Part shown: positions 1-64,000 of the stretch, piece after piece
Position numbering within the stretch: the stretch's first letter is position 1
How the letters are laid out: the number at the start of each line of letters is the position of its first letter
Origin: an uncultured Gemmatimonadales bacterium
GTDB lineage: Bacteria > Gemmatimonadota > Gemmatimonadetes > Gemmatimonadales > GWC2-71-9
Length of the DNA: 64,000 nt
Direction: 5' to 3'
Assembly (NCBI GenBank): GCA_963716055.1
Contig: CAVQSR010000001.1
Span: 1,350,791 to 1,414,790 of the forward strand
Position numbers and translations under genes: made by a program
The notes under the pieces: generated by a model
Database searches by the model: none
Seen by the model: the letters and a program-made list of their open reading frames with translations, nothing else
What the model was told of the DNA's origin: nothing

Positions 1-3000
1 CCGATTCACTCCCGCTCCACGACATACTGCGGCCAAACGCCGCCTGCGCGATATCTGTTCCAGAGTATCCCACGTCGACAGCTGCTTCAGCTTTCACAGC
101 CCAGTCGGCCGGATTTGGGTAACCAGCCAGCGGCGCGAGATGCAGCTCCTTCAAGGTGTCCATCTGGAGCAACTCTCTGAGGAGTGTCGCATCATTGCCT
201 ACCAAGTGTTGGACGATTTCTGAGGGAAATAGGTCCCCGGGCAGAGTCGCCATGAGTCGCCGCCGATCATCGACGCTCAACCGCTCTAGCGCCGCACTAA
301 TCGTTTCCTCACAGCGCCAGAGCTCGGAATTCTGATGTAACCGCTCGGCCAGCCACTCCATCGCTAGCGATGGGTCTGCCTGGAGAATCTCACGGAGAGA
401 CCACTCGTCACATGGAACGCGCAGGACTGCCCGGTGCCACACCTCGCGCAGAGACTCTCGTACGGTGCCTTTGGGATCAGCAGTCCATTCACCAATCGCC
501 GCTGCCGAAGCGATGAACGGGTCCCGGTGGGATAGGAGCCGCCGGACGACTGCTTCGGGAAGCTCCAAGCGTAGACAGAGACTCTCGATCCACTGCGCGC
601 CGCCATCCAGGCGCTCCAGTGCAAGGTCGATCAGCTCTTCTGGCGTTGCCTCCTCCTGTAGCACCGTGATCGCCGCCATAAGACGCTGTCGACCATCATC
701 AAGGCAGAGTAGGGCAAGCTGGTGACTCGTCGAAGCCTTATCTCGAAGTAATCGCCGTAGAAAGGGCTGCAGGAGGTCGGACGATGCGTTTCCCGCAAGG
801 AACGCCTCAAGCCAGGGTGCGCAGTCGTCCGTTTGATCCGCAATCACCTGGCACACATGCGGGGTCCACCGCGGCCACGGGTTGCTAATGAGGCGACCTT
901 CTTCCTCATGGCGAAGCATCTCGGGAACTGAGAGACCGGGGCCGGCCTGTGCCCATCGTGTCGCCAGTGCTGTCGCTCGCTCTCGCTGTTCCTCTTCCTC
1001 GGCTCGCCAGTCCCCCCGCTCCCGGTGAGGGAAGAGCGTCTCGAAGTCAGCGTCGACCGAGGCGGACAAGTCGACGCCGAATCGATCCGCGACTGAGGCT
1101 ACCCAGTGAAGAAACCCTGAGTGACCTTTGCCTGCATCCGCAAGATCGCGCAACATCTCGCCGGCAAAGGAGGCGGCTTCAGCGGCAAGGGGCTCCGGTA
1201 GCGGTCGAGACGGACGCGGATGATAGGCCCACGCAGACACAACGTCTTGCACGGGTTTCCAGTGCTGTACCGGCTCGTTGGCAAGTCGCCCGCGAACTGC
1301 TGGCCACATTGCACGAATCGCTCGCGCCTCCTCAAGAGACACGAACCCGAATGAGAGCGTGAGATTTCGGCCACTGCCCGGTTCCGGCTCGGTGCGCTCG
1401 AATTCCGGGGACAGTGCCAATACGAGCGCATGCAGCCCGACTGCCGGGTTCCGACCTTCGTCCAACCAGTGCTGCGCAGTCTTCAGCAGCTGGGTTCGCC
1501 GTTCGAGCACGGACGGCGTGCCGGGCACTGCCGCATGGATCCAGTCGGCAACCTGTCGCAGCGCATGATCAGGATGCGAATGCAGCGCGCGGTTGTCTCC
1601 AATGGCACCGCCCAGCAGTATCGGGAGCGCGACCTCAGGCGCCGTCTCCAGCATGGTCCGACCGATTCGTCCGACCCATTCCGGATGCTCCGTCGCAATC
1701 CAAGTCGTCTCACGTCGGCCGAGTCGGGAATACAAAGCCCACAGGTCATGGGAGCCGCAACGCTCAATAAGGCTCCGCACCAAGTCCTCTGAAACCCGGG
1801 CGCCTCGATGTTGAGCCCGGACAACCGTAAGTGTCAGTTCCTCCACGTTCGGTGCGACCGAAAGCAGGGGTTCGATCGGCAGGGACGTAGGACCAGCGAA
1901 GAACACGTCCCGCACCAGTACATCGCGCAATGCTGGCGGTCGCACAGTGAGTCGTTCTCGATCGACCTCAACCAATACGCCGCCGGCCGCAAGGTGCGAG
2001 ACCCGTTCGCGAAGTCTGGAGGCAGGCTCCTCCAAGTAATCCGCCACGGCCTGCATGGCCATCCCTGCATCGCCGCCCGCTGCAAACACGGCGAGCAACG
2101 TCTTCGTGTCACCGCCAATAAGTCGGTTGAACACAAAGGCGATCTCTTGCGCCAGAGCATCGCCTTGTGCTACAGCCCTCACGTCTCCTCGCAAGCACAG
2201 ATTGGAAAGTGTGACGGCTAGGCCCGGCTTCCCTTCAGCCTGATTCACAATCTCTTGGATCAGTCCGCGCGGGCCGCCGATGCCCGCGCCTCTCACAACT
2301 GCCGCAATCTCATCCTGAGACAATAGGTCCAACCCACGCACTGATGCGGATGGTACATCCAAAGCTCGCGCGACGTCATCGCGGCTCCCGGGCCACGAGT
2401 CGGCGATGATACGGAACTCACCCCCCATCTCGGATCGCAGGCGACGCAGCTGCGGCAGGCGGTCGAGTTGTAGATGCGCGTTCTCGACAACGAGTGCAGA
2501 AGGATTCTCGCGACGAATACCCGCGGCTATCTCACCCAAGTCGGGCGTATGAGCAAAGAGGCCTCCCTGCTCCTTGGCGAAGTGGTAAAGCAGGAATGTC
2601 TTCCCCACGCCCGGTTGTCCAACGACCAGGAGATCGCCCGGAGTGTGCACCAGCCATAGCATGTCCTGCGAGCGCCCAACCAACACATCACCGATCACGG
2701 ACCGCCCGGGCTGCGGCATCACAGACAGTGGCGGAGGCCCCCCGACGATCCCGAGCAACTCTTGGCACCACTCGGGACGGCGATACAGAAGGTCTGTGAA
2801 CGCAGGGCGATCGTGAATCTGTGTTAGTGTGAAGCCTAGATCGCGCGCCACCTTCTCGAGGGCACTACGCCGCCGGGCAGAAACCGATTGTGAGGTAGCG
2901 AATACGACTGCTCTACGTGTTCCACCACGGGCTAGGTACGACTGGAGATTCCGACGCAGATTGCGACCGAGATCGGCGCCGATCGTCGTGACCAGCGGAA

Positions 3001-3181
3001 ACGGAAGTCCTGCGCCATCGGCAATGGCGCCGTCCATACCCGCGTCGTCGCCACCGCGGATCGGCACGAGGGTGGGGTGTACAGCACCGAGGAGGTCGGC
3101 TGCACAGCGTTCGAACAGCTCGGGGTCGAGCTTGCCGCCTAGTCCTGCTTCGATGTCACGATAAAACGAGTCGCGTATCAT
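1..3181 (-). CDS. Large P-loop NTPase (AAA/STAND-like) with Mrr-like N-terminal domain and long alpha-helical C-terminal region; 3' end runs off the window (>=1060 aa seen)
   Basis: Absent from the ORF track because it has no in-window stop. My translation of the minus strand from ATG 3181..3179 stays open to position 2. All listed minus ORFs in 1-3180 have starts congruent to 0 mod 3; this frame is 1 mod 3. Begins MIRDSFYRDIEAGLGG. Walker A VVGQPGVGKTFLL (Lys codon 2602..2600). Walker-B-like ALVVENAH about 40 aa later. N-term LFERCAADLLG..IRGGDDAGMDG resembles the start of Mrr_cat. Confidence 0.75.
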   Translation of the reverse strand, partial: MIRDSFYRDIEAGLGGKLDPELFERCAADLLGAVHPTLVPIRGGDDAGMDGAIADGAGLPFPLVTTIGADLGRNLRRNLQSYLARGGTRRAVVFATSQSVSARRRSALEKVARDLGFTLTQIHDRPAFTDLLYRRPEWCQELLGIVGGPPPLSVMPQPGRSVIGDVLVGRSQDMLWLVHTPGDLLVVGQPGVGKTFLLYHFAKEQGGLFAHTPDLGEIAAGIRRENPSALVVENAHLQLDRLPQLRRLRSEMGGEFRIIADSWPGSRDDVARALDVPSASVRGLDLLSQDEIAAVVRGAGIGGPRGLIQEIVNQAEGKPGLAVTLSNLCLRGDVRAVAQGDALAQEIAFVFNRLIGGDTKTLLAVFAAGGDAGMAMQAVADYLEEPASRLRERVSHLAAGGVLVEVDRERLTVRPPALRDVLVRDVFFAGPTSLPIEPLLSVAPNVEELTLTVVRAQHRGARVSEDLVRSLIERCGSHDLWALYSRLGRRETTWIATEHPEWVGRIGRTMLETAPEVALPILLGGAIGDNRALHSHPDHALRQVADWIHAAVPGTPSVLERRTQLLKTAQHWLDEGRNPAVGLHALVLALSPEFERTEPEPGSGRNLTLSFGFVSLEEARAIRAMWPAVRGRLANEPVQHWKPVQDVVSAWAYHPRPSRPLPEPLAAEAASFAGEMLRDLADAGKGHSGFLHWVASVADRFGVDLSASVDADFETLFPHRERGDWRAEEEEQRERATALATRWAQAGPGLSVPEMLRHEEEGRLISNPWPRWTPHVCQVIADQTDDCAPWLEAFLAGNASSDLLQPFLRRLLRDKASTSHQLALLCLDDGRQRLMAAITVLQEEATPEELIDLALERLDGGAQWIESLCLRLELPEAVVRRLLSHRDPFIASAAAIGEWTADPKGTVRESLREVWHRAVLRVPCDEWSLREILQADPSLAMEWLAERLHQNSELWRCEETISAALERLSVDDRRRLMATLPGDLFPSEIVQHLVGNDATLLRELLQMDTLKELHLAPLAGYPNPADWAVKAEAAVDVGYSGTDIAQAAFGRSMSWSGSES

Positions 3182-3407
3182 TCTTCAGAGCCTACCACCA
3201 ATGTCGGCCGCTTGGAAACAGCACCGCGACGACGCTAGTAACACTAGCAGAGCCGCACCCTTAGTCTGCGAGGTACTGGATTACGACGGCTCCGTCACCA
3301 GATCCACGATCATTTTGACCCGGGATTCGATCTCCTGGCGAGTAGGCTTCACCGTCTGAAAAACGAAGTTGATCGTCTTGGCCTCGCTGCTCCCTCACGC
3401 GGTCGCG

Positions 3408-3572
3408 CTAATGCGTATTGAAGTCGTTGTATGGTGCCTTGAGCGCTAACGCGACGTAGATCTCGAGAAGGGCTTGCCGGCATGGATCCGGCTCTTCTAC
3501 AAAACGGATCTTCATCTTTCGGATGCGCTTCCTAGCGAGGCGGAACGCAGTGACGAAGCCGTCATCCGTCAT
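3408..3572 (-). CDS. Small hypothetical ORF (54 aa), start overlaps the stop of the upstream hydrolase gene
   Basis: Below the ORF-track size cutoff. ATG 3572..3570 lies in GATGACGGATGA and overlaps the hydrolase stop (3564..3562). Reads MTDDGFVTAFRLARKRIRKMKIRFVEEPDPCRQALLEIYVALALKAPYNDFNTH*. No recognisable domain. Confidence 0.2.
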   Translation of the reverse strand: MTDDGFVTAFRLARKRIRKMKIRFVEEPDPCRQALLEIYVALALKAPYNDFNTH

Positions 3573-5691
3573 CAAGTGGGCGCGTGAACCGTCCGCTCTG
3601 TAGCTCGCTCACAACAGTCGAGATCCCAGCTAGCATAAGAATTATTGTGAACACAAGTAGTAGGTAGTTGAAGAGCCAGTCGGACGGCAGCCCTTCAAGG
3701 AGCAGCCACGAAAGACCGAAGACCATCCACACAATCATCGCCATGAAAAAGAGAGTGACTCGCATCCTACCGCGCGGAAGAACCCCGTTGCCTCCAGGCC
3801 ACTGGTTGGCCAGGACCCGATCCTGCTCCGCGCGGACCCAGAATCGCCATAAGCTGCGCAGGAGGCCGCAACTGGCCACGTGGATGAGGGCGATCCCCCC
3901 CAGAAGTACCGCGACCCGGGTAGCCTTTGACGCGACAGCGGGTAGCCAGGCTGGCAGTTTGAGTGGTTGCGGCACCAATTCTGAATATTTGAACCATACA
4001 GAGGCGCCCACAGTTAGCCAGGCAATCCCGACAGCGCGGCGCGCCAGCCGCAGCCAACCGACCCGCCAGGCCGCGCGCGCATCCACAGCAGGCGGGACCG
4101 GTGAAAGCTCGTCCCTCCAGGGGCTCATCGCTGTCTCCGCGCACTCCCTTAGGACGCGCAGAACGAAGCCATCGAGATTGTCCCAATAGGCAGAGTGGTC
4201 GGCAAGCCGCGAGCCAAGGTTCCAGATCCGGACCGATTCCGGTACGCCTGGTTCGGTGGTTCTCATGGGACCGTTCGGCACGGGGTCATGCGACGCGTAG
4301 AGGTCGATCCACCGATGCAAGCCCAGGGGTCTTCGTACTTGCTCGACGAGGCTCTTCATGCGCTGAGAGAGGATCCGGTATGAGAATATCCCTAGCACTA
4401 CGAATGCTGCGGCGAGGAATGTTACGCGATTTAAAGGCGCGTGCTTGAAGGGCACCGAACGGCTAAGGGATCCCCATGCGACGAGTGTTCCGAGAAGGAA
4501 CCCCGAGAGTAGCAAGAAGGATAGCAATGCGCTCAGGCGTTGCAACCACGGCTTCGAGACCAGCAAGGCAGCCGACCGTGTCCCCAGGTTGGGCCACAGC
4601 TTCAAAGCTAGGTAGATAATCAATCCAACGAATACTGCGACAGCCGAAGGAGCAAGCGCGACTCCGACGGCCTTCAGAATGTCCAGGAAGGTGATCCTTT
4701 GAGCTATGACATCTACAAACAGCCAGAGAGACAATCCGATGGCGATGACGATGGCTATGGTAGCAAGCAATGTGGGGTTCTTCTCTACCTTGGCAAATCT
4801 GGCTGACAAAACTTTCAGACTGACGAGCAGCGCCGTGCCAGCGCCGAATGTCACTAGGCTGTCTGGAACGACACGTGGCCCCAGGGGATCTTGGCGTGTC
4901 GCCTCACTAGTTTCTGCCGCTGTCCCGAGGATCCCACCCAGCGCGTCCATCGCGACGGCCGCGCCTTGCGAATGGGCGACGACGACCGTGGTCTCGCAGC
5001 ACTGCTTCAGTCGTGCGAGTCCCCCAAGGACCCGCGTGCGAATCAGCGCGGCCCGGATCGGACTCTTGACGAATGCGAGGCTATCGCCGACGATCGCCGC
5101 GAACCCTCCCCTCGCAGCGAGGATCCGGGTCCGCAGTTGCGGGATAGGGAGCAGTCCAGCGACTAGTCCGATTGCCAAAATGGCGATGTACAAGGGCGCG
5201 AACAGCAGAGCTATGGGGAGCCAGGCGTAGGTTTTGACTACCGAGACGATTTTATTGCTGACCTTGCCTGACTCGGCTGCGGTCCAGTACCTCTGCGCAA
5301 TGCGGAGGGCGATGGACCATGGCAGCGCCGTCACGCTCCAGGAAACAAGCTCTCGGTAGCTCGGAGCCAGGAAGGCGTCCGCCCACCACCCCTCGCAAAG
5401 CAGCCAACTCTCCTGACTTTCGCCCGCTCGTAGCCGAACAACCGCTTCCGCGCGACCCTCGTCATCTGGACCAGCCTGCAACGCGGTCGCGCTAACCCTG
5501 TAGTTCGTCGCTCGGCCGATTGTCTGCAATAGTACGTCGCCCCACCGAACGAGGGTTTCCCCGGACCGCTGTGAACCGATCCCATGTACGAGGAGCACAC
5601 CGAGCTGGTATTCCTTCGGCGCTTGGAGGGAAACACCAGAGAGGTCGTGGCCCCCCTCACTGTGATCGAGCCGACGGGTTGGTGTCATCAC
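3562..5691 (-). CDS. Membrane-embedded alpha/beta-hydrolase (lipase/esterase-like serine hydrolase), 709 aa
   Basis: ORF-track protein. Oxyanion-type LLVHGIGS (res 33-40), nucleophile elbow VVVAHSQGA (Ser241), then DLYASHDPV (Asp469) and LADHSAYW (His499). Hydrophobic helices at about 155-182, 307-441 (four) and 550-697 (about four). GGGAGA lies 5 nt upstream of the ATG. Confidence 0.75.
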   Translation of the reverse strand: MMTPTRRLDHSEGGHDLSGVSLQAPKEYQLGVLLVHGIGSQRSGETLVRWGDVLLQTIGRATNYRVSATALQAGPDDEGRAEAVVRLRAGESQESWLLCEGWWADAFLAPSYRELVSWSVTALPWSIALRIAQRYWTAAESGKVSNKIVSVVKTYAWLPIALLFAPLYIAILAIGLVAGLLPIPQLRTRILAARGGFAAIVGDSLAFVKSPIRAALIRTRVLGGLARLKQCCETTVVVAHSQGAAVAMDALGGILGTAAETSEATRQDPLGPRVVPDSLVTFGAGTALLVSLKVLSARFAKVEKNPTLLATIAIVIAIGLSLWLFVDVIAQRITFLDILKAVGVALAPSAVAVFVGLIIYLALKLWPNLGTRSAALLVSKPWLQRLSALLSFLLLSGFLLGTLVAWGSLSRSVPFKHAPLNRVTFLAAAFVVLGIFSYRILSQRMKSLVEQVRRPLGLHRWIDLYASHDPVPNGPMRTTEPGVPESVRIWNLGSRLADHSAYWDNLDGFVLRVLRECAETAMSPWRDELSPVPPAVDARAAWRVGWLRLARRAVGIAWLTVGASVWFKYSELVPQPLKLPAWLPAVASKATRVAVLLGGIALIHVASCGLLRSLWRFWVRAEQDRVLANQWPGGNGVLPRGRMRVTLFFMAMIVWMVFGLSWLLLEGLPSDWLFNYLLLVFTIILMLAGISTVVSELQSGRFTRPLDDG

Positions 5692-5807
5692 AGTCTCCCA
5701 GTGAACCGTTTCAGGTGGTGTGACTCATTCAACTAGTTATTTGACGTCCGAATGACTGCGCCGAGCGCATCAGCATCTGCGTGCCATGGACCGCCGGTAT
5801 GGCCCGT

Positions 5808-6068
5808 TTACTCTGGTCGTTCGTCTGGTGCTTCTGTAGCCTCGGCGGACAGGTCCTCGCGGAGGAGTCTGATGATCCCGGGGACGTGCCGGCGAGCTGG
5901 CGCTGTCCGATTTCTCTCCCAGTTGTAGACCGTTGTCTTGTCCACGGCAAGTCGCTCGGCCACCTCGCGCTGCAGTAACCCCAATTCGAGCCGCCGCCAG
6001 TGGAGCCGGTCCCCAAGGGTCTTGATCTCCTTCGGATAGCCTACCGGCAGCGGCTTCCGTCCCTTCAA
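5808..6068 (-). CDS. XRE-family helix-turn-helix transcriptional regulator (about 86 aa from TTG start)
   Basis: The C-terminal 86 aa of ORF 5808..6188 read KEIKTLGDRLHWRRLELGLLQREVAERLAVDKTTVYNWERNRTAP, a classic HTH_3/XRE pattern. The track's N-terminal extension is R/G-rich and overlaps the comM fragment. In-frame TTG at 6068..6066 chosen as start (uncertain). Confidence 0.6.
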   Translation of the reverse strand: MKGRKPLPVGYPKEIKTLGDRLHWRRLELGLLQREVAERLAVDKTTVYNWERNRTAPARRHVPGIIRLLREDLSAEATEAPDERPE

Positions 6069-6097
6069 AGTGGCATGGCAAAAAGGCAACGCAGGAA

Positions 6098-6619
6098 TGT
6101 CCCTACGGCTACGCGGGCGACCCCCACCACGACTGCACCTGCGGCCCCCCGGACGTGCAGCGTTACCTCGCGCGCGTCTCGGGGCCATTGCTCGACCGCA
6201 TCGACATCCACCTGGAGGTGCCGGCTGTGAAGTACCGCGAGCTGTCCGAGCGCGCGGCCGGGGAGCCGAGTGCCGCGATCCGCGCGCGGGTGGACCGGGC
6301 GCGGACCACGCAGCGCGCGCGGTTCGCCGGGCGGCCCGGCGTGTTCGCCAACGCGCACATGGGGCCGCGCGACATCCGGGCCCACTGCCGCGTGAGCGAC
6401 GGCGCGGAGGCGTTGCTGCGGACGGCGATCACCCGGCTTGGCCTTTCAGCGCGAGCGTATCACCGCATTCTCAAGATCGCCCGCACGATCGCGGATCTGG
6501 ACGGCGCCGCGGGCCTGGAGCCGAAGCATGTGAGCGAGGCGATTCAATACCGCAGTCTGGACCGGCGGGGCGGAATGACACCGGGTCCCGTCGTTCCCAT
6601 TTCGACACACGGGCGGTAA
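6098..6619 (+). pseudogene. comM: 3' fragment (C-terminal about 173 aa) of comM/yifB Mg-chelatase-like ATPase, 5'-truncated
   Basis: In-frame reading from 6098 gives CPYGYAGDPHHDCTCGPPDVQRYLARVSGPLLDRIDIHLEVP...SARAYHRILKIARTIADLDG...HVSEAIQYRSLDR. This is the conserved Cys cluster and C-terminal domain of the ComM/YifB family. The approximately 330 N-terminal residues (Lon-like and AAA+ parts) are missing, and upstream sequence in that frame (WHGKKATQE) is unrelated. Confidence 0.8.
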
Positions 6620-6663
6620 CGTCGGCCGCCGTCCCGACTCGCCCTGGTAACGTAACAGGCCAT

Positions 6664-6671
6664 TGTATAAT
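6664..6671 (+). promoter_or_regulatory. Extended -10 promoter element TGTATAAT
   Basis: Exact TGnTATAAT at 6664-6671 in a locally AT-rich patch of the 6620-6829 intergenic region, about 160 nt upstream of ORF 6830. Confidence 0.35.
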
Positions 6672-6829
6672 GATTTACGGAATTCACCACAGCCGGCACG
6701 GTCATTGCTTACTCCCGGTCCGGAGGATGGTCCTCCCACAACGACAAGAGCACACCCGGGGCGACCCGGGGTCGCAAAGCCAGGGGTCTCTCCGAGACAG
6801 CCCAGCTGCCGAAAGTGAGATGAGCGCGC

Positions 6830-7186
6830 ATGAACAGCTTCGATTCAGGGCCCGCGGCCGTACGATCGGCCGCCCGCCAATCCCAGCAGCTGGTGACCTA
6901 CCTCCTCAACGGACCGGATGACCCCGCGGCGTGGGCCGAGCTCGCGCGCCTCGCGGACGGCATCCGGGCCGAAGCCGCCGCGCAGTCGCTCAGTGAGCTG
7001 GAGGGGGTCGCCGCGAGCATCGCGGCCATGGCGGACGTCGCCGTGCTCGACGCGCACACCACGATGGAGCTCGACGCCGCGGCGGACCGACTCCTCGTCC
7101 TCACGGACCGGGCCTCGCAGTCCCTGGAGGCGCTGACGCTGCCGGAGGAAGACGCTGTCGCGGGGCCCTACTCGGATGCCGGGTAG
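6830..7186 (+). CDS. Hypothetical protein (118 aa), Ala/Leu-rich helical
   Basis: ORF-track ORF in an otherwise empty interval. No recognisable motif, and coding status not verified. Confidence 0.35.
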   Translation: MNSFDSGPAAVRSAARQSQQLVTYLLNGPDDPAAWAELARLADGIRAEAAAQSLSELEGVAASIAAMADVAVLDAHTTMELDAAADRLLVLTDRASQSLEALTLPEEDAVAGPYSDAG

Positions 7187-7214
7187 CGCCGCGGCCCCGC
7201 CCGGTCGGAAAGTC

Positions 7215-8270
7215 TCAGGCGCGGCCGACCTCGGGCCTACCGCTCAGGTCGGGATGGTGATCTCGCAGCCACGCGACCGAGTCCGATAGCGTCACGCGGC
7301 CGTCGCGGCTGCGATAGTCGAGCTCCGCCGCGGCGTAGCGCGACGTCACGGCCCAGTGGTGCCGCGCCATCTCGATCACGACCGGGTCGGGCAGAGCGGA
7401 CGTCGGTCGCCCGACGAGCCGGCTGAGCCGGTCCGCCAGCGCCGCGAGCGCCCACGCGAGGTGGTAGGGCAGCACGCGCCGCGGCGCCGGCAGGCCCGCT
7501 ACGTCTCCCGCCAGGGCGAAGAACTCCTCCACGCCGCACACCGTGCCCGGCAGGTGGTACACCGGCCGGGCCGCGGGCCGCTCCATGATGCGCACGAGCG
7601 CCGCGGCCACGTCGCGCACGTCGGCGAAGTGCATCCCGCCGCGAATCACGAACGGGAGCCGGCCCCGCAGGTAGCGCACCAGGTGTCCCGTGGAGCGGAA
7701 GCGGTGGTCACCCGGTCCGAGCAGCATCGGTGGGCGCACGATCACGAGGTCCACGCCCAGCTCCTCCGCCAACGCCCGCGCCCCGCGCTCCGCCAGGATC
7801 TTCGAGTGGTAATAGGGCCAGCGGGCGACGCGCTCCTCGCAATAGGGCGCGTCCTCGTCCGCCCACTCGGCGGCGCCGCGAAAGCAGCCGACGGTCCCGG
7901 TGCTCGACACGACCACCAGCCGGCAGCGATGGACCGCGGCGAGGCGCACCGCCGCGCGCGTGCCCGCGACGTTGGTGTGGTACATGTCGCCCGGCTCGCG
8001 CCGGCTGTGGCGGACGACGGCCGCCAGGTGGAAGATGCCGCCGAGGCCGTGCACGCCGGCGTCCGCCGACCACGCCTCGGGTTCCGTGACGGATCCCGCG
8101 AGCACCGTGACCGCGGCGAGTGGTCGCGTCCACTCCATCCGGTGCCAGGCGTCGGGGGAGCGCGCGAGCGCGATCACGCGACGCTGAGGGTCGCCGCGCC
8201 GGAGGGTGAGCAGCAGGTGGCGTCCGAGGAAGCCACCGGCGCCGGTGACGAGATACGGACCGTCGGTCAG
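7215..8270 (-). CDS. NAD-dependent epimerase/dehydratase-family SDR (candidate acyl/alkyl-DHAP reductase)
   Basis: C-terminal 351 aa of ORF 7215..9689: YLVTGAGGFLGRHL (Rossmann GxxGxxG), YYHSKILAE (YxxxK). The upstream part of that ORF is R/P/A junk antisense-overlapping the next gene. Start is uncertain: only CTG 8270 sits next to the upstream stop, with no ATG/GTG/TTG nearby. Confidence 0.75.
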   Translation of the reverse strand: MTDGPYLVTGAGGFLGRHLLLTLRRGDPQRRVIALARSPDAWHRMEWTRPLAAVTVLAGSVTEPEAWSADAGVHGLGGIFHLAAVVRHSRREPGDMYHTNVAGTRAAVRLAAVHRCRLVVVSSTGTVGCFRGAAEWADEDAPYCEERVARWPYYHSKILAERGARALAEELGVDLVIVRPPMLLGPGDHRFRSTGHLVRYLRGRLPFVIRGGMHFADVRDVAAALVRIMERPAARPVYHLPGTVCGVEEFFALAGDVAGLPAPRRVLPYHLAWALAALADRLSRLVGRPTSALPDPVVIEMARHHWAVTSRYAAAELDYRSRDGRVTLSDSVAWLRDHHPDLSGRPEVGRA

Positions 8271-10630
8271 GCCACGGGCTCCGGGGCGCGCCCGGGATCG
8301 CCCACGGCATGGCCGGGCGCGGCGCGCAGCGCCCCGAGCCGCTGCTCGAGCGGCTCGTCCCCCGCACCCGTCTCGAACAGGTGGGCGAACTGGTTCCCGA
8401 GCGAGCGCGCGATCTCCGGATCGAGGTCGGGGGGCAGACTCAACGCGCTTTCGAGCACCCGCCCGCCGCGCTGCTCGATCGCGCGGCGGAGCCATGCCGC
8501 ATCGACGCCGGGGACCGGATGCCGGTCGAGGAAGCCTCGCAGGTGGTACGTCGTCGTGACGGTGGCGCGCGCCAGGCGCGCGAGCACCTCCTGGCTCGCG
8601 GCGTAGACGTCGTCCGCTGGGTCGAGCGGAATCGGAGCGCCGCAGGCGATGTGGATCCGTCCCAGATCGATCCGGCCGAGGAACACGCGCACCGTCCAGG
8701 CGAGCAGCGCGCCGAGGCGCATCTTCGGCTTCGGCGCCCCGGCCAGCTCGCGGGCGAAGCTCGCTTCTTCGGGCACGCGCTCGTAGGACAGCGCCACCGG
8801 GAGCAGCGCGCAGGGCTCGCCCGTGGCTTGCACCGAGCGCAGCAGGCCGCGCTTGGGCGGCAGGAACCGGCGCGAGCGGCTCCGCTGTCCCTCGATGAAC
8901 ACCTCGAGCGCCCGGCGCTCGCGCACGAGCGCGCGCACCCGGGCCGTCACGGCCGGGTCCTCGCGCCCCTCCCCCCGGGTCACGTAGAACGCCTGCAGGC
9001 GGGTGGCGAGCCACCCCACGACGGGAATACGCGCGAAGTCGACGGCCGCGGCCACGTAGGGAATGGGGACGCCGAGGTCGCGCCGCGCGAAGAAGAGATA
9101 GGAGCACAGGATGAAATCGAGATAGCTGCGGTGCGACGGCACGATCACGAGCGGGCAGTCCGGGGGCACGGCCCGGCGGGCTGCTTCGAACGACGGCAGG
9201 TCCACCGTGATTCGCTCGCAGCAGCGGCGCAGCACCTTCGTCACGAGCCAGGCCGCGGCGCGGAGCAGGCCGGTCCCGTCGGGTTGCCGTCGGGCCCAGC
9301 GCAGGTCGCCGCCGTGGCCCGGATGGCGCCGGCCGGCGAGGCACCACTGCGTGTCGTCGCGCCGCAGAAGGTACCGATACACCCCGCGGCTCACCGTGGC
9401 GACGTACCCCCCGGGATCGAACCCCGCGTCGAGCGGTGCCGCCGAGCGGAAGTCGAAGGTATGCCGGGTGAAGTAGCGAAACACGCGGTTGGCGTGGGTG
9501 AGGCGCGCCCGCAGCTGGGCGGCCGCGCGGCGCGCGCGCGGCGTGCGCATCCCGGCCGCCGCGATGGGCAGCCGGTGGTGCATCGCGTCCGCGACGCCGA
9601 AGGCCAATCCCGGCGGCCCGAGGTAGCGCATGGCGGGCGGCCGCTCGACGGGATGCACGGCGAAGAAATCCTGGATGCGCGTCCAGCATTCCCGCACGGT
9701 GGCGCTGCGCGCGACGCCCGCCACCGCGTGCTGAATCAACGGCTCGCTCCCGGCGGGAGGCGCTCCGTTACAGGCGAGCAGGATGCGGGTGGCCACTTCG
9801 TCCACCGGGATCAGGTCGAGGCGCGCGTCGGGGTCGCCCACCACGGCGCGCAGGTGCCCCGATCCCAGCAGCATCACGAAGGTGGCGAACCCGGCCGCGC
9901 TGTCGATCCACCCGGGAAAGGGATAGCGCCAGCTCGCCGAAATGATGCTGGGGCGCACGATCGCGAGCGGCACCCCGCCGCTCCGCGCCACCAGCAGATG
10001 CTCGGCCAGGGACTTGGTGAACGTGTAGGTGTTCGGGTGACCGGAGCGCCGGAACAGCTCGGCGGCGCGGGCGCCGCCGTTCAGGATGTCCCCGTAGAGC
10101 TCCTCGGCGGGCGCCGGGAGCGGCGCGAGCGTTTCGCCGGCGGACGTGTGCGCCCCGGCGGCGGGCGTCACGTACGCGGTCGACACGTACACGAGCCGCT
10201 CGAGTCCGGCGCACGCCCGCGCCAACTCGAGCAGGTTGAGGCTCGCGGCCACGTTCCACCGCGCGGCGTCGGCCAGCGGATGATCGAACTCCACCGAGGC
10301 AGCGGCGTGGAGCGCGTGGGTGGTCGTGCCCGTGATCGCGTCCCGCGCCGCGGGGTCGAGAGCGAGACCCGGGTGCTCGAGGGTGCCCTCGACCACCCGA
10401 ACCAACCGGGTCCAGTCCCGCGGCAGCCCGACGAAGCACGCCGAGGGGGCCACCTCGCGGCGGAACCGCTCGTCGGCGCCGCGCGCACCCTTGCGGCGGA
10501 TCACCACGGTCACCTGGGTGGTCTCGAGCTCGTCGCGCCGGCGCAGTAGCTCCTCGAGCAGCACCTTTCCCAGGAAGCCCGTGACGCCCGTCAGCAGATA
10601 GGCCCGCCCCGCGCCTCCCCCCTCCCGCAT
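8267..10630 (-). CDS. Fusion protein: fatty acyl-CoA reductase (FAR) domain + PlsB/GNPAT-type acyltransferase (DHAPAT-like) domain, 787 aa
   Basis: From internal ATG 10630 (MREGGGAGRAYLLTGVTGFLGKVLLEELL). FAR motifs TGxTGFLGK and NTYTFTKSLAE. C-terminal half has acyltransferase blocks VPSHRSYLDFIL (HxxxxD) and FIEGQRSRSRRFLPPKRG. Confidence 0.85.
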   Translation of the reverse strand: MREGGGAGRAYLLTGVTGFLGKVLLEELLRRRDELETTQVTVVIRRKGARGADERFRREVAPSACFVGLPRDWTRLVRVVEGTLEHPGLALDPAARDAITGTTTHALHAAASVEFDHPLADAARWNVAASLNLLELARACAGLERLVYVSTAYVTPAAGAHTSAGETLAPLPAPAEELYGDILNGGARAAELFRRSGHPNTYTFTKSLAEHLLVARSGGVPLAIVRPSIISASWRYPFPGWIDSAAGFATFVMLLGSGHLRAVVGDPDARLDLIPVDEVATRILLACNGAPPAGSEPLIQHAVAGVARSATVRECWTRIQDFFAVHPVERPPAMRYLGPPGLAFGVADAMHHRLPIAAAGMRTPRARRAAAQLRARLTHANRVFRYFTRHTFDFRSAAPLDAGFDPGGYVATVSRGVYRYLLRRDDTQWCLAGRRHPGHGGDLRWARRQPDGTGLLRAAAWLVTKVLRRCCERITVDLPSFEAARRAVPPDCPLVIVPSHRSYLDFILCSYLFFARRDLGVPIPYVAAAVDFARIPVVGWLATRLQAFYVTRGEGREDPAVTARVRALVRERRALEVFIEGQRSRSRRFLPPKRGLLRSVQATGEPCALLPVALSYERVPEEASFARELAGAPKPKMRLGALLAWTVRVFLGRIDLGRIHIACGAPIPLDPADDVYAASQEVLARLARATVTTTYHLRGFLDRHPVPGVDAAWLRRAIEQRGGRVLESALSLPPDLDPEIARSLGNQFAHLFETGAGDEPLEQRLGALRAAPGHAVGDPGRAPEPVA

Positions 10631-10646
10631 GCGATTCACGGCGCTC

Positions 10647-12462
10647 TCAGGACCGGAGCCGCGCGGCCGGCGGTCCGGCCACCAGCTGATTGCCGGCTCC
10701 GAAGACGTTGGCCGGATCGATCGCCCGCTTGACCTCCGCGGCCCACTCGAGGGCGGCGGGCGACATGATGCGGGGCAGGAACGCACGCCGCAGCTTGCCG
10801 ACGCCGTGGTGGTGCGAGAGCGATCCGCCGGAGTGCAGAATCTCGTCGCGAGCCGACCGCTCGAGTTCGGCGAAGACCGCGCTCGGCTGCTCCACTCCCT
10901 TGTGGTAGAACGCCAGGTAGAAATAGACGCACACGCCCGTCTGGTAGACCTGCGTCACCCGGCAGCTGATGAAAGGTGTACCGGGCAGGCCGCGCGCCGC
11001 GTGCTCGGCGGCGATCCGCCGCTTCACGTTGTCGCACAACGACAATGCCTGGCTCCACGGCACCGACGTCTCGAACGACTCGCCCAGGATGTAATGCCGC
11101 ATGACGAAGTCGCGGATGTAGGCGATGCCGAAGGTCAGCTGGTACCCGCGGCGCCCGTTCTCCGCGCCCGCGCCCATGCCGCCGTGGCGCCGCGCGAGGC
11201 GGCTCACGGCGCGCCGCTCGGTCCGGACCTCGTCGGCGGCCGCCTTCGAAGACCAGCGTGCAGGCGACCATGCGGTCCGGATCGAAGCCGCGCAGCCGCG
11301 TGACGAAGAACTTCTCGGCCTGCCGCTTGAGCGCCGCCAGGCCCTCGGCCGGGCTTGAGCGTCATGCTCAGCTGGAACTGGAGGTTGTCCACCAGCCGCA
11401 CGCTGGCGGGCGGCGTCGCCTCCCGCGTGAGATCGTACAGAAAGCCGACGCCCGCCTCGAAGGACGGGAAGATGAGCGAGTCGTAGCGCGTGACCTCGGG
11501 CAGCGGGAAGATCTTCACCACCGCCCGGGTGATGATGCCGAGGGTGCCCTCGGAGCCGAAGATCCAGCGCCGCGCGTCGACGCCGACCGACTCGCGCGGC
11601 GCGACCGCGGGTCGCGACACCGGGCCGCGCGCCGTGACCACGTCGACGTCCAGCACCAGGTCCTCGATGTTGCCGTAGCGGTTCTTCTTCATGCCGCTGC
11701 AGTGGGTCGCGATCCAGCCGCCCAGCGTCGAGAACTCGACGCTGTCGGGCTCGTGGCCCAGGGTGAAGCCGTGGGCCCCGAGCTGCTCCTCGATGTGGCG
11801 CCCCACGGCGCCCGCCTCGATGCAGGCCATGAGGTTCGTCGGGTCGATCCACAGGATCCGGTTCAGCCGTTCGCATGTCCACCGACACGATCGTCCGCTC
11901 CTCGTCGCTCGGGCAGCGGAGCGCGTCGGTGACGTTCGTGCCGCCGCCGTAGGGCACGAGGCAGACGTCGTGGCGCGCCGCCGCCTCCACCAGCGCGACG
12001 ACGTCGTCCTCGGTGCGGGGGTACACCACGAGATCGGGCAGCCGTTCGAGGCGCCCGTACTTGATGAGCGTACATCTCCTCCAGCGTGTGGCCGTGGCCG
12101 TGGCGCAGGCGGATCGCGGCGTCGGTGGTGACGGCGTCCGCGGTCAGGAAGGTCCGCAGCTCCGCCACGAACAGCGGGTGCGCGCGCGGCGCGGGCACGT
12201 CCGGGGGATACGCGGAGTCGTGCGTGTCGCGGGGATCGAGCGCGACCCCGAGGACGCGGCTGGTCCACGGGAGCAGATCGGGCAATTCGGCGCCGCTCAA
12301 GGGGTAGCGGGAGCCCGTCAGCGTGACGTGCCCGTTGGGCAGCACCGTGAATGCCGAGTCGCGAAAGCCCCACACGTCGAGGCTTTCCTCGTCGCCGGCG
12401 TGGTGGGGCGGATCGCCCGGCACGATGCGGTCATCGGCGTCGAGCGCGAAGCGGGGGGCCAT
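10647..12462 (-). pseudogene. Alkyldihydroxyacetonephosphate synthase (AGPS, FAD-linked oxidase) interrupted by four frameshifts
   Basis: Homology runs through four track ORFs in three frames. 12462->~12066: WGFRDSAF..GHTLEEMY. ~12066->~11872: IKYGRLERLPDLVVYPRTEDDVV..PYGGGTNV. ~11870->~11350: LNRILWIDPTNLMACIEAG..GWIATHCSGMKKNRYGNIEDL. ~11350->~11240: EGLAALKRQAEKFFVTRLRGFDPDRMVACTLVFEG. ~11240->10647: AADEVR..GYQLTFGIAYIRDF..HHHGVGK. Length is 1816 nt, not a multiple of 3. Confidence 0.8.
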
Positions 12463-12664
12463 GGAACGCTCCGGGTAGCGGCGCGGTAACGATACAGGCA
12501 GGGGGCGGGGCAGGCCAGCGCGGCGCGCGGAGGCAGGGATTGCCGAAGAACCGCCGAAAGGCGGCTATCCGGGACGCGCAAAGGTGTGCCGACATCTCCG
12601 TTTCCGGACGAGTCCGCTCTGTCCGTCGCAGACCGCCTCCGACCGCCATCTTTTCGACCGCGTC

Positions 12665-13702
12665 TCAAAACCCCGGCAGTGCCACCATCCCCACCGGCTC
12701 CCCCGCGTTCATCGCCGGCGTGGGGACCACGTACATCATGACGCCGCCGATCGGTGCCCGCAGCACCGCCAGAGTGTCGCCGAAGAAGTCCGTGACGGCG
12801 CCCAGCGTCGCCCCCGCCGCGACGGCCTGACCCTCGACGACCTGGGGATACCACAGGCCGGTGACCGGGCTGCGGACGACCTCGGTGCGCGCGAACTCCA
12901 CGGCAGCGGGCAGCGGGTCGGGATCGCCCGGCAGCATGCGCAGATACCGCAGCAGGCGAAACACCCCGCGCAGGTTGTGCTGGACCATGTCTTCGTCCGC
13001 CAGGCCCAGGAATCCCGCCTCGCTCGTGATGGCTGGCGTGCCGCGCAGGTGCGCGGTGTTCTGGGTGTACACCCCGATGCGCAAATCCGGCGGGCGTAGC
13101 GTGTCGATCACGATGCGGGTGTGGCCCCAGGCGAGCGCCAGCTCGCGCGCCAGTGAATCGGCGCGCGCATCGAGTCCGAGCCGGGCGGCGTAGGCGTAGG
13201 GGCGCAGCATCTCGTTGCCATCCCCCGAGTGCATGTCCACCAGATAATCGGCCCGGTCGATGATCGCGGTCGTGATCGCCTGCGCGATGCGCTCGGAGAC
13301 GGTACCGTCGGCGCGGCCCGGATACATCCGGTTCAGGTTCTTCCCGTCGATCGGGCTGTAATAGACCGTCCGCTTGAGAAAGGACGGCAGGTTGGCCACG
13401 TGCACCATGAGCACGGTGCCGGAGAGCGCCGCCGGATCGAGCTGCGCCCGGGCGCGCTGGAGTGCCACGATCGGAGCGACCTCGGCACCGTGCGTGCCCG
13501 CGATCAGCGCGAGCGTGGGCCCGGGCCGCGCGCCCCGGATCACGGTGATGGGGATGCGCGTGCCGGAATCGGCGCCGGCCGGCACGACGAGATACCCTGA
13601 GACTTTTTCTCCCGCGCGCGCCGTGACCGGGCCGACGGTGAGCGGCGCGGGCTGCTGCAGCGTCATGGCGAGCGTGAGGGCGGTCAGCGTGAGCACGGGC
13701 AT
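12665..13702 (-). CDS. Succinylglutamate desuccinylase/aspartoacylase (AstE/AspA, M14-like) family protein, secreted
   Basis: Start reset to ATG 13702, preceded by AGGAGA. Signal-like MPVLTLTALTLAMTLQ. Family-typical GTHGAEVAP, NLNRMYPG and DMHSGD motifs. Confidence 0.8.
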   Translation of the reverse strand: MPVLTLTALTLAMTLQQPAPLTVGPVTARAGEKVSGYLVVPAGADSGTRIPITVIRGARPGPTLALIAGTHGAEVAPIVALQRARAQLDPAALSGTVLMVHVANLPSFLKRTVYYSPIDGKNLNRMYPGRADGTVSERIAQAITTAIIDRADYLVDMHSGDGNEMLRPYAYAARLGLDARADSLARELALAWGHTRIVIDTLRPPDLRIGVYTQNTAHLRGTPAITSEAGFLGLADEDMVQHNLRGVFRLLRYLRMLPGDPDPLPAAVEFARTEVVRSPVTGLWYPQVVEGQAVAAGATLGAVTDFFGDTLAVLRAPIGGVMMYVVPTPAMNAGEPVGMVALPGF

Positions 13703-13933
13703 TCTCCTGAGCGGGAAGGAAGCCGCGGCCAATCTACGCCGGCGCCGCGGGCGCGCGAGCGCCGCGCCTCGTCCATCATCCTCACGACTGTCACCGACAT
13801 CGTGGGGTTCCTGAGCTTCCTCGGCTTGGCGACGGCCGCGGCGGGCGTGTTGTGACCGGCCGGCCGCGTTTGCGCCGGGCACGATCGCGGCCTATGATTC
13901 GCCCAACCCCCTACTCGTTTCCCCGGAGGCCGA

Positions 13934-15220
13934 ATGTTCCGACGCGCGATCCCGGCGCTCGTCGTCGCCGCGACCCTGTCATCCGCGCCACTCGGTGCCC
14001 AGAATCTGCAGGACGAGATCGGGCAGCTGTTCAGCTTCGGGACTTGCGGCGCGCCGCTGTGCCTCGAGGGCGCGCTGCTGGGCCACGGGAATCACTTCGT
14101 TCCCGCCACGGTGGCCGGCACCGGCAGCATGATCTCGTTCGTCACCAACGCGATCGGCACGGCCGTGGGCGAGCTGCCGCTGAGCGCCTCGTCGGGCGGC
14201 ACCAGCTTCCGGTTCGAGGGCGGTATCCCCGTCGCGACCACCACGTCGGCCGGCCCGATCTTCGCGGAGCGCGCCCAGACGCTCGGGCGCGGCCGGTTTT
14301 TCCTCGGCCTCAACGTCACCGGGCAGCAATTCTCCCGCCTGCGCGGCGTGCCCATGGAGAATCTGCGGTTCAATTTCGCGCACGAGGACACCGACCCGGC
14401 CGACTCGCTCGGCGAGCCCGTGTTCGAGAACGAGCTGATCACCGTACAGGCCGCGCTGAACGTCAATCTCCTCGTCACCACCGCGTTCGCGAGCTGGGGC
14501 ATCGTGGATGGTGTGGATATCGGGGTCGCCGTGCCGCTGGTCCACACGTCCCTGACCGGTACGAGTGTGGCGCAGATCCTGCCGTTCGGCGCCGGCACGC
14601 CGCACCGCTTCGGCACCGACGTGAACGGCGACCCGATCCTCACGGCCGTGTCGAGCGCCGACGCGTCGGCCACGGGAATCGGTGACATCGCCGCCCGCGT
14701 CAAGATCAACATCGCCCAGACGAGCACGGTCGGCGTGTCGGTGCTGGCGGACGCCCGATTTCCCACGGGGGACGAGAAGAACCTGCTCGGGGCCGGAGCC
14801 TTCTCGGGGCGCGGATTCGGCATCCTGTCGCTGCGGTTCGGCGGATTCTCCCCGCACGCGAACGTGGGCTACGTGTTCCGCGACGATTCCCTACAGAGCG
14901 ACGGGATCCTCGCCGTCGCCGGCTTCGATCACCTCCTCGCCTCGTGGGCGACGTTCGCGCTGGACTTCCTCTCGGAGTGGCAGGTGGGCGGCGCGAAACT
15001 CCAGGTGCCGCCCCCCATCGTGTACGACACGCCCTACCGCCGGACGGTGGCCTCCACCGACATCCCGAACCAGCGGGACAACATCCTGGCGGCGTCCGTC
15101 GGGATCAAGTTCACCACCACGCGCGGCATGACGATCGTGGCCAACACGCTGTTCCCGCTGAAGGACGCCGGCGTGCAATCGGCGGTGGTGTGGGCGATGG
15201 GGCTGGAGTACAACTTCTAG
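13934..15220 (+). CDS. Outer-membrane beta-barrel protein (MetA/phenol-degradation-like transporter family, tentative)
   Basis: Signal peptide MFRRAIPALVVAATLSSAPLGAQ. Alternating beta-strand pattern and C-terminal ...GLEYNF aromatic terminus. Confidence 0.65.
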   Translation: MFRRAIPALVVAATLSSAPLGAQNLQDEIGQLFSFGTCGAPLCLEGALLGHGNHFVPATVAGTGSMISFVTNAIGTAVGELPLSASSGGTSFRFEGGIPVATTTSAGPIFAERAQTLGRGRFFLGLNVTGQQFSRLRGVPMENLRFNFAHEDTDPADSLGEPVFENELITVQAALNVNLLVTTAFASWGIVDGVDIGVAVPLVHTSLTGTSVAQILPFGAGTPHRFGTDVNGDPILTAVSSADASATGIGDIAARVKINIAQTSTVGVSVLADARFPTGDEKNLLGAGAFSGRGFGILSLRFGGFSPHANVGYVFRDDSLQSDGILAVAGFDHLLASWATFALDFLSEWQVGGAKLQVPPPIVYDTPYRRTVASTDIPNQRDNILAASVGIKFTTTRGMTIVANTLFPLKDAGVQSAVVWAMGLEYNF

Positions 15221-15224
15221 AACA

Positions 15225-15260
15225 GACGGACGAGACGGACGAGACGGACGAGACGGATGG
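15225..15260. repeat. 9-bp tandem repeat GACGGACGA x3 plus one degenerate copy (GACGGATGG)
   Basis: Read directly between convergent stops 15220 (+) and 15278 (-). Followed by the imperfectly complementary TGTCCGCCTCGTCCGCCTC at 15261-15279. Confidence 0.9.
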
Positions 15261-15277
15261 TGTCCGCCTCGTCCGCC

Positions 15278-18200
15278 TCAGTTGTTTTGCCCCCCGTTGT
15301 TGATCCAGGCGCGCACGATCTTGAGCTGGGTGGCCGTCAACTGGGGCGACGGCGCCGTGGGCATGTTGCTGCCGCATGGGGCCGGCCAGTTGATCTTCTG
15401 ATAGACGAGGCTGGTGGCTGCACTCCCCGCGACCACCAGCGTACGACCGGGGCAGGAACCGGTGCCGCTCGACGCCACGCCCACGATGTTGTTGGGGTTG
15501 CGCTGAAAGCCGTGGCATCCGGCGCAGCCGCTGGTGGACCCTACCACTGCGTTGGCATCTCCGGACCAGGTGTAGATGGCCGAAGCCGTGAAGGTGGCGC
15601 TCGTGGCGCCGGACGCCGAGGCGCTCAGCGTATTCGCCATCGTGCCGTCCGCCGCATCGGCTGACGTTCCCCCCAGGGTCCAGCTCGTGACGGTCGCGAT
15701 GCCGCTCGCATTCGTGGTCTGCGAGCCCCCGGTAACGCTCCCGCCGCCCGCGGTTGGGGTGAAGGTGACCGTCGCGCCCAGGACGGGATTGAGGAACGCG
15801 TCGCGCACCAGCGCTGACGGGCCGACCGCGACCACGGTCCCCACACGCGCCGTCTGGCCGCTGCCACCGTTCACTGCGACTGTCGCCGCCGCGGCGGCGG
15901 TGACCGTCACGCCCGCCGTCTGACTGATGTCGCCCACGCTCGTCGCCGTGCCCCGAATGGTCTTCGCCTGGGCCAGCGTCGAGTTGAAGGTCGAGCTGAA
16001 CTGTCCGGTCGCGTTCGTCGTGCCGGACGCGGGGCTGAACGCGCAGCTCGAGCCCACCGCGCAGGACACGCTCACCGCCTGGCCGGCGATCGGATTGCTG
16101 AACCCGTCCCGTACCGTCACGGTGATCACCGAGGCCGTGTTACCGCCCGTGGTGCACGAGCTGCTGCAGGCGGCGATCGAGTTGTCGCTGGCCGCCACGA
16201 GCGAATTGCTGAGGCTCACCGCTCCGGGGTTCACGACCACGGACCCGGTCGGTGTGATCGCCACGCTGCCGTTGATCGTGGCGCTGATCGTCTTGGTCTG
16301 CGCCGCGGTCGAGCTGAGGCGTCCCGCGTTGAACACGCCGCCCGCGTCCGTCGTGCCCGACGTGCCCGTGGCCGTGTTGGCCGAGCCCGACGCCGACCAG
16401 GTCACGCCCGCGCCGCTGATCGGGTTCCCGAACGCGTCCCGCACGGTGATCGTCACAGTCGCCTGCGTGCCGCCACCCGTCGTGCAGCCCGACGCGCAAG
16501 CGGTGATCGGGCCCGTCGTGGCGATGGCCGACACGGAGCCGCTCGGTGGGCCCGCGGTGCCCGTCGCGGCGAACCCCACCGGACTGCCGGTCAGCCCGGT
16601 CGCGCTCGCCTGCAACGCGTTGGGGCCCGCGCCCGTGCCCAGGGTCCAGCTGCCGACGGCGGCGATGCCGCCCGGGCCCGAAGTCGCGTTGCCGCCCGCG
16701 AGCGAGCCGCCGCCACCCGTCACCGCGAACGTCACCCCGTGGCCCTGCACGGGGTTGTTGAACGCGTCGCGTACCAGGACCGACGGCGCGACGGGCACCG
16801 CCGTGTTGACGGTCGTCGTCTGGTTGTTGCCCCCGTTGAGCGACATCTGGGTCGCGGGCCCCGCCGTGGCGCTCGCCGTGAACGTGACCGGGCTCCCCGT
16901 GAGCGCCGCGGTCGCCTGGAGCGCGTTGTTCGCGGTGCCCGCCGCCGTGCCGAGGCGCCAGCTGCCGACGGTGGCGCGGCCGTTCCCGTCCGCCGTCGGG
17001 GTCGCCGCGGTGACCACGCCGCCGCCGGCCGTCACGGCGAACGTCACGACGCTACCTCCGCGCGGGTTGCCGAACTGGTCACGCACGATCACCGCCGGGG
17101 CGACGGCGACGGTGGTGTTCACGGTGGCCGTCTGGTTGTTCCCCACGTCCAGCGCCATCTGGGTGGCGGTGCCCGCGGTCGCGGTGGCCGTGAACTGCAC
17201 GGGGGACCCGGCCAGGCCGCCGACCGACGCGGTGGCGGTTTGTGTCCCGGCGCCGGTGCCGAGCGTGCGGGTGGCCGCCGCGATGCCGCTCGCGTTGGTG
17301 GTGGACGCCGCCGGAGACACCGACCCGCCGCCGCCGGTCACCGTCCACGACACCGAGATCCCCGGGACCGGATTTGCCGCGTTGTCGGTGACGAGCACCG
17401 TGTAGGCGACGGGCAGCGTCGCGCCCACCGTGTCGGTCTGCGCGTTGCCGCCCGCGAGGGCGATGTTCGCAGCCGAGCCCGAGATTCCGGTGGCCGCGAA
17501 GGTGAGGGGCGAGCCGGCGAGGCCCGGGGCAGTGGCGGTGAGCGAGTTGGGTCCGGGCGCGGGGCCGAGGGTCCAGGATCCGATCACCGCGAGTCCGTCC
17601 GTGCCCGACACCGGGGCGGCGCCCGTGACGCTGCCGCCGCCGGACGCGACGGCGTAGCTGACCGTGATGCCCGCCACGGGGTTGTTGAACTGGTCGCCGA
17701 CGAGGACGGCGGGAGCCACGGGCAGGGTGCTGCCCGCCGTGGCGCTCTGGTTATCGCCCGCCGCCTTGCTGATCTGGGTGGCGGGGCCCGCCGTGCCCGT
17801 GGCGGTGAACGTCACGGGTGAGCCCGCGAGCCCCGTCGCCGTGGCCGTCAGCGTGTTCGCGCCGGCGCCGGTGCCGAGCCGCCAGCTCCCCACGGCGGCC
17901 ACGCCGTTGGTTCCCGTCGTCGCCGTCCCGCCGGTGAGCGACCCGCCGCCCGACGCGATGGCGAAGGTGACCCCGACGTTCGCTACGGCGTTGTTGAATT
18001 GATCGCGCACGAGGACCGCGGGGGCCACCGCGACGGTGCCGTTGACGGGCGCGGTCTGGTTGTTGCCCGCGCTCACGGTGATCTGACTCGCGTTGCCGGG
18101 CGCGGCGCTCGCGGTGAAGGTGACCGGGCTGCCGGTGAGACCGGCGGCCGTCGCCTGGAGCGTGTTGTTGTTGGTGCCGGCGGCTGTGCCGAGCGTCCAG

Positions 18201-19699
18201 CTGGTGGGCGCCGCGACGCCCGCGGGCCCGGTGGTGGCGCCGCCGCCGGCCACGCTGCCGCCGCCTGCCGTCACCTGGAAGGTCACTCCGACGTTGGCGA
18301 CGGGGTTGCCGAACTGGTCGCGCGCTACCACCGAGGGGACGACGGGCACGGCGCTGTTGACGGGAGCGGTCTGGTTGTTCCCGGCGTTCAAGGCCAGCTG
18401 GGTCGCCGCTCCGGCGGTGGCGCTGGCGGTGAACGTCACCGGGCTGCCCGTGAGGCCGGTCGCCGTCGCCTGAAGCGCGTTGTTGCTCGTGCCGGCGGTC
18501 GTGCCGAGCCGCCAGCTGCCGACCGCCGCCGTGCCGGTCGGGTCCGTGGTCGCCGTCCCACCGGTGACCGCGCCGCCCCCCGCGGTCACGGCGAACGTCA
18601 CGGTGACGTTGGGCACCGGGTTGCCGAACTGATCGCGCACGCCCACCGAGGGATTGCTGGCCACGGTGGTGTTCACGGTCGCAACCTGGCCGTTGCCGCC
18701 GTTCAGGACCATCTGCGTCGCCGCGCCCGCCGCCGCCGTCGCGACGAACGTGACGGGCGAGCCGGCGAGGCCGGCGGCGGTTGCGGTGAGCGTGTTCTGT
18801 CCGGTGGTCGTGCCCAGGGTCCAGCTGCCGACACTCGCGACGCCGGTCACGTCCGATGTGTCGACTGCGCCCGCGACGCTGCCGCCGCCCGCCGCGACGG
18901 CGAAGGTGACGACGGCCCCGGGCGCCGGGTTGCCGTACTGGTCGCGCACCATGACGGCCGGTGCCACGGGAACGGCGCTGCCGACCGGCGCGGTCTGTCC
19001 GTCACCGGTGCCGATCGCCATCGCGGCCGGCGGGCCCGCCGCGAGCGTGAACGTGACGGTGACGTGCTGCGGGCTGTTGGCGGCCCGGGGCGAGCGGACG
19101 GGGACGGTGGCGGTGTGGGCGCCCTGCGGCAGCGACCCCGTGGCGGCGGACAGGGTCAGCGTCGCCGGCGCCGTCGTGCCGCCGAGCGAGGCGGTGAGCC
19201 AGTCGAGCGGGCCGCTGCCGTAGTCGATCGGGTCGAGCGCGAGCTCGGTCAGCGCGACGCCGCCGGTGTTCGTGATGGTGACCGAATCGGTGGCGGGGTC
19301 GGGCCCGCCCGCGACGGCCGCGAAGGCCACGCTGGCGGCCGACAGGGCGATTTCCGCCGGGGACCGCACGGTGACGTCGGCCGTGGCGGTGAAGTCCCGC
19401 ACCGTGGCGGTGACGCGGGTCATGCCGACCGCGACGCCCGTGACGATGCCATCCGGGCTGATCATCACGACGGTGGAGTCGTCGGACGTCCAGGCCGTCG
19501 CGACCCCGATGAACGGCGCGCCGTTCTCGTCGCGGGCGACGGCGATGAGCACGCGCGTTTCGCCCACGCCGAGCTCGATCGCGGTGGGTGAGACGGCCAG
19601 CGAGGAGATGGCGCCGGGCCCGATCGTGTAGTCGGTGAGGCAACCGGCCACCACTGCGGCGGCGAGCGCGGCGTGCCCGGACCGGGGCCAGGGGGGCAT
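15278..19699 (-). CDS. Giant surface lipoprotein: Big_2 domain + 11 invasin/intimin-type Ig-like (Big_1-like) repeats + C-terminal PSCyt-type cytochrome-c-like domain (1473 aa)
   Basis: Lipobox AAVVAGC (Cys20). Big_2-like res ~30-112. Repeats of about 95 aa with VRDQFGNPV...GGGS..G...TT...G.A.V.SWTLGT..G.N.L.A...GL.GSPVTF. C-terminal 99 aa contain CAGCH (codons 15526..15512) and ...MPT....LT..QL.IVRAWI..G. Confidence 0.85.
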   Translation of the reverse strand: MPPWPRSGHAALAAAVVAGCLTDYTIGPGAISSLAVSPTAIELGVGETRVLIAVARDENGAPFIGVATAWTSDDSTVVMISPDGIVTGVAVGMTRVTATVRDFTATADVTVRSPAEIALSAASVAFAAVAGGPDPATDSVTITNTGGVALTELALDPIDYGSGPLDWLTASLGGTTAPATLTLSAATGSLPQGAHTATVPVRSPRAANSPQHVTVTFTLAAGPPAAMAIGTGDGQTAPVGSAVPVAPAVMVRDQYGNPAPGAVVTFAVAAGGGSVAGAVDTSDVTGVASVGSWTLGTTTGQNTLTATAAGLAGSPVTFVATAAAGAATQMVLNGGNGQVATVNTTVASNPSVGVRDQFGNPVPNVTVTFAVTAGGGAVTGGTATTDPTGTAAVGSWRLGTTAGTSNNALQATATGLTGSPVTFTASATAGAATQLALNAGNNQTAPVNSAVPVVPSVVARDQFGNPVANVGVTFQVTAGGGSVAGGGATTGPAGVAAPTSWTLGTAAGTNNNTLQATAAGLTGSPVTFTASAAPGNASQITVSAGNNQTAPVNGTVAVAPAVLVRDQFNNAVANVGVTFAIASGGGSLTGGTATTGTNGVAAVGSWRLGTGAGANTLTATATGLAGSPVTFTATGTAGPATQISKAAGDNQSATAGSTLPVAPAVLVGDQFNNPVAGITVSYAVASGGGSVTGAAPVSGTDGLAVIGSWTLGPAPGPNSLTATAPGLAGSPLTFAATGISGSAANIALAGGNAQTDTVGATLPVAYTVLVTDNAANPVPGISVSWTVTGGGGSVSPAASTTNASGIAAATRTLGTGAGTQTATASVGGLAGSPVQFTATATAGTATQMALDVGNNQTATVNTTVAVAPAVIVRDQFGNPRGGSVVTFAVTAGGGVVTAATPTADGNGRATVGSWRLGTAAGTANNALQATAALTGSPVTFTASATAGPATQMSLNGGNNQTTTVNTAVPVAPSVLVRDAFNNPVQGHGVTFAVTGGGGSLAGGNATSGPGGIAAVGSWTLGTGAGPNALQASATGLTGSPVGFAATGTAGPPSGSVSAIATTGPITACASGCTTGGGTQATVTITVRDAFGNPISGAGVTWSASGSANTATGTSGTTDAGGVFNAGRLSSTAAQTKTISATINGSVAITPTGSVVVNPGAVSLSNSLVAASDNSIAACSSSCTTGGNTASVITVTVRDGFSNPIAGQAVSVSCAVGSSCAFSPASGTTNATGQFSSTFNSTLAQAKTIRGTATSVGDISQTAGVTVTAAAAATVAVNGGSGQTARVGTVVAVGPSALVRDAFLNPVLGATVTFTPTAGGGSVTGGSQTTNASGIATVTSWTLGGTSADAADGTMANTLSASASGATSATFTASAIYTWSGDANAVVGSTSGCAGCHGFQRNPNNIVGVASSGTGSCPGRTLVVAGSAATSLVYQKINWPAPCGSNMPTAPSPQLTATQLKIVRAWINNGGQNN
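15580..19042 (-). repeat. Tandem array of about 285-300-nt coding repeats (Ig-like units) inside the lipoprotein gene
   Basis: Eleven consecutive protein repeats seen in the translation. Units 2-8 share long near-identical strings (e.g. TAGPATQ..NGGNNQT..VNT.V.VAPSVLVRD.FNNPV). Confidence 0.7.
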
Positions 19700-19703
19700 G
19701 GCG

Positions 19704-22004
<2,301 letters not shown>

Positions 22005-22094
22005 TCGGTAATCGCCCAATATACAGGCGGGCCAAGACTTGCACAGCGACGGCCATCACACGACGAGGCCCGCAGCGCGGCCGGCGCCCCGGGA

Positions 22095-23069
22095 TCACGT
22101 GGGGCCTGCGGCCTCCTGGGTGGCCACCGCGGCAGGGCCCGTGTCCCGCTCTGGGATGGTCAGGCCGGGCCGGCGGGTGGGGGTCGGGTGCGCGACCTGG
22201 ATCCAGGTGACCGCGCCCAGGATCAGGACCATGGCCGCGATCATCCGGGGCGCGATCGCCTCATCGAGCACCGCCCACCCCAGCACCACGGCGATGACGG
22301 GGTTCACGTAGGCGTAGGTGCCGACGATCGTCGGGGGCGCGTGCCGCAGGGCGTAGAAATACGCGCTGTACGCGATGATCGAGCCGAACACGATCAGGTA
22401 CGCGGTCGCGCCGATGCCGGCGGCGGTGAAGCGCCACCGGGCCGCCTCCCCGAGCGCGAGGCCGATGAGCGTGACCGCGACGCCGCCGGTCAGCATCTGC
22501 AGGCTCACAGCGACGTACGGGTTCGCGCCCGTGGCCGGCTGCCGCTTGTAATAGACGGATCCGAACGCCCAGCTGGCGCTCGCGAAGGTCAGCGCCACCG
22601 GGCCCCGGAGATCGGCCGCGAGGATCTCGCGTGGGTTGACACCCACGAGCAGCAGCGTGCCCGCGAGCCCCAGCGCGAGCCCCGCCAGCACCCGTCCGCT
22701 CGGCCGGCCGCCGCCGCCGGGCACGATCGCGTCGAACAGCGCCATCCACAGGGCCACGGTGACGACGAAGATGGACGCGACGCCCGACGGCGTGTACTGC
22801 TCCGCCCACACGACCGCCGAGTTGCCACCGAGCAGCAGGAAGAGACCCACCACGCCCTGCGTGCGCCACGTGGGCCAGTCGCGGGGCAGGCGACCGCCGA
22901 AGGCGAGCGCCAGCGCCAGCAGCAGCACGCCTGCGACCACGAAGCGGGTCCCGGCGAACAGGAACGGGGGCAGGTCCGCCACGCCGATCCTGATGGCCAG
23001 ATAGGTCGAGCCCCACAGCACGCACACAATGAGGTACGCGGCGAGGGCCTTGCCGCTCAGGACCGCCAT
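22095..23069 (-). CDS. EamA/DMT-superfamily transporter
   Basis: 324 aa with about 10 hydrophobic helices. N-terminus YLIVCVLWGSTYLAIRIGV is typical of EamA repeats. Confidence 0.85.
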   Translation of the reverse strand: MAVLSGKALAAYLIVCVLWGSTYLAIRIGVADLPPFLFAGTRFVVAGVLLLALALAFGGRLPRDWPTWRTQGVVGLFLLLGGNSAVVWAEQYTPSGVASIFVVTVALWMALFDAIVPGGGGRPSGRVLAGLALGLAGTLLLVGVNPREILAADLRGPVALTFASASWAFGSVYYKRQPATGANPYVAVSLQMLTGGVAVTLIGLALGEAARWRFTAAGIGATAYLIVFGSIIAYSAYFYALRHAPPTIVGTYAYVNPVIAVVLGWAVLDEAIAPRMIAAMVLILGAVTWIQVAHPTPTRRPGLTIPERDTGPAAVATQEAAGPT

Positions 23070-23105
23070 GTGCCGACGCCGCCTCCTTCGCGGTCAACCT
23101 GTCCT

Positions 23106-23134
23106 TTGATTGGGACACCCGAACTCGCTACTAT
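23106..23134 (+). promoter_or_regulatory. Sigma-70-type promoter TTGATT-N17-TACTAT, with the -10 ending 7 nt before the ATG (leaderless arrangement)
   Basis: TTGATT 23106-23111, 17-nt spacer, TACTAT 23129-23134, ATG at 23142. No Shine-Dalgarno is possible in the 7-nt gap. Confidence 0.4.
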
Positions 23135-23141
23135 CCGGGTC

Positions 23142-23957
23142 ATGTCCGCGCCCACCGCCCTCTCCAAACTGCGCGATGTGGTCCGCCGGTTCCCGTCGGC
23201 GCTCCTCGGGTACTCGGGCGGGGTGGATTCCGCCCTGCTGGCGGTGGTGCTGCGCCAGGAGCTCGGACCCCAGCGGATGCTCGCGGCGATCGGCCGCAGC
23301 GCTTCCTACCCCGCTGCGCAATACGCGATCGCGCGGGCTGTGGCTTCACAGTTCGACGTGCCGCTGCTCGAGGTGGCGACGCGCGAGCTCGAGGACCCGG
23401 CCTACCTCGCCAACCCCACGAACCGGTGCTTCTACTGCAAGACGGAGCTGTGGGCCAGTCTGGGCGCGGTGGCGCGCGAGCGGGGCCTCGCGGTGGTGTG
23501 CGATGGGAGCAACGCCGACGATCTCGCCCCCGGAGAGCATCGCCCAGGACACGCCGCGGGCGTCGGGGCGGGCGTGCGCAGCCCGCTCGCCGAGGTGGGA
23601 ATGACCAAGGCCGCGGTCCGGGAGGCGGCGCGGGCGCTCGACGTGCCGAGCTGGGACGCGCCGGCGGCGCCGTGTCTGTCGAGCCGGGTCCAATACGGCG
23701 TGCAGATCACCCCCGCGCGGCTGCGGCAGGTCGAGGAAGCCGAGGAGTTCCTGCGCGCGTTGGGTGTCGCCGGAGACCTCCGGGTGCGCCACCACGGCGA
23801 CCGGGCGCGCGTCGAAGTCGGGCCGGCGTGGATCGCCTTCGTCGCCACTCGGTGGGCCGAGGTCGAGGCGCGACTGCGGGCCCTCGGGTTCTCCACCGTG
23901 GAGCTCGATCCGCGGGGATACCGGCGCGGCGGTCTCCTCGCCGCCACGGGATCGTGA
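23142..23957 (+). CDS. larE: PP-loop ATP-pyrophosphatase, LarE-like (TIGR00268-type) sulfur-transferase family
   Basis: C-terminal 271 aa of the 1002-aa track ORF, from ATG 23142: LLGYSGGVDSALLA (SGGxDS PP-loop), NRCFYCK, APCLSSRVQYG. Confidence 0.75.
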   Translation: MSAPTALSKLRDVVRRFPSALLGYSGGVDSALLAVVLRQELGPQRMLAAIGRSASYPAAQYAIARAVASQFDVPLLEVATRELEDPAYLANPTNRCFYCKTELWASLGAVARERGLAVVCDGSNADDLAPGEHRPGHAAGVGAGVRSPLAEVGMTKAAVREAARALDVPSWDAPAAPCLSSRVQYGVQITPARLRQVEEAEEFLRALGVAGDLRVRHHGDRARVEVGPAWIAFVATRWAEVEARLRALGFSTVELDPRGYRRGGLLAATGS

Positions 23958-24511
23958 GGCTGTTCGTCGCGGTGAACCTGCCGGAGGCGCTGCGGGACAC
24001 GCTGTGGGCGGCGGGGGAACCCGCGCGCCGCGGGTCGCCGCCGGTGCGGTGGGTGCGCCCTGACGGGATTCACGTGACGCTGAAGTTCCTGGGCGAGGTG
24101 GCCGAAGACCGGCTGGGGGAAATGCGTGCGGCGCTGGGTCGCGCGGCCGACGGCCTGCGGCCCTTCGACCTCGTGGTCGAGGGCGGGGGGGTGTTTCCGG
24201 ATCCGGCCCGACCGCGCGTGTTCTGGGCCGGGATCGTCCCCGGGCCGCAGCTCGAGCTGTTGCAGCACGCGGTGGAGCGCGAGATCGCGCCGCTCGGATT
24301 CCCCCCGGAGGCCCGGCCGTTTCGGCCGCACCTGACGCTGGGGCGCGCCGAGCGGGGTGCGGACGCCGCGGGGCTGCGGCGCGCGGCGGAGCGAATCGCC
24401 GGCGTCCGGTTCGCGGGATCGGCGCTGGTCGAGACCGTGGACCTGATGCGCAGCACGGTGTCGCGCGACGGCGCGTCGTACGACGCCGTCCACCGCCAGC
24501 CCCTCGGATAG
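23954..24511 (+). CDS. thpR: RNA 2',3'-cyclic phosphodiesterase (2H family, ThpR/LigT)
   Basis: GTG 23954 overlaps the upstream stop (GTGA). Two HxT/S motifs, HVTLKF and HLTLGR. Confidence 0.8.
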   Translation: MRLFVAVNLPEALRDTLWAAGEPARRGSPPVRWVRPDGIHVTLKFLGEVAEDRLGEMRAALGRAADGLRPFDLVVEGGGVFPDPARPRVFWAGIVPGPQLELLQHAVEREIAPLGFPPEARPFRPHLTLGRAERGADAAGLRRAAERIAGVRFAGSALVETVDLMRSTVSRDGASYDAVHRQPLG

Positions 24512-24515
24512 CGGC

Positions 24516-25147
24516 ATGGCGCGCTTGGGTTGCCTCGTCATGCTGGGCGCCGTCGCCCTCGCGGCCTGGTGGTTCCGGGCGCCGCTGGTGCGCGGCGCCG
24601 GCGGCATGTTCGGGCGCCGGCCGCCGCTGCCGCGGATCGCCGAATCGATCGGAGCGCCGACCCCCGCCGCGGTGGCGAGCGCCCAGGCGAAGCTCGACGC
24701 CATGCACCGCGCCGGGGGACCGGACTCGGTCGTGCTGACGGCGAACGAAGTCGCCTCGTGGGTCGGCGGCGGAATCGACTGGACGGTGCGGCAGACCTTC
24801 GACTCGTTGCGCGTGGAGCTGCGCCCGGACACGCTGGTGCTCCACGCGCGGCTCGACACCCGCGCCCTGCCGCCCGAGGCCCTGGGGCCGTTCGGCGGCA
24901 TGGTCGAGCCGCGCGAGCCGCTGCGCATCGCCGGGCCGGTGTCGGTCGCGGCGCCGGGCGTGGCCGAGTTCCGGGTGAGCACCCTGGTACTGCGGGACTT
25001 CGAGTTTCCGGGCGTCGCCGTCCGGCGGATCGCCGAGCGCGTGGCCGGGGCGAACGAGAACGGCGGGTTCTTCGTGCCGATCCCCGTGGAGGCGCGCGAC
25101 CTGGCGCTGGGCCCCGGGGGACTGGTGCTCTACCGGAGTCCGCGGCG

Positions 25148-25151
<4 letters not shown>
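24516..25151 (+). CDS. Hypothetical membrane-anchored protein
   Basis: N-terminal TM MARLGCLVMLGAVALAAWWF. No known motif. Its stop overlaps the next start (ATGA). Confidence 0.5.
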
Positions 25152-26523
<1,372 letters not shown>

Positions 26524-26524
<1 letters not shown>

Positions 26525-26964
26525 TGGCGGAAAAGGAGCAGCGGCGGGACTGGGACAAGGAGCTGGCCGAGGTGGACAAGCTGCTGGCCAAGCTGCCGAA
26601 CGCCGATCCCACGCTGGGGCGGGGCGCTCCCACCCGCGCGCCGCAGGGAGCGGTGCCGGCGCCGCGGACCGGTGGCGCGCTCGGCACCTGGGTGCGCGTC
26701 GGCCTCGCGGTCGCGCTCGGCGTCGGCATGACCCTGTGGCCGTATCCCCACACCTGCGGCCTGCAGCTCGCGTACTACGCCGGCGGTGTCGGGATGCTCG
26801 TCGTCGCGGGCATCTGGGGCGCCGTGTCGTCGTGGCAACGCCACCGCGCCCTGGCCCACGTGCTGTCCCTGGCCGCGCTGTTCTGGGGGCTCGCCCTCGC
26901 TGCGGCGGTGATCCTGCCGCGCGCCGGGTACACCCAACCGGCCGCGACGTGGCTGTGCCCGTGA
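26524..26964 (+). CDS. Hypothetical membrane protein (146 aa, 3-4 TM)
   Basis: ORF-track ORF whose start overlaps the upstream stop (TGATG). Hydrophobic C-terminal two-thirds. Confidence 0.5.
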
Positions 26965-26996
26965 CGTACCACCCACCACTCACCACGCACTGAGCC

Positions 26997-28490
26997 ATGA
27001 CCACGACCTTCGAGAACTTCATCGCCGGCGAGTGGGTGGCTCCCGCGACCGGCGAGTACTTCGAGAACCGCAACCCCGCGGACTGGAACGACCTGATCGG
27101 GCGGTTTCCGCGCTCGGGGCCGGCCGACGTCGCCCGTGCGGTGGAGTCGGCCCGGCGCGGGTTCGCGCGCTGGTCCAAGACCCCCGCGCCGCTCCGCGGG
27201 CAGGTCCTCCAGCGGGTGGGCGACCTGCTCGTCCAGAAGAAGGAAGAGATCGCCCGGGCCATGACCCGCGAGATGGGCAAGGTCCTGGCCGAGACCCGGG
27301 GCGACGTGCAGGAGGGCATCGACACGGCGTTCTACGCCGCCACCGAGGGCCGGCGGCTCTTCGGCCGCGTGGTGCCCTCCGAGCTGCGGGACAAATGGGC
27401 GATGACCTACCGACGGCCGATCGGCGTCGCCGGGCTCATCACCCCGTTCAACTTCCCGATGGCGATCCCCACGTGGAAGGCGTTTCCGGCCCTGCTCTGC
27501 GGCAATGCGGTGATCTTCAAGCCGGCCGAGGACGTGCCGCACACGGCGCACCTGCTGGTCGAGATCCTGCTCGAGGCCGGGCTGCCCCCGGAGGTGATTC
27601 AGCTGCTGCACGGTCAGGGGTCGGTCGTGGGCCGGGCGGTGGTCGAGCACCCCGACGTCCCGATCATCTCGTTCACCGGCTCCACGGAGACGGGGTCGGT
27701 CATCGGGGCCACGTGCGGCCGCATGCACAAGCGCCTGTCTCTGGAGATGGGCGGCAAGAACGCCATGATCGTGCTGGACGACGCCGACCTCGACCTGGCG
27801 CTGGACGGCATCCTGTGGGGCGCGTTTGGCACGACGGGGCAGCGCTGCACGGCGACGAGCCGGCTCATCCTGCAGGCGGGCATTCACGATCGGTTTCTGC
27901 AGCAGGTCTGCGACCGGGCCGCGGCGCTGCGCCTGGGGGCGGGGCTCGAGCCGTCCACGGAGGTCGGCCCGCTGATTCACGAGGAGGCGCGCGACAAGGT
28001 GGACCAGTACGTGGGCGTGGCCCGGGACGAGGGTGCGTCCGTGGCGATCGGCGGGGCGCGGCCGTCGGGTCCGGGGCTCGCCGCCGGGTGGTTCTATCAG
28101 CCCACCGTGTTCGCCGGGGTGAAGCCCGGCATGCGGGTGGAGCAGGAGGAGATCTTCGGGCCCGCGCTCGCGGTCCTGAAGGTGCGGGACCTGGACGACG
28201 CGATCCGCGTCAATAACGGCGTGAAGTACGGCCTGTCGAGCGCGCTCTACACGCGGGACGTGAACGCCGCCTTCCGGGCGATGACCGATCTCGATAACGG
28301 CATCACCTACGTGAACGCGCCGACCATCGGCGCCGAGGCGCATCTGCCGTTCGGCGGGGTGAAGCAGACGGGGAACGGTCACCGCGAGGGGGGCTGGGAG
28401 GTCTACGACTTCTACTCGGAGACCAAGGTCCTCTACGTGGACTACTCCGGCACCCTGCAGCGGGCGCAGATCGACACCTACGGCGGATAG
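26997..28490 (+). CDS. NAD(P)+-dependent aldehyde dehydrogenase
   Basis: 497 aa. ALDH signatures FTGSTETG, LEMGGKN and GQRCTA (catalytic Cys), EEIFGP. Confidence 0.9.
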   Translation: MTTTFENFIAGEWVAPATGEYFENRNPADWNDLIGRFPRSGPADVARAVESARRGFARWSKTPAPLRGQVLQRVGDLLVQKKEEIARAMTREMGKVLAETRGDVQEGIDTAFYAATEGRRLFGRVVPSELRDKWAMTYRRPIGVAGLITPFNFPMAIPTWKAFPALLCGNAVIFKPAEDVPHTAHLLVEILLEAGLPPEVIQLLHGQGSVVGRAVVEHPDVPIISFTGSTETGSVIGATCGRMHKRLSLEMGGKNAMIVLDDADLDLALDGILWGAFGTTGQRCTATSRLILQAGIHDRFLQQVCDRAAALRLGAGLEPSTEVGPLIHEEARDKVDQYVGVARDEGASVAIGGARPSGPGLAAGWFYQPTVFAGVKPGMRVEQEEIFGPALAVLKVRDLDDAIRVNNGVKYGLSSALYTRDVNAAFRAMTDLDNGITYVNAPTIGAEAHLPFGGVKQTGNGHREGGWEVYDFYSETKVLYVDYSGTLQRAQIDTYGG

Positions 28491-28529
28491 CCGGGGGGGC
28501 CGGCACCTCGGAGCCCGCGGGCAGCGGAG

Positions 28530-28646
28530 CACAGCGTCGTCTTTCGCGATCGCCTGTGGCTATTCGGCGGGAAGGGCCTCGAAGCCGACGGGCGGGGCGG
28601 GTACGCCAGCGACGTGTGGTACCTCGCCCTGACCCCCGACCCCTGA
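28530..28646 (+). pseudogene. Possible remnant of a Kelch-repeat protein C-terminus
   Basis: Reads ..VVFRDRLWLFGGKGLEADGRGGYASDVWYLALTPDP*. The Kelch-type hallmarks are present: hydrophobic strand, GG, then ..DvW.l. No start codon, and only 51 codons open after the ALDH stop. Confidence 0.25.
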
Positions 28647-28973
28647 GCGCGAGAATCGATACCTCCGTGCGATGATCGGATGACGGCGCTCGTCCACCGG
28701 GCCGTTAGGATCGCGGCGTGGTGCACGAGTCGCTCGTCATCATTCTCTCGGCCGGCGGGTCGCCGATCGACGCCGACACCCTCGGTGCCGTCGCCGGCGT
28801 CGAGGTCACGTGGCAACGGTTCGAGCAGGAGGGGACCGCGGCGTGCCTCGCGGCCCGGGTGCGCCACCGCGATCAGCCGGTCGAGTTGGGTGCCCGGTTG
28901 CGCCGGTGGGGTGCCGCCCGGGGGTGGGGGGTGACTGTTGCGCCCGCAGGGCCGCTCTGCTAAGGTACGACGC

Positions 28974-29747
28974 ATGCATCACTTGGGGGCCACCCCGAAG
29001 CAGGACGGCGCGCCGCTCGCGCCCGGGCCCGCTTCCCCCCCAGAACCGACCCGGGTGCGTCTGGCGCGCTGGTTCGACAGTTGGATGCGCTCGCTCGGCA
29101 TGGCGTTCGTCCTGTTCCTCGTCGTTCGCACTTTTCTCCTCGAAGCGTTCCAGATTCCGTCGGGCAGCATGGAGCGCACGCTGCTCGCCGGTGATTTTCT
29201 GTTTGTCAACAAGGCGGTGTACGGCGCGCAGATTCCGGGCACCGCCGCGCGACTGCCGGCGTTCGGCGAGCCGGCGCGGGGAGACATCATCGTCTTCTCG
29301 TACCCGCGCAACCCCACGCTGAACTACGTCAAACGTGTCATCGGCATGCCGGGAGACACGGTGGCGATGCGCGCCGGGCGCGTGTGGCTCAACGGCCACG
29401 CCCTCGACGAACCGTACGTGCAACGGACGGATCCGGCGCACGACGTCACGGATCCGCAGTTCGATTGGCAGCGCAGCCATCTGGTGGACCGCTCGGTCGA
29501 TACGCGGCGACGCTACCGACCCACCCGCGACACGTGGGGTCCGCTCGTCATCCCACCCGACCGGTTTTTTGTGCTCGGCGACAACCGCGACAACTCCGCG
29601 GACTCACGCTATTGGGGATTCGTCGAGCGGGGGGCCGTCAAGGGCCAGCCGCTCGTCGTGTACTTCAGTTTCAATCGGGATGCGGGCGACCCGCTGTCCT
29701 GGCTCACCGACATCCGGTGGAGCCGGCTCGGGTCGCTGATTCGGTGA
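28974..29747 (+). CDS. lepB: Signal peptidase I
   Basis: IPSGSMERTL (catalytic Ser), YVKRVIGMPGD (Lys), GDNRDNSADSRYWGFV. ATG 28974 preferred over the track's TTG 28938; start uncertain. Confidence 0.85.
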   Translation: MHHLGATPKQDGAPLAPGPASPPEPTRVRLARWFDSWMRSLGMAFVLFLVVRTFLLEAFQIPSGSMERTLLAGDFLFVNKAVYGAQIPGTAARLPAFGEPARGDIIVFSYPRNPTLNYVKRVIGMPGDTVAMRAGRVWLNGHALDEPYVQRTDPAHDVTDPQFDWQRSHLVDRSVDTRRRYRPTRDTWGPLVIPPDRFFVLGDNRDNSADSRYWGFVERGAVKGQPLVVYFSFNRDAGDPLSWLTDIRWSRLGSLIR

Positions 29748-29839
29748 GCGCCCCGGAAGGCGCTTCGGGGCGGGGCCGTCCGGCTCCCGCCCGTCGTCCG
29801 ACGTCCGACTTCGTGCCTGCACGGAGAGGTAATCGCGCC

Positions 29840-30697
29840 ATGCGTTCCAACGCTGCGAAGCGAGTGTCATCCGATGAGGGATCCCTGGACCAGTACCTCC
29901 GGGAGATCAGTCAGTACCCCCTCATCACCCGCGAAGAGGAGGTCACGCTCGCCCAGCGCATCAAGCAGGCGGACCCGGAGGCCCTCGACAAACTGGTCCG
30001 ATCCAACCTGCGCTTCGTGGTGTCGGTCGCGAAGAAATACCAGAATCAGGGCGTCTCGCTGTCGGATCTGATCAACGAGGGCAACCTCGGACTGATCCGC
30101 GCCGCGCACAAGTTCGACGAGACCAAGGGGATCAAGTTCATCTCCTACGCGGTGTGGTGGATTCGCCAGGCGATCCTCCAGGCCCTCGCCGAGCAGTCCC
30201 GCATCGTGCGGGTGCCCCTCAACCGGGCCGGGACGCTCCACCGCATCGGCAAGCGCTCGTCCGCGCTGCTGCAGGAGCTCGGCCGGGAACCCACGGTCGA
30301 GGAGATCGCCGAGGGCATGGACATCTCCGAAGAGGAAGTCGCCAAGACCCTGTCCATCTCCCAGGCCCATCTTTCCCTCGACGCACCGCTCACGCCGGGG
30401 GAGGACAACAAGCTGCTGGACTACCTCCCCGACCTGAACCGCCCCGGGCCCGACGAAGAGATCTTCGAGCACGCCCTGACGGAGTCGATCGAGGAAGTGC
30501 TCGGCACGCTCAAGGAGCGGGAAGCGAAGATCCTGCGCCTCTACTTCGGCCTCGACGAACAGGACCCCAAGACGCTGGAGGAGATCGGCACCGAGCTGGG
30601 GATCACGCGCGAGCGCGTCCGCCAAATCAAGGAAAAGGCGCTGGCCCGACTGCGCCACGTGTCGCGCGCCCGGGCGCTGGAAAGCTTCCTCCTGTAG
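29840..30697 (+). CDS. RNA polymerase sigma-70 family factor, short primary-like type (285 aa, no region 1.1)
   Basis: ATG 29840 preceded by GGAGAGG. Regions 1.2 through 4.2 are present: LDQYLREISQYPLITREEE, NLRFVVSVAKKY, GNLGLIRAAHKFD, YAVWWIRQAI, TLEEIGTELGITRERVRQIKEKAL. Confidence 0.85.
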   Translation: MRSNAAKRVSSDEGSLDQYLREISQYPLITREEEVTLAQRIKQADPEALDKLVRSNLRFVVSVAKKYQNQGVSLSDLINEGNLGLIRAAHKFDETKGIKFISYAVWWIRQAILQALAEQSRIVRVPLNRAGTLHRIGKRSSALLQELGREPTVEEIAEGMDISEEEVAKTLSISQAHLSLDAPLTPGEDNKLLDYLPDLNRPGPDEEIFEHALTESIEEVLGTLKEREAKILRLYFGLDEQDPKTLEEIGTELGITRERVRQIKEKALARLRHVSRARALESFLL

Positions 30698-30709
30698 ACG
30701 GGGAGCCGC

Positions 30710-30757
30710 GAGAGGGGAGAGGTGCACTCCCGGCGCGGAGCGCACCTCTCCCCTCTC
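30710..30757 (+). terminator. Strong hairpin (perfect 16-bp inverted repeat) downstream of the sigma-factor gene
   Basis: GAGAGGGGAGAGGTGC (30710-30725) pairs with GCACCTCTCCCCTCTC (30742-30757). Four more pairs are possible inside the 16-nt spacer. Only a weak T tract (CCTTTG) follows. Confidence 0.45.
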
Positions 30758-30782
30758 CCTTTGCCCTGTCTATATTGGCCCC

Positions 30783-31286
30783 ATGGCCGCTCTTTCTTCC
30801 TTCGACATCTCCACGGGCGCGGATCTCCAGGAAGTCGACAACGCCGTGAACCAGGCGGCCCGCGAAGTCGGTCAGCGATACGACTTCAAGGGCTCCAAGG
30901 CGTCGATCGCCTTCGATCGCGAGCAGGCGCTCCTCACCCTCGTGGCGGACGACGACTTCAAAATGAAGGCGTTGTTCGACGTCCTGCAGGCAAAGCTCAT
31001 CAAGCGCGGCGTGCCCGTGAAGAACCTGGATCTGGGCGCCGTCACGCCGGCCGCGGGCGATACCGTGCGGCGGGAGATCCGCCTGACGCAGGGCATTCCC
31101 CAGGAGACGGCGAAGGCCATCGTGAAAGCGATCAAGGACCGCAAGTTCAAGAAAGCGCAGGCGTCCATCCAGGGCGACGAGATCCGCGTGCAGGCGCCCT
31201 CCAAGGACGACCTCCAGGCGGTCATCGCCTTCCTCCGGGAAGGCGACTGGGGCATCGAGTTGAAGTTCGGGAACTACCGCGGATGA
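30783..31286 (+). CDS. yajQ: YajQ-family nucleotide (c-di-GMP)-binding protein
   Basis: 167 aa. SFDISTGADLQEVDNAVNQAAREVGQRYDFKGS matches the UPF0234/YajQ N-terminus. Confidence 0.85.
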   Translation: MAALSSFDISTGADLQEVDNAVNQAAREVGQRYDFKGSKASIAFDREQALLTLVADDDFKMKALFDVLQAKLIKRGVPVKNLDLGAVTPAAGDTVRREIRLTQGIPQETAKAIVKAIKDRKFKKAQASIQGDEIRVQAPSKDDLQAVIAFLREGDWGIELKFGNYRG

Positions 31287-32608
31287 AGCTCGGTGTCGTT
31301 TCCCTGGGGTGTGACAAGGCGACCGTGGACTCCGAGCGCCTCGTCGGCGACCTCGTCGGTCATGGCGCCGTCGTCACCGACGATCTGCCGTCGGCCGACG
31401 TCATACTCGTCAACACCTGCGGCTTCATCGACGCCGCGAAGCAGGAGTCGGTGGACGCGATCCTCGCGGCCGCGCGGCTCAAGGCGGAGGGCGGTGTGCG
31501 CGCGGTGGTCGCCGTCGGCTGCCTGGTCCAGCGCTACCGGACGGAGCTCGAGGCGGAGATGCCGGAGGTGGACCTGTTTCTCGGCTTCTCCGACCTGCAC
31601 CGCCTCGTGCCCGCGCTCGCCGAGCGGGGTCTCATCGAGGACCCAGTCGCCGGCCACCCCGGCGTCCGCCAGTTCCTGGGCGGCAGCCCGCACGTGCGCT
31701 ATCTCAAGATCTCGGAGGGGTGCGACCATACCTGCGCGTTCTGCGCCATACCGCTGATGCGCGGGCGGCACCGCTCCGAGCCGCTCGAGCGCCTGGTCCG
31801 CGAGGCGCAGCAGCTCGAGGCGCAGGGCGCCCGCGAGATCAACCTCGTCGCCCAGGACCTCGGACACTTCGGGCGGGACCTCGGTCGGGGCGGTCCCCGC
31901 CTGCCCGACCTCCTCGCCGCGCTCCTCGGCGGGACGGCCGTGCCGTGGTATCGGCTGCTCTACGTGTACTCCGCCGGACTGACCGACCGGTTGGTCGAGC
32001 TCCTGGCGAGCGAACCGCGCATCGTGCCGTACCTCGACATGCCGATCCAGCATGCCAGTGACCGCATGCTCGAGCGGATGCGGCGGCCCGAGCGGCGCGA
32101 CACGCTTCGCCGCAAGCTCGCCTGGCTGCGAGACACCGTTCCGGACCTCGCCATCCGCACGACGTGCCTCGTCGGGTTCCCCGGCGAGACCGACGACGAT
32201 TTCCGCGCCCTCCTCGAATTCCTGGAGGAAGCGCAGTTCGACCGCCTCGGCGCGTTCGCCTACTCGCCCCAGGAGGGCACGCGCGGCGCGGCGTATCCCG
32301 ACGACGTCCCCGACGAAACGAAGCGCGAGCGGCTCGAGGAGCTGCTGGAAGTCCAGCGCGCCATTTCGGGCGAGCGGCTGGCCCGCTTTGTCGGCCGGGA
32401 GACCCGCGCCCTGGTGGACGTCGTGACCGATCCATCGGATCCGTCCCAGGCGGGGGCGACCCACGTGGCGCGGGTGCCCTGGCAGGCGGACGACGTGGAC
32501 GGCGTCACCTACGTGACGAACGGCGGCTGGGCGGCGCCGGGCACGTTTCTCGACGTGCGGATCACGGAGGCGGAAGACTACGATTTCCGCGCGGTGTCGC
32601 TGACGTGA
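31283..32608 (+). CDS. rimO: Ribosomal protein S12 methylthiotransferase
   Basis: From ATG 31283 (ATGA overlap). MTTase N-domain LGCDKATVDSE..VNTCGFI, radical-SAM CDHTCAFC, C-terminal TRAM. Confidence 0.9.
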   Translation: MKLGVVSLGCDKATVDSERLVGDLVGHGAVVTDDLPSADVILVNTCGFIDAAKQESVDAILAAARLKAEGGVRAVVAVGCLVQRYRTELEAEMPEVDLFLGFSDLHRLVPALAERGLIEDPVAGHPGVRQFLGGSPHVRYLKISEGCDHTCAFCAIPLMRGRHRSEPLERLVREAQQLEAQGAREINLVAQDLGHFGRDLGRGGPRLPDLLAALLGGTAVPWYRLLYVYSAGLTDRLVELLASEPRIVPYLDMPIQHASDRMLERMRRPERRDTLRRKLAWLRDTVPDLAIRTTCLVGFPGETDDDFRALLEFLEEAQFDRLGAFAYSPQEGTRGAAYPDDVPDETKRERLEELLEVQRAISGERLARFVGRETRALVDVVTDPSDPSQAGATHVARVPWQADDVDGVTYVTNGGWAAPGTFLDVRITEAEDYDFRAVSLT

Positions 32609-33888
32609 CGGAGCGCCGCGACACCGCGGGCGGTGGACGGGCGTTTCGCGCGGTCGGCGGAGCGCCCGTTTTCGTTGCGGCGGTCGCGCTCGGGCTCGCG
32701 GCCTGCCCCAGGTCCGCGCCGGACACGGATCTCCCCCGGGAGCCCGAGATGCGGATCGGGCTGGCCGTGGGCCGGGACAGCATCGCGCTGGGCGGCGACG
32801 GGGAGCTGCTGTTGACCGACCAGGCCCGGGGTGCCCCGGTGGGCACCGTCCCGGCGGGACGCCGCTGGTGGGTCGTGCCGGACACGGGCGGCCTGCGGCT
32901 GGTGCGCGCGGACGGCACGACCTCGCTCCGGCTCGGCCGGATCGTCGCGGTCAACCTGTCGGAGGGACGGTTCGTCATGGTCGCCGGCCGCCGGTACCGC
33001 GGGCGGGTCGCCGTGTCCCGCGACGCGGTCGGGCTGACCGCGGTCAACGAGGTGGCGACCGAAAGCTACCTGGCCGGCGTGATCGGCCACGAGCTGGGAC
33101 CTCGGCGGGCCGAGGAGCGGGAGGCGCTGGTCGCGCAGGCGGTCGTGTCGCGCACCTACGCGCTGCGCAACCGCGGCCGGTGGTCGGCGTTGGGGTTCGA
33201 TGCCCATGCCGATGTGCGCGATCAGGTGTATACCGGCGTGAGCGGGGAAACCCCCGCGGTCTGGGAGGCACTGCGCCGCTCGGCGGGCCAGGTGGTGCGC
33301 TACCGGGGCGACATCATCGACGCGTTCTATCACTCCACGTGCGGGTTCCGCACGGCGAGCGCCGCGGACGCGTTCCGCACCGTGCGTGACCGGCCCTACC
33401 TGCGCTCGGTGTCGGACGCCGCGGGCGGCGGGCGGTACTACTGCGAGCAGTCGCCGCGGTTCCGGTGGCGGGAGGAGTGGGACGGCCCCGCGCTGCGCGC
33501 TATATTGTCGCGAACGCTCGCGCCGTACGCGGATTTTTCGGCCGGCGGCATGCCGCCGGTGCGCAACGTGGAGGTGGCGCAGCTGACGTCCTCCGGCCGC
33601 GTGCGCGAGCTCCGCATCGCGTTCGCGCGTGGCGACGTTCGCGTCCCGGGGCATGCCGTGCGCGATGTGTTGCGGTCGCCCGAGCGCCCCCTGTGGAGCG
33701 CGGCGTTTCAAGTGCACGTCACCCGGACCGGGAACGACGTGACGAAACTCGTGGTGACGGGCGCCGGCTCAGGGCACGGTGTGGGGCTGTGCCAGTGGGG
33801 GGCCATCGGGCGGGCACGGGCCGGGCAGGACCATCGGCGCATCCTCGAGACCTACTACCCGGGGACCAGGGTTGACCGGATCTATTAG
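32605..33888 (+). CDS. SpoIID/LytB-domain protein (peptidoglycan amidase enhancer/lytic transglycosylase family)
   Basis: GTG 32605 (GTGA overlap). Lipoprotein-like AAVALGLAAC. ESYLAGVIGHE..AQAVVSRTYAL..DQVY.G, and HGVGLCQWGA at the C-terminus. Confidence 0.8.
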   Translation: MTERRDTAGGGRAFRAVGGAPVFVAAVALGLAACPRSAPDTDLPREPEMRIGLAVGRDSIALGGDGELLLTDQARGAPVGTVPAGRRWWVVPDTGGLRLVRADGTTSLRLGRIVAVNLSEGRFVMVAGRRYRGRVAVSRDAVGLTAVNEVATESYLAGVIGHELGPRRAEEREALVAQAVVSRTYALRNRGRWSALGFDAHADVRDQVYTGVSGETPAVWEALRRSAGQVVRYRGDIIDAFYHSTCGFRTASAADAFRTVRDRPYLRSVSDAAGGGRYYCEQSPRFRWREEWDGPALRAILSRTLAPYADFSAGGMPPVRNVEVAQLTSSGRVRELRIAFARGDVRVPGHAVRDVLRSPERPLWSAAFQVHVTRTGNDVTKLVVTGAGSGHGVGLCQWGAIGRARAGQDHRRILETYYPGTRVDRIY

Positions 33889-34522
33889 GAAGCTGGTCTG
33901 GCTCACGCTCGCGGCGGCCTTCCCGTCCACCGCCCGCGCGCAGACCATGCTCGACGAATTCTCCTACGAGCACCTCCGGGCGTCCGGCATCCAGCTGGAC
34001 GCGGGCATCCTCGGATCGACGGATCTCGAGCCCACGATGGCGGGCGGCGTGCGCCTCGACTACGGACGGTTCGCGCCGCGCGTGCGGGTGTTGCTCGGGC
34101 TGTCCTACTACCGCTCCGATTTCGACGCCGCCGCGACGGCCCGCTTCGAGCGCCGCGTGCGCGGTATCGTCATCGACCCGTCGGGCGACGATACCATCAG
34201 CGTCGGCCGCGTCTCCTGGGCCGACATCGTGGCGGAGGTCGACCTGCAGTACGCGGTGGCGGAGTCGCGGGTCGGCGCGCTGTTCGCGGGCGTCGGGTTG
34301 GGCGTGCATTTCCGTAATGGCAGCGGAGCCGCCATTGCGGGGACCTTCGTGGAAGACGCACTGGACGACGTAGCGGCGGGCCTCAATGCGACCCTGGGCG
34401 GTGAGCTGCGGCTCGCCGATGCGTGGCGCGCCACGGCGGAGGCGCGCGGCGTGCTCTCGAGCGGCCTCTCGACGGCCTCCGTGCGGGTGGGTGTCGCGTA
34501 TCGCTTTCAGGGGGCGCGGTGA
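33872..34522 (+). CDS. Hypothetical outer-membrane beta-barrel-like protein
   Basis: TTG 33872 gives signal peptide MTGSIRKLVWLTLAAAFPSTARAQ. Alternating pattern and C-terminal ..VRVGVAYRF. Start and function are tentative. Confidence 0.45.
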   Translation: MTGSIRKLVWLTLAAAFPSTARAQTMLDEFSYEHLRASGIQLDAGILGSTDLEPTMAGGVRLDYGRFAPRVRVLLGLSYYRSDFDAAATARFERRVRGIVIDPSGDDTISVGRVSWADIVAEVDLQYAVAESRVGALFAGVGLGVHFRNGSGAAIAGTFVEDALDDVAAGLNATLGGELRLADAWRATAEARGVLSSGLSTASVRVGVAYRFQGAR

Positions 34523-35526
34523 CGGCCCCGGTCCGGGTCGCCGTCATCGGCGCGGGGGCCATTGCCCAGGTCGCGCACCTCCCCGTGCTGCGGCGCCTGC
34601 CCGGCGTCGAGATCACCGCGATCTGCGATCCCGACGTCGGCAAGGCCCAGGCGCTCGCCGCGCGGTTCGAGGTCGCCGAGCACTACGACGACATCGAGGA
34701 AGTGCTGCGGCACGCGCACGTGGACGCGCTCGCCCTGTGCACACCCAACCACCTGCACGAGATCCACGTGCTCGCCGCGCTGTCGGCGGGCAAGCACGTG
34801 TTGTGCGAGCGCCCACTCGCGCTCTCGGTGGAGGGAGTCGAGCGCATCCTCGCGGCGAGTGAGAAGTACGGACGGCGGGCCATGGTGGGGATGAACCACC
34901 GCTTCCGCTCCGACGTCCAGGCGGTGCGCGGCTTCCTGGCCGGCGGGGATATCGGCACGATCCAGGCGGTGCGCGGCGGCTGGTACACGTTCCAGTCCAG
35001 CCGGCAGGAGCTGAGCTGGCGCCTGCGCCGCCAGCAGGCGGGTGGCGGCGCGCTGCTGGACCTCGGGCTGCCGATCCTCGACCTGGGCCTCTGGATCGCG
35101 GGCTGGCCCGGCGTGCGGCGCGTGTCGGCGCATCTGCCCGGCCGTTCCGGCGATGCCACCGAGATGATGGGTACGGCGATCGTGGTGTGCGACACGGGCA
35201 TGTCGATCCTGCTCGACGTCAGCTGGTCGCACATCGGCGAGGGTGAGCGCTTCTGGCTCGAGATGGTCGGGACCAAAGGATCGGCGACGATCAATCCGCT
35301 CCGCGTGTTCAAGGAGTCGCACGGTGCCGTGACGGACCTGACGCCGCGCGGCGCGAGCGGGCGGGAAACCCAGTTCACGCAATCCTACCGGGCCGAGTGG
35401 ACGTACTTCCTCGCGGTGATCCGCGGGGACGTGAACGCGCCGCCGCCGCGCGACCAGCTGGCGTTGCACCGCGTGCTCGACGCCATCTACCGTTCGGCCG
35501 ACACAGGGCGCGACGTCGAGCTGTGA
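34519..35526 (+). CDS. Gfo/Idh/MocA-family oxidoreductase
   Basis: GTG 34519 (GTGA overlap). VRVAVIGAGAIAQVAHLPVL Rossmann fold, and the family motif GKHVLCERPLA. Confidence 0.85.
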   Translation: MTAPVRVAVIGAGAIAQVAHLPVLRRLPGVEITAICDPDVGKAQALAARFEVAEHYDDIEEVLRHAHVDALALCTPNHLHEIHVLAALSAGKHVLCERPLALSVEGVERILAASEKYGRRAMVGMNHRFRSDVQAVRGFLAGGDIGTIQAVRGGWYTFQSSRQELSWRLRRQQAGGGALLDLGLPILDLGLWIAGWPGVRRVSAHLPGRSGDATEMMGTAIVVCDTGMSILLDVSWSHIGEGERFWLEMVGTKGSATINPLRVFKESHGAVTDLTPRGASGRETQFTQSYRAEWTYFLAVIRGDVNAPPPRDQLALHRVLDAIYRSADTGRDVEL

Positions 35527-37052
35527 GCGGCCGCCGGGCCGCGCTGTTGGTCGCCGCCGGCGCGGCGCTCCTCGCGGCGAGCTATCCCCCCTTCGAGCTG
35601 CCGGTGCTGTCGCTGATCGCGATCGCCCCCGCGGTCGTGTTGCTACGGTCCGCCGTCGCGGCGCACGATCCCCGCCAGGCGCTGCGCTGGGGCTTCGCCT
35701 ACGGAGCCGCGAGCCAGGGGCTGGTGCTGTACTGGATCGTGGTCGCCCTGTGGCATTTCACGCCCCTCGCCGCGCTGGGGTACGTCGCCACCGTCCTCTG
35801 TCTCGGCATCTTCACCGCCGGCCTGTTCTGGCTGGTCGCGCACGCCGTGTCGGGCGGCCGGGTGCCGCTCTGGGCGGCGCTCCCCCTCGCCTGGACCGCG
35901 CTCGAGTGGGGGATCGGGCACCTCAGCGACGTGCGCTTCCCCTGGCTCGGTCTGGGCACGTCGCTCGCCGACGCGCCCGTGCTCATCCAGTGGGCGGACG
36001 TGGCGGGCGCCCGCGGGGTCACGCTGTGGCTCGTGTGGGTCAACGTGGTGCTCGTCGAGGCGGCTGCGGAGTGGAGAACCGGACGACGAGCGGGGCGGCG
36101 GGTCGCGCTCGTGACCGCGACCGTCCTGCTCGCGGTCGGCTACGGCGCGTGGCGGATGCGCACCCTCCCCGTCCGCGACATCGGCACGGTGGGGATGGTC
36201 CAGCCCAACGAGGGGTTCCGCGAGAAGTGGGAGCGACCGGCCGATAGCGTCATGGCGCGGCTGCTCGACCTGACGCAACGGGTGTACGCGGTGTCCCGAC
36301 CCGACCTCATCATCTGGCCGGAAGCGGCCGTCCCGGGATACCTGCAGACCCGTCCCGACTGGGAGGCGGCGATCACGGAGGCGGCCCGCGACCACCACAC
36401 CGCGCTGCTCGCCGGCGGCCTCATCGCGGACTTCCATCCCGACGGATCGTACGACTATTTCAACGCCGCGTTCTTCTTCGATTCGACCGGGGCGTGGCGG
36501 CCACACCCGGTGTACCGCAAGCGTTACCTCGTGCCGGTCACCGAGCGCGTGCCATTCGTTCCGGTGCGCTGGTTCCGCAAAGTCCCGTCCCTCGAGCAGT
36601 GGTCGGGGGGGTTTTCCGCCGGACGCGCGCTCCCGGTGTACTCGAGCGGCATCGGTGCGTTCGGCGTCGTGATCTGCTACGAGTCGGCGTTCGAGGACTT
36701 GCCCCGGCGCTACCGGCGGGCCGGCGCGGACTTCCTGGTGAACATCACGAACGACGCATGGTTCGGGCGCACCGCCGCGCCGTCCCAGCACGCGAGCCAT
36801 CTCGTGCTCCGGGCGATCGAGACCCGCCTGGGCGTCGCCCGCGCGGCCAACAGCGGCATCAGCCAGTTCGTCGATCCGCTGGGCCGGGCCTACGGGTCGA
36901 CGGCCCTCGAGACGGAGGCGCTGGTCGTGGACCGGCTGCGCACGAGCGACGTCACCACCCTGTACGTCCGCCTGGGCGACTGGGTCGGCACGCTCAGCGT
37001 CGTCGGCACGCTCGCGCTGGTCGCCCTGGTCTGGTTGCGCCGCCGCGCATGA
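35523..37052 (+). CDS. lnt: Apolipoprotein N-acyltransferase
   Basis: GTG 35523 (GTGA overlap). N-terminal multi-TM region plus CN-hydrolase domain: IIWPEAA (Glu), YRKRYLVP (Lys), VVICYES (Cys). Confidence 0.85.
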   Translation: MSGRRAALLVAAGAALLAASYPPFELPVLSLIAIAPAVVLLRSAVAAHDPRQALRWGFAYGAASQGLVLYWIVVALWHFTPLAALGYVATVLCLGIFTAGLFWLVAHAVSGGRVPLWAALPLAWTALEWGIGHLSDVRFPWLGLGTSLADAPVLIQWADVAGARGVTLWLVWVNVVLVEAAAEWRTGRRAGRRVALVTATVLLAVGYGAWRMRTLPVRDIGTVGMVQPNEGFREKWERPADSVMARLLDLTQRVYAVSRPDLIIWPEAAVPGYLQTRPDWEAAITEAARDHHTALLAGGLIADFHPDGSYDYFNAAFFFDSTGAWRPHPVYRKRYLVPVTERVPFVPVRWFRKVPSLEQWSGGFSAGRALPVYSSGIGAFGVVICYESAFEDLPRRYRRAGADFLVNITNDAWFGRTAAPSQHASHLVLRAIETRLGVARAANSGISQFVDPLGRAYGSTALETEALVVDRLRTSDVTTLYVRLGDWVGTLSVVGTLALVALVWLRRRA

Positions 37053-39016
37053 CGGGCCGGATCGGCGTGGACGTGGGCGGCACCTTCACCGACCTGGTGG
37101 TCCTGGGCGCCGACGGCAGCGTCGCGGTCCGCAAGGTCCCCACGACCGCCGACGACCCCGCCCGCGGCGTGCTGGCGGCGCTCGCGGCGGTGCCTGTTGA
37201 CGTTCTGGTCCACGGCACCACCGTCGCGACGAACGCGCTGCTCGAGCGCACCGGCGCGCGCATCGCGCTCGTGACGACGGCGGGCTTCGAGGACCTGCTG
37301 TGGCTGCGGCGTCAGGATCGCGCGTCGCTGTACGATCTGGCGCTCGATCATCCGCCGCCGCTCGTCAGCCGCGACGACGTCGTCGGAGTGGCCGAGCGGA
37401 TGGGGCCCACGGGCGTGGTGACGCGCCTGAGCGACGCGGCCATCGCCGCCGCCGTCCACCGGGTGCGCGCGCTCGCGCCCGAGGCGGTGGCGGTCTGCCT
37501 GCTGTTCGCGTTCCGCCACCCCGCGCACGAGCGCGCCCTCGCCCGGGCGCTGGCGCAGGCCCTGCCGGACGTGCCGGTGGTGGCGAGCCACGAGGTGCTG
37601 CCCGTATTCCGCGAGTACGAACGGTTCGCGACGACCACCGCCGAAGCGTTCCTGCGACCCCGGGTCGGGGCCTACGTCGCCCGGACGGCCACGGCGCTCG
37701 CGGGCCGCGGCGAATCGGCCGTGCGCGTGATGACGTCCGCGGGTGGGACGCTAGCGCCGGCGGCCGCGGCGCGCTGCACGGCCGCCCTCGCGCTGTCCGG
37801 CCCGGCGGGCGGCGTGGTCGGTGCCCGCCTCGCCGGCCTGGCCGTCGGCGAGCGTGACTTGCTGACGCTGGACATGGGCGGCACCAGCGCCGACGCGGGA
37901 CTCGTGATGGATGGCGCGGTGTTGACGGAAACGACGAACTCGGTGGGTGGGGCGCCGTTGGCGTTGCCCGCGGTGCTGGTGCAAACGGTCAGCGCGGGCG
38001 GCGGCAGCATTGCCTGGGTGGATGAGGGCGGGGCCCTGCGGGTGGGACCGCGCAGCGCGGGCGCCGTCCCGGGTCCGGCGTGCTACGGCCGCGGCGGAAC
38101 CTCGCCCACCGTGACCGACGCCTGCGTCGTCCTGGGCTGGCTCGACCAGCACCACCCGCTGGCCGGCGTGCGGCTCGATGGCGGGCTGGCGCGCACCGCC
38201 GTCGCGTCGCTGAGCGCGGCGGTCGGACGCGACGCAGTGGGCACGGCGGCGGGCGTGGTGGCGGTGGCGGCGGCGGTGATGGCGCGCGCGCTGAAGCGCG
38301 TGAGCGCCGCGCGGGGCGTCGACCCGCGGCGCCTGACGCTCGTCCCGTTCGGCGGCGCCGGTCCGATGTTCGGCTGCGCCCTGGCGGATGCCCTCGGCAT
38401 GCGCCGCGTGGTGGTGCCACCCCATCCCGGTGCGCTCAGCGCGCTCGGCCTCGCGGCGGCCCCCGAGCGCGTGGAACGGATCGCCTCGCTCCACCGGCCG
38501 GTGGACGACCTCGACCGTGACGCGCTGTCCCGGGCGTTCGAGCCGCTCGACGCCGCCGCGATGGCGGATTTGCCGGGTGCCGACCTCACGCGCTTGGCCG
38601 ACTGCCGGTTCGCGGGCCAGGGGTACGAAGTGACCGTCACGGTCGTGGACCTGGAGCCGGCCGCGCTGCGTGCCGCGTTCCGCGATGCGCACGCGGCGCG
38701 CTACGGACACGCGGACTCCGGTGGCGACGTGGAGGTCGTGAACCTGCGGGCGGTGGCGCAGCGGGCGGTGGCAGCGCCACGCCTCGCCGCCACGCCGCCC
38801 GGCGGGGGCCGCCCGGCGGTCCGGGCGATCACCATGGGCGGCCGAGCGGTGGATGCCGCCGCCTGGCCCCTCGAGGGGCTGCCGCCCGGCCTCACCGTCG
38901 CCGGCCCCGCCGTGTTCGACGGGGCGGACGCGACGGCGCTGCTCGAGCCCGGCTGGCAGGCGGTGGTGCACTCCACCGGCGCGCTGGTGGTGACCCGGGA
39001 CGGCGCGCCGCCATGA
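37049..39016 (+). CDS. Hydantoinase/oxoprolinase family protein, A subunit
   Basis: ATG 37049 (ATGA overlap). MTGRIGVDVGGTFTDLVV is typical of the HyuA N-terminus. Confidence 0.85.
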   Translation: MTGRIGVDVGGTFTDLVVLGADGSVAVRKVPTTADDPARGVLAALAAVPVDVLVHGTTVATNALLERTGARIALVTTAGFEDLLWLRRQDRASLYDLALDHPPPLVSRDDVVGVAERMGPTGVVTRLSDAAIAAAVHRVRALAPEAVAVCLLFAFRHPAHERALARALAQALPDVPVVASHEVLPVFREYERFATTTAEAFLRPRVGAYVARTATALAGRGESAVRVMTSAGGTLAPAAAARCTAALALSGPAGGVVGARLAGLAVGERDLLTLDMGGTSADAGLVMDGAVLTETTNSVGGAPLALPAVLVQTVSAGGGSIAWVDEGGALRVGPRSAGAVPGPACYGRGGTSPTVTDACVVLGWLDQHHPLAGVRLDGGLARTAVASLSAAVGRDAVGTAAGVVAVAAAVMARALKRVSAARGVDPRRLTLVPFGGAGPMFGCALADALGMRRVVVPPHPGALSALGLAAAPERVERIASLHRPVDDLDRDALSRAFEPLDAAAMADLPGADLTRLADCRFAGQGYEVTVTVVDLEPAALRAAFRDAHAARYGHADSGGDVEVVNLRAVAQRAVAAPRLAATPPGGGRPAVRAITMGGRAVDAAAWPLEGLPPGLTVAGPAVFDGADATALLEPGWQAVVHSTGALVVTRDGAPP

Positions 39017-40560
39017 CGCTGGACGCCGTCGGCCTCGAGATCATGGCGGAGACCTTCGCCGGGGTGGCCGAGGAGATGGGGCTGGTCCTCGTGTACAGCG
39101 CCCGCTCCCCCAACATCCGGGAGCGACGCGACGCCTCGGCCGCCCTGTTCGACGCGGGTGGGGAGATGATCGCGCAGGCGGCACATATTCCCGTGCACCT
39201 GGGCGCGCTCGCGGGCGCGGTGGCGGCGGTACGCGCCCTCGATCCGCGCCCGGGCGAGCAGTTCCTGCTCAACGATCCCTACCACGGCGGCTCGCATCTG
39301 CCCGATCTGACGGTGATCGAAGCGATCGAGGTCGAGGGGCGGGTCGGCGGATTCGCCGCGGTGCGGGCGCATCACGCCGACGTGGGCGGGGCGTGGCCCG
39401 GCTCGATGCCGGCCGGCGCGCGCGAGCTGTTCGCCGAGGGGATCGTCGTTCCGCCGGTCCGCTGGACGGCGGAAGTGGAGCAGATCCTGCTCGCGAACGT
39501 GCGGACCCCCGGCATGCGGCGCGGCGATCTCGCGGCGCAGCGGGCCGCGGTGGCGCGGGGGGCGGCCGGCGTACGGGACCTCGCCCGGCGTCACGGCTGG
39601 AGCGCGCTCCAGGCCGCCGCCCGCGATCTGCTCGACTATGCCGAGCGGCGCACGCGAACTGCCCTGGCGGCCGTGCCGGCGCGGGGATGCGAGGCGACGG
39701 ACTGGATGGAGGGGGACGGGGTGCGCGATGAGGATCTCGCGATCACCGTGCGGGTCGCCGTGGCAAACGGAACGCTGCACGCGGACTTTACGGGAACGGC
39801 CCCCGCCGCGGCGGGCAACGTGAATTGCCCGCTCGCGGTCACGCGCTCGGCGGTCCTGTTCGTGGTGCGGGCCCTGCTGCCCGACGACGTCCCGATGAAC
39901 GGCGGCGTCGAACGGGCGGTGCGGGTGACGGCGCCCCCCGGGTGCCTGGTCCATGCGCAGCACCCCGCCGCGGTCGCGGCGGGGAACGTCGAAACGTCGC
40001 AGCGCATCGCCGACACCGTGTTCCGCGCGCTCGCGGCGGGCGGCGTCGCGGTGGCGGCGCAGGGACAGGGGACGATGAACAATGTGACCTTCGGGGGGAC
40101 GGGGGCCCGGGGAGCGGGGACGGGTGGGTGGACGTACTACGAGACCATCGGTGGGGGTCAAGGAGCGAGCGCGGGCGCCGCCGGACCGTCGGGGGTACAC
40201 GTGGGCATGTCGAACACGCGGAATACGCCGATCGAGGTGATCGAAATGGAGACGCCGATCCGGGTGCGGCGCTACGGCTTGCGGCGGGGCAGCGGGGGAT
40301 CCGGGACGTGGGCCGGGGGCGCGGGGGTGGTGCGGGAATACGAGGCCCTGGCGCCGATGGAGGTCAGCGTGCTCACCGAGCGCCGGCGCCACGCCCCGGC
40401 GGGTGCAGCCGGGGGCGGTCCGGGGGCAGCGGGGGCGAACCAGTTGAACGGGCGGCCGGTGCCCGCGATGGCGACGTTGCGGCTCGTGGCGGGTGACGTA
40501 GTGCGCATCGAGACGCCCGGTGGCGGCGGATACGGCGAACCTCTCGTGGAGGCGCGATGA
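39013..40560 (+). CDS. Hydantoinase B/oxoprolinase family protein
   Basis: 515 aa. LNDPYHGGSHLPDLTV, and GGGYG near the C-terminus. ATGA overlap with the A subunit. Confidence 0.85.
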   Translation: MTLDAVGLEIMAETFAGVAEEMGLVLVYSARSPNIRERRDASAALFDAGGEMIAQAAHIPVHLGALAGAVAAVRALDPRPGEQFLLNDPYHGGSHLPDLTVIEAIEVEGRVGGFAAVRAHHADVGGAWPGSMPAGARELFAEGIVVPPVRWTAEVEQILLANVRTPGMRRGDLAAQRAAVARGAAGVRDLARRHGWSALQAAARDLLDYAERRTRTALAAVPARGCEATDWMEGDGVRDEDLAITVRVAVANGTLHADFTGTAPAAAGNVNCPLAVTRSAVLFVVRALLPDDVPMNGGVERAVRVTAPPGCLVHAQHPAAVAAGNVETSQRIADTVFRALAAGGVAVAAQGQGTMNNVTFGGTGARGAGTGGWTYYETIGGGQGASAGAAGPSGVHVGMSNTRNTPIEVIEMETPIRVRRYGLRRGSGGSGTWAGGAGVVREYEALAPMEVSVLTERRRHAPAGAAGGGPGAAGANQLNGRPVPAMATLRLVAGDVVRIETPGGGGYGEPLVEAR

Positions 40561-40913
40561 ACTACGTGCTCGTGGGGATCCTGGGGGTGGTGACGGGCGT
40601 GCTGTCGGGGCTGTTCGGCATCGGCGGCGGAGTGGTGATCGTGCCCGCGCTGGTGCTGCTGGTGCGGCTCGACCAGCACCTCGCGACGGGCACGTCGCTC
40701 GCGGCGTTGCTGCTGCCGGTAGGTCTGATGGGGGTGCTCGAGTATCACCGGCGGGGGCAGGTCAATTTCGCGTACGCGATCCTGCTCGCGCTCGGGCTGC
40801 TGCTGGGCGCGTGGCTCGGCGCCAAGCTGGCGGGCGACGTGTCGGGGCTGGCGTTGCGGCGGGGACTGGGGGCGTTGCTGCTGCTGGTCTCGGTGAAGCT
40901 GCTCGTGGCCTAG
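40557..40913 (+). CDS. Short TauE/SafE (TSUP)-family membrane protein (118 aa, half-size)
   Basis: GVLSGLFGIGGGVVIVPALV motif with four predicted helices. ATGA overlap with the upstream gene. Confidence 0.6.
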   Translation: MNYVLVGILGVVTGVLSGLFGIGGGVVIVPALVLLVRLDQHLATGTSLAALLLPVGLMGVLEYHRRGQVNFAYAILLALGLLLGAWLGAKLAGDVSGLALRRGLGALLLLVSVKLLVA

Positions 40914-40914
40914 G

Positions 40915-42933
40915 TCACCCCGCCTTTTCGAACACCTGCCCCGCGATGAAGAGCTGGAACAGGTCGGCATCGAGCTGGCCGGCCTTGACCTCGGCGCCGA
41001 GGATGTCGAGGGCCCGATCGCGGGCGACCGCCGCCTTGTACGGCCGGTCCCGCGCCGTCAGCGCGTCGTAGATATCCGAGATCGTCATCATCTTGCTCTG
41101 CAGCGGAATGGTCTCGCCCCGGATCCCCCGCGGGTACCCGCGGCCGTCGAGCTTCTCGTGGTGCCCGTACGCGATGTCGGGGACGTCGGTCAGCTCCCGA
41201 GTCCAGGGAATGTCCTTGAGGAAGTTGTAGGTGTGCGTGACGTGGCTCTCGATCTCGCGGCGCTCGGCCTCGTCGAGCGAGCCCTTGGGAATGCTGAGAA
41301 AGCGGATCTCGTCGGGCTCGAGGAACGGGCGTGGCTCGCCGGACACGGTTTCGTAGGTCCGCTGGGCGAGCGCCTGTAATCCCTCGGCGATCTCGCCCGG
41401 CAGGATCGAGGGCTCGTTGGCCCGCAACACGACTTCGAGAAAACGATCCAGCTCGGCGAGCTCCGCGCGGTACGCCGCGTCCAGGTCCTTCAGATACGCC
41501 GGGTACCCGTCCTGTCCCCGTTGCTCGAGGTACTCGGCCCGCTGACGCCAGAACGTGCGCTCGACCGTGCGCCGGATGAACGCATGCCGCTGGTGCAGCA
41601 GATCGAGTGACGGTGGGTAGAGCTTCTTGGCCTTCACGAGCACGTGTTCGCGCACCCCGACCTTGCCGAAATCGTGGAGCAGGCCGGCGTACTTGATCTC
41701 GCGAATCTGCTCGGTGGTGAAGGAGATGTCGCGGTACGGTCCATCACCCGCCCGGTCCACGACCTGGGCCAGACCGACGGTCATATCCGCCACCCGGCGC
41801 GAGTGTCCCGAGGTGGTGGGGTCGCGCTGCTCGATGGCGCGCACCGCGGCGTCCACGAAGCCCTCGAACAGCTGCTCGATCTCCGCGTAGAGTTTGCTGT
41901 TCTCGATGGCGACGCCGGCCTGACCGGCGAGCGCGGTCACCAGCTCCACGGCGCGTCTCGAGTACGGCACCACTTCCCGCGCCACATCCTCCGGCGTGGC
42001 GAGCACCGCCTCGAAGTTGCGCTTGCGGTTGATCAGTTGGAGCACCCCGATGACGTCTTCCTGGTGGTCGCGCATCGGGATCACGAGCAGCGACTTCGTG
42101 TGGTAGCCGTAGCGCTCGTCGATCGCGCGGTTGATCGTGTACTCGACGTCGGGCGGTTGGTTGTAGGCGTCCTCGATCACGAGCGGCTCGCCCGTCGTCG
42201 CCGTGTAGCCAGCGAGGCTCAAACGATCCACGGGGATCGTGAACTCGACGAATGGGATGTCGGGTCGAGAGTGGTTCTGGGCACGCAGGAACCGGAGTCG
42301 CTTGCGGCTCGGCGCGCCTGGCTCGACGGGGCTCAGCGGGCGGGGGTCGGGTGTCCCTGTCGCCGCCGGTGGGTCGGCGGTCTTGGCCTGACGGGTCGCG
42401 GACGATTCGACGAGATACAGGCTCCCGGCGTCGGAGGACGTGATCTGCCGGGCGAGGGTCAGGATCTTGTCGAGGAGAATGCCCAAGTCGCGCTCCGTGC
42501 CGAGCGCCACGCCGATGCGGGTGAGCTCCTCGATCTCGCGGCTGCGCTGCGCCGCTTCAGCGCGCGCCCGGGCGGTCTCCATGCGCGCCGCCGCCTCGCG
42601 GTAGCCCGCCCGCACCGACACCAGCACCTGCCGCGCCGCCGCCGGGTGGCGGACGAAGCCGGAGAGCAGCTCGCCGGGCAGCGTGTCGGGCACGTCCGCC
42701 TCCCCGGGCGCGCCCAGGGCCACGATCGCCCCGCCGGCATCCACGTAGGCCCGCAGGATGTCCAGGGGGAACACGCCACGGCTCGCGGCGTCCAGCACGA
42801 ATACCGTGGGCCGGTCGTCCTCCACGAGCTCCCGGGCCTGGCTGATCTCTTTGACCTCGATGCGGGGATCGGGCAGCAGGGCGACCAGCTCGTGGGGCGA
42901 CCAGGTCGCGGGATGGAGCAGGACGTAATTCAC
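40915..42933 (-). CDS. HD-GYP-domain phosphodiesterase with GAF domain and N-terminal receiver-like domain
   Basis: 672 aa. HDFGKVGV and HHEKLDGRGYPRG (HD-GYP). GAF-like central region, with a coiled coil before it. Confidence 0.85.
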   Translation of the reverse strand: MNYVLLHPATWSPHELVALLPDPRIEVKEISQARELVEDDRPTVFVLDAASRGVFPLDILRAYVDAGGAIVALGAPGEADVPDTLPGELLSGFVRHPAAARQVLVSVRAGYREAAARMETARARAEAAQRSREIEELTRIGVALGTERDLGILLDKILTLARQITSSDAGSLYLVESSATRQAKTADPPAATGTPDPRPLSPVEPGAPSRKRLRFLRAQNHSRPDIPFVEFTIPVDRLSLAGYTATTGEPLVIEDAYNQPPDVEYTINRAIDERYGYHTKSLLVIPMRDHQEDVIGVLQLINRKRNFEAVLATPEDVAREVVPYSRRAVELVTALAGQAGVAIENSKLYAEIEQLFEGFVDAAVRAIEQRDPTTSGHSRRVADMTVGLAQVVDRAGDGPYRDISFTTEQIREIKYAGLLHDFGKVGVREHVLVKAKKLYPPSLDLLHQRHAFIRRTVERTFWRQRAEYLEQRGQDGYPAYLKDLDAAYRAELAELDRFLEVVLRANEPSILPGEIAEGLQALAQRTYETVSGEPRPFLEPDEIRFLSIPKGSLDEAERREIESHVTHTYNFLKDIPWTRELTDVPDIAYGHHEKLDGRGYPRGIRGETIPLQSKMMTISDIYDALTARDRPYKAAVARDRALDILGAEVKAGQLDADLFQLFIAGQVFEKAG

Positions 42934-43847
42934 GGCTGGTCGTCCGGTGGTTTGGGGGCGGCGGTGGTGTCGCTGGGTAGCGGTCGGACCCCCGTCAACA
43001 ACCGGTAGGGGCGGCGCGATGCCTCGTCCAGGAAGTGGTTCAGCTGCCGGCTGGCTACCAGCAGGTTGGCCACCGTGCCCTGCATCGCGACGCGATTCTC
43101 CGCGACCATGGACTGCGCGTCCACCGTGAGCGAGTCGAGCCGCCGCACGAGCCGGTTGGCGGACGCGATGGTCGCGGTCACCGAGTCGGGCAGCGCGTTC
43201 TCGTGCATGTCGGCGAGCAGGGCCTCGACATGGCCCATGGTACGGCTCGCGCTCGCGACCGCTCCCTGCACCTCGGGCAGCAGGGCCACCACGGTGGTGT
43301 CGACCGTGGCGAGCGTGCCCTGCAGCCGGACGAGGGTGCGGGTGGTCTGCTGCAGCACGTGCTTGACCTCCTCGGACAACTCGCCGGCCACGGCGGTGAT
43401 CGTCTCGAGCGCCGAGCCGCGCCGCGTCGCGGACACCGTGTCTCCCGCCGCGAGCGTCTCGGCGAGCCGGCCCACGGTGTCCGGGAGCAGCAGCTGGATG
43501 TCCACGCCGGTCGAGATCTGGCTCACCTGGACGAGCTCGGCGCGGGTGCCCACGGGGAATCGCAGCTCCGAGCCGTCCGGAAAGCGCTCGCGGATCGACA
43601 GCCGGGCGAGGAACGAAACCTGGCGGCTGGAGGAATCCACCCGCGGCGCGATCGTGCGGACGCGGCCGACCTCGAGCCCCTGGAGGATCACCCGCGAATC
43701 CGGTGTGATGCCCTCCGCGCTGGCGGTGCGCAGAAACAGCTCGTAGCGCTTCTCACCCCAGCCGCTCGTGGCGATCAGCGTCCCGAGCAGGATGCCGACG
43801 GCCCCCACGATCACCACCCCGACGATGAAGTCTTGGCGCGTCTGCAC
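42930..43847 (-). CDS. MlaD/MCE-family substrate-binding protein
   Basis: N-terminal TM IVGVVIVGAVGILLGTLI followed by an MCE fold (GLEVGRVRTI). Confidence 0.8.
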   Translation of the reverse strand: MQTRQDFIVGVVIVGAVGILLGTLIATSGWGEKRYELFLRTASAEGITPDSRVILQGLEVGRVRTIAPRVDSSSRQVSFLARLSIRERFPDGSELRFPVGTRAELVQVSQISTGVDIQLLLPDTVGRLAETLAAGDTVSATRRGSALETITAVAGELSEEVKHVLQQTTRTLVRLQGTLATVDTTVVALLPEVQGAVASASRTMGHVEALLADMHENALPDSVTATIASANRLVRRLDSLTVDAQSMVAENRVAMQGTVANLLVASRQLNHFLDEASRRPYRLLTGVRPLPSDTTAAPKPPDDQP

Positions 43848-43854
43848 GGAGCCC

Positions 43855-44550
43855 TCAGTGCGCCGGCTCGAGCTCGAGCACGCCGGCGCGCGTCACGCGG
43901 TACACCTGCTCGATCCGGCGCTGGATCACGGCGGGCAGGTCCTGTGCGGTGATCACGACGGTTCGCCGGCCTCCCTGCGTCGTCTCACCGCCCCGCACGA
44001 ACTCGAGCAGCTCGGTGGCTGCGCGCGGGGTCAGGCCGTCGAACGGCTGCTCGAGAATGACGAGCGGCGGGTCGAACGCGATGGCGCGGGCGACGGCCGC
44101 CCGACGCCGTTCTTCCTCGTTCACCTGCGCCGGCCGGCGATCGGCGACAGCGGCGATCCGCGCCGCCGCGAGCATCACGCTGACTCGTCCGTCGATCGTT
44201 CGGGGCGCGGCGGTGCTCCCGAACCGCAGGGGCAGCGCGACGTTGTCCCGCAGGGTGAGATTGTGCAAGAGGCCGTCGCCCGCGGGAAGGTAGCCGACCC
44301 GCCGGCGGAAGGCCAACCGCTCGGTGGGCGGCAGATCCGCCGCTCGCGTGCCGTACACCAGCACGTGCCCCGTGGGCGGGGTCTCGAGCCCGAGGGCCCA
44401 GCCGCCGATCTGCCCGACCCCGGAATCCTCGGCGCCCAGCAGTGCCACGCTCCGATGGACCGGCAGCTCGAGCGTGACCGTCGTCTCGCCCATCAGCACA
44501 CCGGCGAGCACGAGCGGGGTCGGGTGGGCGGCGCTGGGACGCTCGAGCAT
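43855..44550 (-). CDS. ABC-ATPase-like protein (MlaF position) with all catalytic motifs degenerate
   Basis: Positional and fold-level resemblance to MlaF, but every motif is altered. Walker A is LLGAEDSGVGQI (no Lys). The signature is VNEEERRRAAVARA instead of LSGGQ. Walker B is LVILEQPFDGL (no DE). The H-loop is VVITAQD (no His). Confidence 0.65.
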   Translation of the reverse strand: MLERPSAAHPTPLVLAGVLMGETTVTLELPVHRSVALLGAEDSGVGQIGGWALGLETPPTGHVLVYGTRAADLPPTERLAFRRRVGYLPAGDGLLHNLTLRDNVALPLRFGSTAAPRTIDGRVSVMLAAARIAAVADRRPAQVNEEERRRAAVARAIAFDPPLVILEQPFDGLTPRAATELLEFVRGGETTQGGRRTVVITAQDLPAVIQRRIEQVYRVTRAGVLELEPAH

Positions 44551-44553
44551 CGG

Positions 44554-45333
44554 TCAGCGCAGGACGACGAACAGCGCCGAACACACGAAGACGCCGACGA
44601 TGCTCGCGACGGTGGCCCGGCTGGCGGCGATCGGGATTTCGGTCGGCGCGCGGCGCACCGAGAGGCCGTAGAAGCTCGGGACGATTCCCAGGATGGCGCC
44701 GAAGGCGCCCGCCTTGGCCGCCGACAGCCACACGTCGCCTGCGCTGAGCGACCGCAGCACGATCTCGAAGTACCGGACGCCGCTCATGCCATTGAGGGAT
44801 GCGGCGGCGTACCCCGTCGCCACGGCGACGGTATCGCACAGCACCATCAGCACGAACACGCTGATCACCGCGGCGGCGAAGCGAGGCAGGACGAGGTACT
44901 GGCGCGGGTCGATGCCCATCGCTTCCAGCGCCCGCACTTCGCCGAGGACCGAATTGGTGGCGAGCTCGGCCGCGATCGCGTTGCCCGAGCGCCCCGCGAC
45001 CACGAGCGCGGTCAGCAGGGGACCGAGCTCCCGCACGATGGCTACGACCATCAGCGTACCGAGCAGCTCCGTCACGCCGTATTGCCCCAGCTCCCGGACG
45101 GCCTGCGAAATGACGAGGAACGACAGGATCCCCGACAGCAGCGTGACGAGCCCCATGGCGTGCACCGCCGTGAATCGGATCTGCTGGATCGTCACCTGGA
45201 GGGCCACCGCGCGCCCCGCCGCCGTCAGGGTCGTGGCCGCGCCCGCGGCCCCAAAACCGAAGCGCGCCAGCGCTCCCAGCTGGGAGAGCCGGCGCGCCGC
45301 CGCAGCCCCGAGACGACCCAGCGGGTCGGCCAC
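44554..45333 (-). CDS. MlaE-family ABC transporter permease
   Basis: 259 aa. GRSGNAIAAELATNSVLGEVRALEAMGIDP matches the MlaE/Ttg2B conserved core. Confidence 0.85.
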   Translation of the reverse strand: MADPLGRLGAAAARRLSQLGALARFGFGAAGAATTLTAAGRAVALQVTIQQIRFTAVHAMGLVTLLSGILSFLVISQAVRELGQYGVTELLGTLMVVAIVRELGPLLTALVVAGRSGNAIAAELATNSVLGEVRALEAMGIDPRQYLVLPRFAAAVISVFVLMVLCDTVAVATGYAAASLNGMSGVRYFEIVLRSLSAGDVWLSAAKAGAFGAILGIVPSFYGLSVRRAPTEIPIAASRATVASIVGVFVCSALFVVLR

Positions 45334-45337
45334 GCCG

Positions 45338-46030
45338 TCAGGAACGCTGGACCCGCTGCAGTCCTTCCTTGGCTTCCGCGTAGTCCGGGAAGACGGCGAG
45401 GGCCCGGTTGTACATGTCGATGGCCCGTTCCTTCTGCCCGCGGTCGGAGTACAGCAGGGCGCGCGAGTAGTACGTCAGGGCCTCGGTCGGCACTTGGCGC
45501 GTCTGGCGCTCCTCGGACGCCTGCCGCGGCAAGGCCGGCAGGTTCGCGCCGCGCATCAGTTTCGCGGCCACGTTGCGGATGATGTCGAACATGTGATCCC
45601 GCTGGGCGCGTTCGGACTCGGTCTTCACGACTTCGCTCGTCTCGACGCTGACCAGGCGGACGTCGACGCGGAAATCGCCGTAGAAATCGATGAATGTGCC
45701 CATCACCATGTACCGGGCGCCGACGAGCTTGCCCACCCGCGCCGCCGTCTGGGGATCGACCCGGCCCGACGTGCCGAGATTCTGCTCGTCGAGGATGCGC
45801 TGCACCTGCTCGCGCTCCACGACCCGCGCCGCCGGGTTGGCGGCGAGCTCGGAAATCAGCATCCCCGCGATGCCGCGCTGCAGGGCATCGAAATTTTCCT
45901 TGTCCTGCCCGTACGACCCGCCGTTGTCGAACGGCAGGACGGCGATCCCCGGGCGGGTATCCTGCGACGCTGCTCCTGGCGGCACGGCAAGCGCCAGGGC
46001 CAGCACGGGCAACCAGATGCGCGAGGTCAT
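45338..46030 (-). CDS. Secreted CsgG/LpoB-like domain protein with C-terminal TPR
   Basis: Signal peptide MTSRIWLPVLALALAVPPGAASQ. IAVLPFDN...GARYMVMGTF pattern, and TPR-like YYSRALLYSDRGQKERAIDMYNRALAVFPDYAEA. Confidence 0.55.
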   Translation of the reverse strand: MTSRIWLPVLALALAVPPGAASQDTRPGIAVLPFDNGGSYGQDKENFDALQRGIAGMLISELAANPAARVVEREQVQRILDEQNLGTSGRVDPQTAARVGKLVGARYMVMGTFIDFYGDFRVDVRLVSVETSEVVKTESERAQRDHMFDIIRNVAAKLMRGANLPALPRQASEERQTRQVPTEALTYYSRALLYSDRGQKERAIDMYNRALAVFPDYAEAKEGLQRVQRS

Positions 46031-46044
46031 GTCTACTCCTTGGC

Positions 46045-46920
46045 TCAGAGAGTCAGTTGCATTCCTTCTTGCGCCGCCACCACGTCGGTCGGCGTCGCGA
46101 GCTTGCCGGCGAGCCGGCGGGCTTCCGCCGTCACGCGGTCCATCGCGTCGTCATCATGCTCGGGCTCGTGATGAAACAGCACGAGCCGCCGCACCCCGGC
46201 GTCCGCGACCACGGCCAGGGCTTCCTCGTACGTCGAATGCCCCCAGCCGCGGTGGCGCTCCAGCTGTGCGGGCGTGTACATCGCGTCGTGCACGACGACG
46301 TCCGCTCCCGCGAGGAACGCCACAAAGTCACGGCGCCACGTCGGCGGCACGTCGTAGTTCCCGCCGGGGCCCAGCTCGTTATCCGTGACATATGCAAGGC
46401 TCGCGCCCCCGGTGCGGGGCGTGAGCCGGAACCCCAGGGTCGTCCCCGGATGCCGCAGCCGCATGGCCCGCACGACGAACGGCCCCACCTCGAACTCCCC
46501 CGGCTCGACTTGGTCGACCGTCAGCCGGGCCGACAGGGCCTCCAGGGGCACCGGGAACACCGCCGGGTGCATCTGGAGACGCAGAATCGTATCGAGCGTG
46601 GCCGCCCCCTGGCGCGACGCCCGGATCCGTAACTCGTTGCCCCCCGAAAAGAACGGCTTGAAATGGGGGAGCCCCTGGATGTGATCCCAGTGCGTATGCG
46701 ACAGCAGGATCTCGGCCCGTATTTGCCCGTTGTCACGCTCGGCGAGCTGCGCGCCCAGGGCCCGGATCCCCGTGCCGGCGTCGAGAATCACCAGCTGCCC
46801 GCCGCCCTCCACGGCGACGCACGCCGTATTCCCGCCGTAGCGGACGGTGTGGGCCCCCGGGGTTGGGATCGATCCTCTAGTACCCCAGAACGTGACCGTA
46901 TACGGCATCCGCGCCGGCAA
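46045..46920 (-). CDS. MBL-fold metallo-hydrolase
   Basis: LSHTHWDHIQG (HxHxDH) and the downstream His/Asp ligands. Confidence 0.8.
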   Translation of the reverse strand: MPARMPYTVTFWGTRGSIPTPGAHTVRYGGNTACVAVEGGGQLVILDAGTGIRALGAQLAERDNGQIRAEILLSHTHWDHIQGLPHFKPFFSGGNELRIRASRQGAATLDTILRLQMHPAVFPVPLEALSARLTVDQVEPGEFEVGPFVVRAMRLRHPGTTLGFRLTPRTGGASLAYVTDNELGPGGNYDVPPTWRRDFVAFLAGADVVVHDAMYTPAQLERHRGWGHSTYEEALAVVADAGVRRLVLFHHEPEHDDDAMDRVTAEARRLAGKLATPTDVVAAQEGMQLTL

Positions 46921-46996
46921 GCCAAAGCCTCGCTAAGTTACGGTATTTCCAGCATGTAGAACAAGCGCGCGCCTCACGGCGGGGTCGTGAGCCGCC

Positions 46997-47668
46997 TCAC
47001 ATCCGGCCAGCGGCGGTCTGGAGCGCCCCCCGGTCGCGGATCTGTATCTCCCGACGGCTTACGGTGATATGGCCTTTGGAGACGAACTCCCGCATGGTGC
47101 GGCTGACCGTCTCGCGGGAGGACCCGACCATTTGGGCGATCGTATGGTGCGTCAGGCGGCGGGTGATATGCTCGCTGCCCGAGTCGTCCGCCAGCTCGAG
47201 CAGCAGCCGAGCCACGCGGCCCGTGACGTCGAGCAGGACCAGCGAACCCACCTTTTCGTCGGCCCGCCGGAGGCGCCGGGTCAGCTCCCGCAACAGGGCG
47301 AGCGCAATCTGCGGGCTCTGCGTGAGGATGCCCTCGAAATCCTCCCGCCGGAGCACCAGCAGGTCCGAGTCCTCCATGGCGATCACGTGCGCGGATCGCG
47401 GCTCGTCGTCGAGCAGCGACATCTCTCCGAAGAAGTCGCCCTCCCCCAGCACCGAGAGAATCACCTCGCGCCCGTCGTCGCCGATGAGCACGACTTTCAC
47501 CTGCCCGGACGCCACGACGTACAGTGCATCGCCCGGATCGTCCTCGAACAGGATCACCGAGTTCTTGGGGTAGCTCTTCTCGCGGGCGACCGCGACCACC
47601 CGCTGGAGGTCAACGGGCGACAGCTGGCTGAAGAGCGGGACACGCTGCAGGACCGCCGTTACCGACAC
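46997..47668 (-). CDS. Crp/Fnr-family transcriptional regulator
   Basis: cNMP-binding domain (GDALYVVASGQVKV..FFGEMSLL) and C-terminal HTH (TIAQMVGSSRETVSRTMREF). Start reset to GTG 47668, with GGGGAAAGG upstream, because the track start overlaps the predicted -10. Confidence 0.85.
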   Translation of the reverse strand: MSVTAVLQRVPLFSQLSPVDLQRVVAVAREKSYPKNSVILFEDDPGDALYVVASGQVKVVLIGDDGREVILSVLGEGDFFGEMSLLDDEPRSAHVIAMEDSDLLVLRREDFEGILTQSPQIALALLRELTRRLRRADEKVGSLVLLDVTGRVARLLLELADDSGSEHITRRLTHHTIAQMVGSSRETVSRTMREFVSKGHITVSRREIQIRDRGALQTAAGRM

Positions 47669-47700
47669 GTTGACCTTTCCCCGGGTCCTGGAGGTCCGCA

Positions 47701-47729
47701 ACGATACGCCTAAGCTGGCTTCCTGTCAA
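47701..47729 (-). promoter_or_regulatory. Sigma-70-type promoter TTGACA-N17-TATCGT for the Crp/Fnr gene
   Basis: On the minus strand: TTGACA (47729..47724), 17-nt spacer, TATCGT (47706..47701). Confidence 0.4.
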
Positions 47730-47749
47730 TCTTTAGGCCGTTGCGGGCC

Positions 47750-47779
47750 TTGCCGCGAGCGCCGGCTTCCCTCTATATT
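47750..47779 (+). promoter_or_regulatory. Sigma-70-type promoter TTGCCG-N18-TATATT for the rpmE-prfA-prmC operon
   Basis: TTGCCG 47750-47755, 18-nt spacer, TATATT 47774-47779 (followed by G), 46 nt upstream of the rpmE GTG. Confidence 0.4.
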
Positions 47780-47825
47780 GCTCCGCTTACCGCCCCCAAC
47801 CCCCGAGAACGTCGAGGACCGAGCA

Positions 47826-48038
47826 GTGAAATCCGGCATTCACCCCACGTACCGTCGGAGCACGGTGACCTGCGCGTGCGGCAACCAGTTCGTCACGCGC
47901 TCCACGATGCCCGAGATCCACCTCGAGATCTGCGCCCGCTGCCACCCGTTCTTCACCGGGAAGCAGAAACTGATCGACACCGCGGGCCGGGTCGAGCGCT
48001 TCCGCCAAAAGTACGGCCGGGAGAAGGTCGCAGGCTGA
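47826..48038 (+). CDS. rpmE: 50S ribosomal protein L31
   Basis: GTG 47826. KSGIHPTYRRSTVTCACGNQF..CARCHPFFTGKQK matches L31 type A. Confidence 0.9.
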   Translation: MKSGIHPTYRRSTVTCACGNQFVTRSTMPEIHLEICARCHPFFTGKQKLIDTAGRVERFRQKYGREKVAG

Positions 48039-48041
48039 GCG

Positions 48042-49103
48042 GTGGACGCCCGACTCCGCCAGGCGCTCGCGCGGGCGGAGGAGGTCGCCCAGGAGTTGGC
48101 CGACCCCGACACCGCGCGGCAGCCGGCCCGGCTCAAGGCGCTGGGACGCGAGCACGCCCGGCTGGACCAAGTGCGGCGCGTCGCGGCTCGGCTCGAGGAG
48201 CTGCAGGACCAGCTCGGGCAGGCCCGTGATCTGGCGCGGGACACCGACGCCGGCTTGGCGGAGCTGGCTCGCGCGGATCTCGAGCGCCTCACGCCCGAGG
48301 TCGAACGACTGGAGCACACCCTCGACGAGCTGCTGACCCCCACCGATCCGCTGGACGATCGCGATGCCATCGTCGAGGTCCGCGCCGGCACCGGCGGCGA
48401 CGAAGCGGCGCTGTTCGCCGCGGAGCTGTTCCGCATGTACAGCCGATTCTGCGAGGCTCAAGGGTGGAAGGTCGAAGTGCTCAGCCTGTCGGAGGGCGCG
48501 CTCGGCGGGCTCAAGGAAGCGATCGTCGCGGCCCGCGGCGCCAAGGTGTTTGGCACGCTGCGCTACGAATCCGGCGTCCACCGCGTGCAGCGCGTCCCCG
48601 TCACGGAAGCGCAGGGCCGCATTCACACGTCGGCCGCGACGGTGGCGGTGCTGCCGGAGGCCGAGGACGTGGACGTCCGCCTCGAGGAGAAGGATCTCCG
48701 CATCGACGTGTTCCGCTCGTCGGGGCCGGGGGGGCAGAGCGTGAATACCACCGACAGCGCGGTGCGCGTCACCCACGTTCCGACCGGGCTCGTGGTGCAG
48801 TGCCAGGACCAGAAGTCCCAGCTGCAGAACAAGACCAAGGCGCTCGAGATCCTGCGGGCGCGGCTGCTCGATCGCATGCTGGCCGAGCAGGAGGCCGCGC
48901 GGGCGCGCGAGCGCCGGGCCCTGGTGGGCACGGGCGACCGCTCGGCCAAGATCCGCACCTACAATTTCCCGCAGAACCGCGTGACCGATCATCGCATTCA
49001 TCTCACGGTGCACAATCTCGCCGAGGTGCTGGACGGCCGCCTCGACGAGCTGATCGGTGCGCTGCGGGCGGCCGGGCGCGAGGAGCAGCGGGCCAGTGCC
49101 TGA
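48042..49103 (+). CDS. prfA: Peptide chain release factor 1
   Basis: 353 aa. PVT tripeptide region ([14 protein letters not shown]) and [16 protein letters not shown] (GGQ). Confidence 0.95.
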
Positions 49104-49965
49104 CGGCGCCGTGGCGACCTGTGGCGACGCGCTGCGCGGGGCGGAGCGCATACTGGCGGAGGCCGGCTGGGCCGAGGCGCGGCACGAGGCCCTGCGGCTC
49201 GCCGCCGCCGCGCTCGATCGGTCTCCCGGCGTCGTGTGGCTCGGACGGGATCGACCGCTCGATCCCGCCCTCGCCCGGCGCGTCGCCGGCGCCGCGGCGG
49301 CGCGCGCGCGCGGCGTCCCGGCGGCCTACGCCACGGGCCGCGTCGCGTTCCGGACCCTGACGCTCGCGAGCGATCCGCGCGCCCTCATCCCCCGTCCGGA
49401 AACCGAAGGCCTGATCGATCTGGTTCTGCGGCACGGGGCGCGTCCGGGGGGGCTGGCTGCCGATCTCGGGACCGGTACCGGGTGCCTGGCGCTCGCCCTG
49501 GCGGTCGAAGGTGCGTTCGACCGGGTGATTGCCGTGGACCAGGACCCGGGGGCGGCGGCGCTGGCACGGGAGAACGTCGCCCGCGTCCAGCCCCCGACGC
49601 CGGTCGAGGTGCGGGAGGGCGACTGGGTGGCGCCGCTCGGTGACGCCCGTTACCGCGCCATCGTGGCCAATCCGCCATATCTCACGGCCGCCGAATGGGA
49701 CGCTCTGGATCCGACGGTCCGCGAGCACGAGCCCAAGATGGCGCTCGCGAGCGGTCCGGACGGCCTCGAGGCCACGCGCGCCGTGCTCGCCGGTGCGCGG
49801 CCCCGCCTCGAAGCGGGGGGCGTGCTCGCGATCGAGATCGACGAACGGCGCGGGCCCGCCGTCGCCCTGCTGGCGCGGCGACTCGGGTGGTCGCGCGTCA
49901 CCATCCACGACGACCTGTTCGGACGGCCGCGCTATGCCGTGGCCGTCGCGGAGGAAGCGAAGTGA
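49096..49965 (+). CDS. prmC: Release-factor glutamine N5-methyltransferase
   Basis: GTG 49096 overlaps the prfA end. [13 protein letters not shown] (SAM binding) and IVANPPYL (NPPY). Confidence 0.85.
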
Positions 49966-50315
49966 TCGAAACGAAGGCGATCGAGCTGGGTCGACTGCTC
50001 GGCCAGACGGACGAATACAAGGCGCTGAAGCGGGCGGGCGAGCGCCTCAAGGAGGACTCCGACACCCAGCGGCAGCTGGCGGACGTCGAGCGGCTCGCGA
50101 TGGAACTCGACCGCACGGCCCGCTCGGGTGGTGAGCCCAAGCGCGAGGATGTCGAGCGCTACGAGACGATGGCCGCAACCGTTCAGGGGAGCCCGGTGTA
50201 TCAGTCCGTGGTGGCCGCGCAGGCCAACTTCGAGAAGCTGATGGGGCGCGTCAACGAGAAGATCTACGAGGGCATCCAGAAGGGTGCCGCGAGTCCCATC
50301 ATCACCCTGACCTGA
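49962..50315 (+). CDS. YlbF/YmcA-family (UPF0342-like) protein
   Basis: GTG 49962 (GTGA overlap). AIELGRLLGQTDEYKALKRAGERLKEDSDTQ fits the family's helical N-terminus. Assignment is tentative. Confidence 0.55.
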   Translation: MIETKAIELGRLLGQTDEYKALKRAGERLKEDSDTQRQLADVERLAMELDRTARSGGEPKREDVERYETMAATVQGSPVYQSVVAAQANFEKLMGRVNEKIYEGIQKGAASPIITLT

Positions 50316-50318
50316 CGC

Positions 50319-50951
50319 GTGCCGGGAGCCTTCATCCTCGTCGAGGGGCCGGAAGGCGCCGGCAAGACCTCGCTCGCGCGGTGGATCTCCGCGCGTCTGT
50401 TGGCGGACGGCCGCTCCGTGGTGAGCGTGCGAGAGCCGGGCGGCACGCCGGTGGCGGAGGCGGCGCGCAAGATCGCGCTGAAGTCCACGCACGATCTCGC
50501 GCCCGCCGCCGAGTTGTTCCTGATCTTGGCCGCCCGCGCGGACCTGGTGACGCGGGTGATCCAGCCCGCGCTCGACGCGGGGGACATCGTGGTGGCCGAT
50601 CGGTTCGGGCTGTCCACCCTGTGCTATCAGGTCGCGGGCCGCGGGTTGCCGCGCGCCGAAGTGACGGCGGCGCTGCAGCTGGCGATCCAGGGTGTGACGC
50701 CGGACCTCACCCTGGTGCTCGACGTCCCGGTCGCGGTGGGACGCACGCGCCAGCAGCGGGCCCGAAAAATGCAGGACCGCTTCGAGAGCGCCGACGACGC
50801 GTTTCACGAACGGGTGCGGCAGGCGTACCTTGCACATCGGGGGCCGGGCGTCGTGCACCTCGACGCCACCCAGCCCAAGCGGACGGTGCGGGAGGCCGCG
50901 TGGCAGGAAGTGGCCGCCGCGACAGATCTTTCCTTGCGAGGCAGCGCATGA
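50319..50951 (+). CDS. tmk: Thymidylate (dTMP) kinase
   Basis: FILVEGPEGAGKTS (P-loop), REPGGTP, DRF. Confidence 0.9.
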   Translation: MPGAFILVEGPEGAGKTSLARWISARLLADGRSVVSVREPGGTPVAEAARKIALKSTHDLAPAAELFLILAARADLVTRVIQPALDAGDIVVADRFGLSTLCYQVAGRGLPRAEVTAALQLAIQGVTPDLTLVLDVPVAVGRTRQQRARKMQDRFESADDAFHERVRQAYLAHRGPGVVHLDATQPKRTVREAAWQEVAAATDLSLRGSA

Positions 50952-52573
50952 GACGACAGCGGCTTTTCGTGGTGACCGGCATCGCAGCCGTGGCGCTCGC
51001 CTCGGGCGCGTGGTTCCTGCAGCGCGGCCAACCCGCGGCCGGGACCGTGTACCAGCAGGCCCGGTTGTTCGACGAGGTGCTGGCGCACGTCGCCGATTAC
51101 TACGTCGATTCCCTGGACGAGCGCCAGCTGTACCAGATGGCGATCAATGGCCTCCTGGCGCAGCTCAAGGATCCCTATTCGGAGTACCTCGAGCCCGACG
51201 ATTTCCGATCGCTGTCCGAACAGACCACGGGCAACTACGGCGGCCTGGGCATCCAGATCGACGTGCGCGACGGCTGGATTACCGTGGTGGCGCCGCTGCC
51301 GGACACGCCGGCCGAGCGGGCCGGCGTCCAGACCGGCGACCAGATCATCGCGATCGACGGGCGCTCGACCGAGGGGTACAAAAGCGACCAGGCGGTGAAA
51401 GAGCTGCGGGGCGCGCCCGGGAGCAAGATTCAGATCCGGATCCGCCGCGCCGGCGTCGAGCAGCCGCTCGAGTACGGACTGACGCGCGCGACGATCCACG
51501 TGCGCTCGGTGCAGGTGGCGCTGATGCTGAACGGCGGCGTGGGATACGTGTCCCTCAGCCCGGTGTCGAGCTCCTCCGCGCAGGAGGTCACCGAGGCGAT
51601 CACCCGGCTCCAGGGACAAGGGCTCAAGGCGCTCATCTTCGACCTGCGCGGCAACCCTGGTGGACTGCTCGACCAGGGCGTGGCCGTGACCGATCTGTTC
51701 CTCGACCGGGGTGACGCGATCGTGGCGACGCGGGGCCGCGCGCCCGGCGCGAGCGAGACCTACCGCGACAAGCAGGCGCAGCGGTGGCCCAATCTGCCGA
51801 TTGTCGTGCTGGTGAACGGCGGCTCGGCCAGCGCCGCCGAGATCATCGCCGGCGCGCTCCAGGACCACGACCGGGCGCTCCTGGTGGGCACGCCCTCTTT
51901 CGGCAAGGGCTTGGTGCAGTCGTTCTGGCGGCTCACGCCCGAGACGGGCCTGAAGCTGACCACCGCGCGCTGGTATACGCCGAGCGGGCGGACGATTCAG
52001 CGGCGCTTCACGTCCGAGTCCGAGGTCGATACCCAGTTGATCGCCGCGGCGCGCGGCGGCGACTCGCTGGCTGTCGATTCGACGGAGTTGTACCGCACGA
52101 CGGCGGGCCGCACCGTGCAGGGCGGGGGCGGCATCCGGCCCGACCTGGTGGTCGTGGCCGACACGTTCACGAGCGCCGAGCGCGCCTTCATGCGCGGGCT
52201 GGGCGCCCGAATTCCCGTGTATCGCGACGTGATCGCCTCCTACGCGCTGGAGCTGAAGGCGCAGGGCGCGGTGACGGACCCCGCGTTCACGGTCTCGGCC
52301 GCGATGGTGAGCGAGGTGCTGCGGCGCCTGGCTGCCCGCGACGCGCCGGTGGCTTCCGACGTTGCCGCCGCGGCCCGCGTGCTGATCGCGCAGGATCTGG
52401 GATACGAGACCGCGCGCTACGTGTTCGGGCGCGAGGCCGAATTCCGCCGTCGCATGGGTGACGACCGGCAGATTCAGGAGGCGCTCCGCCTCGCCGGCCG
52501 CGCCCGGACGCCGCAGGAGCTGTTGACCTTCGCCGGGGCGTCCGCCGGCGGGTCCGCGCCGGAGCGCAACTAG
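50948..52573 (+). CDS. Carboxy-terminal processing peptidase, S41 family, with PDZ domain
   Basis: ATG 50948 (ATGA overlap). PDZ (GVQTGDQIIAIDG), GGSASAAEIIAGALQD (Ser), FGKGLVQ (Lys). Confidence 0.9.
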   Translation: MRRQRLFVVTGIAAVALASGAWFLQRGQPAAGTVYQQARLFDEVLAHVADYYVDSLDERQLYQMAINGLLAQLKDPYSEYLEPDDFRSLSEQTTGNYGGLGIQIDVRDGWITVVAPLPDTPAERAGVQTGDQIIAIDGRSTEGYKSDQAVKELRGAPGSKIQIRIRRAGVEQPLEYGLTRATIHVRSVQVALMLNGGVGYVSLSPVSSSSAQEVTEAITRLQGQGLKALIFDLRGNPGGLLDQGVAVTDLFLDRGDAIVATRGRAPGASETYRDKQAQRWPNLPIVVLVNGGSASAAEIIAGALQDHDRALLVGTPSFGKGLVQSFWRLTPETGLKLTTARWYTPSGRTIQRRFTSESEVDTQLIAAARGGDSLAVDSTELYRTTAGRTVQGGGGIRPDLVVVADTFTSAERAFMRGLGARIPVYRDVIASYALELKAQGAVTDPAFTVSAAMVSEVLRRLAARDAPVASDVAAAARVLIAQDLGYETARYVFGREAEFRRRMGDDRQIQEALRLAGRARTPQELLTFAGASAGGSAPERN

Positions 52574-52580
52574 CGCGCGC

Positions 52581-53480
52581 ATGACCGGGCCCGCCGCGCC
52601 GCCCATCGGCATCATCGGCGCCGGTCGGGCGGGGACCGGCCTCGGGCTGGCGCTCGCCGGGGCGGGCTACCGGGTTCTGCTGCACGGACGGCGGGCCGCG
52701 CGGGTGCCCCCGCCGCTCACTCTCACCCTCGCCGCCGACGGCGCGCCGCCCTCCTGGGTGCCCGACGTCGGCGTGTTGCTACTCGCCGTGCGGGACGACG
52801 CGATCGGGCCGCTGGCCAAGTCCCTGTTCGCCGCCGGGTTGGTGCGCGAGTCGCATACGCTGCTGCATCTCTCGGGCGTGCTGGGGCAGGAGGCGCTCGG
52901 GCCCCTCGTGACAACCGGCGCAGCGCTCGGGTCGCTGCATCCGCTCCAGACGATCGCCGAGCCCGAGCGCGCGCCGGACCGGCTGCGGGGCGCGTGGGCG
53001 GCGGTCGAGGGCATGCCCCGCGCCGTGGCCGTGGCGGAAGACCTGGCCCGGGCGGTCGGGCTCCGCCCCTTTCGCCTCCCGGCGCGCGTCAAGCCGGTGT
53101 ACCATGCGGGCGCGGTATTCGCGTCGAACTACTTCGTGGTGGTGGAGGCGGTGGCGCAGCGGTTGCTGCGGCACGCGGGGCTCAGTGACGCCGAGGCGTG
53201 GCAGGCGCTCCTGCCGCTCGTGCAGGGGACGCTCGACAATCTCGCGCGCGACGGCCCGGCGGGGGCGCTGACCGGTCCCGTGGCCCGCGGGGACGTGGCG
53301 ACCATCGCCCGGCACCTCGAGTCGCTCACGCTCGACGACGCCAATCTGTATCGCGCGCTGGGGGCGGCGGCGCTCGAGCTGGCCCGGAAGCGGGGGATGG
53401 ACGACGCGACGGCGACTGCGATGGCCGCCGGCCTGGCGACCGATCTCCCGGTCGTGTTGCGGTCCGCGCCGCGGCCCTGA
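52581..53480 (+). CDS. Rossmann-fold / DUF2520-domain oxidoreductase-like protein
   Basis: IGIIGAGRAGTGLGLAL dinucleotide-binding motif. C-terminal ..LTGPVARGDV.. is typical of DUF2520. Confidence 0.65.
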   Translation: MTGPAAPPIGIIGAGRAGTGLGLALAGAGYRVLLHGRRAARVPPPLTLTLAADGAPPSWVPDVGVLLLAVRDDAIGPLAKSLFAAGLVRESHTLLHLSGVLGQEALGPLVTTGAALGSLHPLQTIAEPERAPDRLRGAWAAVEGMPRAVAVAEDLARAVGLRPFRLPARVKPVYHAGAVFASNYFVVVEAVAQRLLRHAGLSDAEAWQALLPLVQGTLDNLARDGPAGALTGPVARGDVATIARHLESLTLDDANLYRALGAAALELARKRGMDDATATAMAAGLATDLPVVLRSAPRP

Positions 53481-53501
53481 GCGGGTGCGCGCGGCTGCGC
53501 G

Positions 53502-54170
53502 TTACTGGTCGACGATGCGCACACCACTGGGGGGCGTGAACGTGAGCTCGCGTCCCGGCACGGCCGCGTTGGCCCGCACGCCCCGCAGCGCGACGGTCCG
53601 CCCCTGTCCGGTCCGTTCCGTGATCTCCACCCGGGCCAGCAGTCCGCTCGCCCGGTCGATCCAGATCGTCGCGTTGCGGTAGGGCGCCTCGGGATCGAGG
53701 GGTTGCAGGGCGAGCACGTCCGCGGCTCCCCCGCCGGCGAGCCGCTCCTCCCGTACCCAGCGCGCCTGGTAGCGCTCGCGGGGCCGGTCCACGAACTGGC
53801 CGATGAGATTCGGGCTGAGGCCGCCGCTTGCCGGGATGCGCGTGCGGATCACCTGGCCCGGCGTGGTGCTGGGCGTGTACAGCCACAGGTAGCGCCCGTC
53901 GGCGACGATGCGATCACCCGCGGGGTCGCTGAATCGCATCGCGAAGCGGCCGGGCGGCCGCAGGTAGAGGCGGCCATGCGTCGTGTCGGGGTCGCCGAAC
54001 AGCGGGTTGTCGACGATTTGGACGAAGTCGGCCGCCAGGGTCTCGAGCGCGGCGTAGGCGGCTGCGGCCCGGTCCAACGCCGGCCACGGGTCCTGGCCCG
54101 CGACCGGCGCCGCGCTGCCGAGGGCCAGCAGGGTGAGGGCCGCGCACACGGCCGGTCGGCGGGCGCTCAC
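53502..54170 (-). CDS. LolA-like outer-membrane lipoprotein carrier family protein
   Basis: GTG 54170 (GTGA overlap). Signal peptide, F.Q......G..YL.RPG.FRM..-type motif (FVQIVDNPLFGDPDTTHGRLYLRPPGRFAMRF), DG..LW.Y. Confidence 0.7.
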   Translation of the reverse strand: MSARRPAVCAALTLLALGSAAPVAGQDPWPALDRAAAAYAALETLAADFVQIVDNPLFGDPDTTHGRLYLRPPGRFAMRFSDPAGDRIVADGRYLWLYTPSTTPGQVIRTRIPASGGLSPNLIGQFVDRPRERYQARWVREERLAGGGAADVLALQPLDPEAPYRNATIWIDRASGLLARVEITERTGQGRTVALRGVRANAAVPGRELTFTPPSGVRIVDQ

Positions 54171-55207
54171 GCGGCGACCGGCGCCGGCTCCGCCACCCGC
54201 CGGCCGATCACCTCGGCGATGACGCGCAGCTCGCGCATCAGCTGGACGAACTGCTCGGGGTAGAGGGACTGCGCGCCGTCGGAGAGGGCCGCATCGGGCG
54301 TGGGGTGCACCTCCACCATGATCCCGTCCGCACCGGCGGCCACCGCGGCCCGCGCGATCGGCACGACCTTGTCGCGCAGCCCGGTACCGTGCGACGGATC
54401 GGCGATGATCGGCAGGTGCGACAGCTTGTGCACCACCGGAATGGCGGCGATGTCGAACAGGTTGCGCGTGGCGGTGTCGAACCCCCGCACCCCGCGCTCG
54501 CACAGGATCACGTCGCGATTGCCCTCGGCGAGTAGGTATTCCGCGGACAACAGCAGCTCCGTCACGGTCGCCGCGAGACCGCGCTTGAGCAGGACCGGCT
54601 TGCCGGCGCGCCCGGCCGCCTTGAGGAGCGAGAAGTTCTGCATGTTGCGGGCGCCGATTTGCACGATGTCCGCCACCTCGGCCACCCAGCCCACGCCGTC
54701 GGGATCGACCGCTTCGGTGCAGATGAGCAGGCCGGTTTCGTCGCGGGCGCGTGCCAGCAGCTGCAGGCCGGGACGCCCCAGCCCCTGAAACGAGTACGGT
54801 GAGCTGCGCGGTTTGAACGCCCCCCCGCGGAGGATCACGGCGCCGGCCTCCCTGACCCGTCGCGCCGCCTCCACGATCTGGTGCTCGCTCTCGACGGCAC
54901 AGGGCCCCGCGATGGCGACGATCTCCGTGTCCCCGATCGCCACCCCGCCGGGCAGGCGCACGACCGTTGCGTCGTCCTGCCACTCGCGGCTGACTTGCTT
55001 GTAGGGTTTGGAGACGTGGATGATCTCCTGCACGCCAGGCAAGGCTTCGAGGCGGGACGCGTCCACGCGGCCGTCGTTGCCGACCAGGCCGACTGCCGTC
55101 CGCTGCTTGCCCGGCATCGGCCGGGCGTGGTATCCCAGCTCCTCGATCGCGGCCACGACGCGCTTGATCTCGTCCGGCGTCGCGCCGTGCCGCATCACGA
55201 TCAGCAC
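54167..55207 (-). CDS. aroF: 3-deoxy-7-phosphoheptulonate (DAHP) synthase, class I-beta, with N-terminal regulatory domain
   Basis: Start reset to GTG 55207 (MLIVMRHGATPDEIKRVV). GPCAVES, RGGAFKPRSSPYSFQG, KRG, DPSHG. Confidence 0.85.
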   Translation of the reverse strand: MLIVMRHGATPDEIKRVVAAIEELGYHARPMPGKQRTAVGLVGNDGRVDASRLEALPGVQEIIHVSKPYKQVSREWQDDATVVRLPGGVAIGDTEIVAIAGPCAVESEHQIVEAARRVREAGAVILRGGAFKPRSSPYSFQGLGRPGLQLLARARDETGLLICTEAVDPDGVGWVAEVADIVQIGARNMQNFSLLKAAGRAGKPVLLKRGLAATVTELLLSAEYLLAEGNRDVILCERGVRGFDTATRNLFDIAAIPVVHKLSHLPIIADPSHGTGLRDKVVPIARAAVAAGADGIMVEVHPTPDAALSDGAQSLYPEQFVQLMRELRVIAEVIGRRVAEPAPVAA

Positions 55208-55977
55208 CCGGCAGCTCCTCCAATCACGAATCGGTCGCCGTCCCGGGCCGCCTGGACGGGTCCCGCAAAACGGGTCGCGGCCACTCGGGCCGGGTCCGTA
55301 GTTTCGACAGGCGGATAGAAGTGCGTCAAGACGAGGCGCTTCGTGCCCGCCGCGCGGGCCAGATCGCCTGCCCGCTCGGGGGTCAGGTGCGTGTCCATCG
55401 CCAGCGCCTCGGGCAGCGAGCACTCGGCGAGCAGCAGGTCGCAACCGGCGGCCCACGCCGCCAGCTCGTCCGATGGGCCGGTGTCACCGGTGTACACGAG
55501 GCGCCCTTCGGGTCCCGTCAGGCCGATGGCGACGCTCTCGGCGGTGTGCGGGACCGGGCACGTCTCGAGGACCACGTCGGGCCCCAGCGGAAACGGCTCA
55601 CCATGCCGGATGTCGAGGATGCCGATGCGGAATCCAGGATCCAGCAGCCACGGCCCGTACCCCTCGGCCAGCGCCCGCATCAGCTGCACCACGCCGGGCG
55701 GTCCGAGGATCACGAGCGGTTCGCGGCGCGGCGGGACCGTCGTGTACTTGAGGGCGTAGACCAGCATGGGCACTTCGGCATAGTGGTCCGGATGGAAGTG
55801 CGAGAGCACGACGTGCGTGATGGTGGACCACGGCAGGCCGAGCTGCGCGAGGCGGTGCAGCGAGCCCGGGCCGCAGTCGAGCAGGATCCGGAGGTCACCG
55901 CGCTCCACCCACTGGCAGGAGGCGGTGCGGTCTGCCGACGGCGCCACGGTTCCCGTTCCCACGGTCACGATTTGCAC
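55201..55977 (-). CDS. MBL-fold metallo-hydrolase (RNase Z/BN-like)
   Basis: GTG 55977. VQIVTVGTGT.., LSHFHPDHY (HxHxDH), C-terminal LVLTHF. Confidence 0.75.
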   Translation of the reverse strand: MQIVTVGTGTVAPSADRTASCQWVERGDLRILLDCGPGSLHRLAQLGLPWSTITHVVLSHFHPDHYAEVPMLVYALKYTTVPPRREPLVILGPPGVVQLMRALAEGYGPWLLDPGFRIGILDIRHGEPFPLGPDVVLETCPVPHTAESVAIGLTGPEGRLVYTGDTGPSDELAAWAAGCDLLLAECSLPEALAMDTHLTPERAGDLARAAGTKRLVLTHFYPPVETTDPARVAATRFAGPVQAARDGDRFVIGGAAGC

Positions 55978-58253
55978 TACGGGCCCCCTCCACGGTAGAC
56001 GATGCGCTTGAATTGCACGGTCGCGCTTGTACGCAATCTGCACAGGTAGACCCCGGCTGGCACGGGCCTGCCGTCGTCCGCCCGCCCGTCCCAGGCAAAC
56101 CGGGGGTCGCAGGTGGCGGTGCCGGCCGCCCCGCGCCCATATCGCCCCGGCGGGAGCACACCCCCGACCCCGGGAGCCGGGATCAGCGACCGCACGCGGC
56201 GGCCGCGCAGGTCGAGGATCTCGAGCTGTACCAGGCTCACGGTCGCGAGATCGAACCACACGCATGTCGGCTCGCCCGCGGGACCGGGAAACGGATTCGG
56301 GAAGTTCTGGTAGAGCAGGGTGGTCGGCGGCACGCTCGGGTCGAGGACGAGGAAGGTGCCGGCGCTCCGGGTCACGCTCGAATCCGGGCCCAACCGGCTC
56401 ACCACCCCCCACCGATAGGTCACGTTGCGCTCGAGCGGCTGCGGCACTAGGAGCGCCGTGTCGGCGAGGTCGGTGATCACCACGTCCGGTATCGAGGCAG
56501 CAGTGCGCTGAATGAATACGTCGTAGCGGAACGGCCCCGGGGGTGCGGCGACCTGGGGCGACGACCACCGTAGCGTCGGTTGCGAGTCCAGCGTGGTCTC
56601 GCCGGCCGGTGCGCTCAAGGTCCGCAGCGTGGCCCACGGCGGTACCGTCACGGGTCCGGCGGGGCCGCTCGATGCCCGCTGACCGGTCGCCGCCGTCGCG
56701 TCCACGTGCCACCACACGGGTCCGGGCGGGAGCGCGCGCGTCACCGTGGCCGAGGTCGCGTCGAGCGTGGTGTCGACGAGCGGCGCGGCGAGCGCCGAAT
56801 CGGCGGCGACGCGGAGGCGGGAGCGGACCGGGCTGGCGAACGCCGGGGTCACGCCGGCTGTCCAGTCGAACGTCGGCGTGACGGTCGCGATCGGTCCCGG
56901 GGGCGGGGCGTGCGCCACGACGCCGATCGGGAAGACGACCGAGGCGGTGACGTCCGGGCGCCCGTGGCCGCGCACGCTGTCGGGAGCCGCGCGGTTCGCG
57001 GCGTGCCGGCGCAATGCCGCGGCGAGGCCGGCCGCGCGGAGGGTCGGGTGTGCCTGCCGCAGGAGGGCGGTGGCGGCGGCGACGAGCGGCGTGGCGAACG
57101 AGGTCCCGTTGAGGCGCCGGACGGTCCCGCCGCCCGTGACGGCGCACACCGCGGCGCCGGGGGCGGTGAGATCCGGTTTCAGGCGGCCGTCGGCCGTCGG
57201 GCCGCGGGACGAGAAGCCCGCCACGGACCCGAGCGAGTCTTCGGCGCCGATCGCGAGGCCGGAATCGGCATCGGCCGGCGTGACGAGCGTACGGAAGCCC
57301 GGACCGCCGTTACCAGCGGCGCTGAGGACGAGGAGCCCGCGCGCGGCGGCGCTGTCGACGGCGACCGTCGTGACCGCGACGTCGCCGTTGAGCTCGGACG
57401 GCAGGTAGCCGAACCCGTTGTCGAAGCTGAGGTACCCGAGACTGGCCGACGCGAGATCGGCGCCGAGCGAGTCGGCCCATTCGAGCGCGGCGACGAAGTG
57501 GTCCTCCTCGATGCGGGTCTCGGAGCGGACGTCCTCGGTCTTGGCGAGCAGATAGGCGGCGTCCCGCGCGACGCCGCGGAGTCGCCCGGGCACGTCGCCC
57601 GCGAGAAGCGACCAGACCGCCGTGCCGTGGCCGTGCGCCCCAGGCTGGTCCGCGGGCTCGTCACGCACCACGCCGTCCGCGAACACGAAATCGCGTTGGG
57701 CGTCGACCACGACGCCGGCGAAGGCGGGATCGGCGGTATCGAAGCCGGTGTCGAGCAGCGCGATGCGGACGCCGGCGCCGGCGAAGCCCTGCTCGGCGAG
57801 GGCGATCAGGTTGAGCTGCCGGTACGGCATCGCGGACGGACCGTACACCGGATCGGCCGTGGGGCCGCAGGTGTCGTCGGCGGCGGTGATGGCGAACGGG
57901 AGGGGCAGGGTATCGGCGGGTGCCGCCCGGCGGCGCCAGCGACCGAGCGGCTGGATGCGCCGCAGGTCCCGGTCCTGCGCCAGGGTGCGCAGGGCCGCGG
58001 CCGGGGCAGCGGCGGAGACCGCGTGGAGCCAGCGGCTCCGCGTGCGGACGCGCGCGCCTGCCCGGGCGGCGCGGATGGCGACGCTGTCGAGCGGAGCGCC
58101 GGGCCGGGCGAAGAGCCAGACGGTGAACACGGTGTCGCGGTGCCAGGCAGCGGGGAGAGCGGCCGACACGGCGGGTTGCTGCGCGCGAACCGCGTGCGGC
58201 GCCACGGGTCCGAGCAGCGCCGCGAGCAGGGCGGCGCGCCGGACGGCGCTCAC
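55977..58253 (-). CDS. Secreted S8 (subtilisin-like) serine peptidase with T9SS-type C-terminal sorting/FlgD-Ig-like domain
   Basis: GTG 58253 (GTGA overlap with the smc stop). Signal peptide. Catalytic residues LLDTGFD (Asp), HGHGTAV (His), NGTSFATP (Ser). C-terminus LLYQNFPNPFP...GVYLCRL. Confidence 0.85.
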   Translation of the reverse strand: MSAVRRAALLAALLGPVAPHAVRAQQPAVSAALPAAWHRDTVFTVWLFARPGAPLDSVAIRAARAGARVRTRSRWLHAVSAAAPAAALRTLAQDRDLRRIQPLGRWRRRAAPADTLPLPFAITAADDTCGPTADPVYGPSAMPYRQLNLIALAEQGFAGAGVRIALLDTGFDTADPAFAGVVVDAQRDFVFADGVVRDEPADQPGAHGHGTAVWSLLAGDVPGRLRGVARDAAYLLAKTEDVRSETRIEEDHFVAALEWADSLGADLASASLGYLSFDNGFGYLPSELNGDVAVTTVAVDSAAARGLLVLSAAGNGGPGFRTLVTPADADSGLAIGAEDSLGSVAGFSSRGPTADGRLKPDLTAPGAAVCAVTGGGTVRRLNGTSFATPLVAAATALLRQAHPTLRAAGLAAALRRHAANRAAPDSVRGHGRPDVTASVVFPIGVVAHAPPPGPIATVTPTFDWTAGVTPAFASPVRSRLRVAADSALAAPLVDTTLDATSATVTRALPPGPVWWHVDATAATGQRASSGPAGPVTVPPWATLRTLSAPAGETTLDSQPTLRWSSPQVAAPPGPFRYDVFIQRTAASIPDVVITDLADTALLVPQPLERNVTYRWGVVSRLGPDSSVTRSAGTFLVLDPSVPPTTLLYQNFPNPFPGPAGEPTCVWFDLATVSLVQLEILDLRGRRVRSLIPAPGVGGVLPPGRYGRGAAGTATCDPRFAWDGRADDGRPVPAGVYLCRLRTSATVQFKRIVYRGGGP

Positions 58254-61200
58254 ACCGTTTCCAGGTGACCCAGGCGGACTCCGACGATCGTGGACACGCC
58301 GGGTTCCTGCATCGTGACTCCGTACACGGCGTCGGTCGCCTGCATCGTGCGCGGGTTGTGGGTGATCACGATGAACTGGGTCTGGTCCTTGAACTCCTGG
58401 AGCAGGCGGACGTAGCGGCCGACGTTGGCGTCGTCGAGCGGTGCGTCCACTTCGTCGAGCAGGCAGAAGGGGCTGGGTTTGGCGAGGAAGATCGCGAACA
58501 GCAGGGAGACGGCGACGAGGGTGCGCTCGCCCGACGACAGCAAGTGTATCCGCTGGGTGCGCTTTCCGCGGGGCGCGGCGTGAATCTCGATCTCGCTGTC
58601 GAGCGGCTCGTCCTCGTTCGCCAGCCGCACGTCGCATTCGCCGCCGCCGAACAACGTCTGGAACACGGACCGGAAGTGCTCGCGGACGTGGGCGAAGGAA
58701 TCGAGGAACAGGGCCTTGGCCGTCTGGTCGATCTCGCGCACGGCCTGCTGGAGCGAGCCGCGGGCGGCGATCAGATCGTCGCGCTGGGTCTGCAGGAAGT
58801 CGAGCCGCTTTTGCTCCTCGGCGTGCTCCTCGACGGCGAGCGCGTTCACCGGTCCCATCTGATCGATGGCGTCGCGCAGCCGGTCGTTCTCCTGGCGCAG
58901 CCACTCGACGTCGCCGGGCACTTCCGGGGCGTCGGCGAGGAGGCGGTCGAGCGGTTTGCGCCACTCGGCGGTGACGCGCTCGACGAGCGCGCGCTTGCGG
59001 CCTTCGAGCTCGGTGCGCTCGAGGGCCAGGCGGTGCTCGGTCTCGGCGAGCCCCTCGAGCGCCCGGCGCGCCTCGCTCATGGTACCCTCGGCCTGGGCGA
59101 GGTCCGCTTCGGCGATGTGGACCTGCCGCTCGGCGTCGCGGGCGGCTTCCTCCAGCGCCGTCAGGGCGAGGCGGCGGTCCTTGAGCCCGTCGTCCCATTG
59201 CGCGCGCTGGGCGCTCACCGTCGCGGTTTCGCGCTCGAGCAGACCAATCTCTTCGGCGAGGCCCGCGGCGTGGCGCCGGGCCTCGGCCGCGTCCGCCGCC
59301 GTGCGGTCGGCGCGCTCCCGCGCCGCCGCCAACCGGGCATCGACCTGCGCCGCCTCAACCTGCCAGTGCACGCGCTGCTCGCGCGCCGCCTCCTGGTGCG
59401 CCTCGGTTTCTTGCAGGCGGGCACGCGCCGCTCCGAGCTGCTCGTCGAGCCGGACGCGCTCCACGTCGAGCTGCTGGAGCGCGACGGCGATTTCTTCCAG
59501 CCGGGCATCGACTTCGGCCAGACGACCCGTGACGCGCTGCACGAGCGCCGTGCCCTCGGCGGCGTCGCGCCGCGTGTGCGCCACGGCGCGATCCGCCTCA
59601 CCGCGGGCCGCCGCGGCTTCGAGCTCGGCCTGGCGCGCCTGCTGGGCCGCGTCCTCGGCGGTCACAAACGCGGCTTCGGCCGCGGCGAGCGCGCGGGTGG
59701 TTTCGTCGAGGCCCGCCCGGGCGGCGGCACCGGCGGCATCCGCCTCGGCCACGTCGCGCGCCAGCCCCTCGAGCTCCGCACGCCGTTGCAGTGGCCCGCT
59801 CGCCGGCGCGACGTCGAGCAGCACCGCCCCGTTCGCCCGCCGCACCGTGCGCCCGTCGTCCAAGACCTCGTGACCCGCCAGCAGGGCGCGGACCCAGGCT
59901 ACGGCGGGCCCGTCCACCCGTACCGCGTCCTCGAGCGGGTGCCCGTCCGCACCGAGGCGCGGCCCGGGGATGCAGGGCAGGAGCACGAGCGGGCCGGGCT
60001 GCGCGGCGGCGTGCCACGACCGGATGGCGGGAATCGCGGACTCGTCGCGCACCAGCACGGCGTGCAGCCACTCGCCGAACAGGCGCTCGGCCAACTCGGC
60101 GTCCTGACGGCCGGTGCGCACGAAGTCGGAGAGGGGGCCGAGGACGGTCCCGTCGAAGCGGTCGCGTTCGCGCAGCAGCGCCTGCGCCGCCGGCGCGAGG
60201 CCCACGCGCTCGCGGTCGAGCTCGGCCAGGGCGTCGCGACGCGCGGCGAGGTGCGCGAGCGTCTCCTCCGCCCGCCGGCGGCTGGCGCGCCCATGCGTCT
60301 CCGCCTCGCGCAGCGCCGCCACCCGGCTGCGCGCCGCCTCCTGCGCATCGCCGGCGGCCTGCGCGGCCCGGCTCGTCTCCGTGGCGCGGAGCGCGCGCCG
60401 CTCGAGCTCCGCCGCCGCCGCTCGCTCGGCCGTCTCCCGGCGGGCCCGCTCCGTCGTGGCGTGCGCGGCCTCGTCCTGGCGCTCGCTGCGCTCCCGCCCC
60501 AGCGCGGTCCGCTCGGCGTCCAGCGCGTGCTGCGCTTCGGCGTGACGCTGGATGCGCTCCTCGAGCTCGCGCACGGCCACCCGCTGGGCGGCGAGCCGGT
60601 CGCGGATCTCCTGCTCCACCGTGGTGCGCTGGGTGAGCTCGCCTTGCACGGCGGTGAGATCGCTTCCGGCGGCGGCGCATTCGGCATCCGCGGCCGCATG
60701 GGCGCGGTCGGCTTCCGAGGCCCGCTGCTCGGCGGTGGTCCGCTCATCCGCCGCCTGCGCGCGCCGTTTGCCGGCGTTCGCGAGTCGTTCCGCCGCCAGC
60801 GCCAGATCGCCCTCGAGCCGTCCGATATCGAGTCGCGCGCCCGACAGCTGGCGCTCGACCTCGGTGCGGCGGGCTTCCGCCGCCTGCCGCCCCTGACCGG
60901 CGTCCTCGCGGCGGCGCTCGGCATCCGCCAGGCGTTCGCGGGCCACCGGCAGCGCTTCGGCCACCTCACGGCCCCGCGCACCGACGCTGCCCAGGGCGAG
61001 GTCGAAGTCCTCCAGCTCGCGGCGCACCAGGGTGATCGCGATCCCGAAGCGCTCGTCGACGGCCTTGGCGTAGCGCTCCGCCTTGCCCCGCTGGCGCGCC
61101 AGGCTGCGGACCTGCGTCTGCACTTCCGCCACCAGGTCTCCGAGGCGGGCCAGGTCGACGGCGGTTTCCTCGAGCCGGCGCTCGGTGCTGCGCTTGCGGT

Positions 61201-61714
61201 CCCGATACAGGCCGATGCCCGCCGCTTCCTCGAACAGCGACCGGCGCTCCTCGGCCTTCTCCGAGAGGAGGGCGTCGATCATCCGTGCTTCCATGACGAC
61301 CGCGGCGTCGGCGCCCAGCCCCGTTCCGCGCAGCAGGTCCTGGATGTCGCGCAGGCGGACGGGCGAGCGGTTGAGCAGGTACTCGCTCTGTCCCGATCGC
61401 GACAGACGCCGGGTGACCGCGACCTCCCGATAGGCGATCGGCAGCGTCCCGTCGGCGTTGTCGAACACGAGCGACACTTCGGCCACGTTCACCGGACGGC
61501 GGCCGGTCGAGCCCTGAAAGATCACGTCTTCCATCTTTCCGCCGCGCAGCAGCCGGGGCGATTGCTCGCCCAGCACCCAGCGCACGGCGTCCGAGATGTT
61601 GGACTTCCCGCAGCCGTTCGGCCCCACGATCGCCGTGACACCCGCTTCGAACGGGAGCTCGACGGCGCCCGCGAACGACTTGAAGCCCGACAGCTCGAGC
61701 CGGATCAGCCTCAT
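58250..61714 (-). CDS. smc: Chromosome segregation protein SMC
   Basis: Start reset to ATG 61714 (MRLIRLELSGFKSFAG..IVGPNGCGKSNISDA). Long coiled coils, a hinge, C-terminal LSSGERTLVAVSLLFAIF and FCLLDEVDAPLD. Confidence 0.95.
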   Translation of the reverse strand: MRLIRLELSGFKSFAGAVELPFEAGVTAIVGPNGCGKSNISDAVRWVLGEQSPRLLRGGKMEDVIFQGSTGRRPVNVAEVSLVFDNADGTLPIAYREVAVTRRLSRSGQSEYLLNRSPVRLRDIQDLLRGTGLGADAAVVMEARMIDALLSEKAEERRSLFEEAAGIGLYRDRKRSTERRLEETAVDLARLGDLVAEVQTQVRSLARQRGKAERYAKAVDERFGIAITLVRRELEDFDLALGSVGARGREVAEALPVARERLADAERRREDAGQGRQAAEARRTEVERQLSGARLDIGRLEGDLALAAERLANAGKRRAQAADERTTAEQRASEADRAHAAADAECAAAGSDLTAVQGELTQRTTVEQEIRDRLAAQRVAVRELEERIQRHAEAQHALDAERTALGRERSERQDEAAHATTERARRETAERAAAAELERRALRATETSRAAQAAGDAQEAARSRVAALREAETHGRASRRRAEETLAHLAARRDALAELDRERVGLAPAAQALLRERDRFDGTVLGPLSDFVRTGRQDAELAERLFGEWLHAVLVRDESAIPAIRSWHAAAQPGPLVLLPCIPGPRLGADGHPLEDAVRVDGPAVAWVRALLAGHEVLDDGRTVRRANGAVLLDVAPASGPLQRRAELEGLARDVAEADAAGAAARAGLDETTRALAAAEAAFVTAEDAAQQARQAELEAAAARGEADRAVAHTRRDAAEGTALVQRVTGRLAEVDARLEEIAVALQQLDVERVRLDEQLGAARARLQETEAHQEAAREQRVHWQVEAAQVDARLAAARERADRTAADAAEARRHAAGLAEEIGLLERETATVSAQRAQWDDGLKDRRLALTALEEAARDAERQVHIAEADLAQAEGTMSEARRALEGLAETEHRLALERTELEGRKRALVERVTAEWRKPLDRLLADAPEVPGDVEWLRQENDRLRDAIDQMGPVNALAVEEHAEEQKRLDFLQTQRDDLIAARGSLQQAVREIDQTAKALFLDSFAHVREHFRSVFQTLFGGGECDVRLANEDEPLDSEIEIHAAPRGKRTQRIHLLSSGERTLVAVSLLFAIFLAKPSPFCLLDEVDAPLDDANVGRYVRLLQEFKDQTQFIVITHNPRTMQATDAVYGVTMQEPGVSTIVGVRLGHLETV

Positions 61715-63000
61715 GGAGTGCGCTCCCGACGGTGGACGAGATCGGCGGGCACACCGGCCCGCGTGAGCAGCTCGCGCGCGTACGCCGCCTGCTCGGCGCT
61801 TTCGAACGCGCCGACCGCCAGGCGGCCGCCCGACAACACGACCGGGATGCCGCGGCGCAGCAGGGCCGTGCTGTCCGAGTTGCGGACCCGTGGGACCAGC
61901 GTGAGCGGCGCCCGGACGAGCTCGCCCTGGCCGCGCCGCGCTACGCCACGCGACCAGAGGCTGTCGCGGCCGGCGATCGCCCGAGCCTGGTCGCCCCAAC
62001 CCCCGGCGAGCACGCGATACCACACGGCCGCGCCGCTGCCCGCGGTGACCGGCGCCACCACGGCTTCGGTCCCGCCCGCGCGCAGCTCGGTCGCGTGGGT
62101 CAGCGCGTTCGCCACGTTGGCGTAGGCCGCGAGCTGGATGACCCACGCCAGCGTGTCCGCCGCGGCGACCGGGGCGGGCGGCTCGGGCACCGGATCGGCC
62201 GGGCGCTCGACCGGGGCCGCGGCCCGGATCGCGGGCGCCTCGGGCGTCGGAGACGGGGCGGCGCGGCTCCGGAGCAGCACCATGCCCGCCGCGCCGCCGC
62301 CGAGCACCACGAGCGCGCCGGCCGCGATCGCCACGCGCCGGCCGCGGCCCGACGGCCGGGCCGGCCGCGCGGGTGCCTCTGGCATCGGCGCCCACTCTTC
62401 GTCCTGGATAGCCGCCGTGGGCGGGGGCGTCCAGCGGTCGCGCACCACGCCCAGGAGCATCGCGCCATCCACCTGCGCCGCGCGCACGTCACGGGCCACC
62501 GGTGACTCGAGATCGAATCCGCCGGGCGCCAGCACGATGACGCCGTCGGGAATGACGGACAGACTGGCGAGCGCCCCCGCGGGAACGTACGCCAGCAGCA
62601 GCGCCCGCTCCGCGCGGAAGCCGGCGTGGAGCTTCCGCCAGCGTGGGTGAGCCAGCACGAACTCCGGTGCCGCGGTGCGGGCACCGGCCGGAATGAAGAA
62701 TACGCCGCCGACGTCGTGGGCGACCGAGTTCAGCTCGGCGTTACGCTCGAACACGTCCACGATCCCGGCCGCATCGGGTGCGACGCCGGCCCCGCGGAAC
62801 AACTGCGGCTCTTCCATCGACAGATCCACCAGGGCCACGCGGCGGCCGCCGGCCCGAGCGGCGCGCGCCACCGCCCACGCCGCGTCGGCCGCCCACCGGT
62901 CTTCCCCCGTGCCCGCCACCAGCGCGACGAGCGCGTGCTCCTGCACGAGAGACGGCACGAGGCCGTCGAGCCGTGACCGCGGCAGGGGGCGGAGCGTCAC
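61711..63000 (-). CDS. SPOR-domain membrane protein with N-terminal ParA/MinD-like domain lacking Walker A
   Basis: GTG 63000 (GTGA overlap). N-domain VALVAGTGEDRW..RVALVDLS..VFFIPAG..LLLAYVP. TM IAAGALVVLGGGAAGMVLL. Two C-terminal SPOR-like units (WVIQLAAYAN.., RLAVGAFES..). Confidence 0.65.
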   Translation of the reverse strand: MTLRPLPRSRLDGLVPSLVQEHALVALVAGTGEDRWAADAAWAVARAARAGGRRVALVDLSMEEPQLFRGAGVAPDAAGIVDVFERNAELNSVAHDVGGVFFIPAGARTAAPEFVLAHPRWRKLHAGFRAERALLLAYVPAGALASLSVIPDGVIVLAPGGFDLESPVARDVRAAQVDGAMLLGVVRDRWTPPPTAAIQDEEWAPMPEAPARPARPSGRGRRVAIAAGALVVLGGGAAGMVLLRSRAAPSPTPEAPAIRAAAPVERPADPVPEPPAPVAAADTLAWVIQLAAYANVANALTHATELRAGGTEAVVAPVTAGSGAAVWYRVLAGGWGDQARAIAGRDSLWSRGVARRGQGELVRAPLTLVPRVRNSDSTALLRRGIPVVLSGGRLAVGAFESAEQAAYARELLTRAGVPADLVHRRERTP

Positions 63001-63983
63001 CGGCCACCCCCCGCCTGGTAGATCCAGAACGGACGCCCCAGCTTGCGTCCCATCGCTTCGGCGTCCGCCCGGTTGGGGTAGGGGCCGAGCACCACGCGGT
63101 AGCCATCGTCCGCGGCGCGGGGCGGCAGCACCCGCGCCTGTAAGCCGGCCCGCACCAGCTGCTGCGCGTTCTCGGCGGACCATTCCCGGTTCTGGGACAC
63201 GGACACCTGCACGTACAGCGGGCCCTCGGCGCCCACCGAGTCGGCGCCGGACGGGGCGTCGGCGGTCTGCGTCGGCAGGCCCCGCGGTCGCCACGCGGAG
63301 GCCAGCCAGCGATCGCGCGCGCCACCCGCGATCCGTCCCCGCACCACGCCCGGCGAATCCACCGCGACCGCCACGACGTCGTCACCGCGGCGGAATAGCA
63401 GGGTGCCGTCCGGCGCGATCGTGGGCAGGTCCGCCTCCCACGGCGCGGCGATCGTACCCCGCAAGGTGCGGGTCGGCAGATCCACGATCCACACCGAGTC
63501 CGCGCCCTCGACCGAACGCGCCAGCAGCCAGCGTCCCAGGGGATCGATCCGCAGCGCGGCGGCCGGGCCCGGCAGCGGGACGTCATCGAGGGGACGGCGC
63601 CGGAAGCGGTCGATCGTCGCGAGGCCGGGCCGCCCGCTGCGGGCGACGTACAGCCGGTGCCCCGAGGGGGAAAACGCCACCGCTCGCGGCTGGCCACGGA
63701 GGCGGACGAAAGACGGTGCCCGTCGGGCCAGCGGATCCAGCACGAGGACGCCCGAATCGGTGGCGACCGCGACGACGTCGCCCCACAGCGTCGCGGCGAC
63801 CTCTCCCACGGTGGGTAGCGCGGCCGGCTCGCCGCTCTTGTCGGCCGTGGCGGCCAGGAGCCGGGGCGGGTCGCCGCGCACGACGGCGAGCAGGCGCTGG
63901 TCGGTCGCCCCGAACACCAGGGCGGGCGCGCCGGGGAGGGGGGTGGTCCACTGGCGGCGGGAGCGCCGCTTGAGCGCGGTCAC
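62997..63983 (-). CDS. Beta-propeller-like repeat protein with C-terminal SPOR domain; may extend beyond the window
   Basis: Repeats such as AVAFSPSGHRLYVA / LRIDPLGRWLLA / PTIAPDGTLLF. C-terminal SPOR (LYVQVSVSQNREWSAENAQQLVRAGL..YRVVLGPY). The frame remains open upstream of GTG 63983 to position 64000. Confidence 0.6.
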   Translation of the reverse strand: MTALKRRSRRQWTTPLPGAPALVFGATDQRLLAVVRGDPPRLLAATADKSGEPAALPTVGEVAATLWGDVVAVATDSGVLVLDPLARRAPSFVRLRGQPRAVAFSPSGHRLYVARSGRPGLATIDRFRRRPLDDVPLPGPAAALRIDPLGRWLLARSVEGADSVWIVDLPTRTLRGTIAAPWEADLPTIAPDGTLLFRRGDDVVAVAVDSPGVVRGRIAGGARDRWLASAWRPRGLPTQTADAPSGADSVGAEGPLYVQVSVSQNREWSAENAQQLVRAGLQARVLPPRAADDGYRVVLGPYPNRADAEAMGRKLGRPFWIYQAGGGR

Positions 63984-64000
63984 CCGGTGTTGTCCGTCCA

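Follow-up and report, generated by a model that had tools for sequence, protein, structure and literature searches.

Four frame breaks in the alkyl-dihydroxyacetonephosphate synthase gene of a Gemmatimonadota ether-lipid operon: a probable local consensus artefact

Known ether-lipid operons and long-read consensus errors

In Myxococcus xanthus, the operon MXAN_1676-MXAN_1675-MXAN_1674 encodes alkyl-dihydroxyacetonephosphate synthase (AGPS), a fusion of FAR with an acyltransferase, and an NAD-dependent epimerase-family protein (PMC13012113). The bifunctional enzyme FARAT of Tetrahymena and Dictyostelium is built from an N-terminal FAR and a C-terminal DHAPAT-type acyltransferase (PMC13012113). 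AGPS is represented by the peroxisomal enzymes of mammals (4BBY) and Dictyostelium (2UUU).

The stretch of DNA analysed here, 64,000 nucleotides of an uncultured Gemmatimonadales bacterium (the window), has the same gene order and domain content as MXAN_1676-1674. It differs from the M. xanthus operon in that its host belongs to the Gemmatimonadota, its AGPS frame is broken four times, and its function is predicted from sequence. The second protein, FAR-DHAPAT, has the same domain architecture as the FARAT of Tetrahymena and Dictyostelium, but it is bacterial, 784-787 aa long, and its activity is a predicted one. The AGPS of the window resembles the mammalian and Dictyostelium enzymes in that it can be aligned with 4BBY over its full length and has conserved catalytic residues. 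Unlike them, it is a bacterial protein without peroxisomal targeting context, has a shorter N-terminus and, as deposited, is untranslatable beyond 199 aa.

Frameshifting indels are recognised as typical residual errors of long-read consensus sequences (PMC9262707), and related strains are collapsed into a single consensus by metagenome assemblers (PMC8302730). Like the artefacts described in these two papers and in the proovframe preprint (10.1101/2021.08.23.457338), the AGPS lesions are small indels in an otherwise conserved gene on a multi-megabase contig. Unlike typical long-read artefacts, they are not located mainly at homopolymers and are confined to one 835-nt block; their link to mixed haplotypes is a deduction from the sequence. 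The organism most likely lacks these frame breaks. All four probably represent a local artefact of consensus building or polishing, in which reads from a mixed population (or from a paralogue) would have been combined over the conserved core of the gene. A local artefact is favoured because the gene shows no decay, the lesions fall at variable codons only, the ancestry signal around them appears blurred and they are clustered.

Gene content of the locus

AGPS, the FAR-acyltransferase fusion and the epimerase-family SDR are collinear on one strand of the window:

7215..8264, minus strand: SDR/NAD-dependent epimerase-family gene (Pfam Epimerase, NAD_binding_4), candidate acyl/alkyl-DHAP reductase; intact, start codon provisional.
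8267..10630, minus strand: FARAT-like FAR-DHAPAT fusion (Pfam NAD_binding_4/'male sterility' reductase plus acyltransferase); intact.
10647..12462, minus strand: AGPS; interrupted, 604 codons plus stop when repaired.

The same arrangement is found in the relatives L145 and L146, both of which are intact. Judged by the predicted products of its genes, the locus is an ether-lipid operon of the DHAP type, a kind already known from bacteria (the MXAN_1676-1674 type).

The repaired AGPS protein contains the Pfam domains FAD_binding_4 (PF01565, E=7.7e-36) and FAD-oxidase_C (PF02913, E=4e-38), which are also present in all of its close homologues. Residues 29-591 align end-to-end with residues 94-656 of the guinea-pig enzyme 4BBY (E=4e-178). 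The match to 2UUU is also strong (E=2.5e-94), and D-lactate and glycolate dehydrogenases are far weaker matches (E ~1e-25). Arg419, Tyr578 and the His615-617 loop (4BBY numbering), which we take from the AGPS structural literature to be the catalytic residues, are kept in the 4BBY alignment within 'ASVRLVDN', 'CVYFY' and 'SLSHHHGVGK', respectively. Their catalytic roles are said to have been described by Nenci et al. in 2012. By domains, similarity and residues, the repaired protein is an alkyl-DHAP synthase (EC 2.5.1.26), with the exchange of acyl for alkyl as its predicted reaction.

Intact homologues of AGPS number thousands. The nearest are in Gemmatimonadota MAGs, and others are in Acidobacteriota and Myxococcota. 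The closest protein homologue, P0001, is intact and has 86% identity to the repaired protein. The closest available relative is L145, a JGI metagenome contig, with 83% nucleotide and 86% protein identity to the window AGPS. Scans of genome contigs and of metagenome contigs with the repaired AGPS found no conspecific, the best match having 78% identity in both.

The FAR-DHAPAT frame starts either with GTG at 10630, giving 787 aa as in the database protein P0121, or with ATG at 10621, giving 784 aa. The protein is 100% identical to P0121, its relatives cover 95-100% of the query, and it carries the HxxxxD and FIEGxRSR motifs. The SDR is 67% identical to its L146 orthologue in a gap-free alignment, and its N-terminal GxxGxxG region is in frame. 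The window has a GC content of about 72% except for the first 6 kb, and the ORFs of this low-GC left end gave no matches in PADLOC and Pfam scans.

Frame breaks in AGPS

The AGPS sequence moves through minus-strand frames 1, 2, 0, 1 and 2 in succession, according to six-frame translation and the ORF listing, and no single ORF spans the gene. A tblastn search with P0001 as the query produced five collinear HSPs in frames -2, -3, -1, -2 and -3. A GC3-phase HMM, applied to the whole window, switches within AGPS at 12069/70, 11873/4, 11347/8 and 11245/6. Instead of one uninterrupted frame, the gene consists of five frame segments, and translation from the ATG at 12462 ends at 11863, giving 199 aa. 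The three analyses bear out the first-pass annotation of the window, which had described AGPS as broken four times among intact long neighbours, and the HMM switch points all fall within the four junction intervals that it had proposed.

The exact lesions were mapped by nucleotide alignment to L145 and by codon alignments to 19 relatives. In the direction of translation, the gene is composed as follows:

12070..12462, minus strand: segment 1, codons 1-131, from ATG 12462 to Tyr131; dN/dS 0.18 against L145.
12066..12069, minus strand: lesion J1, 'GCTC' for one codon (GCC/GCG Ala or CTC/CTG Leu in relatives); net +1.
11874..12065, minus strand: segment 2, 64 codons, Ile133 to Met196; dN/dS 0.07 against L145.
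11870..11873, minus strand: lesion J2, 'CGAA' for one codon (Ser/Arg/Gly/Lys/Glu in relatives); net +1.
11351..11869, minus strand: segment 3, 173 codons, Arg198 to Pro370; dN/dS 0.14 against L145, GC3 0.95-1.00.
11350, minus strand: lesion J3, a single 'G' where every relative has a Lys/Arg codon (AAG/AAA/CGG/CGC); net -2.
11242..11349, minus strand: segment 4, 36 codons, Ala to Gly406; dN/dS 0.09 against L145.
11235..11241, minus strand: lesion J4, the 7 nt 'GGCCGCC' for two codons (x-Arg in relatives); net +1.
10647..11234, minus strand: segment 5, 195 codons plus TGA (10649-10647), with the YFY and HHH catalytic motifs; dN/dS 0.16 against L145.

Segment 3 corresponds to the FAD-binding core, and no other part of the gene is as conserved. 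The lesions comprise three 1-nt insertions and one 2-nt deletion. Each had earlier been taken for a 1-nt indel, which is correct for J1, J2 and J4, all insertions, but not for J3, which is the deletion. All four displace the frame in the same direction, and there is no mutual compensation. When the lesion bases are corrected, a single frame of 604 codons plus stop is obtained, in agreement with the length of about 605 codons that had been expected of the repaired gene.

A shift in the same (+1) direction would be required at all four lesions, and the coding signal is perfect in each segment. Both properties would suit programmed recoding, either by four +1 ribosomal frameshifts or by transcriptional slippage or editing. 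The sites are not conserved, however. Comparison with relatives, which had been proposed together with the annotation, was run, and each of 120 homologues, one of them at 86% identity, reads through the four positions without a frame break. Inspection of the four contexts by eye revealed no slippery, stimulatory or methylation-type motif common to the junctions, and the lack of a common slippery or stimulatory motif also speaks against recoding. We know of no precedent for four programmed shifts in one bacterial gene, and this explanation is scarcely credible.

Clustering of the breaks

The four AGPS breaks are the only frame switches away from stop codons that the GC3-phase HMM detects in about 58 kb of high-GC coding sequence. 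Between 6.1 and 64 kb, all other phase switches mark gene boundaries, with an in-frame stop no more than about 100 nt away. The long neighbours, a 1473-aa Big_1 protein, a 771-aa Ser/Thr kinase and the 784-aa FAR-DHAPAT, are unbroken. Four uniformly placed indels would fall within 835 nt of some 58 kb with p ~1e-5 (4 x (835/57900)^3, a hand calculation), and therefore a local cause is needed, not chance. A search by tblastn for a second AGPS copy, which could have been the source of cross-mapping reads, found none within the 64-kb window.

The clustering bears on two suggestions of the first-pass annotation. It had considered random assembly error to be unlikely, and uniformly random error is indeed excluded, but a local artefact is the favoured explanation. 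It had also offered, as an alternative to gene loss, a local sequencing problem in a GC-rich stretch. A local problem agrees with the variable codons and the apparently blurred ancestry described below. GC-richness as such is not likely to be its cause, because the remaining window is equally GC-rich.

Random errors typical of the technology, for instance miscalled homopolymers or a patch of low coverage, might have produced the breaks without any population heterogeneity. Frameshifting indels are a known property of long-read consensus (PMC9262707), and J2 and J4 could be read as expansions of one base to two. J1 is outside a homopolymer, however, and J3 is a loss of 2 nt. Errors of this type would neither select variable codons nor coincide with a block of altered ancestry, nor would they be expected to cluster to the observed extent (p ~1e-5) in an otherwise clean window. 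We consider this origin improbable.

Tests for gene decay

The breaks could alternatively mark a genuine, very recent pseudogene, in which four indels arose within a short time, for instance in a single tract of error-prone repair or of recombination. Such a pseudogene might represent the start of the loss of the DHAP-type ether-lipid pathway, as the annotation had suggested in calling AGPS the first casualty, or the disappearance of a pathway that another route had rendered redundant. The lesions do stand in the deposited sequence. Both the pseudogene and either form of pathway loss appear unlikely in view of the following results.

No column that is at least 98% conserved among 120 homologues is changed in the repaired AGPS (0 of 207), whereas the intact homologues deviate at 0.92 such columns on average and at 7 at most. 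The dN/dS ratio against L145 is 0.146 overall and 0.07-0.18 across the five segments (Nei-Gojobori). The segments have GC3 values of 0.95-1.00 and the central block one of 0.971, and no in-frame stops are present in the repaired segments. Raised dN/dS, lost conserved residues, eroded codon bias and stops, the marks by which pseudogene decay was judged, are all absent from AGPS, and the indels would have to be its sole decay. With 0 of 207 columns deviating, a dN/dS of 0.146, a GC3 of 0.97 and intact catalytic residues, the proposal of pathway loss finds little support in the gene.

An AGPS that had drifted long enough to collect four indels should also have collected substitutions, and none are seen at conserved columns. 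Mutation-accumulation data from E. coli reportedly give about one indel per 10 substitutions. If this 1:10 ratio is assumed under neutrality, three further indels with zero conserved-column change have a maximum likelihood of about 0.005 (hand calculation). Four indels with essentially no substitutions are improbable under ordinary mutation spectra. In addition, three of the four lesions are insertions, contrary to the usual deletional bias; bacterial pseudogenes are reportedly biased towards deletions, as Mira, Ochman and Moran are said to have noted in 2001.

The genes downstream of AGPS had been named as a place where further decay might be seen. FAR-DHAPAT and SDR are both full length. The dN/dS of FAR-DHAPAT is 0.225, higher than the 0.146 of AGPS, and the protein deviates at 6 columns that are at least 98% conserved, compared to a family mean of 1.1. 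The excess may point to weaker constraint on the pathway and to that extent would favour a pseudogene. Comparably isolated homologues reach 4-5 deviations, however, two of the six are common to the relative P0123, only one of the six is non-conservative, and the catalytic motifs are intact.

Placement of the lesions at variable codons

J1-J4 each affect one or two codons, all of them hypervariable. The invariant residues Y131, D195, L368/K369 and E405/G406 are their neighbours, and because invariant residues directly flank each lesion, this placement is not a matter of alignment choice. The column entropy percentiles are 0.83 for J1, 0.90 for J2, 0.78 for J3, and 0.90 and 0.73 for the two codons of J4. 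Four random sites would all lie within the top ~22% of variable columns with p ~0.003 (0.002-0.005). Protein variability should be of no consequence for real mutations or for random read errors. The preference for hypervariable codons argues against a pseudogene as well, since real mutations should not show it.

The odd strings at the lesions can be read as two overlapping codons, both attested in the family. They are GCT(Ala)/CTC(Leu) at J1, CGA(Arg)/GAA(Glu) at J2, GGC-CGC/GCC-GCC at J4, and at J3 the G that is common to AAG and CGG. All four lesions (4/4) are at hypervariable codons, as would be expected of an artefact that arises where related haplotypes differ by multi-nucleotide changes.

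Proposed origin of the lesions

We infer that the source sequence is almost certainly a long-read metagenome assembly, because it is a 2.47-Mb contig from an uncultured, soil-type phylum; the read mixture and the consensus mechanism are likewise deduced. Related populations that occur together, or a paralogue, could have contributed reads that piled up on the 835-nt J1-J4 stretch when the consensus was built or polished. Where the haplotypes differed by the replacement of a codon at several nucleotides, the gapped pile-up would give either the union or the intersection of the two codons. GCT and CTC would thus become GCTC, CGA and GAA would become CGAA, and AAG and CGG would be reduced to G. 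Lesions of +1 or -2 would be left exactly at variable codons. The cell itself would hold an intact, functional AGPS, and its co-transcription with FAR-DHAPAT and SDR would make up a complete ether-lipid operon of the DHAP type.

The rest of the window, about 58 kb, is without frame error, which means that the consensus is generally good. This counts against a blended consensus and, conversely, is compatible with a pseudogene. Also to be counted against a blended consensus is the form of the lesions, which do not have the classic nanopore error signature: insertions make up three of the four, and at least J1 lies away from homopolymers.

If the breaks are an artefact, calling AGPS a frameshifted pseudogene would wrongly delete the step that forms the ether bond from the predicted lipid metabolism of the organism. 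They might then also provide a possible sequence-only flag for blended consensus in long-read MAGs. Its components would be lesions restricted to variable codons within a gene's most conserved block, no further sign of decay, and a local ancestry signal that is blurred. Should the breaks be real, the gene is an ordinary, very young pseudogene in a known ether-lipid operon, with modest bearing on the distribution of alkyl-ether lipids in Gemmatimonadota.

Ancestry of the J1-J4 block

At the nucleotide level, no part of AGPS is more conserved than the J1-J4 stretch of 835 nt. On either side of it, in segments 1 and 5, informative sites strongly favour a grouping of the window with L145 (62:15:23). 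In the centre, the three quartet topologies are nearly equal (25:16:26 informative sites). The difference between flank and centre has a Fisher p of 0.001-0.03 in four of five quartets, a post hoc comparison of moderate significance. Among the quartets with L146, also examined post hoc, p is 0.004-0.005 in two of three and 0.12 in the third; over all the quartets, p ranges from 0.001 to 0.2.

If the ancestry of the block differs from that of its flanks or is blurred, recombination might have imported the block, which would suit a pseudogene. If the lesions are real, a foreign or mosaic tract of about 835 nt would have entered the AGPS core, and four indels, amounting in effect to a single recent event, would have inactivated the gene. 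We regard this sequence of events as doubtful. A blended consensus of related haplotypes, the explanation preferred here, would also leave an ancestry signal of this kind.

Within the central block the window is nearer to every relative than the relatives are to one another, which is a consensus-like property, although this was observed post hoc. Both the ancestry signal and this 'centroid' signal are partly confounded by the stronger conservation and the higher GC3 of the AGPS core. Tajima-type relative-rate counts for the block give 49.6 unique changes for the window versus 69.1 for L145, a marginal difference that is confounded by GC3. At J1, the similarity that is specific to L145 falls abruptly.

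The AGPS leader and upstream genes

The gene for alkyl-dihydroxyacetonephosphate synthase (AGPS) is preceded by a 5' leader that is conserved at the DNA level between the window and L145, the contig of the closest intact relative:

12463-12520, minus strand, window leader, upstream of the AGPS ATG
8496-8560 of L145, corresponding leader

In a nucleotide alignment, the stretch CCTGTATCGTTACCGCG is identical in the two leaders. The gene caller has run the AGPS open reading frame (ORF) of L145 through the leader, which results in the 630-aa protein P0001. Six-frame translation of the window leader does give similar residues, but in another frame than that of the AGPS ATG. The conserved leader is therefore more likely to be a regulatory element than coding sequence, as judged from these alignments and translations.

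The gene directly upstream of AGPS belongs to the AstE/AspA family:

12665-13882, minus strand, succinylglutamate desuccinylase/aspartoacylase family gene
3411-4442 of L145, corresponding position

Three genes (EAL, AraC-type HTH and hypothetical) are inserted between this gene and AGPS in L145, whereas there are none between them in the window. Thus the local synteny of the two differs.

Substitutions in FAR-DHAPAT

The gene 3' of AGPS encodes a reductase-acyltransferase fusion:

8267-10621, minus strand, FAR-DHAPAT

Its product carries six substitutions at conserved columns, defined as those at least 98% conserved among 119 homologues, compared to a family mean of 1.1. The substitutions are L to F at residue 190, P to R at 514, E to D at 528, L to V at 535, F to V at 574 and D to E at 614. 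The acyltransferase half contains five of these changes. Two of the substitutions, P to R and E to D, are shared with the homologue P0123.

Contigs ending within AGPS

Two short-read metagenome contigs matched by the repaired AGPS protein, L133 (Ga0256867_10004899) and L058 (DASYRI010000009.1), terminate within AGPS. Both end at or just past residue 406-407, the position of the frame lesion J4, and these ends might be due to a branch in the assembly graph where the conserved core borders on less conserved sequence.

Operon neighbors in a second intact relative

The AGPS/FAR-DHAPAT/SDR operon is intact in L146:

1000-11792 of ENA ERZ21829562 ctg256349l, region with the operon and its neighbors

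Upstream of the operon is a gene for a four-domain acyl-CoA dehydrogenase. Downstream is one for a B12-binding radical-SAM protein, possibly an additional lipid-modifying partner. The epimerase-family SDR of L146 has been called from an internal Met, so that the annotated protein lacks its in-frame GxxGxxG N-terminus.

The left end of the window

The GC content is 58-63% at positions 1-6102, compared to about 72% elsewhere in the window. GC3 periodicity is absent from this region, which a GC3-phase HMM labels 'non-coding', and two very long ORFs are found there:

2-3184, minus strand, ORF of more than 1061 aa, continuing past the window edge
3562-5691, minus strand, ORF of 709 aa

Pfam and PADLOC scans of the two ORFs gave no match for either. 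This low-GC end may be a horizontally acquired island. To the right of this region there is a riboswitch match:

6740-6814, plus strand, c-di-GMP-I-GGC riboswitch variant (RF03167; bit score 59.8, gathering score 59, E=1.3e-11)

Shortly 3' of it, the GC3-phase HMM finds a small segment of coding sequence on the plus strand, spanning roughly 6883-7186.
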